Origin: an uncultured Gemmatimonadaceae bacterium
GTDB lineage: Bacteria; Gemmatimonadota; Gemmatimonadetes; Gemmatimonadales; Gemmatimonadaceae
Reading direction: 5' to 3'
Assembly (NCBI GenBank): GCA_963822945.1
Contig: CAWGJO010000001.1
Location: 1-64,000, forward strand
Length of the DNA: 64,000 bases
Shown here: in pieces, positions 1-64,000 of the stretch
Layout: every line of letters starts with the position of its first letter
Position numbering within the stretch: position 1 is the stretch's first letter
The notes under the pieces: generated by a model
The model's database searches: none
What the model was told of the DNA's origin: nothing
What the model saw: the letters and a program-made list of their open reading frames with translations, nothing else
Translations under genes and position numbers: made by a program

Positions 1-197
1 AGGTCGAGCACGATCAGCAGCGGCCGTTCCTGCCGGGCCGCGGCCAACGCGTCGGGCCCGTTGGCCGCCGTCGACACGCGGTACCCGGCCTTGGCCAGAT
101 GGAACGCCACGAGCGCGACGATGTCGGCCTCGTCGTCCACCACGAGGACGCGGGCTCCGGGGGCGCCGCCGGGCGCGGGCGCGGCCGGCGTGGTCAC
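1..197 (-). CDS. Response regulator receiver domain, N-terminal part (gene runs off the left edge)
   Basis: Manual translation from GTG at 197, overlapping the udk stop: ...RVLVVDDEADIVALVAFHLAKAGYRVSTAANGPDALAAARQERPLLIVLDL, a typical REC motif. Confidence 0.85.
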   Translation of the reverse strand, partial: MTTPAAPAPGGAPGARVLVVDDEADIVALVAFHLAKAGYRVSTAANGPDALAAARQERPLLIVLD

Positions 198-832
198 GAG
201 TGCACTCCGTCGAGTTGCTGGCGAATGCGCGCCACGATCATCCCGATCGCCACCGCGTTGTGCCCCCCGCGGGGCACGATCACGTCGGCGTAGCGCTTGC
301 TCGGCTCCACGAATTGCAGGTGCATCGGCTGCACCGTCTTCACGTACTGGTTCAGAATTTCCTCCAACGGCCGCCCGCGCCGGGCGATGTCGCGCCGGAT
401 GCGCCGGATCAGCCGGATGTCCGCGTCCGCGTCGACGAACACCTTCACATCGCAGAGGTCGCGCACGCGCGCCTCGACGAACAGGAGGATGCCGTCGATT
501 ACCACCACTTCCGCCGGCGGAACCGGGACGCGTTGAGGGCTCCGCAGGTGCTGCACGAAGTCGTACACCGGCTTCTCGATCGACTCGCCGGCCGCCAGCT
601 GGCCCAGTTGGGTCTCCAACAATTCCCAGTCGATCGACTCCGGATGATCCCAATTGACCTTGCGGCGCTGCTCGATGGGCAGCTCCGCGTAGTTCTTGTA
701 GTACGCGTCCATGTCGATGAACGCCACCGACGTGCCCGCCAGCGCTTCCGCCACGCGTCGTGCGACCGTCGATTTGCCGGAGCCGGTCCCGCCGGCGATC
801 CCGATGATCAGTGGTTTCACATCGCGGTCCAT
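194..832 (-). CDS. udk: Uridine kinase
   Basis: IIGIAGGTGSGKST P-loop, DMDAYY, NWDHP, KPVYDF, DVKVFVDADADIRLIRRIRRD, FVEPSKRYADVIVP. Confidence 0.96.
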   Translation of the reverse strand: MDRDVKPLIIGIAGGTGSGKSTVARRVAEALAGTSVAFIDMDAYYKNYAELPIEQRRKVNWDHPESIDWELLETQLGQLAAGESIEKPVYDFVQHLRSPQRVPVPPAEVVVIDGILLFVEARVRDLCDVKVFVDADADIRLIRRIRRDIARRGRPLEEILNQYVKTVQPMHLQFVEPSKRYADVIVPRGGHNAVAIGMIVARIRQQLDGVHS

Positions 833-1063
833 TGCGCTGGGCGACGTGACCCGAATCTCGCCGAACCGAAGCCAGAGCGTCGCGAAGGGGCTGTCACGAT
901 CCTGTATCGTTTAGGGGGTAACGAAAGCCGATCAGGAAAGCTGATGGAGGCGTGAACGGCCCGTCAACAGCGGACTCCCACGCCCGGCGCGCCTCCGCTA
1001 GCTTCGTCACATGAAAATCTCGTGTTCCGACCCCCGTCCGGCGGCCTGCGCGCGAGGCGGCCG

Positions 1064-1315
1064 ATGAGCGAGTCCGTACGCGTCTTCGTGAACGCCGCCG
1101 GCGTGGACGTGCCCCGGGGCGCCACGGCCCTGGACGCCGTCCGCGCCTGGAAGCCCGCCGAGGCCGATGCCGTGATCGCCGGCGCCCGCATGATCACCGA
1201 CAGCCGCGGGCTGCCCATCACGGGCGATGCCCCGCTCCCGGCCGGCGCCATACTCCGGACGATCTCCGACCGCGGCGCCGAGGCGGGCGACGCCGACCCG
1301 GCCGCCGAATCGTGA
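1064..1315 (+). CDS. Small hypothetical protein, possibly beta-grasp (ThiS/2Fe-2S N-terminal-like)
   Basis: MSESVRVFVNAAGVDVPRGATALDAV...; its stop overlaps the add start (GTGA); no C-terminal GG. Confidence 0.6.
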   Translation: MSESVRVFVNAAGVDVPRGATALDAVRAWKPAEADAVIAGARMITDSRGLPITGDAPLPAGAILRTISDRGAEAGDADPAAES

Positions 1316-2358
1316 GCCCGGCCCTCGATCGGGAACTCCTCCGGCGCCTCCCCAAGGCCGAGTTGCACTGTCACCTCGACGGGTCCGTGCGTCCGCAGAC
1401 GCTGCTCGATCTGGCACGCGAATACGGACAGCCGATGCCGCGCCAGGACGCCGAATCGCTCGGCGCCTACATGCTCGTGTCCGACGGTCACAGCCTCGAA
1501 GACTATCTCCAGCGATTCTCCGTGACCCTGTCCGTCATGCAGACGGCCGAGTCGTTGGACCGCATCGCCTATGAGCTGGCCATCGACGCGGCCGCCGACG
1601 GAGTCCGCTACCTCGAAGTGCGCTACGCCCCGATCCTCAACGTGCGGCACGGGCTCTCGCTCGGCGACGCCGTGCAGGCCTCGGTGCGTGGACTCCAGCG
1701 CGCCGAGCAGGAGGTGGGTATCGTGGCCCGGGTCATCATCTGCGGCATTCGCAGCATGGCCCCCGACGTGTCCGTGGAGCTGGCAGAACTCGCGGTGGCC
1801 TTCCGCGGACAGGGGGTGGTCGGGTTCGACCTGGCGGGCGGCGAGGCGGGCCACCCGGCCGCGGCGCACCGCGAGGCGTTCGCGCACGCCCACCGGCACG
1901 ATCTGGCCTGTACCTGCCACGCGGGTGAGGGCGACGGCCCCGAGTCGGTGCGCCAGGCGCTCCACACGTGCTGCGTGGACCGCATCGGCCACGGGACCCG
2001 CATCTTCGAGGACCCGTCGCTGCTCGACTACGTGAACGATCGGCGGGTGCCCATCGAGATCTGCCTCACCAGCAACATCCAGACCCGCGCGGCCTCTTCG
2101 TACGACACGCATCCCCTGCGCACGTACTACGATCGGGGGCTGAACGTGGTGCTCAACACCGACAACCGCCTGATGAGCGGCACCACGCTCACCGACGAGT
2201 ACGAACGTGCCGCGCAGCACCTCGGGTTCTCGTTCGACGAACTGGCGCGCATGGCGTTGAACGGATTCGAGAGCGCCTTTCTCCCGTACGAGCAGCGCGT
2301 GGCGTTGATCGCCGACGCCGAACGGGAGATGTCGCGGTTGCGCACGGAGATCGCGTGA
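1312..2358 (+). CDS. add: Adenosine deaminase
   Basis: LPKAELHCHLDGS, GFDLAGGE, HAGE, RIGHG, EICLTSN, LNTDN motifs. Confidence 0.95.
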   Translation: MSPALDRELLRRLPKAELHCHLDGSVRPQTLLDLAREYGQPMPRQDAESLGAYMLVSDGHSLEDYLQRFSVTLSVMQTAESLDRIAYELAIDAAADGVRYLEVRYAPILNVRHGLSLGDAVQASVRGLQRAEQEVGIVARVIICGIRSMAPDVSVELAELAVAFRGQGVVGFDLAGGEAGHPAAAHREAFAHAHRHDLACTCHAGEGDGPESVRQALHTCCVDRIGHGTRIFEDPSLLDYVNDRRVPIEICLTSNIQTRAASSYDTHPLRTYYDRGLNVVLNTDNRLMSGTTLTDEYERAAQHLGFSFDELARMALNGFESAFLPYEQRVALIADAEREMSRLRTEIA

Positions 2359-3182
2359 CCGCCCCGTACGGCGCGGAGGCCGCGGCTCGCGCCGCCGCGG
2401 CGGTCCGGGCCCGACTCGGGGACTTCGAGCCCGTTGCCGCCATCGTACTCGGTTCGGGATTGGGCGGGCTGGCCGAGCGCCTGCACGCACCCGTGGTCAT
2501 CCCGTACCGCGAGATTCCGGGATTTCCGTCGTCCACCGTCGTCGGGCACGCCGGCCAACTACTGGCCGGAACGCTCGGCGGCCGCCGGGTGCTGGCGCTT
2601 GCCGGCCGCTTTCACATGTACGAAGGGCACAGCGCCGCGCTCGCGGCCTTTCCGGCCCGGGTGATGCATGCGCTCGGCGCGCCGCTGCTCATCGTCTCGA
2701 ACGCGGCCGGCGGCATCCGCCCGACCTTCGGCGCAGGCACGCTGATGCTCATCGACGACCACGTGAACTTCATGTTCCGCAATCCGCTGGCGGGACCGCA
2801 GGAGGCGGGGGACGATCGCTTCCCGGACATGTCCACGCCGTACGATCCCGACCTGCGGGCGCTGGCGCGAAGCGTGGCGCAGACCCACGACATCGCGCTC
2901 GAGGAAGGGGTGTACGCCGGGCTGCTGGGCCCGAGCTACGAGACCCGTGCCGAGGTGCGCATGCTGGCCGAACTCGGCGTTGACGCGGTGGGCATGTCCA
3001 CCGTGCCCGAGGTGCTCGTGGCCCGCGCCCTGCGGATGCGCGTGCTCGGCATCAGCTGCATCACGAATCCCGCCGCGGGGCTGTCCGACGCCCCCATCAC
3101 GCACGCCGAAGTCATCGAGACCACGGCCCGGGCCGCGGCGCGGTTCGAGACGCTGATCACGGGCGTCGTGGCCGCCCTCTGA
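2355..3182 (+). CDS. punA: Purine-nucleoside phosphorylase
   Basis: GTG start overlaps the add stop; IVLGSGLG, GRFHMYEG, NAAGG, GPSYET, VGMSTVPE, SCITN. Confidence 0.95.
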   Translation: MTAPYGAEAAARAAAAVRARLGDFEPVAAIVLGSGLGGLAERLHAPVVIPYREIPGFPSSTVVGHAGQLLAGTLGGRRVLALAGRFHMYEGHSAALAAFPARVMHALGAPLLIVSNAAGGIRPTFGAGTLMLIDDHVNFMFRNPLAGPQEAGDDRFPDMSTPYDPDLRALARSVAQTHDIALEEGVYAGLLGPSYETRAEVRMLAELGVDAVGMSTVPEVLVARALRMRVLGISCITNPAAGLSDAPITHAEVIETTARAAARFETLITGVVAAL

Positions 3183-3287
3183 CCGGCCCGGCGTGCGCGC
3201 CGCCCGCCGGCGCGGGGGCGGCCGGCAATCGTTTCATGTGTTGAGTCGTCCTTTCGGTATCGCCGTGCTACGTTCTCTCCCACCATC

Positions 3288-4046
3288 GTGCGCCTTCTAA
3301 CCCTCGCCAGAGACCTTCGTCGACGGAAAGCCCGCGAGCGCGAACGCCTGTTCGTGTGCGAGGGGGTGCGCGCTGTGGAGGAACTGCTGCGCTCGCCCAT
3401 CGTCCCGCGCGGGATTCTGGTGGCCCCACAGCTGCTCGACGCGCCGCGCGGCGCCGCCCTCCGCGAGCAGATCGCCCGCTCGGGGCATCCGGTGGAGGAG
3501 ATCGCGGCGCGTGATTTTCACACGGCGGCCGAGACCGAGTCGCCACAGGGCGTGCTCGCCATCGCGCCGATTCCCGAGCGTTCGCTCGACGCGATCGCAC
3601 CGGCCGACGGGCTTCGGCTGCTCGTACTCGATGCGCTGCAGGACCCGGGCAACGTGGGCACGATTCTCCGAACCGCGGCCGCGCTCGGCGCCACCGCCAC
3701 GGCGGCGCTGCCGGGAACCGTTGACCTGTGGAACGCCAAAGTCGTCCGGAGTGCAATGGGCGCGCTCTTCCACCACCAGTGCATGGCGGCCACGTGGCCG
3801 GACGTGGACGCGTTCTGCCGTCGCGTGGGCGCGGCGCTGTGGGTCGCCGACGCCGGCGGGACGCCGCTGGGGCAGGTGCCGGCGCCGGGCCGGCTGGCGC
3901 TGGTGGTCGGCAATGAGGGCGCCGGCGTGTCGGCAGACGCCCGGGCCCGCGCGGAGCAACTGGTGGCACTCCCCATCTCGGCGGACGTCGAGTCCCTCAA
4001 CGTGGCCGTCGCCACCGGCATCCTTCTCTACGAGTTGCGCCCGTGA
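3288..4046 (+). CDS. TrmH/SpoU family RNA 2'-O-methyltransferase
   Basis: LQDPGNVGTILRTA, VRSAMGA, VGNEGAG, ESLNVAVA SPOUT motifs. Confidence 0.92.
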   Translation: MRLLTLARDLRRRKARERERLFVCEGVRAVEELLRSPIVPRGILVAPQLLDAPRGAALREQIARSGHPVEEIAARDFHTAAETESPQGVLAIAPIPERSLDAIAPADGLRLLVLDALQDPGNVGTILRTAAALGATATAALPGTVDLWNAKVVRSAMGALFHHQCMAATWPDVDAFCRRVGAALWVADAGGTPLGQVPAPGRLALVVGNEGAGVSADARARAEQLVALPISADVESLNVAVATGILLYELRP

Positions 4047-4888
4047 ACATGCAGACCTACTGGCAGGTGGTGGCCTTCGTCTTCGGCGCGATGATCGGCT
4101 CGTTCCTCAACGTGTGCATCGGGCGCTGGCCCGCCGAGCAGTCCATCATCCGCCCGCGCTCGCGCTGCCCGCACTGCGGCCACCAACTGGCATGGTTCGA
4201 GAACATCCCGGTGCTGAGCTGGGTGGCGCTGCGCGCGCGCTGCCGCTGCTGTACCGAGCCCATCTCGGCGCAGTATCCGCTGGTGGAGCTGACGGTGGCG
4301 GTCATCTGGCTGCTCTCGGTGCGGCACTTCGGCGCCGGCTTCACGGCCTTCCGCTTCGCGATCGTATCCACGGTGCTGCTCGGGGTCGCCGTGACCGATG
4401 CCAAGCACTATCTGATTCCCGACGGCTTCACGGTGTTCGGCCTGCTGTTCGCGCTGGTGGCTGCGGTGTATGCCGCCACGCAGCCCGCCGGCGGCCCGTT
4501 CGCGGGGCTGTACGACGCCGTCATCGGCGCCTGCGCCGGTGCCGGCATGATCGCCATCGTCGGGTGGCTGGGCGAGATCGCGTTCAAGAAGGAAGCCATG
4601 GGCATGGGCGACATGACGCTGATGGCGTTCGTCGGCGCCGTGGTGGGCCCCAATCGGGCGATCCTCACCGTGTTCGTGGGCGCTGCCATCGGGGCGGCGG
4701 CGTTCATTCTCATCGTGTATCCGGTGGCCTGGTTCCGCCGTGACCAGCGCATGGAGCAGGGCGAACTGCCGCTCGGGCCCACTCCCTTCGAACCGCCTCT
4801 GGTACCGTTCGGCGTGTTCCTTGCGCCTGCGGCCATCGTGACATTGCTTTGGGGAAATGCGGTGTTCGCGTGGATTCTGGGCGGCTGA
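4043..4888 (+). CDS. pilD: Prepilin peptidase (A24)
   Basis: GSFLNVCIGRWP, PRSRCPHC, ENIPVLSW, RCRCC, AMGMGD, VPFGVFLA. Confidence 0.92.
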   Translation: MNMQTYWQVVAFVFGAMIGSFLNVCIGRWPAEQSIIRPRSRCPHCGHQLAWFENIPVLSWVALRARCRCCTEPISAQYPLVELTVAVIWLLSVRHFGAGFTAFRFAIVSTVLLGVAVTDAKHYLIPDGFTVFGLLFALVAAVYAATQPAGGPFAGLYDAVIGACAGAGMIAIVGWLGEIAFKKEAMGMGDMTLMAFVGAVVGPNRAILTVFVGAAIGAAAFILIVYPVAWFRRDQRMEQGELPLGPTPFEPPLVPFGVFLAPAAIVTLLWGNAVFAWILGG

Positions 4889-4915
4889 CCGTCCCTGGCT
4901 CTTTCCCCGTAGCGG

Positions 4916-6067
4916 ATGATCGACGAACCGCCTCGCGCCTCGGGCGCGCTGGCGCGCTACACGCGCGATCTGACGGCGGATGCCCGCGCCGGCCGCCTGG
5001 AGCCCGTGTACGGACGGCGCGACGAGATCGCGCGGGTCATCGACATCCTGCTCCGCTACGGCAAGTGCAACCCGGCGCTGGTGGGATCCGCGGGCGTGGG
5101 CAAGACGGCGATTGCCGACGGCCTGGCGCGGCGCATCGCCGACGGCACGGTGCCGTTCGCGCTGCGCGACGTGCGCCTGCTCTCGCTCGACCATGTGTCG
5201 CTGCTCGCGGGCTCCACCTACCGCGGGCAGTTCGAGGAGCGCATCCGCGCGCTCATCGCCGAGGTCCAGGCATCGCCCGACGTGATCCTGTTCGTGGATG
5301 AGCTGCACAACCTGATCGGGCAGGGCACGGCCATCGGCACGCCGATGGATGCCGCCAACATGCTGAAGCCGGCGCTGGCCCGCGGCGATTTCCGGGTCAT
5401 TGGCGCCACGACCGACGCCGAATACGACCGCTGGGTGCTCGGCGATTCGGCGCTCGAGCGGCGCTTCCAGAAGGTGCCGGTGCGGGAACTGACCGCCGAG
5501 GAAACGATCGAGGTGCTGCGGGCGCGCAAGGAGCGGTTGGAGCGGCATCACAACGTGCTGATCGCGGACGACGCCATCGCGGCCGCGGTGCAGCTCACCG
5601 ACGCGCACGTCCGCGACCGCCGCCGTCCCGACAAGGCCATCGATGCGCTCGACGAAGCGTGCGCGCATCTGCAGGCCGAAGCCGTGTATACGACGCACAC
5701 CGAGGCGCTGCTCAAGGCACGCCGGCTCGCGGCCGCCGCCGCACGCCCCCGCGGCGCCGCGCGGCGGCAGGCGGACGACGCGGATGACGACCTCGCCAGG
5801 GCATCGTTCGACGTCCTCGAACGGTTCGGCGCCGCCATCGAGGCGGCGCTCGGGGAGGCGGACGCATTCGAGCGTCCGGCGGAGCCTCGTGCCGCGGCGG
5901 CGGCCGCCGCCCCGGAAACCACCGCCGCGCCCGCGCGGCAGGAGGCCGGGGCCGGGCTCGACGCCGAGATCGCGCGTCATCTCATGGAAGAGCACATCAT
6001 CGTTCGCGGGTCCGACGTGGCTCGCGTGGTTGCACTCATGTCGGGAGGTCCCGTCACGTGGGAGTGA
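4916..6067 (+). CDS. Clp/Hsp100-like AAA+ ATPase containing only the first ATPase module
   Basis: LEPVYGR, NPALVGSAGVGKT (Walker A), LFVDELHNLIGQG (Walker B), LKPALARG, IGATT, ALERRFQ, PDKAIDALDEA; no N-domain and no second AAA module. Confidence 0.85.
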   Translation: MIDEPPRASGALARYTRDLTADARAGRLEPVYGRRDEIARVIDILLRYGKCNPALVGSAGVGKTAIADGLARRIADGTVPFALRDVRLLSLDHVSLLAGSTYRGQFEERIRALIAEVQASPDVILFVDELHNLIGQGTAIGTPMDAANMLKPALARGDFRVIGATTDAEYDRWVLGDSALERRFQKVPVRELTAEETIEVLRARKERLERHHNVLIADDAIAAAVQLTDAHVRDRRRPDKAIDALDEACAHLQAEAVYTTHTEALLKARRLAAAAARPRGAARRQADDADDDLARASFDVLERFGAAIEAALGEADAFERPAEPRAAAAAAAPETTAAPARQEAGAGLDAEIARHLMEEHIIVRGSDVARVVALMSGGPVTWE

Positions 6068-7326
6068 GGATCCGTTATCTCGCGCTGGGGCTCGCCGCCG
6101 CCGCGCTCGTGATGTCGGCGTGCGGCCGCCGCAACGGCAAGACGGGAAAGGGCCCGTACGCCGACATGGTGGCCGAAGCCGTGCCGAAGGTCGAGAAGGC
6201 CGTGGGCGTTCCCTTCAAGACGCCGCCCAAGTTCGCGCTGCTCTCCCGCGATTCGGTGCGGGCGTTCCTGATCCAGAAGTTCGACCAGGCAACCCCGGCC
6301 GCCGAACTGGCGGGGCAGGAGGCGGCCTACAAGGCGTTCGGCCTCATCCCCGACTCCCTCGATCTGCGGCCGTTCCTGATCAAACTCCTCACCGAGCAGA
6401 TCATCGGCTTCTACGATCCGTCGACCAAGAAGCTCTACGTGGTGAAGGACGCGCCGGAGGATCTCACCGGCACCATCGTCACCCATGAGCTGGTGCATGC
6501 GCTGCAGGATCAGTACGTGAACCTCGATTCCATCCAGCGCGCCACCGGCGACAACGACCGGCAGATGGCGGCGCAGGCGGTGATCGAGGGCGAGGCGACG
6601 TACGTCCAGCTGTCGATCATGATCGGCGCCCCGAAGCTCCGGCAGATGCTGGACAGCAACTGGGATCTGGTGCGTCGCATGATCCAGGAGTCGCACGACT
6701 CGCAGAGCGTGTTCGGTTCGGCCCCGATCGCCATCCAGCAGGAGATGCTCTTCCCGTATCTCAGTGGCGCCGAGTTCATCCGCCGGTTCGAGGCGCACGA
6801 CCCCGGGAAGTTGCCGTTCGACGACATGCCGGTGTCCACCACGCAGATCCTCCATGAGCCGGCGTACTTCGACAGTGTGCGCGAGGTGCCGCACCGAGTC
6901 ACGCTGCCCCGCACCGAGGGGCGGACGATCTACGAGAACGACCTGGGCGAGTTCGACACGCGGCTGTTCATCTACCAGCACACGCGCGACCAATCGCTGG
7001 CCGTGAGCGCCGCGGAAGGGTGGGACGGCGGTCGCTACCGGATTCTGGCCGAACCCAAGGGCACGGCGGTGGTCTGGGCAACGGTCTGGCGAAGCACCGT
7101 GGACGCGGCCCAGTTCGTGGATGCCCTCAATCAGGTGGCCGAGCGGCGCTACCGCACACCCAACCCGACCATCGTGTATACGGGGCAGCGGACGTACCGC
7201 GGGAGCAAGCGCACGGTGCAGGTGACACCGCTCAAGATCGGCGGACTGAACGTCGTGCTCTACGTCGACGCGCCGACCGGCAGCAGCTTGACGCTGCTCG
7301 ACCCCGCGAAGATCGGCGTGCGGTAG
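6064..7326 (+). CDS. Lipoprotein, putative zinc metallopeptidase (HExxH)
   Basis: Lipobox-like MSAC, GFYDP, HELVHALQDQ, IEGEA, FPYLSG. Confidence 0.75.
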   Translation: MRIRYLALGLAAAALVMSACGRRNGKTGKGPYADMVAEAVPKVEKAVGVPFKTPPKFALLSRDSVRAFLIQKFDQATPAAELAGQEAAYKAFGLIPDSLDLRPFLIKLLTEQIIGFYDPSTKKLYVVKDAPEDLTGTIVTHELVHALQDQYVNLDSIQRATGDNDRQMAAQAVIEGEATYVQLSIMIGAPKLRQMLDSNWDLVRRMIQESHDSQSVFGSAPIAIQQEMLFPYLSGAEFIRRFEAHDPGKLPFDDMPVSTTQILHEPAYFDSVREVPHRVTLPRTEGRTIYENDLGEFDTRLFIYQHTRDQSLAVSAAEGWDGGRYRILAEPKGTAVVWATVWRSTVDAAQFVDALNQVAERRYRTPNPTIVYTGQRTYRGSKRTVQVTPLKIGGLNVVLYVDAPTGSSLTLLDPAKIGVR

Positions 7327-7329
7327 CGG

Positions 7330-8889
7330 CTACATCCCCGCCAGGCGCGAGATCGAGAAGCCGATCACGGCAATCAGGCCGCCGAGCACGTAGCCGATGA
7401 AGATGATCAACCGCAATTCGCGGTTGATCACGCCCCGGATGAGTTCCTCCAGCCGCTCGAAGCTGAAGGCCAACACCTTGCGCTCCACCATGGCCTGCAC
7501 GTCGAGCCGCTGGATGAGACCGGGGAGCTGCGACTCCACCAGGTCCCAGATGGCCGGCGCGAACGCCCCGCCCAGCCGCGTCGAGCTGTCCGGCGGGAGC
7601 CAGCGTCCGGGGCGCCCGATGGGTTTATCCAGCGCTTGCCGGATCGCCGTGCGCGACGCGTCCTCGATCAATTCGCGCGACCGCGGCGACCGGGCCGCGC
7701 CCACGATCCAGTTGGCGAGCGTCTGGTCGTCCAGCGGCGCCAGCAGATCGCCCCACGTCTTCTGCTCGGCGCGGGCCAGCGCCGCGTCGAGCTTCTCCAC
7801 CAGCAGGTGCCGCGTCTCTTCGGCGCGCAGCACGCGCACCAGTCCGCGCGCGACCGTCTCCATCACCGCGCGGGCGCGCTCGCTCTCCGGCGGCCCCACG
7901 ATATCGGCCATCGGTTTGGCCAGGTACGACGTGATCGCCTCGTGCACGGCGGCGGTGATCCGCTCGCGCACCGCCGGATCCTCGAGCAGTTCGCCCAGCT
8001 GTTCGGCGCCCTCTCGCTCCACCGAATCGAGCGCCCGGTCCAGCGTGCGCTCGGTGACCACGAGCTTGGCGATGACCCGCTCGTGGAACTTGAGATCTTC
8101 CACGAACCGCGCGAAGAGGCCGTGCAGGCGCAGGCGGATCCGCTCACGGGCCAGCGGATCGCGCAGCACGCCGGCCAGCTTCTCGACGGCGACCGGCAGG
8201 TAGGCCTCGATGCCGCCGTCGATGGCCGAGACGAAGGCCGGCGGCACCTGCTCCATGAGCGGCTCGCGCGAGCTGAGCATCTGGACGGCGCGCCGCTCCA
8301 CGTAGTCGTGCACCCCCTGCGCGAGTTCGTCGGACTGCGAGAACTCGGAGGCCCACTCCGCGGCCCGAGCCGTGATCGCGGCCCGTCGCTCGGCGGTGAG
8401 CACGTTTCCCACCAGGCGATCCTTGAGTTCGGCGCGGCGCCGCGCCACGAAGCCGCGCGCCCGGGTCTCGAACTCCGCCGAGTCGGTGAATTCCGCCAAC
8501 CGTTCGACGACGATCGGCACGCCCGACGTCAACGCCCGCTCCACCTCGAGCAGCACCGACGGGGGCAGGATCTCGCGCAGCGAGGCGCGTTCGGTGTCGA
8601 GCACGTTGCCGATGACCAGGGCCAGCGTCTCGTCGAGCTTCTCGCGCACGCCGGCCCGCACCAGCTCGGACATGATGTCGGTGGGCGTGAGCAGGCGCTC
8701 GCCCACCGTGCGTCCCAGACTCTTCGCCAGGCGTGCCTGGTTCTTGGGAATGGCGCCCTGGAATCCGAGCACCTTCCGCCGCGGATGAAAGAGCATCCAC
8801 ACCGCCACCGTGTCGGATGCACCGCCCGCAATGGTCCCGATGGCCACGTGCACGGCGAATTGCACCCACTGGTTCTGCGGATCGAGCAT
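7330..8889 (-). CDS. DUF445 family membrane-anchored helical protein
   Basis: N-terminal AVWMLFHP...GAIPK and C-terminal ELRLIIFIGYVLGGLIA. Confidence 0.85.
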   Translation of the reverse strand: MLDPQNQWVQFAVHVAIGTIAGGASDTVAVWMLFHPRRKVLGFQGAIPKNQARLAKSLGRTVGERLLTPTDIMSELVRAGVREKLDETLALVIGNVLDTERASLREILPPSVLLEVERALTSGVPIVVERLAEFTDSAEFETRARGFVARRRAELKDRLVGNVLTAERRAAITARAAEWASEFSQSDELAQGVHDYVERRAVQMLSSREPLMEQVPPAFVSAIDGGIEAYLPVAVEKLAGVLRDPLARERIRLRLHGLFARFVEDLKFHERVIAKLVVTERTLDRALDSVEREGAEQLGELLEDPAVRERITAAVHEAITSYLAKPMADIVGPPESERARAVMETVARGLVRVLRAEETRHLLVEKLDAALARAEQKTWGDLLAPLDDQTLANWIVGAARSPRSRELIEDASRTAIRQALDKPIGRPGRWLPPDSSTRLGGAFAPAIWDLVESQLPGLIQRLDVQAMVERKVLAFSFERLEELIRGVINRELRLIIFIGYVLGGLIAVIGFSISRLAGM

Positions 8890-8904
8890 GGTGGAGCCGC
8901 CCCC

Positions 8905-11382
8905 TCAGGGGGCGTCGGCGGCGAGCGGCTCCCCGGACGACGGCGATTCGTGCGATTCGCGCGGTTCGTGCGGGCGGGCGTCGCTGGCGCGGCGTCGCGG
9001 GGGCCGGGCGCGGCGGCCCGACTCGTCGAGCAGCGCGTGCTGGAGCACCTGATCCATGCGGTCCACGAACGTGAACGCCATGTGCTGCCGGATCTCGTCG
9101 GGCACGTCGCGCACGTCCTTCTCGTTGGCCTTGGGCAGGATCACCTCGCGCAGCCCCGATCGGTAGGCGGCCAGCACCTTCTCCTTCACCCCGCCGATCT
9201 CCAGCACCTTTCCCCGCAGGGTCACCTCGCCGGTCATCGCCAGATCGCGGCGCACGGGGCGCTGGCTGAGCACGCTCGCGATGGCGAGCGTGATCGTGAT
9301 CCCGGCGCTGGGGCCGTCCTTGGGAATCGCTCCCGCCGGCAGGTGAATGTGCAGGTCGTGCTCCTTGAACGTGACGTCGGAAATCGCGAGCTGGCCGGCC
9401 CGCGACCGAACGTACGAATGCGCCGCGTCCACGGATTCACGCATCACGTCGCCCAACTGACCGGTGACCGTGAGCTTGCCGGTGCCCGCCATGCGCAGCG
9501 CCTCGATCACCATCAACTCGCCGCCGGTGGATGTCCAGGCGAGTCCGGTGACCACGCCCACCTCTGGCTCCTGCTCGGCCGGCTCCGGCATGTAGTGCGG
9601 CACGCCCAGCAGCTCCTCCACCCGCCGCTCGTCGATCACCCACGCGCCCTCCACCCGCTCCGCCTTGCGGCGCGCCCGCTTGCGCAGGATCGCCGACAGG
9701 TTGCGCTCGAACGTGCGCAACCCCGCTTCGCGCGAGTAGCGATTCGAGATGTAAGTCAGCGACTCGTCGGTGAACTGGATGTCCTTGTCGTCGAGTCCGT
9801 GATCGACGAGCAATTTGGGCAGCAGATAGCGCCACGCGATCTCGACCTTCTCCTCGCCCGTATAGCCCGCGATCTTGATGATCTCCATGCGGTCGCGCAG
9901 CGGGCCGGGAATGTCGAACAGGTTGTTCGCCGTGCAGATGAACAGCACCGACGAGAGGTCGAACGCCAGGTTCAGGTAGTGGTCGGTGAACGTCTTGTTC
10001 TGCGTGGGGTCGAGCACCTCGAGCATCGCCGCCGCAGGGTCGCCCGACGGGCCGCCCCCCGACATCTTGTCGATCTCGTCGATCATCAGCACCGGGTCGT
10101 TCACCTGCACGCGGCGCAGCGCCTGCAGCAGCAGCCCGGGCATGGCTCCCACGTAGGTGCGCCGGTGGCCGCGCACCTCGGCCTCGTCGCGCACGCCGCC
10201 CACCGAGATCCGGTAGCAGGGCCGGCCGATGGCGGCGCCGATGGCCTCGCCGAGCGACGTCTTGCCCGTGCCCGGGGGGCCCACGAAGCAGAGGATCGGC
10301 CCCTGTGACGAGCCGCCACGCAGTTGGCGCACGGCGAGGAATTCGAGGATGCGTTCCTTGGCTTCGTCCAACCCGTAGTGTCGCCCGTCGAGCGACTCCT
10401 GCACCTTCGCGATCTCGATGTCGTGATGGCCGGAGTTCGTGCTCCAGGGCAGCGCCAGCACCCAGTCGAGGTACGTGCGCACCACCTGGTACTCGCTCGA
10501 CGCCGGCGCCAGCATTCGCAGCCGCTCCACTTCGCGCTTGGCCTCGGCCAGCGCCTTCTCCGGGAGCACGGCCTCCTCGATGCGGGCCAGCAACTCCCGC
10601 ACGTCCTTCTCGTTGGGATCCGTCTCGCCCAGTTCGCCCTGGATGGCGCGCAGCTGCTGCCGCAGGAAGAACTCGCGCTGGTGCTCGTCGATCTTGATCT
10701 CCGTCTGCTTCTTGACGTCGTCCAGCACGCGGGCCCGTGCCACTTCCCGCTCCAGGCGCGTGAGCACGAAGCGCAAGCGCTGTCCGATGTCCAGGCGCTG
10801 CAGCACCTCGTCGCGATCGGCGATCCGGAATCCGAGGTTGGTGGCCGCCAGGTCGGCAAAGCGCCCCGGGTCGGCGACGTTCATGCGGAGAATCGACGGC
10901 ACGTCGCTCGAGATCTTCTCGGCCACGTCGGCCAGCGTCTCGGCGGCCGCGATCACGCGCGTGATCAACTCGCGCCCGTCGGTGGGATCAACCGGCGATT
11001 CCTTTGCGTCGCGGACGATCGCCACCGGGTAGGGCTCGGTCTGCTGTACGTCCTCGATCATGATGCGCTGCATGCCCTGCAGCGTGATCTGCACGGTGTG
11101 GCCGGGCAGGTTGATCCGCTCGTGCACGCGCGCAACCACGCCGATGCGGTTCACCACGGCAGCGGTGTCGAGTGGGTCTTCGGCTTCACCGGGAGCCACG
11201 ATGAGCGCCACCGACAACCCCGGTTCCGGGTTGTCGTTCAGCAGCGCCATGTTTTCGGGGGCCCCCATCTGCACGGCGATGGTGCCGTGTGGGAAGACGA
11301 TCGTCGAGCGCAGCGCCATGAGCGGCATCGTGCGCGGAAGCAGCGACGCGAACAGATCTTCCTGCCGAGGGACTTTAGGCAT
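8905..11382 (-). CDS. lon: ATP-dependent protease La (Lon)
   Basis: Lon N-domain, [48 protein letters not shown] (catalytic Ser), IGGVKEK (catalytic Lys). Confidence 0.97.
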
Positions 11383-11510
11383 TCGCCTCGAGGGGCTCGA
11401 TAGGTAGGATGCGAGTCGAACGGCGGCGCGGATCGGGCGGAGCCTGCGCGTGTGCGCGACCGACCCCGTTCCCTTGTCTTAAATCATAACAGCATCTACG
11501 TTTAAGGGCT

Positions 11511-12839
<1,329 letters not shown>

Positions 12840-12931
12840 TTTAGTGGGTCGCAGGACGGGTGCGGCCGGGAGATGCCCGGCACGCGAGGAGCCCGCAGCA
12901 GTACCGTCACGTACACGAGGAGCATGGTCCC

Positions 12932-13249
12932 ATGGCAGTCAAGATTCGTTTGCGCCGCACCGGCCGCACCAAGCAGCCGTACTACCGCATCGTCGTCGCC
13001 GACTCGCGCAGCCCGCGCGACGGGCGGTTCATCGAGATCGTCGGGCAGTATGCGCCCCGTCAGGGCGAGACGGCACTGAACCTGAAGGCCGACCGCGTCA
13101 ATCACTGGCTGGACAACGGCGCTCAGCCCACGGACACGGTCCGGTCGCTCCTGCGCAAGGCGGGGATTCTCAAAGCGCGCCACGAGGCGCGGCTGGCCGA
13201 GAAGCTCAAGGGCCAGGCCGTGGCCATCGAAGCGCCCAGCGAGAGCTGA
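12932..13249 (+). CDS. rpsP: 30S ribosomal protein S16
   Basis: [43 protein letters not shown]. Confidence 0.98.
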
Positions 13250-13284
13250 GCGCCCACCCGCCGGCTCGGCAGGGAGAGGGGGAG

Positions 13285-13821
13285 ATGGCCGCGCCCGAGT
13301 TCCTCATCGTCGGGCGGGTTCGCAAGGCACACGGCATACGCGGCGAACTCGTCGTCGAACCGATCACCGACGCGCCGGACGCGATCTTCGCGCCCGGCCG
13401 TCGTGTCTTGGTGGGCACCCCGGCCGGTGACGTCTCGCCCGACCGCCGCGAACTGCACGTGAGCGCGGTGCGCCCCATGGGCGAGGGGCTGCTGGTGCAC
13501 TTCGACGAGATTCCCGACCGGACGGCGGCCGAACTCTGGCGCGGGCGCTACTTCCTGGTACCGGCCGAAGAGGTGCCGCCCCCCGCCGACGACGAGGTCT
13601 ACGTCCACGAACTCCTCGGCATGCGCGTGGTGCTGGTGACGGGCGAAGCGGTGGGCGACGTGCGGGAGGTCTACGAACTCCCGCAGGGGCTGGCCATCGA
13701 CGTCACCCGCGCCGCCGGCACAGGCACCGTCATGGTGCCGTTCGACGAGCGGGTGGTGACTGGTGTCGACCGCGACGCGCGCGTGATCACCATCGACCCG
13801 CCGGCCGGGCTCCTCGACTGA
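13285..13821 (+). CDS. rimM: Ribosome maturation factor RimM
   Basis: VGRVRKAHGIRGE...MVPF...IDPPAGLLD; conserved position between rpsP and trmD. Confidence 0.95.
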   Translation: MAAPEFLIVGRVRKAHGIRGELVVEPITDAPDAIFAPGRRVLVGTPAGDVSPDRRELHVSAVRPMGEGLLVHFDEIPDRTAAELWRGRYFLVPAEEVPPPADDEVYVHELLGMRVVLVTGEAVGDVREVYELPQGLAIDVTRAAGTGTVMVPFDERVVTGVDRDARVITIDPPAGLLD

Positions 13822-14678
13822 TGCTGCGCATCAACGTGGTGACGATCTTTCCCGAGTTCTTCGCCGGGCCGCTGGGGCTCAGCATCCCAGCGCGCGCGAA
13901 GGCTGCGGGGAGTGTGGACTACCGCGTGGTCGACCTTCGCGACTACACGCACGATCGCCATCGCACCGTGGACGACTATCCGTACGGGGGCGGGGCGGGG
14001 ATGGTGATGAAGCCGGGCCCCTTCTTCGAGGCCGTGGAGGCACTGGGCGCCAGGCCGCCCATCGTGCTGGTGTCCGCGCGCGGGCGGCAGTTCACCCACG
14101 CCGACGCGGCCCGCTTCGCGGCCGGCGAAGAACTCACCGTGCTCTGCGGCCATTACAAGGACGTGGACCAGCGGGTGGCCGATCATCTGGCCACCGAGGA
14201 ACTGTCGCTCGGGCCGTTCGTGTTGAGCGGCGGCGAGCCGGCGGCGCTGGCGATCATCGATGCCACCGCACGGCTGCTTCCCGGCGCGATGTCGGACCAC
14301 GAGAGCGCGCGCACCGACTCCTTCTACGAGGACGCGGGGCTGAGCGCGCCGAGCTACACCCGTCCGCCGGAGTTTCGCGGGTTCACGGTGCCCGACGTGC
14401 TGCTCTCGGGCGACCACGCGAAGATCGCCGCCTGGCGGAAGGCGGAGGGGGAGCGGTTGACCGCGAGTCGGCCCGGAGCCCGAGCGGCCATCGGAATGAG
14501 GTTCGGGAGGCGGCCCGGCGGCTGCGGCCGGCCCGGGCGCGTCACGACCGTGGAACTACGGATTGCGCGGATGAGCGGACCGGACGCGGAAACGTGGTTG
14601 GGTGCAGGCACGCTCCCCAAGCTCTTTTCCGTTCATTCTCCGTTCCGCTATCCGTTGAATCCGTATCCAAGTCGTTGA
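13821..14678 (+). CDS. trmD: tRNA (guanine37-N1)-methyltransferase; C-terminal extension may be an indel artefact
   Basis: VDDYPYGGGAGMVMK, LCGHYKDVDQR, SLGPFVLSGGE, YTRP, VPDVLLSGDH. Confidence 0.95.
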   Translation: MLRINVVTIFPEFFAGPLGLSIPARAKAAGSVDYRVVDLRDYTHDRHRTVDDYPYGGGAGMVMKPGPFFEAVEALGARPPIVLVSARGRQFTHADAARFAAGEELTVLCGHYKDVDQRVADHLATEELSLGPFVLSGGEPAALAIIDATARLLPGAMSDHESARTDSFYEDAGLSAPSYTRPPEFRGFTVPDVLLSGDHAKIAAWRKAEGERLTASRPGARAAIGMRFGRRPGGCGRPGRVTTVELRIARMSGPDAETWLGAGTLPKLFSVHSPFRYPLNPYPSR

Positions 14679-14862
14679 TGCGCATGCCGCGGGAATGTGC
14701 GGCCGCCGAGATCGAGCAGTGGTACCCACGCAATTCGACGCCGCCCGGGTCTCAATTGCGGGGGTGAATCACCGGGCTGGCGTCCCGGCCAGTGCGCAAT
14801 TACCTTTCCCAGTCTGCACCCGATAACTCGATATTTCACGGGCCCTTAGCCCGGAGACACAT

Positions 14863-15246
14863 ATGCACGCGTTCACCGAAACCCAGAAAGAGTGGCTCCG
14901 CTCCGACATCCCGCCCTTCCGTCCGGGCGACACGCTGCGCGTGAACGTGCGCGTGAAGGAAGGCGAGAAGGAGCGCACGCAGGCCTTCGAAGGCGTGTGC
15001 ATTGCGCGCAAGGGCGCCGGCGTCAGTGAGACGTTCACCGTGCGCAAGATCTCCAACGGCGTGGGCGTGGAGCGCGTGTTCCCCGTGCACAGCCCCATGA
15101 TCGGCGACCTGACCGTCGTGCGCCGTGGCCGCGTGCGTCGCGCCAAGCTCTACTACCTGCGCCATCTCACCGGCAAGGCGACGCGTATCAAGGAGCGCAA
15201 GGTTCGCGTCACCGTTCCCAGCACCGGTTCCAGCGAAACCGAGTGA
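14863..15246 (+). CDS. rplS: 50S ribosomal protein L19
   Basis: [45 protein letters not shown]. Confidence 0.98.
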
Positions 15247-15249
15247 CGC

Positions 15250-15912
15250 ATGGCGGCCGGGGCTGACCGCTCGCCGGCACGCGCCCGCCGCCATCGCTGG
15301 AGCCCGCTCGAGCGGCAACTCCGGCAACGAATCGGCCCGCTGATTGCGGGTGTGGATGAAGTGGGACGGGGCCCCCTCGCGGGCCCCGTTGTCGCATGCG
15401 TCGTCGTCATGCCGCCCGGCGCCCGGGCGATCGCCGGCGTGGACGACTCCAAGCGGCTCACCGCCGCCCAGCGCGAACGCCTCGACGTCAAGATCCGCGC
15501 GCGCGCGCTCGCCTGGAGCCTCGGCGCCGCCAGCGTGCGGGAGATCGACGAGATCAATATCTACAAGGCGACCGTGCGCGCCATGCAGCGCGCCCTGGCT
15601 CGGCTGCGCGTCACGCCGGACCACGTGATCGTGGACGGCAAGCCGATCCGCACCCTTGGCCTGGAGCACACGGCCGTGGTGGGCGGGGATGCCCGCTGCT
15701 ACAGCGTGGCCTGCGCCTCGATTGTCGCCAAGGTGACGCGGGATCGGCTGATGCGCGCCCTGGCGCGCCGGTACCCGCTCTACCACTGGGAGCGGAATGC
15801 GGGCTACGGCACGCCCGCCCATCTGGCCAGCCTGTGGGAACACGGGGCGTCGATCCACCACCGCCGGTCGTTCCTGCCGCGCGTGCAGGCCGAGATGTTC
15901 GATCAGGGCTGA
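15250..15912 (+). CDS. rnhB: Ribonuclease HII
   Basis: AGVDEVGRGPLAGPVV, DDSKRL, VDG, GGDA, ASIVAKVTRD, GYGT, HRRSF. Confidence 0.96.
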   Translation: MAAGADRSPARARRHRWSPLERQLRQRIGPLIAGVDEVGRGPLAGPVVACVVVMPPGARAIAGVDDSKRLTAAQRERLDVKIRARALAWSLGAASVREIDEINIYKATVRAMQRALARLRVTPDHVIVDGKPIRTLGLEHTAVVGGDARCYSVACASIVAKVTRDRLMRALARRYPLYHWERNAGYGTPAHLASLWEHGASIHHRRSFLPRVQAEMFDQG

Positions 15913-16229
15913 TCCGACCTACCGACCGACCAAGTGATCTGACGGTTCAACAGGTCTCGTCAAAAGGCCCAGACAAGGCACAAGCCTTTTGGCCGCTTTC
16001 ACTTACCTGTTGTTTGTCGCTTGAGCACCCGGCGGGCCTCGCCAATCGTCCGAAAACCCATGTGACGATTGGTTCCAATGAATGGGTTACCCAACAGAAT
16101 ACCCGTTGTGGCCAACTCATTGGCTCCAGCGCGTATTTCCTTCCCACCCCCACGAGATGCCGGCTCCGTCCCGAGGCCCGCACCGTGCACCCGCCGCCCG
16201 CCCTGGGCGGCGACCACCGGAGGAACACC

Positions 16230-19200
16230 ATGCGATTGGAACGCTGGAAGCTGTTTGCCGCCGGAGCGGCCGCGATGCTGTGCCTGATGGGCGCGGCGTC
16301 GACCGTTCAGGCACAGGGGACCGTGACCGGCCGCGTGATGGCGACCGGAACCAACGAGCCGCTGAGTGGCAGCCGCGTGATGCTCGTTGGGACGAGCCTC
16401 GTTACCGTGACCACGGCCGATGGCCGGTACACGCTCCGTAACGTGCCGGCCGGCGCGCAGCAAGTCCGCGTCATCCGGGTCGGGTATCAGGAGATGAAGA
16501 AGCCGGTGACCGTGACGTCCGGCGAGACGGCGACGCTCGACTTCGCGATGAGTCAGGCGGTGGTCCAGCTCTCCGAGATCGTGACCACGGCCACCGGGCA
16601 GCAGCGCCGGGTGGAGCTCGGCAATGCGGTCTCGACGCTGGGGAACGTCAACCAGAAGGTCGAGACGACGCCGATCAACAATCTCTCCGACCTGATGGTG
16701 GCCAAGGCGCCGGGCGTGGTGGTGCTGCCGGGCGCCATGACGGGCGCCGCGCCGGTGGTGCGCATCCGCGGCATCGGGTCGCTGGCCACGAGCGGCAGCG
16801 GCATCAACAACAACCCGATCTACATCATCGATGGCGTGCGCATGAACACCCAGACCTACGGGTTCGGGTTCACGGGCACGCAGGGCAGCATGCTCAACGA
16901 CCTGGATCCGAACGAGATCGAGGACGTCGAGATCGTGAAGGGCCCGTCGGCGGCGACGCTGTACGGCACCGACGCGGCCAACGGCGTCATCGTGATCACG
17001 ACCAAGAAGGGCCGGGCGGGCAACACGCGCTGGACCTGGTTCGGCGAGGTGGGCAACGTCGACGATCGGAACAAGTATCCCACGTCCTACGCGTCGTGGA
17101 GCCACAGCGGCACGACCAACAACCGCTGTTCGCTGGTGAACCAGAGTCTCGGGAACTGCACGGTGGACAGTCTGACCTCGTTCAGCGTGTTGGAGAATCC
17201 CGCAACTACCTCGATCCATATGGGGAATCGCAGCGACTACGGGATGCAGGCGAGCGGCGGGTCGGACCAGGTGCGGTTCTTCGTCAGCGGCGACATCCAG
17301 AACGAGATCGGCCCGGTCAAGATGCCGGGGTTCGCGCAGGCGACGCTCGTCGACTCGATGGGCACGCCGATGCGGGATGAGTGGCTGCACCCCGAGGCCT
17401 TCCAGTCGTACAACTTCCGGACGAACCTGAGTGCGAGTCTGAGCCCGAAGTTCGATCTGACGATGAACGCGGGGTACTCGAACACCAATCAGCGGATGCC
17501 GGAGGTGGACAACAACATCTTCAGCTTCATCTACAGCGCGCTCAACAACCCGGGCTTCAACTACAATGGGTTGGGTTACAACGAGATCGGCACGCTGGGC
17601 GAGTACAAGAACGGCTACGGCGTCTACAGCCCGGCGCAGATCTTCCAGATGGTGAACGAAGCCGGGACGCAGCGGTTCATCGGCTCCGCCAATGCGTCGT
17701 GGCGGCCCTTCGCTTGGATGACCAATACGGGGACGGCGGGCCTCGACCTGGCGAACCTGAACCAGCTCCGGCTCAACCGCTTCGGCGAAGGCGCCAACTC
17801 GGGCACGCGGCGCGAGGGCAGCGTCCGCAATTCCCAGGACAACTATCGCAACTTCTCGGCGAAGCTGGTGAGCAATTCCAACTGGCAGGCGCGGTCGGAC
17901 CTGATCGTCACCACGACGGTGGGCGCCGACTACACCAACCAGGAGCATGACGGCGTGGTGGCCGGCGGGACGAACCTGCCGCCGGGCGCGCAGACGGTGG
18001 GGCAGGCGGCGGTGCAATATGCCAGCAACACGCTGCAGACGGTGGACAAGACGCTCGGCCTCTACGTCCAGGAGCAGGCGGCGTTCCGCGACCGGTTGTT
18101 CGTGACCGTGGCGGCCCGCACCGACCAGAACAGCGCGTTCGGGACGAACTTCTCCCGGATCGTGTACCCGAAGGCGAGCGTGTCCTGGATCATCTCGGAC
18201 GAGAGCTTCTTCCCGAAGTACAGCTGGCTGAACCAGTTCCGGCTGCGCAGTGCGTACGGCGCGTCGGGCGTCTCGCCCGGCGGCACGGTCGCGTTGCGGA
18301 CCTACAATGCCTCGACGGCCAACATCGCCAGCATCCCGGGCGCGGCCGGCGGGACCGACACGCCGGGGCTGCTGGCGAATGCGCTGGGCAACCCCAACCT
18401 CAAGCCGGAGCGCTCGGCGGAATTGGAGGCCGGGTTCGAAGCGGACGTCATCGACAGCCGCGCCCACGTGAGCTTCACCTACTACAGCAAGAAGACGCAC
18501 GACGCGCTGATCAGCCAGCAGATCGCGTCGTCCTCCGGCGCCTCGGCCCTGAGCGTGTTGAAGAACCTGGGCTCGGTGGCCAACTCGGGGCTCGAACTCG
18601 AGGTCAACAGCCAGCTCATCGACCGGCGCCAGTTGGGCTGGGACGTGACGATCGCCGCCTCGCACAACAGCAACAAGGTGCTGTCACTGGGGAACGATCC
18701 CAGCGGCCAGCCCAACCCGACCATCGGGACCGGCAGCTCGCGGGACTCGGTCGGCCTGCCGGTGAACGCCGTGTTTTCGCGGCCGTACACCTACAGCGAT
18801 GCGAACGGGGACGGCATCATCACGCCCAACGAAGTGACGATCGATCCGAACTACCAGTACAAGGGGTATTCGGCGCCGCGCGACATCTTCTCGGTCACGA
18901 ACGGCTTCGACCTGTTCAACCGGAAGCTCCGCATCACGGTGTTGACCGACTACAAGGGCGGCAACATCCTCAACAACAGTTCCTTCAGCTTCTATTCCCG
19001 GGGCGCGACGTGGTATGCGAGCAACGTGCCGACGACGCCGCTGTGGGATCAGGCGCGCTCGGTGGCGTACTCGAGCGCCAAGAACCCGAACTCCGACTGG
19101 GGATTCCGGGAGAGCGGGCAGTACTGGAAGCTGCGTGAGGTGTCGGCCGCCTGGACGATGCCGAACGTGGTGGCGGCACGGCTGCGGGCGCGCGATGCCC

Positions 19201-19352
19201 AGCTGGTGTTCTCGGCGCGCAATCTCCACACGTGGACTTCGTACACGGGCTTCGATCCGGAAGCGAACTACTCCACCGGCGACGTCCAGAACACGTTCTC
19301 CACGCTGGCGCCGCCGACGTACTTCATTCTCCGCATGAATCTCCACTACTAG
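16230..19352 (+). CDS. SusC/RagA family TonB-linked outer membrane transporter
   Basis: Signal peptide, carboxypeptidase-regulatory-like N-domain, NPIYIIDGV, EIEDVEIVKGPSAATLYGTDAANGVIVITTKKG, GNPNLKPE, C-terminal aromatic residue; RBS GGAGG before ATG 16230. Confidence 0.93.
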   Translation: MRLERWKLFAAGAAAMLCLMGAASTVQAQGTVTGRVMATGTNEPLSGSRVMLVGTSLVTVTTADGRYTLRNVPAGAQQVRVIRVGYQEMKKPVTVTSGETATLDFAMSQAVVQLSEIVTTATGQQRRVELGNAVSTLGNVNQKVETTPINNLSDLMVAKAPGVVVLPGAMTGAAPVVRIRGIGSLATSGSGINNNPIYIIDGVRMNTQTYGFGFTGTQGSMLNDLDPNEIEDVEIVKGPSAATLYGTDAANGVIVITTKKGRAGNTRWTWFGEVGNVDDRNKYPTSYASWSHSGTTNNRCSLVNQSLGNCTVDSLTSFSVLENPATTSIHMGNRSDYGMQASGGSDQVRFFVSGDIQNEIGPVKMPGFAQATLVDSMGTPMRDEWLHPEAFQSYNFRTNLSASLSPKFDLTMNAGYSNTNQRMPEVDNNIFSFIYSALNNPGFNYNGLGYNEIGTLGEYKNGYGVYSPAQIFQMVNEAGTQRFIGSANASWRPFAWMTNTGTAGLDLANLNQLRLNRFGEGANSGTRREGSVRNSQDNYRNFSAKLVSNSNWQARSDLIVTTTVGADYTNQEHDGVVAGGTNLPPGAQTVGQAAVQYASNTLQTVDKTLGLYVQEQAAFRDRLFVTVAARTDQNSAFGTNFSRIVYPKASVSWIISDESFFPKYSWLNQFRLRSAYGASGVSPGGTVALRTYNASTANIASIPGAAGGTDTPGLLANALGNPNLKPERSAELEAGFEADVIDSRAHVSFTYYSKKTHDALISQQIASSSGASALSVLKNLGSVANSGLELEVNSQLIDRRQLGWDVTIAASHNSNKVLSLGNDPSGQPNPTIGTGSSRDSVGLPVNAVFSRPYTYSDANGDGIITPNEVTIDPNYQYKGYSAPRDIFSVTNGFDLFNRKLRITVLTDYKGGNILNNSSFSFYSRGATWYASNVPTTPLWDQARSVAYSSAKNPNSDWGFRESGQYWKLREVSAAWTMPNVVAARLRARDAQLVFSARNLHTWTSYTGFDPEANYSTGDVQNTFSTLAPPTYFILRMNLHY

Positions 19353-19373
19353 CCCCGTCGAGGATCATCTACG

Positions 19374-20768
19374 ATGACGAAATTCAGCTTCTGGCATCGA
19401 GGAGGACGGGCGGCGATCGCGGTCGTCTGCGGCAGCCTCTTCCTCGGCGCCTGTAACGTGAACCAGGAGTTGCTGCAACCGCAGCAGCCGGGCGTGATCA
19501 GCCCCGAAGCGGTGGTCACGGCCACGGCCGCCGACGCGCTCTGGACCGGCGCGCTCGGGCAATGGAAGGCCGCCATGAACGGCAGCGGCACCAGTAATCG
19601 GGAATCGCTGTGGAACTGGGAGGGGCTGTTCACCGACGAGATGCGGTCGACCGACACCTTCACCCAGCGGCAGGACGCCGATCAGCGGAACCTGCAGAGC
19701 AACGACGGTGTGCTGACGCCCATCTACAACACTGCGCAGCAGGCGCGCGGCCGGGCGCGGGACGCGATCAACGCGCTGTTGGCGTACGATCAGTCGGCCA
19801 CCGGCAAGCAGCACGTGGGCGAGATGTACCTGATGATGGGCTACATCGAGATGGAGATGTCGCAGGCGTTCTGCAACGGCATCCCCTTCGGCGAGACCGT
19901 GGATGGGGTGCCGGAGTACACCCAACCGCTCACCAACGCGCAGGGGTTTGCGCTGGCGATCTCGCGGATCGATACGGCGCTCACCTTCCTCACGGGCACC
20001 GACTCAGGGTCCCTGACCATCAAGTGGGCAGCGCTGGTGACCAAGGCGCGGGCGCAGGTGGATCTCGGTGACTTCGCCGGGGCTGCCGCGACCGTGGCCG
20101 GGATCCCGACCGGCTTCCAGTACAACTTCACCTATTCGCAGACCACGGTCGACAACGAGTGGTGGATCCTGGGGACGAGCGTGAAGCGGTATTCGGCGGG
20201 CGACAGCACTGACGTCGCGGGCCAGATCCTGAACGCGATTCCGTTCGCGCGCCTGGGCGATCCCCGCGTGTTGGCCGTGGATACGCACACGAAGGCGGAA
20301 GACAACACCTCCGACTTCGTGGACGTGCAGAACTGGGGGCGGGACGATCCGATCCCGGCGCTTTCCGGCATCGATGCGCGGCTGATCGAAGCCGAGGCGC
20401 AGTTGCAGGCCGGCAGCATTCCGGGGATGATGGCGATCCTCAACAATTTGCGCACGTCGCCGCAGGTGCTCGGCATCATGAACGTGCCGGCGATGGCGGC
20501 GCTGCCGACCCCGCCGGATCTGACGTCGGCCACCAATCTGTTCTTCCGCGAGAAGGCGCTCTGGCAGTTCCAGCGCGGCTATCGCATGGACGACCTGCGG
20601 CGGCTGGTGCGGCAGTACGGCCGCGCGCAGAACAACGTGTTCCCGTCGGGCAAGTTCACGTCCCTGGGCGCGCCGGCGGGTGATTACGGCTCGCAGGTGG
20701 CGTTCCCGGTGCCCGATTACGAGAAGACCAACCCGAACTTCCACGGCTGCATCGACACCAACGCCTGA
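19374..20768 (+). CDS. SusD/RagB-like outer membrane lipoprotein
   Basis: Lipobox LGAC, TDE, ARLIEAEA, REKALWQFQRGYRMDDLRR, FPVP; directly downstream of susC. Confidence 0.88.
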   Translation: MTKFSFWHRGGRAAIAVVCGSLFLGACNVNQELLQPQQPGVISPEAVVTATAADALWTGALGQWKAAMNGSGTSNRESLWNWEGLFTDEMRSTDTFTQRQDADQRNLQSNDGVLTPIYNTAQQARGRARDAINALLAYDQSATGKQHVGEMYLMMGYIEMEMSQAFCNGIPFGETVDGVPEYTQPLTNAQGFALAISRIDTALTFLTGTDSGSLTIKWAALVTKARAQVDLGDFAGAAATVAGIPTGFQYNFTYSQTTVDNEWWILGTSVKRYSAGDSTDVAGQILNAIPFARLGDPRVLAVDTHTKAEDNTSDFVDVQNWGRDDPIPALSGIDARLIEAEAQLQAGSIPGMMAILNNLRTSPQVLGIMNVPAMAALPTPPDLTSATNLFFREKALWQFQRGYRMDDLRRLVRQYGRAQNNVFPSGKFTSLGAPAGDYGSQVAFPVPDYEKTNPNFHGCIDTNA

Positions 20769-20816
20769 TCCCTCGGGACGGGCCGCGATGTCGGCGGCAG
20801 GCTGGAACGCAGCAAG

Positions 20817-20855
20817 CGCGGGGGGCGACGAGAGTCGCCCCCCGCGTGCTTCGTT
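20817..20855 (+). terminator. GC-rich hairpin, likely terminator of susCD
   Basis: Perfect 13-bp stem cgcggggggcgac / gtcgccccccgcg with a GAGA loop, followed by tgcttcgtt. Confidence 0.65.
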
Positions 20856-21120
20856 CGGAGAATGGTGGGCGTCATTGGCTGCCCAGTGCCGTACCAGGCG
20901 AGCGACGCGTCCCGTCGTCGCGGCCGGGTCAGTGCCTGAGCCAGATGAGTGTGACACATCCGCCGCCGGCCATCGTCCCCGCGGCGTTCGTCTCCTCGCG
21001 CACGTAGAAGCCGTTCCGGATCAACTCGGGAATGGTGTCGGCCTTCGAGAGTTTCATCGCGCCCGTTGCGGTCACGATGACGGGGGAGAGCATGTGCCCC
21101 ATGCGAAGGAGCGTCTACGA

Positions 21121-21156
21121 GAACGGCCCGCATCACATTTGTGATGCAGGCCGTTC
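21121..21156 (-). terminator. Hairpin downstream of tRNA-Lys
   Basis: gaacggcc-c-gcatcac attt gtgatgc-a-ggccgttc, about 16 bp with one G-U pair on the minus strand. Confidence 0.55.
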
Positions 21157-21169
21157 GGTGTCAGGCAGA

Positions 21170-21242
<73 letters not shown>

Positions 21243-21362
21243 GTGATGGAGCAAACTTCGCACATCGAAATGCCCCACACAACTGATCCAGCTGCGCGCA
21301 CCAGGCCTCGGTGACGCGATCGCCATCCCACCCCACTTGACGATGAGTGTGCCGTGCACGTA

Positions 21363-21379
21363 AGTTTGTAACGCAAACT
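21363..21379. promoter_or_regulatory. Palindromic operator candidate AGTTTG-N5-CAAACT
   Basis: Perfect 6-bp inverted repeat 17 nt upstream of the ATG of the membrane protein/wHTH cassette. Confidence 0.6.
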
Positions 21380-21396
21380 ATCCTGAGGTGCACACC

Positions 21397-21999
21397 ATGA
21401 CCAATCCCCCCCGTTCGTCTCTCGAAGCGCGCGTCTATCAGGCCTATTGGCAGGACGGTTCACTGGATATCGCCGTGGGAGTGGCCGCGCTGTTCATGGG
21501 CATGGCCTGGCTGGCCGGCATGGTCTGGCTAGGGGCCGTCGTGCCGGCCGTCCTCATTCCGGTCTGGGCCGCGTTCCGGAAGCGCGTCGTCGAGCCGCGA
21601 TTGGGGGAGGTGCGCTTCCAGACCACCCGGCGTCGGCGCGTGCGGCACGGTCTGCTTCTGCTCGTCGTCGTCGGGCTGGCGGTGTTCGCTTTGGCGATGG
21701 CCGGCTGGATCGTCGCCCGCCAGCAGGGTGGATCGGCTGATTGGCTGCGGGCGGCATCCCCGGCGCTCCCCGGTACGCTGCTCGGAATCGGCGGCATCCT
21801 CGCGGCACTGATGTTCGGGCTCGGCCGGCTCGCCGTCTACGGCGGCGTGTTCATCGCGGCGGCCATCGGCGTCGCGTGGCAAGACGCCGACCCCGCCTGG
21901 GCGTTCCTGGCCGGCGGCGTCATCGCGATGGTCCGCGGTCTGTGGCTCATGGGCCGCTTCCTCCACGCCTTTCCGGCGCTGCCCGATCACGTGGACTGA
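21397..21999 (+). CDS. Hypothetical multi-pass membrane protein
   Basis: About 6 hydrophobic segments; QDG and VVEPRLG motifs; RBS GAGGTG; coupled to the downstream regulator. Confidence 0.75.
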   Translation: MTNPPRSSLEARVYQAYWQDGSLDIAVGVAALFMGMAWLAGMVWLGAVVPAVLIPVWAAFRKRVVEPRLGEVRFQTTRRRRVRHGLLLLVVVGLAVFALAMAGWIVARQQGGSADWLRAASPALPGTLLGIGGILAALMFGLGRLAVYGGVFIAAAIGVAWQDADPAWAFLAGGVIAMVRGLWLMGRFLHAFPALPDHVD

Positions 22000-22002
22000 C
22001 CG

Positions 22003-22338
22003 ATGCGCGCCCTCCCGCTCGATCCCAAAGCCGTCGCATCGCTCGACAAGGTCCTCCACGAGCCGGCGCGTCTGAGCGTCGTCGCATGCCTCGCCGTCGT
22101 GGACGAAGCCGACTTCGTGTTCATCCAGTCGCAGACGGGTATGACCGGCGGCAATCTCTCGTCCCATATCAGAAAACTCGAAGAGGCCGGCTACATCTCG
22201 GTGCGGAAGGAATTTCAGGATGCCCGCCCCCGTACCTCCCTCCGTCTCACGAAGGCGGGGCGCACCGCGGTGATCGGCTATCTCGCGACGATGCGCCGCC
22301 TGCTCAGCGTGATGGGCGGCGTGGAAGCGCCGGGATGA
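22003..22338 (+). CDS. Winged-helix transcriptional regulator (MarR/ArsR-like, HTH_34 type)
   Basis: LHEPARLSVVACL, TGGNLSSHIRKLEEAGYI, RPRTSLRLTKAG. Confidence 0.9.
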   Translation: MRALPLDPKAVASLDKVLHEPARLSVVACLAVVDEADFVFIQSQTGMTGGNLSSHIRKLEEAGYISVRKEFQDARPRTSLRLTKAGRTAVIGYLATMRRLLSVMGGVEAPG

Positions 22339-22350
22339 GGCGCCGGGCGA

Positions 22351-24216
22351 CTACGGCGCCCGTGTGCCGGCCGCCGCGGAATCCGCGAGCGGCACGAATT
22401 CGTACCCGGTACCGTCCACGGTCCTCGCGGTGAGCAGGAACGGGGTGTAGCCCGGATAGCGCGCGATCAGCGTGGTGTCGTCGGCGCCCAGGTCGCGCGC
22501 CACGACGACCGGTCCATGAAACTCGCCCCTTAGGTTCTCGGCGTACATCGCCGTGAAGAAGGACTTGGTCACGTCCTTCGACAGGTCCCGGACGAAGACG
22601 AGCACCCGGCCGTGCTCGGCGCGCGCCCGGTCGATGGCCTGCAGGATGGGCACGTAGGGGCGTGCGCGATTGGCCCGCGTGGCCATCCATGGGCCGACGA
22701 CGGCTACCCCGCTCGCGAGCATGAGCACCACGATGGCCGCGGCCGCAACCGGCCGCCGATCCGCAATCCTGACCACGAGCCAGGCTGTCCCGACCATGGC
22801 CAGCGGCAGCAACTCGAAGAAGAAGCGAAAGTCCGCGTAGAAGTAGAAGAAGTACGCGGCCGGGAGCAGCGCAAACGGAAGCACCAGACGCCACCGAACG
22901 CGCGCGCCGGTCTGGCCGGCCAGAAAGGCGAGCGGCACGACCAGCGACGCCGGCCAGAACACCGCGAGCATCCTCCTGACGCCACGCGCCGTGTTCACCG
23001 TCGCGGCATAGAGGTTGAACGGATAGACATCGAGCGAAGGGAGCCCGCTCGTGCCGTATCGCACGAATCCGCGCGGCCCGAATCCGAGTGCGTGGAACCC
23101 ACGTTCGGCGAGCGCGTATCCGAAGCGGAGCGGGGAACCGGTGGTGTACGCGTTGTAGTAGAACAGGTATGCCAGGGGGAGGACGGCGCCGGCGAGCATG
23201 GCCGTTCCCGCCCGGACCATCTGGTCGCGCGACGGCCGTTCGAGGAGCCACGCGAACAGCAGCATCGCCGTCCACAGGGCGACCGCCGTGAGGGGCCGCG
23301 TGGCGAATTCCCACCCGGCCAGCAAACCGGCCGCCCCGAACAGCCCGGCTTGCGTTCGCCGGTGCGCCGATCGGAGCCCGGCGATGAGCACGGCGCCCGC
23401 CGCCGTCATCAACGTTGCGGAGAACACCTCGCTGAAGAACGTCATGGAATAGAACAGCTCCAGTCCGCTGATCGCGACGAGTGTGGCGGCGAGCAGACCC
23501 GTCCCGCGTGAGGCCACCATCCGGCCGAACACGTAAGTGGCCGCGATCAGCGCAAGGTGGAGCCCGAGGAGCAACACCCAGTGGCCGATCGCTCCGGGGA
23601 ACCACGCGAGCATCAGCGGCCAGCCCGGCGGATATTGGCCGTTGAGGAAGTCGCCACGAACGTAGGCCTGTTGGAGCGCGAAAAAGCGCGCCAGGTGGGC
23701 GTCGAGCGACTGCATGAAGGGCGGATGAAACGCGTGTTGCGCCTGGAGCAGGTAGAGGACCTCGTCGATGATGTACGGACGGATTCCGCCAGTGGCGCGG
23801 ACGCAGAGCAGCCACGACACGGCCGCGGCCACGACGAGCACCGACACGTGCATCGGAACCCGGAACCGGAATGCCGCCGCATCGTAGTCGGGCGGCACCA
23901 GCGTGAGGACGAACCCCCAGGCCAGCATGAGCCGCACGAGCGGCCAGGCCACGGCGAGTACCGACAGGTGCTCGCCGATGCCGACGCACGCCACCACGAG
24001 GGTGATCGATCCGCCGGCGTACGCGACCAGGCGACCAAGTTCCCGTCGCGTCAGATGCGGCGCCACGCGGGCAACCTGGAGTGCGAACAGCAAGGTCGAG
24101 ACGAGGAGGGCGGATCGGAGGTCGAGCCAATTGCCCGTCAGCAGCGGGGGGGCGCCGATCACCGCCACGCCCATGAAGGCGGTAGCGGCGTACGACCGCC
24201 AGGGGCGGCTATTCAA
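22351..24216 (-). CDS. GT-C fold (ArnT/PMT, GT39-like) membrane glycosyltransferase
   Basis: Many TM segments, IDEVLYLLQA loop motif, YPPGWP, TRP, YNAYTTGSP; start uncertain. Confidence 0.7.
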   Translation of the reverse strand: MNSRPWRSYAATAFMGVAVIGAPPLLTGNWLDLRSALLVSTLLFALQVARVAPHLTRRELGRLVAYAGGSITLVVACVGIGEHLSVLAVAWPLVRLMLAWGFVLTLVPPDYDAAAFRFRVPMHVSVLVVAAAVSWLLCVRATGGIRPYIIDEVLYLLQAQHAFHPPFMQSLDAHLARFFALQQAYVRGDFLNGQYPPGWPLMLAWFPGAIGHWVLLLGLHLALIAATYVFGRMVASRGTGLLAATLVAISGLELFYSMTFFSEVFSATLMTAAGAVLIAGLRSAHRRTQAGLFGAAGLLAGWEFATRPLTAVALWTAMLLFAWLLERPSRDQMVRAGTAMLAGAVLPLAYLFYYNAYTTGSPLRFGYALAERGFHALGFGPRGFVRYGTSGLPSLDVYPFNLYAATVNTARGVRRMLAVFWPASLVVPLAFLAGQTGARVRWRLVLPFALLPAAYFFYFYADFRFFFELLPLAMVGTAWLVVRIADRRPVAAAAIVVLMLASGVAVVGPWMATRANRARPYVPILQAIDRARAEHGRVLVFVRDLSKDVTKSFFTAMYAENLRGEFHGPVVVARDLGADDTTLIARYPGYTPFLLTARTVDGTGYEFVPLADSAAAGTRAP

Positions 24217-24432
24217 CGGGCGAACTCATCGGCATTGCGCACGCCTGCAGCTACGTCCACGGGCGTCGGATTGCGGTGGGCATGCGGCGAATCTATTCTC
24301 GGGGCCCGCGACGACAAGCAGTTGGGGTACTCCGCCGGCGTGGCGGGAGGGTGCCGGTCACGGATTGGTCGACAGGGGCGGGGGGACCACGATGCCGGTG
24401 CAGCTTCACCCGATGCGCGCCGTCCCGGGCTC

Positions 24433-25656
24433 TCAGGTGACGCACGCGAGCGCGCGTTCGGCAATTTCGCTGCCGATGGCCAGCGCGGCGGTCGCCGCGG
24501 GACTCGGCGCATTCAGCACGTGCAGGGAGCGCTCTCCCTCCGCGAACGCGAAGTCGTCGACGAGTGTGCCGTCGGGGCGCAGTGCCTGCGCCCGGATGCC
24601 CGCCGGCCGCGGTTCGAGCATCTCGGCCCGGACCCGGGGCACGAGCTTCTGGAGCGCCCGGACGAATGCGGCCTTGGAGAACGACCGGTGCACCTCGCCG
24701 AGTCCCATGCGCCAGTGGGCCGCGGCCAGCCGTCGGAAACCGGAAAAGCGGAGCGTCTCCAGGGCATCGCGCACGTTGAGGGACAGGCGGCCATAGGCTT
24801 CGCGTCCGAGCGCCAATACCGCGTTCGGCCCGCACTCGATGCCGCCCTGCACCATGCGCGTGAAGTGCACGCCGAGGAAGGGGAAGGCGGGATCCGGGAC
24901 GGGGTAGATCAGGTTTCGAACGAGCGTCGGCGCGTCCGCCCGGAAGGCGTAGTACTCGCCGCGGAAGGGCGTGATGCGGAGGGGAGGCGCCAGGTGGTCG
25001 AGTCGCGCCACGCGGTCGCTGTACTGACCCGCGCAGTTGACGAAATAGCGGGTGGAGTACTCCTCGCCGCCCGCCGATACCACACGAACGCCGTCGCCGT
25101 GTTGCAGGCGATTGACCCGGCGGCCCGTCTCCACCCGTCCGCCCGCCCCCTCGATGAGCGCGACGAGCTGTCTGCACACGGCGACATAGTCGACGATGCC
25201 GGTTTCGGGCACGTGCAGAGCGGCGATCCCGGCGGCATCCGGTTCGATCTCGAGCAATCCGAGCCTGTCGACCCGAGTGACGCCGGACAGCCCGTTGGCA
25301 GCGGCGCGCGCCTCGAGCACCTGCAACCGGGGCAGTTCCGCCTCCGACGTGGCGACGATGACCTTGCCGCAGACTTCGTGCGCGACGCCGTACGCATTCG
25401 CGAAGTCCAGCAGTTGGTGGTACCCGGTGCGACAGAGGCGGGCCTTGGCGCTATCCGGCTTGTAGTAAATGCCCGAGTGGATGACGCCGCTGTTGCGACC
25501 CGTCTGGTGGCGCGCGACGGCCGCCTCCTTCTCGAGCACGAGCACGCGTGCGTCGGTGGCTTGCTGGGTGAGGCGCCACGCGGTGGCCAGTCCAACGATG
25601 CCGCCGCCGGCGATCAGGAAGTCGTAGGGATGGGAGGATGACTGCATGCCGGTCAT
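24433..25656 (-). CDS. lhgO: L-2-hydroxyglutarate oxidase (FAD-dependent)
   Basis: GGGIVGLATA, HQTGRNSGVIHSGIYY, CGKVIVA, FRGEYY, IYPVPDPAFPFLGVHFT, GIRAQA, NAPSPAATA. Confidence 0.93.
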   Translation of the reverse strand: MTGMQSSSHPYDFLIAGGGIVGLATAWRLTQQATDARVLVLEKEAAVARHQTGRNSGVIHSGIYYKPDSAKARLCRTGYHQLLDFANAYGVAHEVCGKVIVATSEAELPRLQVLEARAAANGLSGVTRVDRLGLLEIEPDAAGIAALHVPETGIVDYVAVCRQLVALIEGAGGRVETGRRVNRLQHGDGVRVVSAGGEEYSTRYFVNCAGQYSDRVARLDHLAPPLRITPFRGEYYAFRADAPTLVRNLIYPVPDPAFPFLGVHFTRMVQGGIECGPNAVLALGREAYGRLSLNVRDALETLRFSGFRRLAAAHWRMGLGEVHRSFSKAAFVRALQKLVPRVRAEMLEPRPAGIRAQALRPDGTLVDDFAFAEGERSLHVLNAPSPAATAALAIGSEIAERALACVT

Positions 25657-26084
25657 GAGGGGGTGGTTCGGGGAGAAGCGAGGCGATCGTCCCGTAACGG
25701 CGCCGTTCGCAGGGTCATATGTAAGTCCCGTACCTCGGGGGGACCAGAAAAGTGCTTGACATGTCAACGAACGGCCCCGCGACGGTTCCGACAGACGGCG
25801 GTCGCGCTCGGCCATCCCGGATGCATCAAGGTGGGGCATGGAGTCGACGGAGCCCGTTCCGCATGGTATACTCGGACGGAGATGCGTACGCGTCCGGGTT
25901 GGCCGCAGGGGACTTGGTGGGCTCCCAATCGAGCGACCAGCCGCCGCCAGCCGATCGGGGTGATTTCCCGGGCGCAAAATGGCGTCCGTTGGGCCGCCGA
26001 GGAGGAGGGTGTCGAAATCGCTGCGCCCGGAGTGTGGCTCGGATGACTACCGGTGCGATATCGGCATGTCTTTCGGGCGCTTGG

Positions 26085-26100
26085 CGGCATGTAAATTGCT
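26085..26100 (+). promoter_or_regulatory. Sigma54 (-24/-12) promoter candidate for the RiPP operon
   Basis: CGGCATGTAAATTGCT matches TGGCACG-N4-TTGC(A/T) with exact GG-N10-GC spacing, about 55 nt before the PqqD ATG. Confidence 0.6.
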
Positions 26101-26154
26101 ACCACTCATGGCGGTTGCTCCGATCATCTGCCCTCCCCAGCCCGAGCTGTCCCG

Positions 26155-26445
26155 ATGGAGTCGGCCTTGACCGAAGACGTTCTGCCCGGCCGTCGCGAAG
26201 CCGTCGTGTTCCAGACGGTTTCCGATGGCGCCATCCTCCTCCATACGGAGGAGGAGGTTTACTACGGCCTGAACGCAGTGGCGGTGCGCGTGTGGGAACT
26301 CCTTCCGGACCATCGGGATCTCGGCGAACTGTGCGCTTGCTTGAGCGCTGAGTACCCGGATGTGGCGCCCGAACAACTCCGGACCGACGTGGCGGAGTTG
26401 CTGGACGCGCTGGAGCGCGCCGGGCTGGTGGTGCCGCGATCATGA
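26155..26445 (+). CDS. PqqD family RiPP recognition element (lasso B1/E protein)
   Basis: DGAILLHTEEEVYYGLNAVAVRVWELL...LSAEYPDV...DVAELLDALERAGLV, a classic stand-alone RRE. Confidence 0.92.
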   Translation: MESALTEDVLPGRREAVVFQTVSDGAILLHTEEEVYYGLNAVAVRVWELLPDHRDLGELCACLSAEYPDVAPEQLRTDVAELLDALERAGLVVPRS

Positions 26446-26912
26446 TGGCACAGGCGCGATCCCGCGTGGGGGCGCTGGCCCGGCTGCCCGCCCTTTCGGC
26501 CCGTGACCTCGCGTGGGTGGGGCGGGCGCAGTGGTACCTGCTGGGCGCGCGTCTCTCGCTCCTTCTGACGCCGCGAGGCCGGCTGTTGGCCGCCGTGCCC
26601 GCGGCGGAGGCCGGGAAGGCACCGGGCGGAGACGCGATGGCTCGTTCGCGGCGAGTGGCTCTCGCCGTGGATCGTGCGGCGCAGTACGGGCTGTTCTCGC
26701 CGACGTGTCTGGTGCGTGCGATCGCGCTCGAGCGGATGTTGACGCGTGAAGGCGTCGCGGGCGCGGTGGTTCGCATCGGCGCGCGTCAGCGGGCGGCACG
26801 GCCGGAGATGCACGCGTGGATCGAGGTCGGCGGTGTCGTGATCGGCGAGCGACCGGAAGTGGCCGGTGCGTTCACGCCGCTCCACGACTTCACGGCGGTA
26901 CGGCGCGTATGA
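26442..26912 (+). CDS. Lasso peptide biosynthesis B2 protein (transglutaminase-like leader peptidase)
   Basis: PTCLVRAIAL (catalytic Cys), VVRIG, HAWIE (His, Trp, Glu); ATGA overlap with the RRE gene. Confidence 0.92.
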   Translation: MMAQARSRVGALARLPALSARDLAWVGRAQWYLLGARLSLLLTPRGRLLAAVPAAEAGKAPGGDAMARSRRVALAVDRAAQYGLFSPTCLVRAIALERMLTREGVAGAVVRIGARQRAARPEMHAWIEVGGVVIGERPEVAGAFTPLHDFTAVRRV

Positions 26913-27025
26913 GCGGATTTCATGGGGGACCTCGGCTGGACCAGGGACCCTGCTTTCAGTTGCGGGACGGGCCCGCATCCAGCGCGAGCCTGCCGCTCGC
27001 ACGTTCTACATAACCTCGGGGGACC

Positions 27026-27169
27026 ATGTACGAGAAACCGAAGCTGGAACGGTACGGCACGCTCCGAGAACTCACGTTGCTTGGGTTCGAACACCACTGG
27101 GATGGCGGCCATTTCGGCCATCATTTCTTCGGTGGGGGGTGGACCGATCACGAGAGTGATCGATCCTGA
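27026..27169 (+). CDS. Lasso-type RiPP precursor peptide (47 aa), absent from the ORF track
   Basis: Manual translation MYEKPKLERYGTLRELTLLGFEHHWDGGHFGHHFFGGGWTDHESDRS; YxxPxL...G...LT leader motif, GGGGGA RBS, Asp at core position 8, C-terminal Ser. Confidence 0.9.
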   Translation: MYEKPKLERYGTLRELTLLGFEHHWDGGHFGHHFFGGGWTDHESDRS

Positions 27170-27228
27170 CGAGCATGAGAGCGGGCGGCGTCGGTCTGGT
27201 TGACGGCGCCGTCCGGCTCTCGGGCCGC

Positions 27229-28179
27229 ATGCACTGCTATCATCTCTTCGGCGGCATCCTCGCCTCCGAGATCGAATTTCCCGGGTTGCCGTCCGCTCCC
27301 CCGGGGAAAGGACGCTGGTCGCTGACGTGCGCCGCGCCGCCGGCGTCCGCGGACCCGTTGCCGCGGCTGGGCGCCGAGGCGGTGACGGGGCGCGTGCGGG
27401 TGGTGTTGCGCGGCTCGCCGTCGCGGTTCCGATTGACATATGACGACACCGGTGCATTCGAAATAACTGATGGCGGTCGGCGAATCGTCTGGCATCGGCC
27501 GGCCGGTGCATCGGTCGACCTCCGGAACGTGCGGGCCGATATCCTGGGGCGCGTGGTGGCCGTGGCGCTCGCCGCCGCCGGGATTCCCACGTTCCACGGG
27601 AGCGGCGTGGCGCTGGGCGGCCGGGGCGTGCTCTTTCTGGCGCCCAAGCGACATGGAAAGTCGACGGCGGCGGCGGCCCTCGTACGGGCCGGTGCGCGAC
27701 TCTGGGGGACGACACGATCGGCGTGGTGCCCGGGGCGCGAGCCAATGGTGCTGCCGGGCGTTCCGGCGGTGAACCTGTGGCGCGACGCGGCACGTTGGCT
27801 CCAACCGACGGCCGTACTGGGTGAAACCGGCCGCAAACGGCGAATCAACTGGGGCAGCCTCGGCGAGCGCGCTGAGCATCCGGTGCCGCTGGGGGCCGTG
27901 TATCTCCTGGATCCCGCCGACGCGGGGGAAGTACGGCGGGAACCGCTGCCTGCGGTGCCGGCGGCGCTGGCCCTTGTTGGGCAAGCCAAGATCGGCGCGT
28001 TGCTGGGGCCCGGACACGCCCCCACGCTGTTGGCACAATGCGTGCGCCTGTCGGCGGCCGTTCCCGTGTATCGGCTCACGGTGCCGCGAGATCTGAGTCG
28101 CATCGGCGAACTGGTGCGATGCGTGGGCGAGTGGCACGACACGCCACTGCGGGCTGCGGGCGGAGCGCCGGTGCCGTGA
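27229..28179 (+). CDS. HPr-kinase-like RiPP kinase
   Basis: FHGSGV (conserved His), FLAPKRHGKST P-loop; the GDD motif is present in a shifted frame at 27705-27713; N-terminal YHLFGGILASEIEFP. Confidence 0.82.
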   Translation: MHCYHLFGGILASEIEFPGLPSAPPGKGRWSLTCAAPPASADPLPRLGAEAVTGRVRVVLRGSPSRFRLTYDDTGAFEITDGGRRIVWHRPAGASVDLRNVRADILGRVVAVALAAAGIPTFHGSGVALGGRGVLFLAPKRHGKSTAAAALVRAGARLWGTTRSAWCPGREPMVLPGVPAVNLWRDAARWLQPTAVLGETGRKRRINWGSLGERAEHPVPLGAVYLLDPADAGEVRREPLPAVPAALALVGQAKIGALLGPGHAPTLLAQCVRLSAAVPVYRLTVPRDLSRIGELVRCVGEWHDTPLRAAGGAPVP

Positions 28180-29279
28180 CACCGGGCGCGGCCGCTGCCG
28201 ACTCGGACGGGGGCGCGCCGGCCACGACGTTCGCCGACCCGCATGGCGGGCCCACCATCATCCGCATCCGCGGGCTCGAGAAGCGTTTCTCGACCCGCCG
28301 TTCCCTCGGGCAGTGGGTGGGGCGTCCCCGGAGGCGGGCGCCGGTAACCGCGCTTGCGGGCGTCGCGCTCGACATCCCGCGCGGCGGCTTCTTCGGGCTG
28401 CTCGGTCCGAACGGCGCCGGCAAGACCACGCTCTTCAAGATCCTGGCGACGCTCGTGCGGCCCGAGGCGGGCGTGGTCGAAGTGGACGGCATCGACGCGC
28501 TGCGTGAACCCGCCGCGGTGCGCGCGGTATTGACCCCGGTGATCGCCGACGAGCGGAGCCTGTACTGGCGGTTGTCGGGTCCCGAGAATCTCCGGCTGTA
28601 CGCCGCGCTGTACGGAGTGCCCAAGTCGCGTCGCGATCCTCGCATCCGGTCGCTGCTCGAGACGGTGGGTCTTGGCGACGCCGGGGATCGCATGGTGGGC
28701 ACGTATTCCTCGGGAATGAAGCAGCGCCTGCTGATCGCCCGCGCGCTCCTCTCGCGGCCGTCGGTGCTGCTCCTCGACGAGCCGACGCGTAGTCTCGATC
28801 CGGTGAGCGCCCGCGACTTTCGACGGTTTCTGCGCGAAGAGGTGGCCGGACGCCAGGGATGCACCGTTGTACTTGCCACGCACAACGCGGACGAGGCGTT
28901 CGATCTGTGCGAGCGGCTCGCCGTACTGAATCGCGGGGTTCTGATAGCGACGGGCACGGCCGATTCCCTGGCCCGTGCGGCCGCCACCGAGCGATGCCGG
29001 ATCACCGTGGCAGCGTCCGAGTCGGCGAGGGCCGTCGCCGTCGCGGAGAAGAGCGGGTTCGTCGGCTTCGCCCCGAGCGCGTCGACGGACGACGGGTGGG
29101 TGGTGCTCGAGGGACCGGCGGACGGCGGCGCGGCGCGAACGGCGGACTTGAACGCGCTGCTGCTGGGTGCCGGGATCCCGGTGGCCGCCGTCGAGCCGGT
29201 GCGGTTGGCGCTCGCCGACCTCATCGAGGGGTTGGTGGCACGGGCGCGGAAGCCGGCCGCCCTCGAGGTCGCGCCGTGA
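28176..29279 (+). CDS. ABC-2 type exporter ATP-binding subunit
   Basis: GPNGAGKTT, YSSGMKQR, LLLDEPT, ATH; GTGA overlap with the kinase gene. Confidence 0.93.
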   Translation: MTPGAAAADSDGGAPATTFADPHGGPTIIRIRGLEKRFSTRRSLGQWVGRPRRRAPVTALAGVALDIPRGGFFGLLGPNGAGKTTLFKILATLVRPEAGVVEVDGIDALREPAAVRAVLTPVIADERSLYWRLSGPENLRLYAALYGVPKSRRDPRIRSLLETVGLGDAGDRMVGTYSSGMKQRLLIARALLSRPSVLLLDEPTRSLDPVSARDFRRFLREEVAGRQGCTVVLATHNADEAFDLCERLAVLNRGVLIATGTADSLARAAATERCRITVAASESARAVAVAEKSGFVGFAPSASTDDGWVVLEGPADGGAARTADLNALLLGAGIPVAAVEPVRLALADLIEGLVARARKPAALEVAP

Positions 29280-30076
29280 GCCGGGTGGCCGCGCTGGCGC
29301 GGGCGGACTGGATGGCGTTCGCCAGCTATCGGATCCGACTCCTGATGTCGGTGTTCGCCCTGCTGGCCACCGTCGTACCGCTCTACTTCGTTTCCGGCGC
29401 ACTGCAGCCGGTGATGGGACCGGTGATTCGCGACGAAGCGCACAACGCGTTCGGCTTCCTGCTGTTGGGCATTGCCGCGCTCTCGCTGGTCTCGACGGCG
29501 GTCAACGCGCTGCCGACGGAAGTGGGGGCCGGGATCAGCACGGGTACGCTGGAAGCGCTCCTCGCCACGCCGACCCCGCTACCGGCCCTCCTGCTCGGCA
29601 TGGTGGCGTTCACCGTGGAGTGGTCGGCGATCCGGGGCGTGATCTTCGTGGGCGCCGGATGGGCCCTGGGGGCGCAGCTCGTAGGGGCGCAGGTGGTTCC
29701 GGCGGCGGCAATCCTCCTGCTGCTCATGGCCGTACACTTTGCATTCGGATTGTGCGCGGCGGCCCTCGTGATCGCCTTTCGAACGTCTGCAGCAATTCCC
29801 AAGGCCGTGTTGTTCCTTTCCTCGCTGCTTGGCGGGGTGTACTACCCCACCCACGTGATTCCGTCGTGGCTGCAAACGGCATCGGCGCTTCTTCCCATGA
29901 CCTACGGCCTCCGCGCGCTGCGCCGGGTGCTCCTGCAGGGCCAGAGCCTGGCGGCGGTTGGCGCCGACGTGGGCATTCTGGCAGCTTTCGGGGTGTTCCT
30001 CACACTCGTTGGCGCCGTCGCTTTGATGGCCGCGCTTCGTTACGCGCGCTCGCACGGGACCCTCGCGCAGTACTAG
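29276..30076 (+). CDS. ABC-2 type exporter permease
   Basis: 6 TM segments, GTLEALLATP, LGGVYYP...PSWLQ...LPMTYGL; GTGA overlap. Confidence 0.9.
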   Translation: MSRVAALARADWMAFASYRIRLLMSVFALLATVVPLYFVSGALQPVMGPVIRDEAHNAFGFLLLGIAALSLVSTAVNALPTEVGAGISTGTLEALLATPTPLPALLLGMVAFTVEWSAIRGVIFVGAGWALGAQLVGAQVVPAAAILLLLMAVHFAFGLCAAALVIAFRTSAAIPKAVLFLSSLLGGVYYPTHVIPSWLQTASALLPMTYGLRALRRVLLQGQSLAAVGADVGILAAFGVFLTLVGAVALMAALRYARSHGTLAQY

Positions 30077-30078
30077 CG

Positions 30079-31284
30079 ATGGCGCCGCGATCGCGCAGTG
30101 CCGAAGCCGAGTTGGTGCTGGAGTGCGTGTGTGCACCGGCGTCGGCCGGCGGACCGACGGCGCCGACCCCGCACGCCGCCGATGTCGACTGGCTGCTGGT
30201 GGCACAACTCGCGGAACGGGAGCACCTCCTCGGCGTATTGTGGCCGGAGCTTTCGGCGGCGCACGTTGCGATCCCGGACACGATCGCCGCCGCAATGCGA
30301 CGTCAGGCGCTCGTCAGCGAGTTCCGCATGGCCGCACTCGAAGCGAAACTCGCGCAGGTGGTCCGCCTGCTCGCCGAACACGACATCCCGGTGATGCTCA
30401 TGAAGGGCGCGGCGCTCGCCACGACGCGCTACGGCTCGTTCGCCCAGCGCCCCATGGGCGACCTGGATTTGTTGGTACGCGAGGCCCAGGCGGAGGAGGC
30501 GTGGGAACTGCTGCACGGCGCCGGCTGGCGGCCCGAGCGGGAAGGCATGGACGGCTTCTACGCGAAGCACCAACACCTGTGCCCGCTGGTGGCCCCCGGT
30601 GGCGGCAACGTGGTCGTGGAGCTGCATCGGTGTCTGCTCTATCCCCACGGCCCGTTCCAGCTGCCCGAAGACGACGTGTGGACGGCGGCGTCGCCCGTGG
30701 ACGTCGGCGGACACACTGCCTGGGTGCCGTCCCCCGAGCACCTAGCACTGCACCTGTGCATCCACTTCGCATGGTCGCACGAGATGCGCTTCGGGTTGGG
30801 GCGGATGGTTCGGGACCTGGGCGTGCTGAGCCCCGTCGTCGACTGGGACCGCCTGGTTCGCTTGGCGCACGCCACGCATGCCGAGTCCTGCTGCTACTGG
30901 CCGTTGAGGCTGGCGGCATTGCTCGGCGGCGTGCCCGTGCCGCCCGAGGTGACGGCGTCGCTCGCTCCGCGTTCGCCGGCGTGGCTGCGGAATGCACTTG
31001 TGCGAGTCGTGATTACCGCCGCGCTCGATCCGCGACGGGAGTTCGTCCCGTCGATCCAACTCTGGCACTTCGCATGGGCGCTCGCCATCCGTCCCGGCGC
31101 GTCGGGGCACGGCGCGGCGAGGCCGTGGCGATACCGTGAAGATTTCGGGAAGTACACGCACGGGATCCCGCCGTTGCCGATTCTTCAACGGGTCCGCGTC
31201 CAGTTGGCCGCGCTCCCGTACTGGGCGCGCTTCTTCGGTGTTGCCATCGGAATGGGGCAACGGCGTCGGCGCCGGGGCAACTGA
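30079..31284 (+). CDS. Nucleotidyltransferase family protein (NTP_transf_5-like, lasso-cluster associated)
   Basis: MLMKGAAL...Y...RPMGDLDLLV, VELH, HLCIH, DW. Confidence 0.88.
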   Translation: MAPRSRSAEAELVLECVCAPASAGGPTAPTPHAADVDWLLVAQLAEREHLLGVLWPELSAAHVAIPDTIAAAMRRQALVSEFRMAALEAKLAQVVRLLAEHDIPVMLMKGAALATTRYGSFAQRPMGDLDLLVREAQAEEAWELLHGAGWRPEREGMDGFYAKHQHLCPLVAPGGGNVVVELHRCLLYPHGPFQLPEDDVWTAASPVDVGGHTAWVPSPEHLALHLCIHFAWSHEMRFGLGRMVRDLGVLSPVVDWDRLVRLAHATHAESCCYWPLRLAALLGGVPVPPEVTASLAPRSPAWLRNALVRVVITAALDPRREFVPSIQLWHFAWALAIRPGASGHGAARPWRYREDFGKYTHGIPPLPILQRVRVQLAALPYWARFFGVAIGMGQRRRRRGN

Positions 31285-31475
31285 CCACTCCGCCCCGTCG
31301 GGTTGCCGCGCCTCGCCGGTGCGTGTAGTTACCAAGCATCGAACCTCGGCTTCCGCTCCGGGTACCGACATTACGTGTCTGCCGATTCTCGTTCCCACAG
31401 GTCTTCTGAACCCCGGCTACGGGAGCGCTCGCTGCGAGTGAGCGTCGGTCGCGTCGCGCGCGCAAGCCCAAGCGC

Positions 31476-33239
31476 ATGGCGATGAACTGGTTCCGGCCCT
31501 TTCAGGATCTGTCGGAGTCCTCACCGTTCAGTGATGGCGGCAGCCCGGATCCCGGGCTCTCGGAGGAATCGCGCCGGCAGCGCCGGTTGATCGTCGACAC
31601 GATCGTGCTCGGGGTGATCGGCGCGCTGGCGGCGCAGCTGTTCATGCATCTGCTCGGGTGGGCGAACGACCTCTTCCTCTACCACCTCGCGGGGTATCAG
31701 CCGCCCGGCCTGCCGACGGAGCACGGGGACCTGGCGCAGCATATTGGCCGGTACGGCCTGTGGTTGATTCCCGTGGCGACCACCCTCGGCGGTCTGGTGG
31801 TGGGCTTCATGGTCCAGGGGCTGGCGCCGGAGGCCGAAGGCCACGGTACCGACACGGTGATTCGCGCCTACCACCAGCAGGACGGCATCCTGCGCGGCCG
31901 GGTGGCGCCGGTGAAGTTGGTCGCCTCGGCGATCACGATCGGTTCGGGGGGCGCGGCCGGGCGCGAAGGCCCGGTGGCGCTGATCACCGCCGGTGTCGGC
32001 TCGTGGTACGGTTCACTGGCCGGCCGCGACGCCGAGGACCGCCGGCTGCTGCTGCTCATCGGGATGGCGGCCGGCCTGTCCGCGATCTTTCGCTCGCCCA
32101 TCGGCACGGCGATCATGGCGGTCGAGGTGCTGTACTCCGACATGGAGTTCGAGCGCGGCGCCCTGTTGTACACGATGCTGGGCTCGATCATCGCGTATGC
32201 GGTGAACGGGATGTTCGTGGGATGGCTGCCGCTGTTTCAGATGCCGGGTCCGATCGCGCGACTCCATTCGCCATTGATGTACGGCTGGTACGTGGCGCTC
32301 GGCATCGCGGCGGGGGTACTGGGCACCGTGCTGCCGGCGGTCTTCTACGGCCTGCGCGACTGGTTCAAGGGGCTGCCCATCCAGCCCTTTCTTCGGCCGG
32401 CGCTGGGCGGCCTGCTCACCGGGCTCATCGCGCTTGCCTATCCGCAGGTGATCGGCGGGGGCTACGGGTGGATGCAGCAGGCCATCAACGGCCAGATCCT
32501 GCTGGGTACGCTGGCCGTGCTGGCGTTCGCCAAGATCTTCGCGATGAGTCTGTCGGTGGCCAGTGGAGGCTCGGGCGGCGTGTTCGCGCCGAGTCTGTTC
32601 GTGGGCGCGATGCTCGGCGGGGTGTTTGCCACGCTGCTCCACCAGCCGGCCGCCGCGTTCGTGGTGGTGGGCATGGCCGCGGTGTTCGCCGGTGCCGCGC
32701 ATCTGCCCATCGCCACGCTGATCATGGTGTCGGAGATGACGGGTGGCTACACGCTGCTCGTGCCCGCGGCGCTGGCCGTGATGATCAGCTACCTGGTGCA
32801 GTCGCGGCTCTCCTCGCGTCTGAAGTACGGGAGCATCTACGAGGCGCAGGTGCCCAACCGCGCCGAGTCGCCGGCGCACCGGCGGCAGCAGCTGCAGGCG
32901 GCGCTGCGCGTGCTCAAGCGGCAGGGGCTGCCCGATCTCTCCGACGTGGGCGAGCTGGACTTGTTCACGCTCATCAAGTCCGGATTGCCGGTGGAGCTGC
33001 CGGGCGGGCTGCAACTCGTGGCGGGAACGCTGCGTCCCGACAGCTCGATCGTGGGGTGCACGGTGGCCGACACGGTGCGGCGCCTGGAGACGCCGGATAC
33101 GTCCGTCATCGCCATCGTGCGCGGCGAGACGTTCGTGGTGCCGGCGGCCGACACCGTGCTGGAGGCACGCGACCGCCTGATCCTGGTGGTGGCGTTGTCG
33201 TCGGTGGACGCCGTGCGCCGCCATCTGGCGGCGTGGTAG
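31476..33239 (+). CDS. CLC family chloride channel/antiporter with C-terminal TrkA-C (RCK_C) domain
   Basis: EGHGTD, GGAAGREGP, GGSGGVFAPSLFVG, SEMTGGY, IYEAQ; C-terminal VIAIVRGE...DRLIL. Confidence 0.9.
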   Translation: MAMNWFRPFQDLSESSPFSDGGSPDPGLSEESRRQRRLIVDTIVLGVIGALAAQLFMHLLGWANDLFLYHLAGYQPPGLPTEHGDLAQHIGRYGLWLIPVATTLGGLVVGFMVQGLAPEAEGHGTDTVIRAYHQQDGILRGRVAPVKLVASAITIGSGGAAGREGPVALITAGVGSWYGSLAGRDAEDRRLLLLIGMAAGLSAIFRSPIGTAIMAVEVLYSDMEFERGALLYTMLGSIIAYAVNGMFVGWLPLFQMPGPIARLHSPLMYGWYVALGIAAGVLGTVLPAVFYGLRDWFKGLPIQPFLRPALGGLLTGLIALAYPQVIGGGYGWMQQAINGQILLGTLAVLAFAKIFAMSLSVASGGSGGVFAPSLFVGAMLGGVFATLLHQPAAAFVVVGMAAVFAGAAHLPIATLIMVSEMTGGYTLLVPAALAVMISYLVQSRLSSRLKYGSIYEAQVPNRAESPAHRRQQLQAALRVLKRQGLPDLSDVGELDLFTLIKSGLPVELPGGLQLVAGTLRPDSSIVGCTVADTVRRLETPDTSVIAIVRGETFVVPAADTVLEARDRLILVVALSSVDAVRRHLAAW

Positions 33240-33249
33240 CGGACCGGCG

Positions 33250-33657
33250 CTAGAGGCGGGCCCAGAAGAGTCCGTACATGAGGACCGCGAGCACGATGCC
33301 CGTGAGCAGCACGTACAGCCGGTCTCGCTGCACCAGGAAGGCCCCGAGCGTGAGCGCCACACGGGCGATCGGCGTGAGAATGAGCAGCACGAGGCCAAGC
33401 TGGACCATGGCCGCGCGCTGCCCCGCCGCCACCCCGCGCACGATGCCGGAGAGGCTGCTCAGGGTTGCGGGCACACCGCGGAAGGTCGCGTAGTCGGCGA
33501 TCTCCGTTCCGTGCTGGCGCAGGTACAACACGCCGGCGACCACGGTGACGATGGCTGCGGCCAGCACGCCGACCTGCAGCACGCGCCCGATGAGCTGGTC
33601 GATCTGGTAGTCGGTCCAGCGCGGTCCGCCCGTTCCTTCGTTGTGCGGTTCGGTCAT
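33250..33657 (-). CDS. DUF1634 family membrane protein
   Basis: IGRVLQVGV, QLGLVLLILTPIARV, RDRLY; typical partner of TauE. Confidence 0.85.
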   Translation of the reverse strand: MTEPHNEGTGGPRWTDYQIDQLIGRVLQVGVLAAAIVTVVAGVLYLRQHGTEIADYATFRGVPATLSSLSGIVRGVAAGQRAAMVQLGLVLLILTPIARVALTLGAFLVQRDRLYVLLTGIVLAVLMYGLFWARL

Positions 33658-34490
33658 ACGGCCCCCGTGATGCCTTTGTACAGCATCTCGGCCGCCAGGA
33701 TGATGAGGACGACCGTGAACAGACGCCGCAGCCACATGGTGTGAACCCTGGCGAGCAGCCGCGCGCCGGTCAGCGCGCCCGCCAGCACCCCCAGCATGAC
33801 GGGAAACGCGATGGTCGGATCGATGTAGCCCTCGTGCAGATAGATGCCGGCGCTGGCCGCGGCCGTGACGCCGATCATGAAGTTGCTCGTCGTCGCGGAC
33901 ACCTTGAACGGGAGCTTCATGACGCGATCCATCGTGAGCACCTTGATGACGCCCCCTCCGATCCCCAGCAGTGCCGAGAGCAGGCCGGCCAAGAACGACA
34001 GCCCGAGGCCGGCCGGTACCGCCTGCACCGAGTACGGCTGCATCCCCTCCATGGTGGGGTACGTCGAGTCCAGACGGAGCTTGCGCGCCCACTTGTCCGG
34101 CTGGTCGACCACGACGTGCTCGACGCGTGGGTGCAGCGATTGGTACGCCGAGTAGAGCAGGACGAGCCCGAACAGGACGGCCAGCCAGCTCGTCGGGATG
34201 ATGCCGGCGATGGAGGCGCCGACGAGCGCGCCGATGGTCGTGCCGGTTTCGAGCAGCATGCCGATGCGCACGTTGGTGAAGCCTTCACGGACGTAGGCGG
34301 CCGCGGCACCCGACGAGGTGGCGATCACCGACACCAGCGAAGCACCGATCGCGTAGCGAATGTCGACATGGAAGACCAGCGTCAGCATCGGCACGATGAC
34401 GAGGCCGCCGCCGAGACCGGTGAGCGAACCGAGCAGGCCGGCACAGACGGCGCCCGCGGCCACCAGAGCGGCAAAGGTGAGGACACTCAT
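33654..34490 (-). CDS. Sulfite exporter TauE/SafE family protein
   Basis: GSLTGLGGG, ASLVSVIATSSG, LLGIGGG, ATTSNFMIGVT. Confidence 0.9.
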   Translation of the reverse strand: MSVLTFAALVAAGAVCAGLLGSLTGLGGGLVIVPMLTLVFHVDIRYAIGASLVSVIATSSGAAAAYVREGFTNVRIGMLLETGTTIGALVGASIAGIIPTSWLAVLFGLVLLYSAYQSLHPRVEHVVVDQPDKWARKLRLDSTYPTMEGMQPYSVQAVPAGLGLSFLAGLLSALLGIGGGVIKVLTMDRVMKLPFKVSATTSNFMIGVTAAASAGIYLHEGYIDPTIAFPVMLGVLAGALTGARLLARVHTMWLRRLFTVVLIILAAEMLYKGITGAV

Positions 34491-34544
34491 CCGCCAAATC
34501 TCGCCCAGCCGAGGCTTCGCGCCAAGAAGGCCATCAAGGAAAGC

Positions 34545-36983
34545 TCAGGGTGCGGAAGTGCGCAGCCGCGCCAGCGTGTCGGGCAGGCCCAGCCTCTGGA
34601 GGATCGCGAGGAACTTCGGATTCGAGCGAATCGGATCGAAGATCGGTTCGGCGAGCGATTCGGCGGAGAGCAGCGGGGCATGGGCCCGGGCGGCGGTGTC
34701 GAGTGCCGCGAGGGCGCCCGCGGTGTCGCCGGTGCCGAGCAGGGCGTGGGCCGAGATCACTGCGGCATCCGGATTGTTGGCCGCGGCCGCGGCCCGGGCG
34801 ATGGCCCGAGCGCGCTGCGTGTCGCCCACGCGCGCGTAGGCATACGCGAGCATCGCATTCACCGCGCTGGACGTCGGGTTGCGGCGGGTGCCCATGGCGC
34901 CGGCGGCCTCCAGCGGGGCGAGCGCGGAGTCGGCATGGCCGCCGAACGCCTGCACGACGCCGAGGGCGAGTTGCGTGACGTAGTTGGTGGAGTCGAGCAC
35001 CATCGCCCGGCGGGCGGCGGCGAGCGCCGCGGTCTGGTTGCCGGCGATGCTGAGGGCCATGGCGTACGAGGCCAAGCCGGAGGCGGAGGTCTGGTCGAGC
35101 GTCGTCGCCCGGCGCAACTCACGCACCGCGTCGGTCACCTGGCCCTGGAGGAGGAGCGTTTCGCCCAGCCCCTGGTGAGCGATCGCGTCTCGCGGATTGA
35201 TGGATACGGCCTTGCGGTAGTCGCGTTCCGCGTCGGCCCATCGGAATTCGGCTTTGAAGAGCGCACCGCGTGCGGTGTACGCATCGGAGAGCGTGCTGTC
35301 GAGGGCGATGGCGCGCGTGGCGGCGGCGATGCCGAGCGACAGGAGCGAGTCGGACGGCGCCGGGTTGTACGTGGGGAGCAGGGAGTAGGCGTGCGCCGCG
35401 GCGGCGTAGGCTTTGGCAAAGGTCGAGTCGCGTCGCACCGCCCACCCGAGCGTGTCGAGGGCGCGGCGGAGCGCGCGCGCGCCCGGCCGGCTGATGAACC
35501 CGGTGGCGCGGGTGTAGGCCTCGTAGGCCGTGGGATCCTTGGTGCCGCGCTCGGCGACCAGTTGGGCTTGCGGCGCGAGCCGCGGCTCGAGGGCGGTGGC
35601 GATCGACATCGCGATGCTCTGCTGCACCGAGAACATGTCGCGCATCGTGGGATCGTACATGTCGGACCAGGCGATGAATCCGTCGTTCGTATTGACGAGG
35701 CTGGCCGCGATCCGGAGGGAGTCGCCCTGCATCTGCACGGTTCCCTCGAGCACGTATCCCACGTTGTACTTGGCGCCGAGCTCCTGCTGCGTGCGGTAGG
35801 GCGCGTTGTTCGTCGCGCCGGGAGGGATCGCGGCCACACGGATGCCGGGGATGCGCGTGAGGGCGTTCACCAATTCGGTGGTGATCCCGTCGGCGAGCGT
35901 CTGATCGCTGGAATCGGCGCCCTGATTGACGAACGGCATCACCAGCACCGAATGCGCGCGGAGGGAATCCGGGTTCTCGGCGGCCGTGGCGCTCTCGGCA
36001 TGGTCCCGCATGGTGACCACCGCCGCGGTGGCCCCCGCGGCGACCAGCACGAGGGCGACGACGATGCCGGTGAGCCGGCGCCGGGTTCGCGATCGCGCGG
36101 TGGCGGGCAGGGAATCGGTACTGATGATGGCCGGGTCGTCCAGCGCGTCGACGATCTCGCGTGCCGATTGCGGCCGCTCCTCGGGCTCCTTGGCCAGGCA
36201 CCGCATGATCAGCGTGGTGAGACGCGGGGGGAGCCCTTCGCGCACCTCGTCGAGCGGGCGCGGGGGCTTGGCCAGGTGCGCGGCCAGCAGCGCCTGCGGC
36301 GTGAGCGAGGCGAAGGGCGGGCCGCCGGTGAGCATCTCGTACGCCATTACGCCGAACGAGTAGATGTCGGCGCGGGCATCGACGTCGGGATCGGCGGCGA
36401 TCTGCTCGGGGGCCATGTAGGCGGGCGTGCCCACCGTGGTGCCCACCTGCGTGAGCACGCTGGACCGCGGGCCGCTGGGCGTGCGCTGCGCCGAGAGCAC
36501 GGCCTTGGCGACGCCGAAGTCGGTGACCATGGCCGAGCCCGACGCGAGCAGGACGTTGTCGGGTTTGATGTCGCGGTGCACGATGCCGCGTTCGTGCGCG
36601 TAGGCCAGCGCCCGCGCGACGTCGCGGAGGATGGTCACCACCTCGCGCACCGGCATCGGGCCCGAGGCCATCATGCGGGCCCGGAGCGACTCCCCCTCGA
36701 TGAACGGCATCGTGAAATACGGGAGGCCGTCCACCTCGCCGGCCGTGAGGACACCGACGATGTGCGGATTCTGGAGCGTAGCCGCCACCAGGATCTCGCG
36801 CATGAACCGTTCGAGTTGGACCGACGCGGCCAGCTCGGGCGACACGACCTTGACGGCGACGCGGCGGTTGAGCGCCTGATCGTACGCCACGAAGACGCGC
36901 GACATGCCGCCGCCACCGAGCTCACGCTCGATGGTGTAGGTGGGCCCGAGCTGCTGCTGCAACGCGTCGCGAATTTCGTTCAT
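34545..36983 (-). CDS. Ser/Thr protein kinase with TM segment, TolB-N-like and TPR domains
   Basis: ELGGGGMSRVF, VAVK, HRDIKPDN, TDFG, GTPAYMAPE, SVLVMPFVN, TPR-like repeats. Confidence 0.92.
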   Translation of the reverse strand: MNEIRDALQQQLGPTYTIERELGGGGMSRVFVAYDQALNRRVAVKVVSPELAASVQLERFMREILVAATLQNPHIVGVLTAGEVDGLPYFTMPFIEGESLRARMMASGPMPVREVVTILRDVARALAYAHERGIVHRDIKPDNVLLASGSAMVTDFGVAKAVLSAQRTPSGPRSSVLTQVGTTVGTPAYMAPEQIAADPDVDARADIYSFGVMAYEMLTGGPPFASLTPQALLAAHLAKPPRPLDEVREGLPPRLTTLIMRCLAKEPEERPQSAREIVDALDDPAIISTDSLPATARSRTRRRLTGIVVALVLVAAGATAAVVTMRDHAESATAAENPDSLRAHSVLVMPFVNQGADSSDQTLADGITTELVNALTRIPGIRVAAIPPGATNNAPYRTQQELGAKYNVGYVLEGTVQMQGDSLRIAASLVNTNDGFIAWSDMYDPTMRDMFSVQQSIAMSIATALEPRLAPQAQLVAERGTKDPTAYEAYTRATGFISRPGARALRRALDTLGWAVRRDSTFAKAYAAAAHAYSLLPTYNPAPSDSLLSLGIAAATRAIALDSTLSDAYTARGALFKAEFRWADAERDYRKAVSINPRDAIAHQGLGETLLLQGQVTDAVRELRRATTLDQTSASGLASYAMALSIAGNQTAALAAARRAMVLDSTNYVTQLALGVVQAFGGHADSALAPLEAAGAMGTRRNPTSSAVNAMLAYAYARVGDTQRARAIARAAAAANNPDAAVISAHALLGTGDTAGALAALDTAARAHAPLLSAESLAEPIFDPIRSNPKFLAILQRLGLPDTLARLRTSAP

Positions 36984-37145
36984 GCAAGATCGGTCGCTGA
37001 GAGCGCGCGTTCCGCGCGCCATCCCTGAGACAATGTCGAACTCCTCAAGGTTGGCCGCGGACTTGGCGCGGCCGCCCGGGGCCGCCGGTGCCCTGTGCGC
37101 CGGTCCTCCCAGGGATTATACGCCGCGCCGGTGCAAACTGCGGCA

Positions 37146-37646
37146 TCATGGCCGATGTTGGCGCGATACGCGCCACCGGCCCGTTTGTTCCACGCCGCCC
37201 TGCGTGCGGGTCACGAACGTGCCCGACACGACGTCGCCCGCGACGGTGCCCGTGAAGGTCGTGACCACCTGGCAGTCGCAGTCGGGCGCCACGTACGGTT
37301 CCAGTGTGCCCCGCACCCGGTCGCCCGAGAGGGCCACGAAGGCGATGCTCAGCATCTGCGGCGACCCGGCGTGCCGCAGGTGCTCCGCCGGCGTGTCCAC
37401 GGGACGTGCATACACGCCCTCCACCGGCGCCATGAGCACGTCGCCGAAGGCCGAGTCGCCCCGCTCCGTAATGTGGAAGGTGATGCTGCCCGCGCGGCCC
37501 GACTGCTCGCCCACGTACGTGCCGTCCCATTGACCGGCCAGTGCGGCGAGCGCCCCCGGCTCCGCCTGCACGGGCACGGGCACGGGCCGGTAGTGGCAGG
37601 CAGCGAGCAACAGGAGGGCAAGCGACCGAACGACGTGCCTCGACAT
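37146..37646 (-). CDS. Hypothetical lipoprotein (beta-barrel-like, CxC)
   Basis: Lipobox LAAC; LAGQWDGTY; PYVAPDCDC. Confidence 0.7.
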   Translation of the reverse strand: MSRHVVRSLALLLLAACHYRPVPVPVQAEPGALAALAGQWDGTYVGEQSGRAGSITFHITERGDSAFGDVLMAPVEGVYARPVDTPAEHLRHAGSPQMLSIAFVALSGDRVRGTLEPYVAPDCDCQVVTTFTGTVAGDVVSGTFVTRTQGGVEQTGRWRVSRQHRP

Positions 37647-37888
37647 GGGACCTCCCGGTCCGAACGGGCGCCGGTGCGTGACGCCACTGGGCAAACTGCG
37701 GCCCGTCGCGGCGCCGGTCTGTCGGGCGATGGGTCCAACCCTGCGGGGGAGCCGCCCGACGCGACCGCAGGTGCCGGACGGCGTCGTCGGAAGTCCCACA
37801 GAGGTTCGGCGGATCACCGACGGCGCGCGTCGGGGGGTATCTTCACATTGCGCTCGGCAACTCGATGCCACAACCCCGAGGAGGAGCT

Positions 37889-40060
37889 TTGACGGCCACC
37901 GACATCCCGACTTCCCGTGTTCCGGACGGGCCGGCCTCGTCGCCGTCCTCGGCGGTGACGCTGGGGCCCATTCTCGCGCCCACGAGCATCGCCGTGATCG
38001 GCGCGTCGCGCACGCCGGGCACCATCGGGCACCAGATCCTGAGCAATCTCATCACCGAAGGCTTCACGGGGGCCGTGTATCCGGTGAATGCGCGGGCACG
38101 CGCCGTCTGCTCGGTGCGGTCCGTGCCCGCGGTATCGGCCATTCCCGAGCCACCCGACCTGGCCGTGATCTGCGTGCCCAAGGAAGCCGTGGTGGACGTG
38201 GCCGACGAATGCGGAGCGATGGGCGTGCGCGGGCTGGTGGTGATCTCGGCGGGGTTCCGCGAGGTGGGAGGCGAGGGCGCGCCCCGCGAGCAGGCGCTGC
38301 TGCACCAGGCCCGACGCCACGGCATGCGGCTCGTCGGCCCCAACTGCATGGGCGTGGTGAACACGCATCCCAGCATCTCGATGAACGCCACCTTCGCGCC
38401 CGGCATGCCGCCGGCCGGCCACGCCGCGTTCGTGTCGCAGTCGGGCGCGCTGGGCGTGAGCTGCTGGACTATGCCCGGGAATACGGCATCGGCATCGCCC
38501 AATTCGCCTCGGTGGGGAACAAGGCCGACGTGAGCGGCAACGACCTGCTGGAGCACTGGGAGCACGACGACCACGTGCGCGTGATCCTGATGTACGTCGA
38601 GAACTTCGGCAATCCGCGGCGATTCCTGGAGATCGCCTCGCGCATCACGCGGCACAAGCCGATCATCGTGGTCAAGTCGGGGCGGTCGCGGGCCGGCGCG
38701 CGCGCGGCGTGGTCGCACACCGGCGCCCTGGCGGCCAGCGACACGCGCGGTGGACGCGCTGCTCACCCAGGCCGGCGTGTTGCGCGCGGGGTCGGTGGAG
38801 GAACTGTTCGACATGGCGATGGCGCTCGGCGTCACCGGCGCTGCCGGCGTCGCGTCGTACGGCGGTGGTGACGAACGCCGGCGGGCCCGGCATTCTGGCC
38901 GCCGACGCGCTCGAGCGGCGCGGGCTGGACGTGGTGGAACTGAGCGCCGGCACGGTCGCGAAGCTGCGGCCGATGTTTCCGGCCGAAGCGTCGATGCGCA
39001 ATCCGCTCGACATGATCGCGTCGGCGACGCCGCAGGGGTACCGGGCGGCGGTCACGACGCATGCTCGAAGATCCGGGCATCGACGCCGTGGTGCCGATCT
39101 TCATTCCGCCGCTCAACACCGAGCAGGAGGCGGTGGCCGAGGCGATCGCTGGCGGCGGCGCCACCAACCGCGACAAGCCGGTGCTGCCGGTGCTGATGGG
39201 ACGGCGCGGGCTGCCCGAAGGGCGGGCCGAACTGCACGCTGCCGGGATCCCGGCCTACGTGTTTCCCGAATCGGCGGCGCGGGCGCTGGCGGCGCTCAAC
39301 CGCTATCGCGAGTGGATGTCGCGGCCCGTGCTCGCCCCGCCATCGCTCGACGTGGACCGTGAGGCCGCCGCGTCGATCCTGCAACGGGCGGTCGCGGAGC
39401 ATCGCGGGCACCTGGGCGAGCTCGAGGCGCTGCAACTGCTGGCGAGCTACGGCGTCCCCATGGCCGACGCGCGCGTGGCCACGGGGCCGGAGGCGGCGGT
39501 GGAGGCAGCGCGTGCCATCGGGTTCCCGGTGGTGCTGAAGATCGTGTCGCCCGACGTGGTGCATAAGAGCGACGTCGGGGGCGTACGCGTGGGCGTGCGT
39601 TCGCCCGACGAAGTCCGGTCGGCCTACGACGCGATGGTCGAAGGGGTGGCCGCGCACGTTCCCGGCGCGAAGGTGGACGGCGTTCTCGTGCAGCGACAAC
39701 TCACGGGCGGCCGCGAGACGATTCTCGGCGTGGTGCGCGATCCCGAGTTCGGGCCGTTGGTGATGTTCGGGCTCGGCGGGGTGTTCGTGGAGGTGATGCG
39801 GGACGTGGTGTTCCGCATTCCGCCGTTGGACGAGCGTACCGCCGACGAGATGGTGCGCTCCATTCGCGCGATCGGCATCCTGACCGGCGCGCGGGGCACG
39901 CGCGCCGTCGGACATCCCCGCGATCGCCGACGCGCTGCGGCGCGCTGGGACAGCTGGCGGAGGACCATCCGGAGATCGTGGAGCTGGACGTGAACCCCCT
40001 CATGGCGATGGAGGAGGGCGCCGTGGCGCTGGACGCGCGGGTGCGGCTATGCCGCCGGGC
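37889..40060 (+). CDS. Acetate--CoA ligase (ADP-forming) / acyl-CoA synthetase family, interrupted by about 6 frameshifts (probably sequence errors); 3' end approximate
   Basis: Contiguous homologous blocks in alternating frames: IAVIGAS, VGPNCMG, SQSGA, SVGNKADV, SHTGALA, VTNAGGPG, NPLD, HKSDVGGV, FGPLVMFGLGG, ELDVNPL...DARV; RBS GAGGAGG before TTG. Confidence 0.8.
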
Positions 40061-40071
40061 TACCGGCGTCG

Positions 40072-40955
40072 CTACTTGGGCAACCGCGGCGAGGGCAGGC
40101 TCACCAGCACCGACGTGACGATCAGCACGAGCGCCGCGAACGCAGCTCCAGCCGCGCCGACCGCCTCAGCGTGTCCGACGCCGCCGGCGTTCCCAGCGAG
40201 GGCCGGACCCGGCGCCAATTCCAGGCCCCGAGCCCGAGCACCACCGCGACGACGCACAGTTTGACGATCAGCGCCTGACCGTAGGACGTGGTCCAGAGGG
40301 CCGCGACGTACTTGAGGTGGCGCACGGCGGTCAGCACGCCGGTCGCGACGAGGACCGCGACGGCGGTCAGGGCGAGCGGTGAAAAGGCATTCACCAGATC
40401 GGCCACGGTGAGCGCCTTGTCGTCGTTGCTCTGCGGTCCGCCGAGCACGGTGGGCACCGCGATCGCCATCAGCACGAACAGGGTGCCGATCCACAGCGAT
40501 CCGGCCAGGACGTGCACCGGATTCACCATTGCCGCCCACCGGAGCGACAGCAGATTGCTCAGCGCCGAGCCGATGGTGCCGATGGCCGCCAGCGGCCAGC
40601 CGCTCCCGATGCGCGCCATCACCAATCCGAACCCGACGATGGCGATCGCGTACAGCACCATGTCCACCGCGGGCTGGGCATGCCCGGCGACGAGCACTTC
40701 CACGATCCGCATCTGGCGGGCATGCGCGACGCGGACGACGCTGGCGAACAGCAGCGTGGTGGAGATCGCGATGCCCAGCAGGCCGACGCTCGAAGCCCGG
40801 CGCCCGGCGTTCTCGAACAGCCGGGTGCGCGTGGAATCCGCGGCGTCACGGTTGAGGACCGGGCCGAGGACGGCGTAGCGCAAACCGACGACCCCGATGG
40901 AGAGATAGGCGCCGAGAAAGCCGAGCAGTTCGCGAAGCGGATCGGAGAGATTCAT
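40072..40955 (-). CDS. CopD family membrane protein (one frameshift near 40143)
   Basis: HVLAGSLWIG, FSPLAL, TSYGQALIVKL; C-terminus AFAALVLIVTSVLV in another frame. Confidence 0.78.
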
Positions 40956-40960
40956 GGGTG

Positions 40961-41335
40961 TCAGTTGGCCGCGAGGGAACGCGCGTGCCGGGGGGCACCC
41001 GAGCAAACTAAGACTCGCGGCGAGCTTCGGGAACGCGCAGTGACGCGCTCAGCCCACGCGCGCCCGCAGTGCCGCGGCGATGCGGGTGCCCGCCTCGCCG
41101 AGGGCATCGGCCACGGACTCGACGAGCGCGACGTCGGCAGCCGTGTACTTGCCCCCGCGCCGGTGGTGGCCTCGTTCTGGATCCGGCGCGCCAACTGACG
41201 AATGGTGGCGGTGTGCTCGTGCGTTCTCGCTTCCTCTGCCGACGCGCTCTCGAGGCTGACGGCGTATCGGACCAGGGTCATCGCGTCGTTCATCGACAGG
41301 GGCGAACGGGGCGTTCCCAGTTGATCGCTGATCAT
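40961..41335 (-). CDS. Hypothetical protein
   Basis: ORF fills the gap between co-oriented genes; no recognisable motif; 3' end doubtful. Confidence 0.3.
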   Translation of the reverse strand: MISDQLGTPRSPLSMNDAMTLVRYAVSLESASAEEARTHEHTATIRQLARRIQNEATTGAGASTRLPTSRSSSPWPMPSARRAPASPRHCGRAWAERVTARSRSSPRVLVCSGAPRHARSLAAN

Positions 41336-41434
41336 GACGCGCTCCGCGTTGGGGGGGCCCTACCGATCGGGGACGGCGGGTTCAGCGCCGGTTCCGTCGA
41401 AACATACCCCTTCCGCGCGCGTCCGGGGTGGCCG

Positions 41435-41896
41435 TCAGTCGGCCAGCCCTGGCCGGTCGCGCACGGTCATCATCGTGCCCTGCATGAGCGCGACGAGGGT
41501 CCCGGTCTCGTCGCCGTCCGCGAACGCGCGGAGTTCCCCCTCGCACACGGTGATCGTGCGCCCCGCCTTGCGCACCCGGCCGACGGCCTCGAACCGCCGC
41601 CCGGCGGCGGGCGCCAGCATGTTCACTTTGAATTCGACGCTCAGCACGGCCGCGCCCGGCGGCATGAGCGAGAGCGCCGCGTATCCGCACGCGGAGTCCA
41701 CCACCGACGACACCGCGCCGGCGTGCAGGAACCCGTGCTGCTGCGTGAGTGCCTCGTGGAAGGGCAGGCCGATCACGACCTCGCCGGGCCGGACGAGGTT
41801 CAGGGTGGCGCCGAGTGTGGCCATGAAGGCCTGCCGGGCAAAGCTGCCACGGACCCGGGCTTCGAAGTCGGGATCCCGGGCCTCGAACGCGCTCAT
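41435..41896 (-). CDS. PaaI family thioesterase
   Basis: QQHGFLHAG, DSACG, EFKVNMLAPA hot-dog fold motifs. Confidence 0.92.
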   Translation of the reverse strand: MSAFEARDPDFEARVRGSFARQAFMATLGATLNLVRPGEVVIGLPFHEALTQQHGFLHAGAVSSVVDSACGYAALSLMPPGAAVLSVEFKVNMLAPAAGRRFEAVGRVRKAGRTITVCEGELRAFADGDETGTLVALMQGTMMTVRDRPGLAD

Positions 41897-43449
41897 GGGG
41901 CGCGCCGGAAGATCAGCCGCGGGCCGTTGTCCTGGTCGAGGGTGAGGAGCGGTCCGTCCACGAGGTAACGGAAGGTCTTCACGGTGCTGTCGGCGAAGGT
42001 GAGGCGCACGCGATCTCCGGCCACGAATGCGTAGTGCGCGTCAGTCGCCGGCTGGCCGGGCTCCTCGATCACGTGCACCGTGCCGCCGGGGGCGAAGTCG
42101 TAGCTCACCGGCACGTCGGGGCCCGTCATCCCCAACCAGTGCGCGACGACGGCCTGCGAGTCGGCGGGCGCGCCGTTCGCGAGATTGCGGTAGACCTTGC
42201 CGCCCTTCATCACGAACTCCACGCGATGGAGCGCCGTGATGTCCACCGACGGATCGCCGCGGGTGGCGATGAGGTCGGCTTCGTAGCCCGGGGCCAGAGT
42301 GCCGATCGACTCACCCATGCCGATGGCCTGGGCGGCGAGCGACGTGGCCGAGACGATCGCCTTCATGGGGTCCTCGCCGGCCTGCCGCACGCGGCAGATG
42401 AGGTCGTCCACGTTGCGCCCGTCCGATCCGGCCACCGCGTCGGTGCCGAACACGACTTTCAGCCCCGGCGTCGCGTCCGCGCGCTTGATCAGGTTCACCG
42501 CGTCCGGCAGCACCCGCTGCATGGCCGCGAACCCTTCGTCGTTGTAGTTGCCGATCCCCTGGTACCGGGCGCGGTTCTGGAGATAGTTGCGGAACACCAG
42601 GCTGCACTGCGGATCGAAGTAGACGCCGCGGGCGGCCATCAGCGCGAGATCGGAGTCGGTGGCGAACAGACCGTGCTCGATCTGGGTGCACCCGGCGTTG
42701 ACGGCCGCCTCGACGCTCGCCGAACTGTGGGCGTGGACGAGCGTCCGGAGCCCGACTGCCTTGGCCTCCCCGCACAGCGCCTGCAGCTGGGCGTCGCTCA
42801 TCGTCTGCTTGCCGCCGTCACGAATGCTCGCCGACGCGAAGATCTTTATGAAGTCGGCGTCGTCCGCCTTGTGCCGGCGCACGAGGGCCCGCATGGAGTC
42901 CGGCGACAGGCGCGGATCGGCGAACGGCATCAGCGACGTCAGGATGCGCGGGCCGGGCACGTCGCCGCGGGCAATCGCGTCGCGCAGCGCCCGGTCGCGC
43001 GGGTCGCCGGGGCTCTGGATCGTCGTCACGCCGCCCAGCAGGGTGGCGAGCGCGTTCTCCTGCATGGCGGTCGCGACGTCGCCGGCGGATTCGCCGTCTC
43101 GCGCGGTGTGCAGCCGTCCCTCGCGATCGAAGAACCAGGCCACGTGCGCATGGGAATCGATGAGCCCCGGCAGGATGGTGAGGCCGGTGAGGTCGTACGT
43201 CACGGGCGCGTCGGCCGCGCCGCGGCCGAACCGCCCGCGCCCGCCGCGGCCCATGCTGCCCACGCGCACGATGCGCCCGTTGCGGATCATGATCGTGGCG
43301 TCGTCGCTGCTGCCACCGCGGCCGTCGAGGATCCGGTCGGCGCGGATGGTGATCGGCGTGCTCTGCGCGGCGGCGGGGGCGGGGGCGGACATGGCGGCGG
43401 TCAACGCGAAGGCGAGCATGGCGCGGAGCGCCAGGGAAACGCGGGGCAT
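41893..43449 (-). CDS. Secreted amidohydrolase family protein (Xaa-Pro dipeptidase-like) with an extra C-terminal domain
   Basis: Signal peptide, PGLIDSHAH, FIKIF, VHAH, IEHG, FGTD, VMKGG. Confidence 0.88.
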   Translation of the reverse strand: MPRVSLALRAMLAFALTAAMSAPAPAAAQSTPITIRADRILDGRGGSSDDATIMIRNGRIVRVGSMGRGGRGRFGRGAADAPVTYDLTGLTILPGLIDSHAHVAWFFDREGRLHTARDGESAGDVATAMQENALATLLGGVTTIQSPGDPRDRALRDAIARGDVPGPRILTSLMPFADPRLSPDSMRALVRRHKADDADFIKIFASASIRDGGKQTMSDAQLQALCGEAKAVGLRTLVHAHSSASVEAAVNAGCTQIEHGLFATDSDLALMAARGVYFDPQCSLVFRNYLQNRARYQGIGNYNDEGFAAMQRVLPDAVNLIKRADATPGLKVVFGTDAVAGSDGRNVDDLICRVRQAGEDPMKAIVSATSLAAQAIGMGESIGTLAPGYEADLIATRGDPSVDITALHRVEFVMKGGKVYRNLANGAPADSQAVVAHWLGMTGPDVPVSYDFAPGGTVHVIEEPGQPATDAHYAFVAGDRVRLTFADSTVKTFRYLVDGPLLTLDQDNGPRLIFRRAP

Positions 43450-43467
43450 ACGACCTTCCGGAGGCGG

Positions 43468-43977
43468 CTACGGGGCGGACGTGGCGGAACGGAGTTCTGC
43501 CGGAGATACGGCGCCGATGGATGCGGCGTTGCCGGCCACGAGGCGGCGATGGTAGTCGATCTGCCCCAGGTGATACGTGAGGTGGGTAGCCAGATGGATG
43601 AGCATGTCCTCCGTGGCGCAGTGCTTGCCGGCCACTGCCTGCGGAAAGGTGGCCGACATCTGCGTGTCGGTGAGCCGCGACATCACGGCGCCCACGTCGT
43701 CGATCGCGGCGTCGAGTTCCCGCTTCAACTCGGTCCGCGGCACGTTGCGCCGGCTGAACTCGGCGTCCCGGTCGCGGACGTAGCCGGTGTTGCCCAGCAC
43801 AGCACCGATGTAGTGCCGCAGGTTGCCGGCCAGGTGCAGGGCCAGGGTGCCGGCCGAGTTCGGGATCGTCTCGGTGAGCTTCCAGAGGTCCGCTTCGTGC
43901 TCGTAGGCCTGGAGTTCGCGCTGCACGGCGCCGAGATCGCGCACGAGCACGCCTCCGATCAGTTCTGCGGTCGTCAT
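43468..43977 (-). CDS. DinB/YfiT family protein
   Basis: NSAGTLALHLAGN, YVRDRDAEF, HLTYHLGQI. Confidence 0.88.
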   Translation of the reverse strand: MTTAELIGGVLVRDLGAVQRELQAYEHEADLWKLTETIPNSAGTLALHLAGNLRHYIGAVLGNTGYVRDRDAEFSRRNVPRTELKRELDAAIDDVGAVMSRLTDTQMSATFPQAVAGKHCATEDMLIHLATHLTYHLGQIDYHRRLVAGNAASIGAVSPAELRSATSAP

Positions 43978-44072
43978 CGGGCGGTCCTGGTGAGGGTAAT
44001 CGCCGGCGTGGACACCGTCGCTCAATGCGCGACGAAACTACCTCGTGCGTCGTACCACCGCCACGCTCGGGA

Positions 44073-44531
44073 CTACGGGGCGGGCGGCTCCTGCTCGAAT
44101 CGCCGGACCTTCTGCAGTCGCCGTTCGTACCGGTCGAACCCCTTGTACTCGGCGCCAAGGAAGGCGTGCACCAGTTCCGCGGCCAGTTCGGCGCCGATCA
44201 CCCGGCCGCCCAGACAGAGCACGTTCATGGCATCGTCCTCCACGCCCTGGCGCGCCGCGTACGTGTCGTGGCAGATCGCCGCGCGGACTCCCGGAAACTT
44301 GTTCGCGGCCACGGAAATGCCGACGCCGCTCCCGCAGATCAGAATGCCCCGGGCAGCCCGTCCGTCGGCAACCGCATGCGCCACCCGTTCCGCATAGTCG
44401 GGGTAATCGTCCTCAGGTAGGAGCGTCATGGCCCCGCAATCCAGCGGTTCGTGGCTGCTCTCCGCCACCGCGCGCAACACGCGCTCCTTGAGCGAGAAGC
44501 CACCATGGTCGGTCCCGATCGCGACGATCAT
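44073..44531 (-). CDS. rpiB: Ribose 5-phosphate isomerase B family
   Basis: DHGG, DYPD, CGSGVG, ANKFPGVRAA, NVLCLG. Confidence 0.92.
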   Translation of the reverse strand: MIVAIGTDHGGFSLKERVLRAVAESSHEPLDCGAMTLLPEDDYPDYAERVAHAVADGRAARGILICGSGVGISVAANKFPGVRAAICHDTYAARQGVEDDAMNVLCLGGRVIGAELAAELVHAFLGAEYKGFDRYERRLQKVRRFEQEPPAP

Positions 44532-44600
44532 ACGTCCGGAATCTAGACGTTGAGAAATCTCGAGCTAGCCCTCTGGTGTAGCCCTCCTTATAGTGCACGG

Positions 44601-46139
44601 GTGAAACGCACTGCCTCCGCACTCCTGGCAGCGTGCGCGCTGGCGGCGTGTGCGCGACGTCCGGCGCTCTCGCCGGCTCCTGTTCCCGCCCCCCTGCCGC
44701 CGGCCGCAGGCGCGGACTCCACGGTCCGCACCTCCGGCACGGATTCCACGGGAACGCGCGCCGATTCCGCGCATACGGCCGCCGACTCCGCCGCGCTTCG
44801 CGTCGACTCGGTGGCCGTGAGCGACAGCGACGTCACGACGAGTGCGTCGAAGATGTTCGGCGATTCGGCGGCGGTGGTGGACTCAGCCGGCCCAACGTGG
44901 GATATCGACGTTCGGTCGTACGAGACGCGCGATCGCGTGCAGCACTATGTGTCGCTGTTCACCGGATCGGCCAAGGACCGCATCGTCGACTGGCTTGAGC
45001 GGGGCACGCGATACGAGTCGATGATCCGCAACGCGTTCCGCTCGGCCGGCCTGCCCGAGGACATGTACTACCTGGGGCTCATCGAGAGCGGCTACAACCC
45101 GAATGCGTACTCCAAGGCGGCCGCCGTGGGCATGTGGCAGTTCATGACGGGCACGGCGCGTGGGATGGGGCTGCGGGTGGATTGGTGGATCGACGAACGT
45201 CGCGATCCGGTGAAGTCCACGGTTGCGGCCGCGAAGTTCATCGCCGGGTTGCGCAACCAGTTCGGCTCGCTGTACCTGGCGGCCGCCGCGTACGACGGCG
45301 GTCCCGGGCGGATCTCGCGGGGGCTCGCGCGCTACGCCGATGCCCTGCAGGACACCGAAGGCGACGACCTGTTCTTCGAACTCGCGGACAAGGACTATCT
45401 GCGCGCCGAGACTCGCGAATACGTGCCGCAGCTCATCGCGGCGGCCCTCGTGGCCAAGGCGCCGAAACGCTACGGGCTGGACATCAAGCCAGAGTCGGCG
45501 TTCGTGTACGACTCGGTCCGGGTGGGCCCGATGACGCCGCTGGCGGCGGTCGCCTCGGCCGCCGGCACCACCGTCGACGCCCTGGAGGAACTCAACCCGC
45601 AGATCCTGCGTGGCATGGCGCCGCCCAGCGATTCCATCCAGGTCCGGATTCCGGTGGGCAGCGCCGCGCGGTTCGACAGCAGCTTCGCCGCGCTACCGAA
45701 GAGCGAACGGAGGGGGGCGGTCATCGTCCGGTCGCGGTCGGGCCAGTACATCTCCACGATCGCCCGCAAGTACCATCTCACCAACCACCAGCTCGAGGAG
45801 TTCAACCCCAAGCTGCGCCGGTACCGGAGCGGCCACCTGGTGCCGGGCCAGAGGGTGATCGTGCCCACGCGGGCGGTGGCCCTGGCCGCGCGCGACGTCC
45901 CCAATCCGGCGATCGAACTCTACGGACTGGTGAACGGACGCCACGTGGTGCGCAAGGGAGAGACGCTGAGCGGTCTGGCCGTGAAGTACCACACGACGGT
46001 CAAGCACATCATGGCGCTCAACCACCTCAAGCGCGACATGATCTTCATCGGACAGACGCTCCGCATTACCGGGTCGGTGCGCCGGGAGTCGTCCACGTCT
46101 TCCGGAAAAGGGTCGAGGAAGTCCAGCAGCGGCAGGTAG
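44601..46139 (+). CDS. MltD-like lytic transglycosylase lipoprotein with LysM domains
   Basis: Lipobox LAAC, IESG, GMWQFM, DERRDP, ETREYVP, HVVRKGETL. Confidence 0.9.
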   Translation: MKRTASALLAACALAACARRPALSPAPVPAPLPPAAGADSTVRTSGTDSTGTRADSAHTAADSAALRVDSVAVSDSDVTTSASKMFGDSAAVVDSAGPTWDIDVRSYETRDRVQHYVSLFTGSAKDRIVDWLERGTRYESMIRNAFRSAGLPEDMYYLGLIESGYNPNAYSKAAAVGMWQFMTGTARGMGLRVDWWIDERRDPVKSTVAAAKFIAGLRNQFGSLYLAAAAYDGGPGRISRGLARYADALQDTEGDDLFFELADKDYLRAETREYVPQLIAAALVAKAPKRYGLDIKPESAFVYDSVRVGPMTPLAAVASAAGTTVDALEELNPQILRGMAPPSDSIQVRIPVGSAARFDSSFAALPKSERRGAVIVRSRSGQYISTIARKYHLTNHQLEEFNPKLRRYRSGHLVPGQRVIVPTRAVALAARDVPNPAIELYGLVNGRHVVRKGETLSGLAVKYHTTVKHIMALNHLKRDMIFIGQTLRITGSVRRESSTSSGKGSRKSSSGR

Positions 46140-46173
46140 GCGCGGATGCGTCACGCGCCGCCTGCGCTCCTGT

Positions 46174-46881
46174 TCAGTCGATGATGCCGGTTCCCTTGTA
46201 GCCCTTCATCAGGATCCGGTCGTATCCGTTGGTCGGATTCCGCCCCTTCGAGGTGGCCGCGTTCACGGCGACTTCGCCCCGATTGTAGACGAGCAACGCC
46301 AGGCTTATCTGCCCGTGGTACTGCTCCACGAGCGAGTGCAGGTACCGGAACCCGATGTGCAGGTTCAGGTCGGGCTCGAACAGCTGGTCGTTGCGCAGGT
46401 TCTTCTGATAGAATCGCGCCGTCGCCGGCATGAGCTGGGTCAGGCCGAGCGCCCCCGCCGAGCTCACCGCCCGCGGGTTGAAGTCGCTCTCCAGTTTGAC
46501 CAGCCGGAACGCCAATTCGGGGTCCACGTTCTCGGCGATTGCCGCGTCGTAGACCTTCCCGGTCATGTCGGCGGAGACGCCGTACTTGGCCGAGTAATGA
46601 ATGATGCGGTTGGCCCGCTGGAGCCGGCCTTCGAGGTCGGAGACCCGGCTCTTGGTGCTGGCCAACTGGGCCCGGAGGCTCGCGGCCTCGCCGAGCGGGG
46701 CCGAGGAGTGCTCATGTGCGACAACCGCCGCCTGGGCAACTTCGACCGAGGGCGACGGATAGAGCACGAGGATCATCGCCGCGGCTGCTCCAGCCCCAAC
46801 GATACCGAGCAAACGTTTCATCCGACGTCGTCGTCTCGCGGCGTCGCCGCGATGCACATAAGTGCCAGATTGATAACGCAT
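46174..46881 (-). CDS. SLT-domain lytic transglycosylase
   Basis: LESDFNPRAVSSAGALGLTQLMPATA, YNRG. Confidence 0.9.
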   Translation of the reverse strand: MRYQSGTYVHRGDAARRRRRMKRLLGIVGAGAAAAMILVLYPSPSVEVAQAAVVAHEHSSAPLGEAASLRAQLASTKSRVSDLEGRLQRANRIIHYSAKYGVSADMTGKVYDAAIAENVDPELAFRLVKLESDFNPRAVSSAGALGLTQLMPATARFYQKNLRNDQLFEPDLNLHIGFRYLHSLVEQYHGQISLALLVYNRGEVAVNAATSKGRNPTNGYDRILMKGYKGTGIID

Positions 46882-46960
46882 AAGTTGTTTGTTGACAAAG
46901 AGTTAGATACTATCTACCACCGCTTATCCTATGTGACAATAAGCGAGTCCAGCCCGGCCA

Positions 46961-47440
46961 TCAAGCTCTGGTCCAGTCCCCGGTTTGTCCACCTGTTTTT
47001 TCCAGCAGGCGTACCTGCTCGATGGTCATCGAGCGGTCGATGGCCTTGGCCATGTCGTACACCGTAACGAGCGCGATGGTCACGGCCACGAGGGCTTCCA
47101 TTTCGATCCCGGTGCGGGCGGTGGTCCTGGTCGTGGCTTCGGCCTGGAGGCCGGGTAGGCGGGGGTCGAGGGCGAGCGTCACCTGGACGTCGTCGAGGGG
47201 AAGCGGGTGGCAGAGCGGGATCAACTCGGCCGTTCGCTTGGCCGCCATCACGCCGGCAATGCGGGCCACGCCGATCACGTCGCCCTTGGCCAGTTCGTTC
47301 GCCTGGATGGCCTCCAGGGTGGCAGGCGCCATGCGGATGAGGCCGGCGGCACGGGCGGTCCGCACGGTGACGGGCTTGGCCGACACGTCCACCATGCGCG
47401 CCTGGCCATCGGGTCCCACGTGAGAGAGGTCATTGGTCAT
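46961..47440 (-). CDS. moaC: Cyclic pyranopterin monophosphate synthase
   Basis: MVDVSAK, KGDV, LIPLCHPL, TGIEMEAL, YDMAKAID, KTGG. Confidence 0.96.
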   Translation of the reverse strand: MTNDLSHVGPDGQARMVDVSAKPVTVRTARAAGLIRMAPATLEAIQANELAKGDVIGVARIAGVMAAKRTAELIPLCHPLPLDDVQVTLALDPRLPGLQAEATTRTTARTGIEMEALVAVTIALVTVYDMAKAIDRSMTIEQVRLLEKTGGQTGDWTRA

Positions 47441-48510
47441 CGCAGGGCTGCCTCCAGCTCTCCGAGCAGGGTGAAGGTGACCAGTTGGGGGTTGGCGTTC
47501 CCCGCCGCCCTGGCCTTGGCGCGTTCCACGGCATCGGCCGCCCGAGCCGCCCGAACAGCGGCATCGTCGTCCGCACGGGCCACCGCGGCACGCGTCCGCT
47601 CGTTCAACAGCACGGTGAGCGCCTCGAGTGCATCCGCGAAGCCACCCCGGGACTTTGCGCTTCCCTGGACGAAGGCGGTGTGCATGCGCGTGGCCCGGTC
47701 GGCGGTGGCCGCCTCGAGCATGCGCCGCGCCCGCGCAACCGCTTCTCCAAGCGCCGACTGGGCGAGCAGTGTACCCGGGGCTCCACCGGCGATGCGGAGC
47801 AGCTCGGCGCGGTCCTGGGGCAACGACTGCTCCTGCAGGTACGTCTGGACCCGTTCATCCGCCAGAAATGCGGTGACCTCGGCGTCGGTGAGGCGGGCCA
47901 TGCGCACGGCGATCACCCGTGAGCGAATGGTCGGGATCAGGGCGCCGGGCTCGCTGGACGTGAGGATGATGTTGGTGTTGGCCGGGGGCTCCTCGAGCAG
48001 CTTGAGGAACGCGTTAGCCGCCTGGTCGGCGCCTTCCTGCGAGACCATCCGTTCGGCGTCGCCGATGATGAGAACCTTGCGCGCGGACACGGCTGGGGCG
48101 AGGGCGGCGGTCTGCACGATGGCCCGGATCGTCGCGATGTAGATGCCTTCATTGCCCCCGGGGGGCGCGTACAGGCCGTTCGCGGCCACGCGGTCGGCAA
48201 TTGCATCGCCATAGTCGGCCAGGACGTCGGCGGGCGTGGGGTTGCTGTCCTTGAGGCGCGGCCGCGGGAATATCCAATGGAGGTCGGGGTGCGTGCCGGC
48301 CGCGGTGTACCGGCACTGCTGGCAAGCGCCGCAGGGGCGGGGGGCGGCGCCGTCGCAGAGCAGGCGCTGCCCCAGCCAGAGGGCGAGGCGCTGCTTGCCG
48401 ATGCCGGCCGGGCCGTGCAGGAGCAGGCTGGCGGGGAGGGTGCCGCGCTCGACCGCGGATTCCAGGCGCCGGCGCACGGCATCGTGGCCGAAGAGTGGGA
48501 TGGTGGACAC
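47437..48510 (-). CDS. holB: DNA polymerase III delta' subunit
   Basis: LLLHGPAGIGK, PCGACQQC, HPDL, AANAFLKLLEEPP, PTIRSR. Confidence 0.88.
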   Translation of the reverse strand: MSTIPLFGHDAVRRRLESAVERGTLPASLLLHGPAGIGKQRLALWLGQRLLCDGAAPRPCGACQQCRYTAAGTHPDLHWIFPRPRLKDSNPTPADVLADYGDAIADRVAANGLYAPPGGNEGIYIATIRAIVQTAALAPAVSARKVLIIGDAERMVSQEGADQAANAFLKLLEEPPANTNIILTSSEPGALIPTIRSRVIAVRMARLTDAEVTAFLADERVQTYLQEQSLPQDRAELLRIAGGAPGTLLAQSALGEAVARARRMLEAATADRATRMHTAFVQGSAKSRGGFADALEALTVLLNERTRAAVARADDDAAVRAARAADAVERAKARAAGNANPQLVTFTLLGELEAALR

Positions 48511-48586
48511 TCGGGGAAGATACCGTGCTGAGGGCGCCGGCGGATGAGGCGGGCGGGGGCGTCCTCCGGGGGGCCTGCTGCGAAAT

Positions 48587-48601
48587 CTTTGCGACACAAA
48601 G
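48587..48601. promoter_or_regulatory. Palindromic operator candidate CTTTG-N5-CAAAG
   Basis: Inverted repeat about 40 nt upstream of the second membrane protein/wHTH cassette; same geometry as 21363-21379. Confidence 0.55.
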
Positions 48602-48639
48602 TACTTGCCAAGAATACAGGGACGACGCAAGATACAGGC

Positions 48640-49254
48640 ATGCCCAGTTCCGCGCCGCTCAAGCCGCGCCCCACCCGCCCGCCGGAGATGCACGAGCGGG
48701 CGATGGACAATCTGCGCTTCATCCGCGAGACGATGGAGCGCGCGGGCGCGTTCACCGCCGTGTCGGGGTGGGGGGAAGTGATCATCGGCCTGACGGCCGT
48801 GGCGGCCGCGCTGGTGGCCGATGCCCAGCCGACCGCCGGCCGGTGGGTGGCGGCCTGGCTTGGCGAGGCGGTGGTGGCCGGGAGCATCTCGGCCTGGGCC
48901 ACGTGGCGCAAGGCCCGTGCGGCGCGCGTGTCCCTGTTGTCGGGGCCGGGGCAGAAGCTGGTTCTGGCGTTCGCGCCGGCGATGCTCGTCGGGGCGGTGC
49001 TCACGGCGGCGCTGAGCGCCCACGGGCTGCAGGGCATGCTGCCGGCCGTGTGGATGCTGCTGTACGGCGCGGGGGTGATCGCGGCGGGCGCGTACTCGGT
49101 GCGCATCGTCCCGGTCATGGGGGCGGCGTTCATCGTGCTGGGCACGGCGGCGTTGCTCACACCGGCGGCCTGGAACACGGCGCTGCTCGTGGCCGGGTTC
49201 GGAGGGGTACACATCACGTTCGGGTTTCTGATTGCGCGGAGGCATGGTGGGTAA
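48640..49254 (+). CDS. Hypothetical multi-pass membrane protein
   Basis: AMDNLRFIRETMERA N-terminus, about 6 TM segments, GFGGVHITFG. Confidence 0.8.
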   Translation: MPSSAPLKPRPTRPPEMHERAMDNLRFIRETMERAGAFTAVSGWGEVIIGLTAVAAALVADAQPTAGRWVAAWLGEAVVAGSISAWATWRKARAARVSLLSGPGQKLVLAFAPAMLVGAVLTAALSAHGLQGMLPAVWMLLYGAGVIAAGAYSVRIVPVMGAAFIVLGTAALLTPAAWNTALLVAGFGGVHITFGFLIARRHGG

Positions 49255-49654
49255 GCAGAGTGCGGTTCCCAAGGACGACAGCGATCGTGGCCGTGGCGCG
49301 CGGAAGACGCCGCACGGGCTGAGTTCCGTGCGCGGCAAGTCGCCCGACGAGCCCGGCAGCGCGCTGGAACTGGATCGTCTGATTCACGAGCGGATGCGCC
49401 TGGGCATCGTGAGCGCCCTCGCCGTGAACGACCGCCTGAGCTTCAACGACCTGAAGGCGTTGATGCAGACCACCGACGGGAACTTGAGCGTGCACGCACG
49501 CAAGCTCGAAGACGCCGGGTACGTGACGTGCAGCAAGTCGTTCGAGGGACGGATGCCGAAGACGCATTACGCGCTCACGGCGGCGGGGCGGCGGGCGCTG
49601 GAGCGCTATCTGGCGCACATGGAGGCGCTCATCCGCGCCACGCGGGAGGGCTGA
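49244..49654 (+). CDS. Winged-helix transcriptional regulator (HTH_34 type)
   Basis: LDRLIHERMRLGIVSAL, TDGNLSVHARKLEDAGYV, PKTHYALT. Confidence 0.9.
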   Translation: MVGKQSAVPKDDSDRGRGARKTPHGLSSVRGKSPDEPGSALELDRLIHERMRLGIVSALAVNDRLSFNDLKALMQTTDGNLSVHARKLEDAGYVTCSKSFEGRMPKTHYALTAAGRRALERYLAHMEALIRATREG

Positions 49655-49657
49655 GCG

Positions 49658-50404
49658 ATGGCGGCGGAGAAGGTCGGCCGGCGGTCCGGCGAACCGCTGC
49701 ACGTAGCCGTGATCATGGACGGCAACGGCCGGTGGGCGAACACACGCACGTTGCCGCGCACGGCGGGGCACCGCGCCGGTGTCCGCACGGCGCGCACCAT
49801 CGTGGAGACCGCCCGCCGTGCCGGCGTCGGGACGCTCACCCTGTACGCCTTCTCGGCGGACAACTGGGGCCGGCCGCACGGCGAGGTGACGGCATTGATG
49901 CGGCTGCTGCGCCGCACGCTCCTCATCGAATCGCGTCGCTGTCACGACAACGGAATCCGGTTGACGGTAATCGGCCGGCGCGACCGGCTGCCCGGCCTGC
50001 TCCTGCGCACGATCGACGAAGCGGAAGCGATGACGGCGTCGTGCCGCGACATGCAGCTCCGCGTAGCGGTGGACTATTCCGCGCGGGACGCGATTCTGCG
50101 CGCCGCCGCCGCGGCGGCCGCCGAGGGGATCGGCCAGGCCGATCTCACGCGGGAGCGGTTCGCGGATCTGCTGGCGCGCGTGGACCACGCGTGCATGACG
50201 GCGCCCGACGTGGATCTGCTGATCCGCACCGGAGGGGAGCAGCGCCTCAGCGACTTCCTGCTGTGGGAGTGCGCCTACGCCGAGTTCGCGTTCACGCGGC
50301 GTATGTGGCCCGACTTCACGGCCGACGAGTTCCTGGAGATTCTCGCCGATTTCGAACGGCGCGAGCGACGGTTCGGCGGCGTGCCGGAGCAGGTGGCGAG
50401 CTAG
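49658..50404 (+). CDS. uppS: Undecaprenyl/polyprenyl diphosphate synthase (cis-prenyltransferase)
   Basis: HVAVIMDGNGRWA, YAFSADNW, DLLIRTGGEQRLSDFLLWE, RRFG. Confidence 0.93.
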   Translation: MAAEKVGRRSGEPLHVAVIMDGNGRWANTRTLPRTAGHRAGVRTARTIVETARRAGVGTLTLYAFSADNWGRPHGEVTALMRLLRRTLLIESRRCHDNGIRLTVIGRRDRLPGLLLRTIDEAEAMTASCRDMQLRVAVDYSARDAILRAAAAAAAEGIGQADLTRERFADLLARVDHACMTAPDVDLLIRTGGEQRLSDFLLWECAYAEFAFTRRMWPDFTADEFLEILADFERRERRFGGVPEQVAS

Positions 50405-50438
50405 TCGTCGCGCCGGGCCGGGAAGCGGACGCCGGCGA

Positions 50439-51683
50439 TCAGTACCGCGTCTCCAGCCCCTGGATCACCCGCACCGTGTCGCGGGCGATGAGCAGTTCCT
50501 CGTCGGTCGGGATGACCCAGACGTCGACGCGGGAATCGGGGGCACTCACCTTGGTCTCGGTGCCGCCGACGGTTGCCGCGTTCGCCGCGGGATCGAGCAC
50601 CACGCCCAGCCAACTCAGCCCGTCGCAGATGCGGGCGCGCACCTCGGCGGCGTGCTCGCCGATGCCGCCGCCGAACACGATCGCGTCGGCGCCGTTCAGC
50701 GCGGCGAGGTACGCCCCGATGTACTTGCGCGCGCGATAGCAGAACAGGTCGATCGCCAGCTTGGCCCGGCGGTCGTCGTGCTCGCGGGCTTCGGCGAGCA
50801 GCTCGCGCATGTCGTTGGTGAGGCCCGAGACCCCGAGCAGTCCGGACTGTTTGTTCAGCAGTCCCTCCACCTCGGCGAGCGAGAGGCCCTCCTTGCCGGC
50901 CACGTAGTCGAGAATCGCCGGATCGAGATCGCCGGAGCGCGTGCCCATGACGAGGCCTTCGAGAGGCGTGAATCCCATCGACGTGTCCACCGACTCGCCT
51001 GCGTCGATGGCGCAGATGGAGCAGCCGTTGCCGAGGTGCAGCGCGATGATCTTGGTCTGTTCGCGCGTGCGGCCCGTGAGTTGCCGGTACCGCCACCCGA
51101 GGTACCGGTACGACGTGCCGTGGAATCCGTAGCGGCGCACCCGGTGGCGGCGATAGAGCTGGTAGGGGATGGCGTAGAGGTGCGCCCGCTCCGGCAATGT
51201 CTGATGAAAGGCCGTGTCGAACACGGCCACCTGCGGAATGCCGGTCCCGAGCACGGCCCGCGCGCCGACGATGCCCTTGAGGTTGTTCGGGTTGTGCAGC
51301 GGCGCGAGATCGATGGTGTCTTCGATGGCGCGCATCACCTCGTCGTCGATGCGGACGGAGGCCCGGAAGTGCTCGCCCCCATGCGCCACCCGGTGTCCCA
51401 CGGCCTCGATGGACGCCACGGCATCGATGTCGACGCCGGAGTCCGGCCCGGCCATCCAGTTGATGGCGAAGTCGAGCACGGCGCGGTGATCGCGGGCGGC
51501 CACGGTGCCACGCACGGGGGGACGTCCCGCGACCATGAACGAGTACACCGCCTCGCCGCCGATGCGCTCGACGGTGCCACGCATGAGCTTCTCGTCGCGG
51601 TTCTCCTGCATGCGTTCCTGATCCGTGCGGACCAACTCGAACTTGAGCGTTGAGGATCCGGAATTGAGGACGAGGACGTTCAT
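50439..51683 (-). CDS. ackA: Acetate kinase
   Basis: [54 protein letters not shown]. Confidence 0.96.
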
Positions 51684-52000
51684 TGGAAACACTCCACTGG
51701 GCACGTGGGAGCCACGCGCCGCGCAGTTCTCGGGTCGTCGCGTCGGGTGGGCATCCGGAAAGTTCGCGACGGGTCGCGACTGTCGCGGCCGGCGGGCGTC
51801 AGGATCGCAGGGTTGAACATGATGATTCAGGATCGGGCCGGAAACTGCCGGATGACTGCTCGGGGGCGCGGGGCGAGATCCGCTCGCCACGGCCAATGTC
51901 GGCCCGCCTTCACGCCGCAAAGAAGGATCGGCTGGTTTCCGCGACGATCCGGATCATCGTGTTCCACCCTCGCCGTTCTTGATGCCGGCCCGCGCGGCAT

Positions 52001-53140
52001 CTAGACGATCAGCCCGATCGCCGCGGCCGCCGCGCGGGCGCTGGCGAGCGCCTCGTCGGGCGTGGATCCGGTAGCCGACAGGTGTCCCATCTTGCGGCCG
52101 GGGCGTGCCGACGTCTTGCCGTAGAGGTGCAGGCGGACGCCTGGGAGCTCGAGGGCCGGGGTGAAATCGGGCATCAGGCCGGCCTGCCAGAGATCGCCGA
52201 ACAGGTTCACGATCGCCGCCGGCTCCACGATGTCCACGTCACCGAGGGGCAGATCGCAGATGGCGCGCACGAACTGTTCGAACTGACTCGTGCGGCAGGC
52301 GCGCTCACTCTCGTGGTAGGAGTTGTGCGGGCGGGGCGCCAGCTCGTTCACGAACAGATTGCCATCCGAGGTGCAGAACATCTCGACGCCGATCAATCCT
52401 TCGAGCGACATCGCGTGGGCGATGCCCACGGCCACCTCGCCGGCGCGTGCCGACACCGCGCTCGGCAGGGGCGCCGGCAGCACCGACCACGAGAGCACCT
52501 GGTTGGTGTGGTGGTTGAGCGCCGGTGGGTAGGCGACCGTCTGCCCCGAGGGGCGGCGCGCCACCATCACCGAGATCTCCCGTTCCAACTCGAGCGCCTG
52601 CTCGGCCACCGCGTGCCGCTCGCCGAGCGCGCGCCAGGCGTCGCCGCACGCGTCCACCGATTCGACCCGGACCTGACTGCGCCCGTCGTACCCGCCGTGG
52701 CAGGACTTCACGAAGCACGGCCCGAATTCGCGCACCGCGGCTTCCATATCGGCCGGCGACTGCACGTCGCGATAGGGACCGACGGGGAATCCGTGGCGAC
52801 GGAGCCAGGCCTTCTGGCGGCCGCGGTGCTGCACGTCGGCGATGATGGCGGGCGCGGGGCGCACCGGGGCGAACCGCTGCGCGGCCTCCAGGCCGGCTGG
52901 GGCGATCTGCTCGATCTCCAATGTCACGACGTCGCAGTGACGCGCCAGTTCCGCCGCGGCGTCGGCGTCGTCGAACGGCGCGGTGATGAGCCGGTCGACC
53001 ACGGCGTGGGCAGGGCAGTCGGCGGCCGGATCGAGGGCGTGGACGGCGTAGCCCATGGTCCGCGCGGCCTGCGCGGTCATGCGGCCCAGCTGCCCACCGC
53101 CGAGGATGCCGATGGTGGATCCGGGTGGGATGACGGTCAT
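52001..53140 (-). CDS. purK: N5-carboxyaminoimidazole ribonucleotide synthase
   Basis: [35 protein letters not shown]. Confidence 0.95.
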
Positions 53141-53679
53141 TTTGCCAGGTGCGGGCTCAGATCGGTTTCGAGGAGCACGTCGGCGGCGCGCCGCTCGCGC
53201 CACGCACGCAGGCGGTCGCGCACCTCGGGGTGGCGGCCGGCCACGATGGCCGCGGCGAGCAGGGCGGCGTTCACCGCGCCGGGCTCGCCGATGGCGAGCG
53301 TGCCCACCGGAATGCCCTTGGGCATCTGCACGATGGAGAGCAGCGCGTCGAGGCCGTTCAGCGTGGTGGCGGGAATGGGCACGCCGAGCACCGGGAGCAG
53401 CGTCTTGGCGGCGACCATGCCGGGCAGGTGGGCGGCGCCACCGGCGGCGGCGATGATCACTTCCAGTCCTCGCGACTCCGCGTTGGCGGCGTAGTCGAAC
53501 ATCCAGTCGGGGGTGCGATGCGCCGAGACCACGCGGACCTCGTGCGGCACCTCGAGCGCGGCGAGTGTTTCGGCGGCCGCCCGCATGTGGGTGAGGTCGG
53601 ACTTGCTCCCCATGATGATGCCGACCCAGGGTGCCGGGGCGCCGGGAGCGGGGGAACGGGAGGTGCGCGCAGTCGGCAT
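53137..53679 (-). CDS. purE: N5-CAIR mutase
   Basis: [36 protein letters not shown]. Confidence 0.96.
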
Positions 53680-53866
53680 GAGGACAAACCCGCGAGAGAA
53701 GGGAACGAGGCGGTGCGCGCGGTAATATAGGCCGCCATCCGGCGATGCTCTACCGCGCTGCGGGCCTTTCGGCTGCGACAGCGTGGGTCTATAGTACCGA
53801 CCGGATCGATGGCGGGAGCGACGGCTCCCGTCGTTTCGCCCGACGTTCCGTCGCGAGGCCCGGTCA

Positions 53867-54421
53867 TTGACGCGAACCACCGACAAGGACACGCCGCCCC
53901 GGCTGGCGAATCCGTCCACGCGGAGCACGAATCTGCCCGCGACGGACGAGGCCTCCAGCGAACTCGACCGGCTGATGGTGCTGGCCGAGGTGATGGACTA
54001 CGTCATCAAGGTCTCGAAGCCGACGCCGCTGGTGCTGCCGCGCCCGCGCGTGTGGATTCCGCTGCTGACCTTCTTCTTCTTCTTCTTCACGATCTACTCG
54101 TACTCCGCCCGCCCCGCGTGGATCTGGGGGCCCCAGGTGGATCCCGACCAGGTGGCCGCGACGCACGACGCCGACATGCGATTCGCGATGTTTCTGCTGG
54201 CCGAGCGGATCTTCGAATACCGGCGAGACAATGGGACGGTACCGGCAACCCTGGCCGACCTCGGCGAGAAACTCGACAGTGTGAAGTACGTGCCGCTCAC
54301 CGACACCTCGTTCAGTCTGCGCTACGAGGCGCGGCGTCCGATCATCTACTACTCCACGGAGTCGATGACCGCGTTCCTCCGCAACGCCGTGGACGTGGTG
54401 ACGAGCGGGACGCGCCGATGA
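53867..54421 (+). CDS. Hypothetical single-TM protein, coupled to a pilin-like gene
   Basis: One TM segment ([15 protein letters not shown]); stop overlaps the next ATG; start uncertain. Confidence 0.6.
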
Positions 54422-54879
54422 TCCGTCGGCGAGCCGGGTTCACCTTCGTGGAGATTCTCACGGCGATGACGATCGTCGCCATTCTGGCCGGCATCGTGGT
54501 CCCGAAGGCGGGCGACTTCATCAAGCGGGCGAAGGCGTCGGCGATCGGTGCGAACATCGGCGTCATTCATGACGCCCTGTCCACCTATTACGTCGACAGC
54601 CTGGACTACCCGCCATCGGCGGCGATGGGGCTGGTGCCGCCTGGGCTCCGGCCGCACCTTCCGCTCAACTTCCCGTTCGTCACGACCGACTATCAGCTCG
54701 AGTACAATCGATGGAAGCTGACGACGGCGATCGGCGGGTATGCCGCCGGGCAGACCGTCGTCGGGATCACCGTCCGCACGGGCGACGCGCGCCTCGGGGA
54801 ACTGCTGACCGGCCAACTGAGCCTCGATCCCCACTTCCAGGTGGGCGACGAGTACACGTTCATCATCGACGGGCGCTAG
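54418..54879 (+). CDS. Prepilin-type N-terminal cleavage/methylation domain protein (type IV pilin/pseudopilin)
   Basis: [29 protein letters not shown] class III signal peptide. Confidence 0.88.
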   Translation: MIRRRAGFTFVEILTAMTIVAILAGIVVPKAGDFIKRAKASAIGANIGVIHDALSTYYVDSLDYPPSAAMGLVPPGLRPHLPLNFPFVTTDYQLEYNRWKLTTAIGGYAAGQTVVGITVRTGDARLGELLTGQLSLDPHFQVGDEYTFIIDGR

Positions 54880-54911
54880 TGCACCCGGCACCGGCCGTGT
54901 TGCCGGACACG

Positions 54912-54941
54912 AAAAAGGGGCCGCTCCGATGAGCGGCCCCT
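54912..54941 (-). terminator. Rho-independent terminator (for tRNA-Asn, possibly bidirectional)
   Basis: 11-bp stem aggggccgctc / gagcggcccct with an A5 tract on the left (U-tract on the minus strand). Confidence 0.8.
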
Positions 54942-54955
54942 CGAGTTTTCGCGAG

Positions 54956-55029
54956 CTCCCCAGGTAGGACTTGAACCTACGACCCTCCGATTAACAGTCG
55001 GATGCTCTGACCAACTGAGCTACTGGGGA
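54956..55029 (-). tRNA. tRNA-Asn(GUU), CCA not encoded
   Basis: Reverse complement TCCCCAGTAGCTCAGTTGGTCAGAGCATCCGACTGTTAATCGGAGGGTCGTAGGTTCAAGTCCTACCTGGGGAG. Confidence 0.96.
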
Positions 55030-55080
55030 ATGGTCGTTGAAAAGTATCCGGCGGGGCGGTGAAGTCAACGGAAACGGACG

Positions 55081-57939
<2,859 letters not shown>

Positions 57940-58021
57940 ACGGCGGGAAATCTACTCCCATCGGGAGCCGGAAGACCGTCCGCGTTGACCCCGAATGGGC
58001 GCGTCAACTAGGATTCCTCCC

Positions 58022-59902
58022 ATGACCGACGCCGCCGCGTACCACGAAGAAGAGGTTCTGGGCAAGGCGTACGACGGGCGGCTGATGCGACGTCTGCTGC
58101 GCTACGTGCGCCCGTACGGCTGGCTCGTGGGCATCTCGCTCGTGCTCCTCATGCTCGACGGGCTGCTGCAGCTGGTGGGGCCGGTGCTGACCCAGCGCGT
58201 GATCGACGTGGCACTGCCCAACCACGACCTGGCCATGGCCACCCATGCCGCGGTGCTGTTCGCGGCGTCGCTGGCGGTGGCGTTCGTGGCGCAGTTCGGC
58301 GAAACGATGCTCACCAGCCTGCTCGGGCAGCGGGTGATGCGCGACCTGCGCAGCGACCTGTTCGCGCATCTGCAGCGGCTGCCGATCCGGTTCTTCGACC
58401 GCACGCCCGTGGGGCGGCTGGTCACCCGCACCACCGCCGACGTCGAATCGTTGAACGAACTGTTCACGGCCGGGGTCGTGGCGGGGTTGGGCGATCTGTT
58501 CACGCTGCTGACGATCGGCGTCTGGATGCTCGTGACCGACTGGAAGCTCGCGTTCGCCGCGTTCGGCGTGATTCCCTTCATCTATCTCAGTTCGCACTTC
58601 TTCCGGCGCGCCGTCCGCACCTCGTACCGCGACATCCGCACTCGGCTGGCACGCATCAACGCCTTCCTGCAGGAACGCATCACCGGCATGCGCATCCTGC
58701 AGCTGTTCGGGATGCAGCAGGCCGAAGCGGAGAAGTTCGACCATCTGAACGAGCGGCACCTCGACGCGCACCTGCGCTCGATCGTGTACTACGCCATCTA
58801 CTTCCCGACCATCGAAGTGCTGACCAGCGTCGCGCTGGCCAGCCTGATCGTGGCCAGCGCGCACCGGGTGGCCGGGGGCACGCTGCTCGTGGGGACGGTG
58901 GCGATGTTCCTGCAGCTCGTGCGGCGCTTCTTCCAGCCGCTGCAGGACCTGTCGGACAAGTTCAACACGCTGCAGCAGGCCATGGCGGCGTCGGAGCGGA
59001 TCTTCAACCTGCTGGACGAGCCGGTGGCCGACGTGGGCGGGGCGGCGGTCCCGGCGACCGCGGCCGGCGATCCCGCGGTGGCCGCCCTGGCCGGGGCGCG
59101 CGGCGTCACGATCGCGTTCGACGACGTCTGGTTCTCGTACGACGCGCCCGGGACGCCCGAGGATCAACTGCGCTGGGTGCTGAAAGGGGTGAGCTTCGAG
59201 GCGCGTCCGGGGCAGACCGTGGCGCTGGTGGGACATACCGGCGCGGGCAAGACGACGATCGTGAATCTGTTGCTCCGGTTCTACGATCCGCAGCGCGGAC
59301 GGATCACGGTGAACGGCGTGGACACGCGCCGCATTCCCGCCGACGTGCTCCGCGGACTCATCGGGTACGTCCAGCAGGACATCTTCCTCTTTGCCGGGGA
59401 CGTGGCGGGGAATATCCGGCTGTCGGCCCCGCTCACGGATGTGGAGGTGCAGCAGGCCGCGGTTCGGGTGGGTGCCGATCGGATCATCCGCCGGTTCCCG
59501 GATGGGTACGCCCATCCACTGGGCGAGCGCGGCGGGTCGGTGAGCGTGGGCGAACGACAGTTGCTGTCGTTCGCGCGGGCCATTGCTGCCGATCCGGCGG
59601 TGCTGGTACTCGACGAAGCCACGAGCGCGGTGGACAGCGAGATCGAGGCCGACATCCAGCGGGCGCTCGCCGAATTGATGGCGGGGCGGACCACGATCGC
59701 CATTGCGCACCGGTTGAGCACGATCGTCGAAGCCGACGAGATTCTGGTGCTGCATCACGGCGAGGTGGTGGAACGCGGCACACATCGCGCCCTGATGGCG
59801 CGCGGCGGGTTGTACGACCGATTGTATCGCCTTCAGGCGGGGGGCGGGGACGCCGCGCGCAACCCCTCCAAGCGCTTGCCAGCTTCGGGGGTCTTGGGGT
59901 AG
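58022..59902 (+). CDS. ABC transporter ATP-binding/permease (MdlB/MsbA-like)
   Basis: 6 TM segments + GHTGAGKT, VSVGERQ, LDEATS, IAHRLST. Confidence 0.93.
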   Translation: MTDAAAYHEEEVLGKAYDGRLMRRLLRYVRPYGWLVGISLVLLMLDGLLQLVGPVLTQRVIDVALPNHDLAMATHAAVLFAASLAVAFVAQFGETMLTSLLGQRVMRDLRSDLFAHLQRLPIRFFDRTPVGRLVTRTTADVESLNELFTAGVVAGLGDLFTLLTIGVWMLVTDWKLAFAAFGVIPFIYLSSHFFRRAVRTSYRDIRTRLARINAFLQERITGMRILQLFGMQQAEAEKFDHLNERHLDAHLRSIVYYAIYFPTIEVLTSVALASLIVASAHRVAGGTLLVGTVAMFLQLVRRFFQPLQDLSDKFNTLQQAMAASERIFNLLDEPVADVGGAAVPATAAGDPAVAALAGARGVTIAFDDVWFSYDAPGTPEDQLRWVLKGVSFEARPGQTVALVGHTGAGKTTIVNLLLRFYDPQRGRITVNGVDTRRIPADVLRGLIGYVQQDIFLFAGDVAGNIRLSAPLTDVEVQQAAVRVGADRIIRRFPDGYAHPLGERGGSVSVGERQLLSFARAIAADPAVLVLDEATSAVDSEIEADIQRALAELMAGRTTIAIAHRLSTIVEADEILVLHHGEVVERGTHRALMARGGLYDRLYRLQAGGGDAARNPSKRLPASGVLG

Positions 59903-59986
59903 GTTTTGCCCCATGCCGAATGCAACGCGGCGCGTCTTCCCGGTGCGCCGCGTTCCGTCCTTTGTCGACCGTCGCGCCGAGCGCTC

Positions 59987-61261
59987 ATGCCGGTCATCCA
60001 GCTACATGACGAACAGCATCCGCTGAAGCGGGGACAGACGCGGCTGGGCGGAGGCCCGGCGGCCGACGTTCGCGTGAGCGACGACCTGTCGCTGGGCGTG
60101 CAGGCGCTGCTGGAGGTCGGGGCCGACGACCGGGCGGTGCTCCGGCTGGTCGGGACGGGCGGCCACGTTCAGGTGAATGGGGTGCCGCTGGGCGCGGAGC
60201 CGACGCCGCTGATGCATGGCGACAAGCTGGTGATCGGGGGCGTGGAGCTTCTGTTCTCCGATGACGACAAGGGCGGCGCCACGCAGTACGTCGCGGCCTC
60301 CGAGATCGCCGCGATGGCCGCCAAGCGGTCGGGGCCGGCGCGGGCCACCACGGCTACCGGCGGCCGTCTGATATCGCTGGTCGACGGCAAGGAGTACGCG
60401 ATTCCCGATCCGGGCATCGTCATCGGCCGCGACGCGGCCAGCGACGTCGTCGTGGCGGAGAGCGAGGTGTCGCGCCACCATTGCCGGGTCGCGCCGGCCG
60501 AAGGCGGGTACGTGCTCACCGACGAGAGCACCAATGGGGTGCTGGTGAACGGCGAGCGGGTGGAGGGCACGCGGCTGCTGGCCCGTGCCGACGTGATTCG
60601 CGTGGGCACCGAGGAGTTCCGCTTCTACGCCGACGTGGCGCCGGTGGCGCCTGCAGCGTCGGCTCCCGCTCCGGCCGAGGCGGCCGCCGCGCCGCCGACC
60701 GATCGTCCCGCACCCGCGCATCTGTCCAAGGAGCCGCCGACGCTGCCCACGCAGCCGCGGCTCGCCGTTCCGGTGCCGCCGCCGGCCCCCGTGGAGCGCC
60801 CGGTGTTGGCCGAACTCGAACTGCTCAACGAAGGGCTCACCAAGGGGTTGCGCATCGAGATTCACGACGCGCTCGCGCACATCGGACGTGGCGAGCACAA
60901 CGACGTGGTGCTCGCCCATGACAGCGTGAGCGACTCGCACGCCAAGCTCCAGCGTCGCGACGACGGGTGGTACCTGGTGGACTCGGGCTCCACCAACGGC
61001 ACCTTCGTCGGCGGCGTGCGGCTCACCGGCGAGCGCCGGCTGGACGGATCGCCGGACCTGCGGTTCGGCGGCGTCAAGGCGCGGTTCCACGCGGCGGCCG
61101 GCGGCGTCGACGCCCGGCCCGGCACACGACAGATCTCGGCAATGGCTTCCCCGCGTCCGGTCCCGCAATCGCCAGCCGCACCGGCCGGCGTACCGCGATG
61201 GGTCTGGATCCTCCTTGCGCTCGTCGTGCTGGCTGGCGCCGTCTACTTCATGAAGGCGTAA
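59987..61261 (+). CDS. Multi-FHA domain protein with C-terminal TM anchor
   Basis: Degenerate FHA1; FHA2 IGRD...VSRHH...STNG; FHA3 IGRG...VSDSHA...STNG; Pro-rich linkers; C-terminal TM. Confidence 0.88.
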   Translation: MPVIQLHDEQHPLKRGQTRLGGGPAADVRVSDDLSLGVQALLEVGADDRAVLRLVGTGGHVQVNGVPLGAEPTPLMHGDKLVIGGVELLFSDDDKGGATQYVAASEIAAMAAKRSGPARATTATGGRLISLVDGKEYAIPDPGIVIGRDAASDVVVAESEVSRHHCRVAPAEGGYVLTDESTNGVLVNGERVEGTRLLARADVIRVGTEEFRFYADVAPVAPAASAPAPAEAAAAPPTDRPAPAHLSKEPPTLPTQPRLAVPVPPPAPVERPVLAELELLNEGLTKGLRIEIHDALAHIGRGEHNDVVLAHDSVSDSHAKLQRRDDGWYLVDSGSTNGTFVGGVRLTGERRLDGSPDLRFGGVKARFHAAAGGVDARPGTRQISAMASPRPVPQSPAAPAGVPRWVWILLALVVLAGAVYFMKA

Positions 61262-62055
61262 TGGTCAGGCTGCTGCACGCCGCGCGGACCGATGTGGGCA
61301 TGATCCGGTCAGGCAACGAAGACAACTTCGCCGTGGACATGAGCGATTCCCGCGGCGTGTTCATGGTGGCCGACGGCATGGGCGGCCACGCCGCCGGCGA
61401 GGTGGCCAGCGAGATGGCGGTGCAGATCGTCGTCCGCGAGCTGCAAGCCGTGCAGGATCTGGAGGCGCCCGATGCCGGCACGCGGGTGGGCGCCGCGCTC
61501 ACCCACGCCAACCGGTCCATCCACGATCGCACGATGACCGAGGTGGACAAGCAGGGCATGGGGACCACGGCATCGGTGCTGCTCGTTTCGGGCGCGCGGT
61601 ATCTGATCGGCCAGGTGGGCGACTCGCGCGTGTACCTGCTCCGGGACGGCGCCCTCGGCCAGTTGACCAAGGACCACTCGTACGTGCAGGAGCAGGTGGA
61701 TCTGGGCAACCTGACGCCCGAGCAGGCCCGCTACCATCCCTACAGCAACGTGATCACGCGGTGCGTGGGCGCGAGCCCCGAGGTGGAGCCCGATGTGTAC
61801 ACGGGCGAGGTCAAGGTCGGCGACATCTTCCTGGTGGCCAGCGACGGATTGACCGGGATGGTGGACGACCGGCGGTTGCAGCAGTTGCTGATGGCGCGCA
61901 CGGTTCCCGAGCGAAAGGTCGCGGCGCTGATCTCCGAAGCGAACGGGCGCGGCGGGTTGGACAACATCACGGCCATCGTGGTGCAGGTGGAGTCGGGCGA
62001 CGCATCCGGGGACGAGGGGCCCACCGAGGAGATGGACGCGGCCGGCGACCGATGA
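61261..62055 (+). CDS. Stp1/PrpC family PP2C Ser/Thr phosphatase
   Basis: TDVGMIRSGNED, VADGMGGHAAGEVAS, MGTT, VGDSR, TKDHS, SDG, GGLDNIT. Confidence 0.93.
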   Translation: MVRLLHAARTDVGMIRSGNEDNFAVDMSDSRGVFMVADGMGGHAAGEVASEMAVQIVVRELQAVQDLEAPDAGTRVGAALTHANRSIHDRTMTEVDKQGMGTTASVLLVSGARYLIGQVGDSRVYLLRDGALGQLTKDHSYVQEQVDLGNLTPEQARYHPYSNVITRCVGASPEVEPDVYTGEVKVGDIFLVASDGLTGMVDDRRLQQLLMARTVPERKVAALISEANGRGGLDNITAIVVQVESGDASGDEGPTEEMDAAGDR

Positions 62056-62228
62056 GCGAGTCGGACACGGTCGGATCGGTCGCCGAGTTGTACCTGGGCA
62101 ATCTGCTGTACGCCCTGGAGTTGGCCGCGATGAGCCTCGAGGAGCAGGGGAAGCCGGAGGACGCGGCGTTCTACCGCGGAATCGCGCGGAAGCTGGCGGA
62201 GGCGCGGGGGCGGGAGAAGGGGGAGTGA
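62052..62228 (+). CDS. Small hypothetical protein (58 aa)
   Basis: ATGA overlap with stp1; MSESDTVGSVAELYLGNLLYALELAA..., helical and protein-like. Confidence 0.6.
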   Translation: MSESDTVGSVAELYLGNLLYALELAAMSLEEQGKPEDAAFYRGIARKLAEARGREKGE

Positions 62229-62277
62229 AGGGCGGGGCACCGACGGCCAACGCCCCCCACTCCTGTACCTCACCTCC

Positions 62278-64000
62278 TCACGCGCCGAAATGCACCCGCA
62301 ACTGAATGGACCTCGGCCGCCCGAATGACGCGCCGCTGAAGAACGCCCCCTTCAGGATGTAGTGGCGGTCGAAGAGGTTGTCGACGTACAACTCGGGCCG
62401 CACCACGGTTTGGCCCACCACCAACGTGTAGCCGAGGCTGGCATTCGTGATGGCGCTGGGCGCGACCTTGATGCCGCGATTGAACGCGAACAGGCCGGTG
62501 CTGTACGAGCATCCGCAGTCGGCCGGGTCGAGGCCGTTGGTGAGTCCCGAGCCGTAGATCTCGGTGACGCTGGCGTAGAGCCGGTTTGCGGAATAGGTGG
62601 CGCTCGCGACGAGGGAGAGCCGCTGGTCGTGGTCCTCGTCGAAATAGCCCTGCGGCGTGGCCGCCGGAAAGAATCCGCCGGTAACGGGGCCATGCGCGTA
62701 GGCATGATTGAGCGCCGCGTTCACGTATCCCGAAAGCGGTCCCCGCGGGTGGAATTCCACGACGGTCTCGATGCCCGTCACGCGCGAGAGGGCCAGGTTC
62801 ACCGACGTCGTGATCGCCGATCCGGGCACGGTGTTGTCGTCGATGCCCGGGGTGCTCTCCTTGTGGTACACGGAGAGCTTGGTGATGATGCCGCCCACGG
62901 GAAGCCGCCGGATGAGACCGGCCTCGTAGAAGTTGTCGCGCTCGGGAAGCGTGGGCGCCGCGACGGTGTTGCCCTGGGCCACGCTCGTGATGGCGCGCAG
63001 ATCCTCGACGTTGGTCGGGGTGAACAGCCGGCCGTAGTAGAGGTAGATCGTCGTGGCCGGGCTGGGGAAGAAATTCAGGCGGAGCCGCGGACTCCACTGG
63101 GTCCGGGTGCCGGCGAAGGGCGCCCGGTGCGCGTCGTAGCGGATGCCGGTGCGGATCTCGAACTGCTCGATCGGCGAATAGACGGTCTGCGCATACATGC
63201 CGACGTCGCCGCCGCGCAGCCCGGAGTTCGAAACGGGCCCCGGGTTCCCGGCGGCATCGGCCGTCGAGAAGTCTTCGTGTCCGGTGGTGGCCAGCGCCTG
63301 AATGCCGGTCTTGAAGCTCAGGTTGCGGCGCGGGGAGATGGTGAGGTCTTCCTTCAGGCCCACCGTCCCGAAGCTGCGATTCTCGCGGACGTTGTACGGG
63401 ACCGTATCGGGATAGAAGAGGAACTGCGGGACGTCGCCGAGTCCCGGCTGATAGCGCAGACTCCCGGCGCGGTAGAACAGGCCGGTGAAGAGTTCCGAGG
63501 GGGCGCCGGCGTTCGGGTCCCCACCCGGGGACGAGAACAGGTGATGCCATCCGAGATTCGCGAACCCGTTGACGTCGGTCTGATGATCGTCGAGAAGGTT
63601 GCCGCCGGTGCTGTCGTACGGAACGGCGAAGCGCGTGCGCGACCAGTTCAGATCGAGGTCGACGACGTCGCGCGGCCCGCCCCGGTATTCGACCTTGCCG
63701 AAGCCGAACACGTCGACGCCGTGGTTGTGGAAGTTGATGGGCGCGTGGGTGACCGGGTTGCCCATGACGGGTTCCAGCCGCATGTCCGTGGTCTGATAGG
63801 CGCCCGACGCGAAGACGCCGAAGCGGCCGGCGTTGGTGCTCATGTCGAGACTGCCGCCATTGCTGTTGAATGAGCCGGAATACGCCGACGCGTCCATGTG
63901 AAAGCCGCCGGTCGGAATCTTCGTCGACACGTTGATGACCGCGGCGTTCTTGTCGCCGTACTCGGCGTCCCACCCGCCGGTCTGGAAGTCGATCTTGTTC
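62278..64000 (-). CDS. TonB-dependent receptor, C-terminal part (gene extends beyond the right edge)
   Basis: Plug end GGWDAEYGDKNAAVINV, beta-barrel strands, SPRL, DHDQR, NLFD, PRSIQLRVHF. Confidence 0.88.
   Translation of the reverse strand, partial: NKIDFQTGGWDAEYGDKNAAVINVSTKIPTGGFHMDASAYSGSFNSNGGSLDMSTNAGRFGVFASGAYQTTDMRLEPVMGNPVTHAPINFHNHGVDVFGFGKVEYRGGPRDVVDLDLNWSRTRFAVPYDSTGGNLLDDHQTDVNGFANLGWHHLFSSPGGDPNAGAPSELFTGLFYRAGSLRYQPGLGDVPQFLFYPDTVPYNVRENRSFGTVGLKEDLTISPRRNLSFKTGIQALATTGHEDFSTADAAGNPGPVSNSGLRGGDVGMYAQTVYSPIEQFEIRTGIRYDAHRAPFAGTRTQWSPRLRLNFFPSPATTIYLYYGRLFTPTNVEDLRAITSVAQGNTVAAPTLPERDNFYEAGLIRRLPVGGIITKLSVYHKESTPGIDDNTVPGSAITTSVNLALSRVTGIETVVEFHPRGPLSGYVNAALNHAYAHGPVTGGFFPAATPQGYFDEDHDQRLSLVASATYSANRLYASVTEIYGSGLTNGLDPADCGCSYSTGLFAFNRGIKVAPSAITNASLGYTLVVGQTVVRPELYVDNLFDRHYILKGAFFSGASFGRPRSIQLRVHFGA

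Follow-up and report, generated by a model that had tools for sequence, protein, structure and literature searches.

The psm cluster of Bacillus pseudomycoides comprises psmC, A, K, B1, B2, N and D (Zyubko et al. 2019, PMC6993621). Passages of PMC9266682 and PMC6993621 describe a kinase that targets the C-terminal Ser, a hexose attached to that phosphate by PsmN and a strict requirement of PsmC for the ring, which bears out the background given in an earlier note on this DNA. Mutation of the Asp-Asp pair (D158A D159A) inactivated the psm kinase (PMC6993621). For paeninodin (pade) and for ThcoK/SyanK, phosphorylation of the precursor C-terminal Ser is described as preceding B1/B2/C maturation (review PMC9266682, on Zhu et al. 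2016). The lpp clusters of Bacillota, which make linear polyphosphorylated peptides (LPP), often adjoin a lasso cluster, and the family is described as Bacillota-restricted (Popov et al. 2026, PMC13381572). An LPP is linear, has lost its leader and carries its phosphorylation on Ser3 of a 45-aa core.

The window, a 64,000-nt stretch of DNA from a Gemmatimonadaceae bacterium (Gemmatimonadota), carries at 26155-31284 on the + strand an operon of seven co-oriented, tightly coupled genes. Profile searches and ORFs placed all seven where the earlier note had listed them, the first starting at 26155 rather than 26085.

26155..26445, + strand: B1, PqqD-like RiPP recognition element, 96 aa (PF05402 PqqD, E 1.4e-18)
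26442..26912, + strand: B2, lasso leader peptidase, transglutaminase-like Cys protease, 156 aa (PF13471, E 5.8e-16; NF033537)
27026..27169, + strand: precursor A, 47 aa, MYEKPKLERYGTLRELTLLGFEHHWDGGHFGHHFFGGGWTDHESDRS (NF033521 lasso_leader_L3)
27175..28179, + strand: K, HprK-like lasso-tailoring kinase, 334 aa (kinase of the C20 lasso cluster, BLASTP 3e-17)
28176..29279, + strand: Ta, ABC transporter ATPase, DrrA-like (PF00005, E 2.4e-27)
29276..30076, + strand: Tp, ABC-2 permease, a chimera of two paralogues (PF01061, E 5.2e-13)
30079..31284, + strand: N, nucleotidyltransferase, PsmN-like (PF14907, E 2.1e-44)

Overlaps of 4 nt join B1 to B2, K to the ATPase (whose GTG start overlaps the K stop) and the ATPase to the permease; gaps of 5 nt and 2 nt separate A from K and the permease from N, and none of the seven ORFs contains a stop codon. 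The best matches of B1 were the lasso PqqD models NF033530 and NF033536, both under their strict cut-offs. B2 scored 62.8 bits against NF033537 lasso_biosyn_B2 (cut-off 33) and keeps its Cys (PTCLVRA) and His (HAWIEVGG) motifs in an alignment with eight homologues. The ATPase matched TIGR01188 drrA at E 1.5e-67, under the model cut-off, and a GDLDLL motif was found in N. The precursor scored 27.6 bits against NF033521 (cut-off 19), and a purine-rich GGGGGA sits 3 nt 5' of its ATG. Placed by position, the leader takes up the first 18 aa, with Thr at -2; the other 29 aa form the core, which contains Asp8 and five His and ends in Ser. In an alignment with six orthologues the leader hardly varies, and all 7/7 sequences close with Arg-Ser.

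Like psm, the operon has separate B1 and B2 genes, an HprK-like kinase, a nucleotidyltransferase of the PF14907 type, a precursor whose last residue is Ser, and an ABC exporter. It differs in its two-gene ABC-2 (DrrAB-like) exporter, its phylum, its YxxP leader and its His-rich core, and where psm has PsmC the window has only a scar. Compared with paeninodin, it lacks a cyclase, its kinase as assembled lacks Asp-Asp, and it has an extra nucleotidyltransferase. The LPP leaders have a YxxP-type motif as well, but a different and longer one (PMC13381572). With its scar and chimeric permease, the window cluster is evidently a recent lasso-cluster derivative outside the LPP lineage.

The cyclase gene and its remnant

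A whole-genome profile search with PF00733 returned eight Asn_synthase matches, on contigs C20, C21 and C35, and none on C1, the 70,309-bp contig that contains the window; the earlier note had likewise seen no AsnB-like gene. The B2-to-precursor junction is 113 nt of continuous sequence, and a 225-nt contig of the independent metagenome run X2 (record 10) spans 26792-27016 with three mismatches and no gap. An assembly gap at this junction is thereby ruled out.

Nine orthologous clusters were found in the genus. Five carry a cyclase of 640-670 aa between the B2 and A genes and come from four genomes, G009 (L051/L149), G010 (L052/L144), G005 (L053/L147) and G001 (L054/L145), plus the second copy in G012 (copy b; L049/L143). 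Three are cyclase-less (the window cluster, the first G012 copy, a, and G006), and the G003 cluster, which ends in the kinase, was counted neither way. The complete clusters, all in Gemmatimonadaceae MAGs, match the window cluster in orthologous genes, gene order, flanking genes and a nearly identical leader, with B1, K, Ta, Tp and N proteins 58-82% identical to those of the window. Their cores, unlike the His-rich window core, are Gly/Asp-rich and mostly have two Cys.

The B2-to-A spacers of the window, G012a and G006 were aligned with the junctions on either side of C (B2/C and C/A) in G012b, G001 and G010. The start-codon region and the 3' end of the cyclase gene survive in all three cyclase-less spacers, G006 retaining about 60 nt more of the 5' end. 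Two features were located in the window spacer.

26909..27013, + strand: relic of the deleted lasso cyclase gene (spacer/junction alignment)
26984..27000, + strand: small GC-rich inverted repeat, 6-bp stem and 5-nt loop, just 5' of the precursor gene (sequence reading)

The relic opens with 13 nt from the start of the cyclase gene, whose ATG overlaps the B2 stop (codons M-S-G-F). About 45 nt follow, then the last cyclase codons with a mutated stop, and then the conserved cyclase-to-precursor intergenic region. The complete sister clusters have the inverted repeat too, 3' of the cyclase stop. The MFE fold includes it, but the 126-nt region is not stabler than shuffles (z = -0.22).

Judged from these junctions, the window operon is a lasso cluster whose cyclase was deleted, leaving a scar. 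The new class that the earlier note had envisaged does not hold: because relatives have the cyclase in exactly this place and the window retains its scar, this is a derived paeninodin/pseudomycoidin-type cluster. The cyclase-less architecture itself recurs, in G012a, in G006 and in further cyclase-free relatives of the precursor family. L086/L087/L091 and L105 have no Asp/Glu at core positions 7-9 and intact B2 and kinase motifs, and the L155 core is without any Asp/Glu. By sequence comparison, a same-type replacement cyclase is without trace in the genome. The best match of G000 and G006 to the b-type cyclase is the C20-type cyclase (30-31% identity), whereas in G010 an orthologue reaches 77%; the C20 type is the sole remaining lasso cyclase.

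Probable tandem origin and the kinase frameshift

In G012 the cyclase-less copy a stands in tandem with the complete copy b, whose cyclase lies 5 kb downstream. The flanks of the window locus are 86% and 91% identical to those of the G012 pair, and window N is 82% identical to the single N gene closing that pair (dS 0.39). At the sites that separate the two G012 copies, the window permease is a-like up to about 29897 (roughly 620 nt; 108 a versus 19 b sites) and b-like from about 29902 (7 a versus 45 b). The G006 breakpoint differs, lying about 75 nt earlier, and the kinase tree groups the window with G012a (99/97) and places G006 outside; the b copy was therefore lost twice.

These comparisons very probably trace the following history. 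An ancestral B1-B2-C-A-K-Ta-Tp-N cluster was present as a tandem pair. An internal deletion removed the cyclase from the upstream copy, whose core diverged to a His-rich sequence. In the window lineage, homologous recombination between the two permease genes then excised the downstream copy from B1 to Tp, with the only cis cyclase, and joined copy a to the shared terminal N gene. The locus is best explained as a 'satellite' copy, now orphaned, of a lasso cluster of the paeninodin/pseudomycoidin type with phospho-/glyco-tailoring. In G012 the a-type peptide is probably still cyclised by the neighbouring cyclase.

Pairwise dN/dS was 0.10-0.30 for a-type genes and 0.14-0.38 for complete clusters, and private codon changes numbered 20 non-synonymous and 80 synonymous on the window branch (38 and 93 for G012a). 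These values indicate purifying selection on the remaining genes. If the b copy was lost very recently, such signs would be uninformative on function without a cyclase.

The kinase gave no Pfam match and a weak one to TIGR04352 (E 0.01). The C20 kinase that it matches by BLASTP matches PF07475 in turn, and same-genus orthologues are 58-75% identical to the window kinase. Its start is the ATG at 27175, with an alternative ATG at 27229, and the His and GKS(T) motifs are kept. An alignment of 13 kinases located the following feature.

27701..27740, + strand: compensated frameshift inside K

Two indels 39 nt apart replace the invariant ...LLGDDxxAVxPG.., with the catalytic Asp-Asp, by ...LWGTTRSAWCPGRE. 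Every other kinase in the alignment has Asp-Asp; the window kinase as assembled lacks it, and its +1 frame over this stretch reads DDTIGVVPG. Two X2 contigs have an extra G behind 27701 and one base fewer at 27740, which gives the consensus kinase reading. Frameshifts occur equally in complete clusters (the G009 cyclase, the G001 kinase) and in housekeeping genes of the same assembly; such frameshifts may be assembly errors.

The product of the operon

A linear, leader-trimmed, His-rich peptide similar to the LPP family is tentatively favoured. It is the most likely product because the cognate cyclase is gone and the steps that remain are each biochemically self-sufficient. B1 would bind the YxxPxL...T leader; K, if active, would phosphorylate the precursor C-terminal Ser; N would decorate that phosphate; B2 would cut after Leu(-1), freeing the 29-residue core; and the ABC-2 pair would export it. 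The C-terminus would be modified only if the kinase is functional.

Published work makes such a product feasible. In vitro, B1/B2 cleave the precursor in the absence of C, and cells lacking PsmC yield a linear peptide (PMC6993621). The kinase is described as working on the precursor before leader removal (PMC9266682). Cyclase-free LPP systems with an RRE, HprK-like kinase, nucleotidyltransferase and exporter yield linear phosphopeptides (PMC13381572). The linear product proposed in the earlier note therefore stays plausible, on the LPP precedent and the acceptor-less cyclase-free relatives, but not as a separate class. Several observations count against it: the acidic core position 8, as a macrolactam would require; the C20 lasso cyclase in the genome; the probable cyclisation of the a-type peptide in G012; and the kinase without catalytic Asp-Asp as assembled.

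The first two bear on a split system, also raised in the earlier note, in which the window would supply precursor, B1, B2, tailoring and export, and the C20 cyclase would close a Leu1-Asp8 macrolactam in trans. The candidate exists: the ORF at C20:718053-719942 (629 aa) has NF033535, lasso isopeptide-forming cyclase, as its best family (E 1.1e-75; PF00733 3.4e-23) and is flanked by PqqD, HprK-like kinase, PF14907 and ABC exporter genes. That locus reads B1-C-A-K-N-D and is without B2, and apart from B2 of the window the genome has just one B2-like gene, an orphan at C35:67499-67939. Trans-acting parts thus seem already normal in the genus, where C20-type cyclase-plus-kinase matches and a separate B2 match recur in most genomes. 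The window and C20 leaders share Y-x-x-P-x-L...G...R-x-L-T, and RREs outside Bacillota are reported to retain relaxed leader specificity (PMC13381572). Core position 8 is acidic in 4/4 a-type precursors (Asp in the window and G012a, Glu in G006 and L063).

Against this, the C20 cyclase shares only 29-31% identity with the enzymes that acted on the window precursor family, and the C20 B1 is 37% identical to that of the window. The candidate precursor core at C20 bears no relation to that of the window: its ring geometry is of 9 residues and it does not end in Ser. From one a-type sublineage to another, the ring region has changed at 5/9 positions, faster than the rest of the core, and the tail at 3-4/20, which fits a relaxed ring constraint. 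In the literature searched, no lasso cyclase was documented as serving a cluster other than its own. Cyclisation in trans is accordingly judged rather unlikely.

It is more doubtful still that the operon is a degenerate, non-functional relic, in which copy a had relied on the cyclase of copy b until a very recent excision left it useless and starting to decay. The kinase Asp-Asp is scrambled by two indels as assembled and intact in the close relative in run X2, and the permease is frameshifted in G006, the other genome with an a copy only. In the cyclase-free L115/L121/L131 lineage a deletion joins the precursor to the kinase end. A cluster orthologue is absent from 9/17 genus genomes (kinase matches of at most 35% identity, or none), consistent with eventual loss. 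Nevertheless, 5.1 kb are free of stop codons with translational coupling intact, and the 20:80 ratio of the window branch is no worse than the 38:93 of G012a, leaving a neutral phase at most a small fraction of the branch. The second, compensating kinase indel suggests selection for the downstream frame, the frameshifts may be assembly errors, and the same scenario would need to hold independently for G006.

That the cyclase is really in the locus and was dropped or collapsed during assembly of a tandem repeat is barely credible: the draft genome is in 45 contigs and 88% complete and a sister genome has tandem paralogues at 77-84% identity, but copies a and b, at about 77% nt identity, are too divergent to collapse, the permease has one clean breakpoint, G006 has the same architecture with another breakpoint, the independent metagenome contig bridges the cyclase-less junction, and collapse could not remove a cyclase between B2 and A that is absent in G012a too.

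If the product is linear, as tentatively favoured, the locus would by analogy be a B2-dependent counterpart of the Bacillota LPP systems. If the loss of Asp-Asp is real, the phospho-/hexosyl-tailoring that defines LPP-like products would be impossible in this strain. The operon illustrates a route from a lasso cluster to a maker of linear peptides, or to reliance on an enzyme encoded elsewhere.

Operon and cyclase deletion scar

Seven co-oriented genes, delimited by their starts and stops in the ORF listing, occupy positions 26155-31284 (+) of the window in the order B1-B2-A-K-Ta-Tp-N.

Genes of the operon in the window, in order
B1, (+): PqqD (RRE) protein; PF05402, E 1.4e-18
B2, (+): cysteine protease acting on the leader; PF13471, E 5.8e-16; NF033537, 62.8 bits (cut-off 33)
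A, (+): precursor of 47 aa; lasso leader model NF033521, 27.6 bits (cut-off 19)
K, (+): HprK-like kinase; BLASTP 3e-17 to the kinase of the lasso cluster on contig C20 of the same genome
Ta, (+): ABC ATPase; PF00005
Tp, (+): ABC-2 permease; PF01061
N, (+): nucleotidyltransferase; PF14907, E 2.1e-44

The B1/B2, K/Ta and Ta/Tp pairs overlap by 4 nt, and A-K and Tp-N are separated by 5 and 2 nt, respectively. All seven ORFs are free of internal stop codons and no unassigned ORF space is left inside the operon. The Cys and His motifs of B2 are kept. No Pfam match was obtained for K; the C20 kinase does match PF07475. Scanning the seven ORFs against Pfam and NCBIfam revealed no signal peptidase, the peptidase present being B2. 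A promoter and terminator scan of 25600-31600 returned a promoter-like sequence at 25844-25872 and a terminator-like one at 26050-26064, no more than were found in shuffled sequences. Downstream, outside the cluster, lies a Ser/Thr protein kinase-like ORF of 825 aa whose C-terminal part is a long repeat region (34545-37022, -).

The earlier note had described a lasso-type operon of seven genes without a cyclase, and the ORFs and their family matches bear this out. The whole genome (3.97 Mb in 45 contigs, 88% complete) was searched for Asn_synthase (PF00733) proteins. The absence of a cyclase was confirmed because none of the eight matches lies on the 70-kb contig carrying the window.

Sixty relatives were searched with the kinase and 14 loci were fetched; a locus search with the kinase alone, across genome contigs and metagenome contigs, gave no relative. 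Nine orthologous clusters were available from the genus. An Asn-synthetase-like cyclase of 640-670 aa sits exactly between B2 and the precursor in five of them: G012b, which is the complete copy of a tandem pair in genome G012, G009, where the gene occupies two frames, G010, G005 and G001. It is missing from three, namely the window, G012a (the other copy of the tandem pair) and G006. The cluster of G003 was left unjudged, its 2,989-bp contig ending within the kinase.

Where the cluster is complete, the cyclase gene starts with an ATG that overlaps the B2 stop, encodes M-S-G-F at its beginning and ends just ahead of a GC-rich inverted repeat that is conserved upstream of the precursor. In the window, the spacer of 113 nt between B2 and the precursor starts with the same first 13 cyclase bases, continues with about 45 nt of other sequence and closes with the last cyclase codons, their stop mutated, followed by the conserved intergenic sequence. 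This deletion scar preserves a cyclase relic of about 100 nt. The spacer of G012a has boundaries identical to those of the window, and at the 5′ end of the cyclase G006 retains about 60 nt more. RNA folding of the relic and intergenic region was unexceptional (z = -0.22). With the cyclase present in sister clusters and its scar in the window, the locus is a derived paeninodin/pseudomycoidin-type cluster and no separate class. The idea of a separate class, raised in the earlier note, was consequently abandoned.

Tandem ancestor and recombinational excision of the complete copy

The two copies in G012 stand at L049 (contig C15, minus strand, 16034-4259), between the genes that also flank the window locus. 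Copy a consists of B1-B2-A-K-Ta-Tp and has neither a cyclase nor N. Copy b sits after copy a and a 585-bp spacer; it is complete and contains two precursor genes (B1-B2-C-A-A-K-Ta-Tp-N). No remnant of an N gene was found in the spacer, which is unique non-coding DNA. From B1 to Tp, the window proteins are nearest to those of copy a (74-93% identity), and the window N is orthologous to the one N gene at the end of the G012 pair (82% identity), with a dS of 0.39, similar to the a-type genes (those resembling copy a).

The permease of the window was shown to be chimeric. At sites telling the two G012 permeases apart, the a:b count is 108:19 up to about 29897 and 7:45 from about 29902, the signature of excision of copy b via recombination between the two permease paralogues. 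G006 has the same architecture, with a permease breakpoint about 75 nt earlier (a:b 68:40 and 10:57). In the kinase tree the window groups with G012a (99/97) and G006 falls outside (90/94). The different breakpoint and this tree indicate that two separate losses removed copy b, which held the only cis cyclase. These comparisons establish a tandem ancestor from which copy b was excised by recombination. With the G012 b-type cyclase as query, the best match in the window's own genome and in G006 was only 30-31% identical; the same search in G010 recovered a 77% orthologue. Four DNA sequencing runs match the window, each with only 5-8% of the sampled words and no RNA run among them, and large parts of the stretch are not covered by their contigs, among them 29717-30247 with the permease breakpoint and the permease/N junction.

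Precursor core, candidate product and competing readings

The precursor leader, MYEKPKLERYGTLRELT-L, fits the lasso leader YxxPxL with Thr at -2. If the core is taken to begin after Thr(-2)-Leu(-1), the inferred cleavage site, its position 8 is Asp in the window and Glu in G006 and in the metagenome locus L063; the window precursor has an acidic acceptor within core 7-9, where lasso peptides carry it. Its C-terminal Arg-Ser is invariant in all seven aligned orthologues and provides the C-terminal Ser that these kinases use as a substrate. The block HFGHHFFGG and the Arg-Ser end are invariant in the four a-type precursors (window, G012a, G006 and L063). Between the two a-type sublineages the ring region is changed at 5 of 9 positions versus 3-4 of 20 in the tail, and is the fastest-changing part of the a-type core. 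The conserved His-rich core suggests a metal-binding peptide. In a metagenome cluster with a cyclase and two precursors (L079:1930-2334), the second precursor is also very His-rich, with an eight-residue run of six His and two Arg, which indicates that His-rich cores arose more than once in the precursor family.

Tentatively, the product of the remaining genes is a linear His-rich peptide whose C-terminal Ser would be modified only if the kinase works. A lasso could still result if the single remaining cyclase, on C20, closed this peptide in a distributed system, a reading that we regard as somewhat doubtful. The locus concerned is as follows.

Second lasso locus of the same genome, B1-C-A-K-N-D, C20:717700-724350 (L009:8715-15342)
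Cyclase: 629 aa; NF033535, E 1.1e-75; PF00733, E 3.4e-23
Other genes: PqqD, HprK-like kinase, PF14907 gene and ABC exporter

A distant cyclase is therefore encoded elsewhere in the genome. The candidate precursor beside it has a YxxPxL...LT leader and ends in Phe, not Ser, despite the kinase and nucleotidyltransferase in the locus. No B2 was found in the C20 locus, which speaks for sharing of parts. The only other B2-like gene in the genome is an orphan directly after queC/queE, far from any cyclase (C35:67499-67939, equivalent to L018:9500-9940; NF033537, 50 bits, cut-off 33). Similar pairs of a C20-type locus and a lone B2 match occur in most genomes of the genus, in tallies that include the unpublished genome G022, on which no claim rests. 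G004 also has a lone B2 match, without a kinase match and without a cyclase match at E <= 1e-10. Moreover, eight metagenome loci (L085, L106, L110, L113, L116, L123, L127 and L140) have the layout B1-C-A-K(-Ta-Tp) with no detectable B2; their B1-to-C gap of about 80-220 nt leaves no room for one, and their cores have two Cys and end in PNPRS. Such B2-less loci and orphan B2 genes suggest that lasso parts acting in trans are common in the group. Nevertheless, the C20 cyclase belongs to an unrelated lasso cluster and is only about 30% identical to the lost cyclase. Identity between the C20 proteins and their counterparts in the window or the b-type clusters is only 30-37%, and the C20 core is unrelated. 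If the peptide is closed in this way, a single cyclase would act on two precursor families that are unrelated, and different loci would share lasso parts.

Two further genes were rejected as cyclases. The Asn_synthase match on C35 is QueC, matching only via its PP-loop. The AsnB-like gene at about 906 kb of C20 has a glycosyltransferase context, lies in three frames and was not matched by the b-type cyclase search.

The state of the kinase bears on whether the locus is instead a recently orphaned relic. As assembled, K lacks a base near 27701 and has an additional one at 27740. This compensated frameshift swaps the invariant catalytic Asp-Asp segment so that Asp-Asp becomes Thr-Thr; His and Lys are still present. 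Asp-Asp is intact in the other 12 aligned kinases. The catalytic residues of these kinases are described as His-Lys-Asp-Asp (PMC9266682), a set that is incomplete in the window kinase as assembled, and the dead pseudomycoidin kinase is reported as D158A D159A (PMC6993621). Two contigs of X2, an independent metagenome run, are 93-96% identical to the window and carry the exact opposite indels, restoring the consensus reading; the lesion is therefore strain-specific or an assembly error. Frameshifts were also seen in the G009 cyclase, the G001 kinase and the G006 permease. In the window's own genome, the reading of a Cys/Met-metabolism PLP enzyme is broken into two frames at G5/C5 runs (L018:~6640, on C35) and the AsnB-like gene is spread over three (L010:8658-10697; C20:~905.6-907.7 kb); both are either pseudogenes or assembly indel errors. 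Since other clusters and unrelated genes are affected, the kinase lesion was given little weight for or against use.

Selection on the remaining genes makes the relic unlikely. Pairwise dN/dS is 0.10-0.30 for a-type genes versus 0.14-0.38 for complete clusters, the same range. Counting only columns where the other two sequences agree, 20 non-synonymous and 80 synonymous codon changes are private to the window branch, versus 38 and 93 for G012a, which has a cyclase next door (Fisher p = 0.13). A neutral phase can thus account for at most a small part of the window branch, most of which was under purifying selection. The conserved precursor and the stop-free ORFs likewise speak against a relic, the lost Asp-Asp being a point in its favor. 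An assembly artefact, given the same missing cyclase in G012a and G006, is extremely improbable.

Cyclase loss in the family and known systems

Relatives were collected by a precursor alignment search, comprising the best 80 of 111 metagenome relatives and 18 genome loci. Among these best 80 of 111, 42 have a cyclase immediately before the precursor and 3 have one elsewhere on the contig; in 8 the precursor directly follows B2 and the contig has no cyclase, and 27 were unassessable for the cyclase. The eight cyclase-free loci are the a-type L063, a group of L086, L087 and L091 with L105, and the trio L115, L121 and L131. L105 is cyclase-free over the 17.4 kb checked, with unrelated neighbors. 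The L086/L105 group has no Asp or Glu at core 7-9, and its B2 and kinase motifs are kept. In the trio the precursor frame runs into sequence resembling the C-terminal end of the kinase, with the ATPase directly after; a deletion has joined A to the end of K, a sign of decay. Among the 18 genome loci, L155 (A-B1-B2-K-N) carries a core without any acidic residue. The layout noted at the window therefore recurs, and these groups together with L155 indicate repeated cyclase loss in this Gemmatimonadota precursor family. Cores of lineages with an old loss lack the acceptor residue; the a-type still has Asp/Glu at position 8.

The pseudomycoidin cluster is described as C, A, K, B1, B2, N and D, and the window has this set minus C, with an ABC-2 system in place of the ABC-type transporter PsmD (PMC6993621). 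The window shares its leader, B1 and B2 with paeninodin/pseudomycoidin-type lasso clusters and differs in the missing in-cluster cyclase. For pseudomycoidin it is reported that K phosphorylates the C-terminal Ser, that N puts one or two hexoses on the phosphate, that in vitro the purified B1/B2 pair needs no C to cleave the precursor, and that cells without PsmC yield linear peptide only (PMC6993621).

Linear polyphosphorylated peptides (LPP) of Bacillota are described as cyclase-free and made with the same tailoring parts (Popov et al. 2026, PMC13381572). The window resembles them in its discrete RRE, HprK-like kinase, NTP transferase and lack of a cyclase, with the kinase active site lesioned as assembled. 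However, the reported LPP leader peptidase is the SpI-like (SipW-type) LppS and the exporter is MsbA-like (PMC13381572), whereas the window has B2 and an ABC-2 ATPase and permease. The LPP leader motif is longer, YxxPxVLxHQxIxFETxxS, the HQxIxFET part being absent from the window, and LPP phosphorylation is placed at Ser3 of the core (PMC13381572). By analogy, the window cluster probably works like an LPP system; lacking the LPP peptidase, exporter and leader, it is not a member of that family. No characterized lasso or related RiPP from Gemmatimonadota was found; judged by titles and abstract openings, the papers retrieved on the subject are surveys and genome mining only.

The window thus shows a lasso cluster caught while losing ring formation, of interest mainly as an evolutionary intermediate and as a test of cyclase independence. 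Its DNA records the succession of steps: a tandem duplication, loss of the cyclase from one of the copies by deletion, divergence of the core, and excision of the complete copy. Along this concrete route, lasso clusters could give rise to LPP-like systems that have no cyclase. Three closely related genomes, with a and b, a only and b only, constitute a natural experiment that could test how B1, B2, K, N and the ABC system function without a cyclase, and whether a distant cyclase acts in trans.

Follow-up and report, generated by a model that had tools for sequence, protein, structure and literature searches.

A histidine-rich lasso-type precursor peptide in a Gemmatimonadaceae gene cluster without its cyclase gene

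A 47-codon open reading frame in the DNA of an uncultured Gemmatimonadaceae bacterium encodes a true precursor of a lasso-type RiPP family and is maintained by selection. We found it in a stretch of 64,000 nucleotides (contig CAWGJO010000001.1, hereafter the window), in a cluster of seven genes from which, judging by what is left at the locus, the lasso cyclase gene C has been lost. Our best reading, held tentatively and with a little less than even confidence, is that the cluster's product loses its leader and is exported as a linear peptide, in analogy to the linear polyphosphorylated peptides (LPPs). The features of the locus, all on the forward strand, are as follows.

26155 to 26445, forward: B1, a PqqD-type RiPP recognition element (RRE) of 96 aa (PF05402, 1.4e-18; lasso_PqqD families)
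26442 to 26912, forward: B2, a transglutaminase-like lasso leader peptidase of 156 aa (PF13471, 5.8e-16)
26909 to 26977, forward: remnant of the deleted lasso cyclase gene C, of which the initial codons M-S-G-F and some 45 nt from the old 3' end are left
26961 to 27000, forward: two 6-bp hairpins 5' of the precursor gene (RNAalifold, nine loci)
27018 to 27023, forward: Shine-Dalgarno-like GGGGGA, 2-3 nt 5' of the ATG, from sequence
27026 to 27169, forward: precursor gene A, an ORF that translates to MYEKPKLERYGTLRELTLLGFEHHWDGGHFGHHFFGGGWTDHESDRS and then a stop
27026 to 27079, forward: leader peptide, residues 1-18, MYEKPKLERYGTLRELTL (NF033521 match to residues 2-21)
27080 to 27169, forward: core peptide of 29 aa, LGFEHHWDGGHFGHHFFGGGWTDHESDRS, with the stop codon (ORF translation)
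27175 to 28179, forward: K, an HPrK-like kinase, as an ORF of 334 aa; homologous to the kinase on contig C20, its family profile leading to HPrK/P 1jb1
27702 to 27736, forward: out-of-frame segment inside K; compared with three homologues, 1 nt is missing after 27701 and one base is added at 27736
28176 to 29279, forward: ABC transporter ATPase (PF00005, 2.4e-27, drrA-like), start uncertain
29276 to 30076, forward: ABC-2 type permease (PF01061, 5.2e-13, from residue 148 onward of a long ORF)
30079 to 31284, forward: N, an NTP_transf_5 nucleotidyltransferase, PsmN-like (PF14907, 2.1e-44)

The reading frame exists as the first-pass annotation had described it, encoding a 47-aa precursor. An in-frame stop lies 4 codons 5' of its ATG, and nine homologous loci carry GGAGG or GGGGG at the position equivalent to the Shine-Dalgarno site. 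Against NCBIfam NF033521 (lasso_leader_L3) the precursor scores 27.6 bits (cut-off 19); it alone exceeds the cut-off among the four matches at E<=10 in the whole assembly, and the model gave no match above the cut-off in any of 14 control genomes. The YxxPxL RRE-binding motif and the Thr at -2 that had been ascribed to the leader are both present with exact spacing, fitting YxxPxLx3Gx5Tx at Y2, P5, L7, G11 and T17, and 11 leader positions are invariant across 11 genus-level sequences. Conservation in syntenic clusters, on which the earlier proposal depended, is borne out at the equivalent locus of six same-genus genomes, with precursor identities of 91% (G012), 81% (G006), 64% (G001), 63% (G005), 62% (G009) and 53% (G010). 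Among three copies with the histidine-rich core (His-type), the gene as a whole has a dN/dS of 0.12-0.20, with 0.05-0.19 in the leader part and 0.14-0.33 in the core part. A word-indexed protein search with the precursor returned two candidates, of which P0002 is a His-type peptide 79% identical to it and P0003 resembles it in the leader alone. Between 25900 and 27400, a sigma-70 promoter scan gave no sites and a terminator scan one terminator-like site, not above shuffled sequence. In a sequencing-run index, small shares of the query words (0.05-0.11) were listed for six DNA runs and for no RNA run.

Our recount of the composition agrees with the annotation throughout: a leader of 18 aa precedes a core of 29 aa, which contains 6 His, 4 Phe, 2 Trp, 7 Gly, Asp8 and a C-terminal Ser. 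His makes up 4.7% of open frames of at least 300 aa in this genome, which puts the probability of six or more in 29 at about 0.002, uncorrected. The predicted cut falls between Leu18 and Leu19, with Thr17 at -2, and would give a core running from Leu1 through Asp8. The annotation had called Leu1 uncommon and offered an alternative cut giving Gly1/Asp7. Leu1 is indeed unusual, and the alternative register may apply, given that all 11 genus-level sequences have Gly at core position 2; we favour the Thr(-2) register. Citrulassin A reportedly has Leu at position 1, so Leu1 is compatible with lasso formation, although that peptide is said to come from an unrelated actinobacterial cluster with its own cyclase. 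The acidic residue at the lasso acceptor position, Asp8 here, has equivalents across the family: in the Leu18|Leu19 register, core position 8 or 9 is acidic in 47 of 50 distinct family peptides. The C-terminal Ser is likewise conserved family-wide (37 of 50 distinct peptides), and as Ser47 it is invariant in 11 of 11 genus-level sequences. Ser occurs in this core only at positions 26 and 29, and position 3 is Phe.

All seven genes between LhgO and CLC could be assigned to families. B1 and B2 lie directly 5' of the precursor gene. B1, one of just two PqqD matches in the assembly, is 88% identical to its counterpart in G012 copy 1 (dN/dS 0.12-0.18), and B2 scores 62.8 bits against NF033537 (lasso_biosyn_B2; cut-off 33), with Cys89, His124 and Asp149 invariant in seven sequences (dN/dS 0.19-0.21). 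On the 3' side, the longest ORF for the ABC ATPase begins at 28038, overlapping K, with an N-terminal extension that has stops in G006; the permease has a candidate GTG start at 29276, this start being uncertain too. N is one of two NTP_transf_5 genes in the assembly (dN/dS 0.21-0.24).

Orthologous loci carry a 649-aa C gene where the window has its remnant. The order in G001, G009, G010 and G005 is B1-B2-C-A-K-ABC-perm-N, with flanking genes as in the window, and C is also present in G012 copy 2; the window and G006 read B1-B2-A-K-ABC-perm-N, and metagenome contig L083 reads B1-B2-A(His)-K, without C. The start codon of the remnant overlaps the B2 stop. There the cyclases of G001, G010, G012 copy 2 and G005 begin MSGFL(G/C)VFGP; in the window the sequence is MSGFHGG..., and some 20 more 5' codons survive in G006. 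The 3' boundary region of the deletion is common to the window genome (G000), G012 copy 1 and G006. Close to it stand the two hairpins, TGCGGG-n5-CCCGCA at 26961-26977 and GCGAGC-n5-GCTCGC at 26984-27000; RNAalifold on nine loci gave 12 pairs, one with a compensatory change; conservation is mainly of sequence, and in cyclase-bearing loci the C stop codon sits in the loop of hairpin 1. The remnants of C at the locus show a deletion in place and not a move, and the shared 3' boundary region together with the longer 5' remnant in G006 fits one old deletion.

A replacement for C was sought throughout the genome. PF00733 has seven matches in the assembly and none on contig C1, which also has no match to NF033535. 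With five cis-cyclases as tblastn queries, identity to the assembly reached at most 31-32% over most of the cyclase length, with one short HSP of 138 aa at 41%; in G006 (93% complete, about 20 contigs) the best match was 32%, where true orthologues are 72-73% identical. Several candidates for the missing gene were rejected. The Asn-synthase match on contig C35 is QueC, and C20:905.8-907.7 kb is an AsnB-like gene frameshifted over three frames beside glycosyltransferase genes. Two genes on C21 are glutamine-hydrolysing AsnB/EPS amidotransferases (497 and 458 bits to TIGR01536), and a match on C1 came from a G009 query whose frame spans B1/B2 5' of the cyclase and hence is not cyclase sequence. 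The cluster could still be canonical if its cognate cyclase were encoded on an unbinned contig or in the 12% of the genome that is unassembled, a reading made thinkable by an assembly 88% complete in 45 contigs and by known off-cluster lasso genes such as the citrulassin deiminase (PMC8498205). We consider it improbable: G006, at 93% completeness, is equally cyclase-less at the locus and also has no orthologue, the remnants point to deletion in place, and the cyclase lies within the examined flank in 31 of 36 family loci on genome contigs. The first-pass annotation had assumed a working lasso pathway, and this part of it is not supported for a cluster whose cyclase gene was deleted, with no orthologue found in the assembly or in G006; ring closure is doubtful for the same reason.

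If a ring does form, the main rival to a linear product is a true lasso made in trans, in which B1/B2 processing would be followed by closure of a Leu1-Asp8 ring by the cyclase encoded on C20. This is the sole other lasso-type cyclase in the genome, in a cluster at C20:717-724 kb with the order B1-C-A-K-N-ABC. The two clusters would complement each other, the window being without C and C20 without B2, and no B2 lies within about 8 kb of the C20-type cluster in any of six genomes. An intact, conserved C20-type cyclase occurs in each of the six genus genomes examined, both clusters have one RRE and one NTP_transf_5 gene apiece with no others in the assembly, and the leaders YEKPKLERYGTLRELTL (window) and YVPPRLLVYGVVRDLTA (C20) share motif spacing and 8 of 17 residues. 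The four His-type peptides all keep an acidic residue at core position 8 (Asp, Asp, Glu, Glu), which is what ring formation would predict. We nevertheless think synthesis in trans unlikely. The C20 cyclase is just 29-31% or so identical to the deleted type, and its own substrate would give a Ser1-Asp9 ring of quite different sequence. Core position 1 changes from Leu in the window to Arg in G006, between genomes with 84%-identical C20-type cyclases, which is unexpected if a cyclase constrains that position. A stand-alone B2-like gene (C35 type) is also found in 11 of 17 genus genomes, so the C20 cluster need not depend on the window B2; 4 of these 11 have no cluster-1 precursor match at E below 0.1. 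A complex prediction for the C20 cyclase and the window B2, each entered as an alignment, scored 0.00 in both runs and gave no answer either way.

The linear reading has to accommodate some of the same facts, namely the acidic position 8, the other lasso-type cyclase on C20 and an assembly just 88% complete. It must also accommodate G012, where a complete, cyclase-bearing cluster stands about 4 kb away from the His-type copy; given this arrangement, the His-type may have shared a cyclase as it evolved, and the window genome may have lost its own recently. The variation within the core points the other way. Of 9 positions in the ring region, 5 differ between window and G006, compared with 3 of the 20 in the tail (Fisher p 0.067; in essence a single independent comparison), a trend suggesting that the ring region of the His-type peptide is relaxed. 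In Cys-type peptides that have a cis cyclase the trend is reversed, their ring region being the conserved part.

The cyclase-less cluster is under purifying selection. Among the cyclase-less copies, dN/dS is 0.12-0.30 for A, B1, B2, K, ABC and N, the ABC value being that of G000 against G012 copy 1, as the two ABC-ATPase rows with G006 were left out because the over-extended N-terminus in the query contains G006 stops. A second cyclase-less lineage (L064, L090 and L091; order B1-B2-A-K-ABC) has a precursor with no acidic residue at positions 7-9, yet its dN/dS is 0.14. Should the cluster instead be a decaying remnant, useless after cyclase loss, its conservation would reflect how recent that loss is. 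A recent loss in this lineage is conceivable, given that G012, the nearest relative, still has a neighbouring cyclase, and K as assembled is deprived of its GDD motif by a compensated frameshift. Decay seems to us very improbable all the same, because all seven genes are open in the window and in G006, the low dN/dS holds across a synonymous divergence of 0.4-1.0, the boundary and remnants described above fit one old deletion, and the frameshift is compensated, with the rest of K in frame.

The likely true start of K is the ATG at 27229 (Met19), which is invariant in the alignment. K itself matches HprK_rel_A weakly (E 0.01), its C20 homologue matches PF07475 at 3.8e-10, and the K family profile matches HPrK/P 1jb1 at 1.6e-8, with GDD aligned to the ADD of HPrK/P. 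The Walker A motif GKS is intact. From 27702 to 27736 the ORF gives WGTTRSAWCPGR and the other frame gives LGDDTIGVVPGA, which matches the conserved LLGDD..AVVPG. As assembled, GDD is thus out of frame in the window; it is intact in G012 copy 1 and G006. Since the shift is compensated, the downstream two fifths of K are in frame, and the shift may be a real mutation or an assembly error. The Asp pair of the GDD motif has a catalytic role in HPrK-like kinases. The annotation had argued from kinase-bearing clusters that the terminal Ser is phosphorylated. An HPrK-like kinase gene lies 3' of the precursor; for the window genome itself the argument is weakened by the out-of-frame GDD, which speaks against Ser phosphorylation there or hints at decay.

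The family as a whole is widespread in Gemmatimonadota. Its leader reads MYxxPxLxR(F/Y)GTLRELTx, its core mostly terminates in ...RS, and its tailoring genes encode an HPrK-like kinase and an NTP_transf_5 enzyme. Two Cys are found in 35 of 50 distinct peptides. The core with six His is found in 4, the remaining 46 having 0-1 His, and the His/Phe/Gly-rich core is a rare, derived form that occurs solely in a small clade within a single genus. Cys-type sisters in the genus resemble the window in their locus between LhgO and CLC, near-identical leader, acidic position 8 and C-terminal RS; they differ in having a cis cyclase, two tail Cys and 0-1 His, with the core pattern x-G-x-G-(P/A)-D-G-D-G-G ... 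G-C-x-x-G-C ... R-S. Where the ring region is conserved in these sisters, it is the variable part in the His-type. The block GHFGHHFFGG..WTD is invariant in the four His-type peptides, as are 5 of the 6 His positions, while flanking positions vary.

It had been proposed that the HH/HxxHH-rich core is a metal-binding peptide (Zn, Ni or Cu), not an antibacterial one, whatever its topology. We regard this as possible but doubtful. Six His in 29 residues, five of them at invariant positions, set these peptides apart from the rest of the family. No metal-related gene occurs among the seven cluster genes, however. Clavanins, histatins and shepherins, which are also His/Phe/Gly-rich, act on membranes in a pH- or Zn-dependent manner, and because of such peptides composition alone cannot discriminate metal binding. 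Both metal binding and pH-dependent membrane activity are plausible from the composition. A protein-atlas lookup of the core gave a best feature score of 0.77, under the level of a lead. Among the literature matches listed, as titles and abstract openings, none dealt with histidine-rich lasso peptides, and none with cyclase-less or linear lasso clusters.

Comparison with known systems places the cluster between lasso and linear pathways. Paeninodin- and pseudomycoidin-type clusters of Bacillota (A, B1, B2, C, K, N, D) make phosphorylated (and glycosylated) lasso peptides; the target of the paeninodin kinase is the precursor's C-terminal Ser, and a hexose is attached to phospho-Ser by PsmN (PMC8498205 and PMC6993621). 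They share with the window a split B1/B2, an HPrK-like kinase, a PsmN-like NTP_transf_5 enzyme, an ABC exporter and a terminal Ser, whereas the window has no cluster cyclase, a two-gene ABC-2 exporter, a Gemmatimonadota host and a His-rich core. The Bsf cluster of Bradymonas sediminis is a Gram-negative, kinase-type lasso cluster with N and D genes, YxxPxL at -17 to -12 relative to the cut, and a Gly1-Asp8 ring, and BsfB1/B2 release the core in vitro without the cyclase (PMC10368454). Unlike the window, with its Thr at -2 and Phe at core position 3, the Bsf system has a cyclase, Ile at -2 and phospho-Ser3.

The LPPs (lppA-K-B-S-D-N; Popov et al., Nat Commun 2026) are linear phosphopeptides made without a cyclase; they depend on an RRE and a kinase, have their leader cleaved off, and are stated to be restricted to Bacillota (PMC13381572). 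The window cluster is LPP-like in having no cyclase together with an RRE, a kinase resembling HPrK, an NTP transferase and an exporter. LPPs rely on an SpI-type (SipW-like) signal peptidase, LppS, for the leader, and have the leader YxxPxVLxHQxIxFETxxS, phospho-Ser3 and an MsbA-like pump (PMC13381572); the window instead has B2, with no LppS among its seven genes, and a lasso leader with Thr(-2) and a core with Phe3. Its YxxP also differs from the WxxP given there as typical of Bacillota. The window cluster, moreover, arose within one genus by a still visible in-place deletion of C from a lasso cluster.

In the model that we propose, B1 would bind the YxxPxL leader and B2 would cut after Leu18 to give a 29-aa core starting with Leu. 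Since its own cyclase gene is deleted and no orthologue was found, this core would most likely be exported linear, through the ABC-2 exporter. Where K is intact, the invariant C-terminal Ser would probably be phosphorylated by K and then glycosylated through N; the cut site, linear topology, Ser modification and export are all points that we infer. A lasso pathway would thereby have turned into a linear-peptide pathway, functionally analogous to, and independent of, the Bacillota LPPs. A broader proposal, which as a whole we put forward as conjecture and with less than even confidence, is that the window captures a lasso pathway shortly after cyclase loss, and with it an independent, B2-dependent, non-Bacillota origin of LPP-like exported linear peptides. 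The core would have been reshaped into a His/aromatic/Gly-rich one with a new metal-binding or pH-gated activity and possibly a phospho-glycosyl C-terminal Ser, and L064, L090 and L091 would make lasso-to-linear turnover a repeated event.

If the linear reading is true, genome-mining rules that demand a cyclase would miss such clusters. The locus would be a dated, sequence-level example of the passage from a lasso to a linear-peptide pathway, with cyclase remnants still visible. Three states exist, namely the Cys-type that has a cyclase, the cyclase-less His-type, and G012 combining the two, and they make the question directly testable. Because nothing comparable to the His-rich core turned up in the survey of 50 family peptides or among the literature matches listed, it may, on the same condition, point to a non-antibiotic role, for example in metal handling, in uncultured soil and sediment Gemmatimonadaceae, and the locus, with both states side by side in G012, would bear on the origin of the LPP class.

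The cluster that contains the precursor gene A is bordered by a CLC channel gene and by a gene for L-2-hydroxyglutarate oxidase, the latter on the minus strand.

Genes of the window cluster
26155-26445, plus strand: B1, a PqqD-type RRE (PF05402, 1.4e-18)
26442-26912, plus strand: B2, the leader peptidase (PF13471, 5.8e-16; NF033537, 62.8 bits, cut-off 33)
27026-27169, plus strand: A, the precursor ORF, 47-aa translation MYEKPKLERYGTLRELTL-LGFEHHWDGGHFGHHFFGGGWTDHESDRS
27175-28179, plus strand: K, a 334-aa ORF for an HPrK-like kinase, beginning five bases past the stop of A
between K and N, plus strand: an ABC ATPase gene, then an ABC-2 permease gene
ending at 31284, plus strand: N, an NTP_transf_5 gene (PF14907, 2.1e-44)

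The 47-aa precursor proposed in the first-pass annotation translates as described and has the core composition claimed for it (6 His, 4 Phe, 2 Trp, 7 Gly, Asp8 and a C-terminal Ser). It scores 27.6 bits with NCBIfam NF033521 (lasso_leader_L3; cut-off 19), and is the sole one above cut-off among four matches at E<=10 in the whole 3.97-Mb assembly; none of 14 control genomes has a match above cut-off. An in-frame stop lies four codons 5' of its ATG, and a GGGGGA Shine-Dalgarno-like element 2-3 nt 5'. We regard A as very probably a real lasso-family precursor. Just 5' of its ribosome-binding site, at 26961-27000, are two adjacent 6-bp GC-rich hairpins, kept at the same place in eight other loci, both cyclase-bearing and cyclase-less, with a compensatory change in one of 12 base pairs; they may affect attenuation or the processing or stability of the mRNA. 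The stretch 15396-20768, some 6 kb upstream of the cluster, holds a large gene for a TonB-dependent receptor (1318-aa ORF, CarboxypepD_reg domain) and, after it, a 464-aa ORF without a Pfam match.

An Asn-synthase-type cyclase is absent from the cluster and from all of its contig, on which none of the assembly's seven PF00733 matches falls. We compared the region between the same two flanking genes in same-genus genomes. Three of these (G001, G009, G010) have the order B1-B2-C-A-K-ABC-perm-N, where C is the lasso cyclase and perm the permease, as does G005, whose contig is cut; the window and G006 have B1-B2-A-K-ABC-perm-N, without C. G012 holds both states in tandem: a His-type copy (copy 1) without C or N, its precursor 91% identical to the window's, adjoins a complete B1-B2-C-A-A-K-ABC-perm-N copy (copy 2). 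In the window, the 113-nt spacer from B2 to A opens with an ATG overlapping the B2 stop, with codons M-S-G-F, and intact cyclases begin MSGFL(G/C)VFGP. G006 retains about 20 further codons of the C N-terminus, and about 45 nt of the old 3' end of C can be aligned in all three cyclase-less copies. Because these remnants persist, we conclude that C was deleted in place; the common 3' boundary region and nested 5' remnants would fit one old deletion followed by erosion. It is highly likely that the window locus derives from a lasso cluster by loss of the cyclase gene, and likely that this holds for the genome as a whole. Separately, the G009 cis cyclase (L042, contig C6, 7962-9669) is matched in two frames (G001 query residues 1-230 and 229-649), a sign that this gene may carry a frameshift.

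The core could still be cyclised by an enzyme encoded elsewhere. By tblastn against the whole assembly, the best that five cis-cyclases reached over most of the cyclase length was about 29-32% identity, besides one short 138-aa HSP (41%) on contig C20; true orthologues of the G001 cis-cyclase in G010, G012 and G009 are 72-73% identical. The matches were two genes on contig C21 and the cyclase of cluster 2, a second lasso-type cluster on C20 (B1-C-A-K-N-ABC, 717-724 kb; L012, 7715-14342), beside a WecA-like gene. Both C21 genes were rejected as glutamine-hydrolysing AsnB/EPS amidotransferases (497 and 458 bits to TIGR01536), and a contig C35 match is QueC. A further C20 match (905.8-907.7 kb; L046, 5658-7697), also rejected, is an AsnB-like gene split across three successive frames in a glycosyltransferase locus, near a WecA-like gene, and points either to a pseudogene or to indel errors in the assembly. 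Trans-cyclisation of the His-rich core by the C20 cyclase is the main rival reading, one that we consider unlikely. A cognate cyclase in unassembled DNA is very unlikely: G006, 93% complete and likewise without C in the cluster, gives at best a match of 32% identity with the G001 cis-cyclase.

Each of the two clusters carries one PqqD gene and one NTP_transf_5 gene, and the assembly contains no others. The cluster-2 precursor ends in YVPPRLLVYGVVRDLTA followed by its predicted core SGGRVGKHDKAVKHSRTGF, with a predicted Ser1-Asp9 ring and without a C-terminal Ser. In none of six genus genomes does a B2 stand within about 8 kb of cluster 2, and 16 of 31 cyclase-bearing loci of the family survey have no B2 by tblastn. 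A stand-alone B2-like transglutaminase-core gene (146 aa; C35, 67.5-67.9 kb; L045, 9500-9940) next to queC and a radical-SAM gene could be the cluster-2 peptidase. Of 17 genus genomes, 11 carry such a gene, and four of these 11 lack a cluster-1 (window-cluster) precursor match at E below 0.1.

To place the peptide in its family, we scanned one genome per species (36 loci, 32 with record titles naming Gemmatimonadaceae or Gemmatimonadota) and metagenomes (19 loci). The survey set of 55 loci comprised the window, these 36 and 18 of the 19, L101 being left out as a pattern match and not a homologue. All 50 distinct peptides fit YxxPx[LVIM]xx[YFML]Gx5Tx. With the cut placed after the residue next to the motif Thr, 32 of the 50 have an acidic residue at core position 8, 15 have it at position 9 and three have none at 7-9; 37 end in Ser and 35 have two Cys. 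According to PMC10368454, YxxPxL spans -17 to -12, which puts the cut between Leu18 and Leu19; on this register the ancestral pathway would have formed a Leu1-Asp8 ring. We hold this Thr(-2) register to be probably correct, over the Gly1-Asp7 alternative raised in the first-pass annotation, which keeps some plausibility because core Gly2 is invariant in 11 of 11 genus-level sequences while position 1 is Leu, Arg, Ile or Val. Loci L061, L062, L073 and L088-L100 hold precursor genes that share this leader, but their fetched flanks show no match to the enzymes queried; among them is a short family, AGG..PGDxANP(Y/F)HRY, with its acidic residue at position 9.

Only four of the 50 peptides have more than one His, with six each: those of the window, G012 copy 1, G006 and metagenome contig L083 (B1-B2-A-K, no C), whose peptide is identical to the protein search match P0002. 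All four share the block GHFGHHFFGG..WTD and a C-terminal RS; genus sister peptides read xGxG(P/A)DGDGG...GCxxGC...RS. Trees of B1+B2 and of the ABC ATPase place the three His-type clusters together (SH-aLRT 80-82), a grouping that the K tree leaves unresolved. The window tracks G012 copy 1 to the end of the permease gene at 76-92% identity per 200-nt segment (one blastn alignment, 83.7% over 3,991 columns), and past it tracks the N gene that follows copy 2 (74-96% per segment). This would fit either loss of copy 2 in the window genome or its gain in G012.

Every cluster gene is open in the window and in G006. Among the three cyclase-less copies (window, G012 copy 1, G006), at synonymous divergence of 0.2-1.1, dN/dS is 0.12-0.20 for A (leader 0.05-0.19), 0.12-0.18 for B1, 0.19-0.21 for B2, 0.27-0.30 for K, 0.21-0.24 for N and, for the window against G012 copy 1 alone, 0.26 for the ABC ATPase. 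Beside these values stands an apparent lesion in K. Set against both G012 copies and G006, K as assembled is one base short after 27701 and one base long at 27736, a compensated frameshift (27702-27736) that leaves 12 codons out of frame and takes the conserved LLGDD motif out of the ORF; these indels may be real mutation or long-read assembly error. LLGDD aligns with LIADD of HPrK/P, and the Asp pair of these GDD/ADD motifs is presumably catalytic. K matches HprK_rel_A weakly (E 0.01) and shares 31% identity over 241 aa with the cluster-2 kinase, which matches PF07475 at 3.8e-10; a profile from five K homologues matches the HPrK/P structure 1jb1 (E 1.6e-8). A decaying remnant is, to our minds, the most improbable reading of the cluster.

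Between the window and G006 cores, 5 of 9 ring-region positions differ, including Leu1 to Arg, versus 3 of 20 tail positions (Fisher p 0.067), in what is essentially one independent comparison; where Cys-type peptides (the two-Cys sister peptides) have a cis cyclase, it is the ring region that is conserved. This variability leans towards a product no longer cyclised. So does a second, unrelated cyclase-less lineage (L064, 5150-8331; L090, 1589-4874; L091, 1074-4101; order B1-B2-A-K-ABC), whose core, APFSA(I/L)G...GDCGPNVP(V/I)GDPSACGRS, lacks any acidic residue at positions 7-9 and whose precursor is conserved (dN/dS 0.14 at dS 1.23). Pointing the other way, core position 8 is acidic in all four His-type peptides (Asp, Asp, Glu, Glu).

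The tailoring pair K and N is also that of paeninodin and pseudomycoidin, where, according to PMC8498205 and PMC6993621, the kinase takes the precursor, and not the threaded peptide, as its substrate for phosphorylation at the C-terminal Ser, and PsmN is required for one or two hexoses on the phosphate. The cluster departs from lasso clusters in the cyclase, the gene that bears on topology; in PMC10368454, BsfB1/B2 release the core in vitro without one. The linear polyphosphorylated peptide (LPP) clusters of Bacillota (lppA-K-B-S-D-N) likewise lack a cyclase; PMC13381572 states LPPs to be restricted to Bacillota and nowhere has the word Gemmatimonad. The window cluster is alike in outline, but has B2 in place of the LPP SpI peptidase, a different leader motif and a core without the LPP Ser3. 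Metal binding by the His-rich core is a functional guess independent of topology, and a rather doubtful one. The reading that we tentatively favour for the product is a linear, exported, possibly Ser-modified His-rich peptide. G012 (L039, contig C15, 72000-91999), where the His-type copy stands in tandem with a Cys-type copy that carries C, two precursors and N, offers a natural experiment on cyclase sharing.
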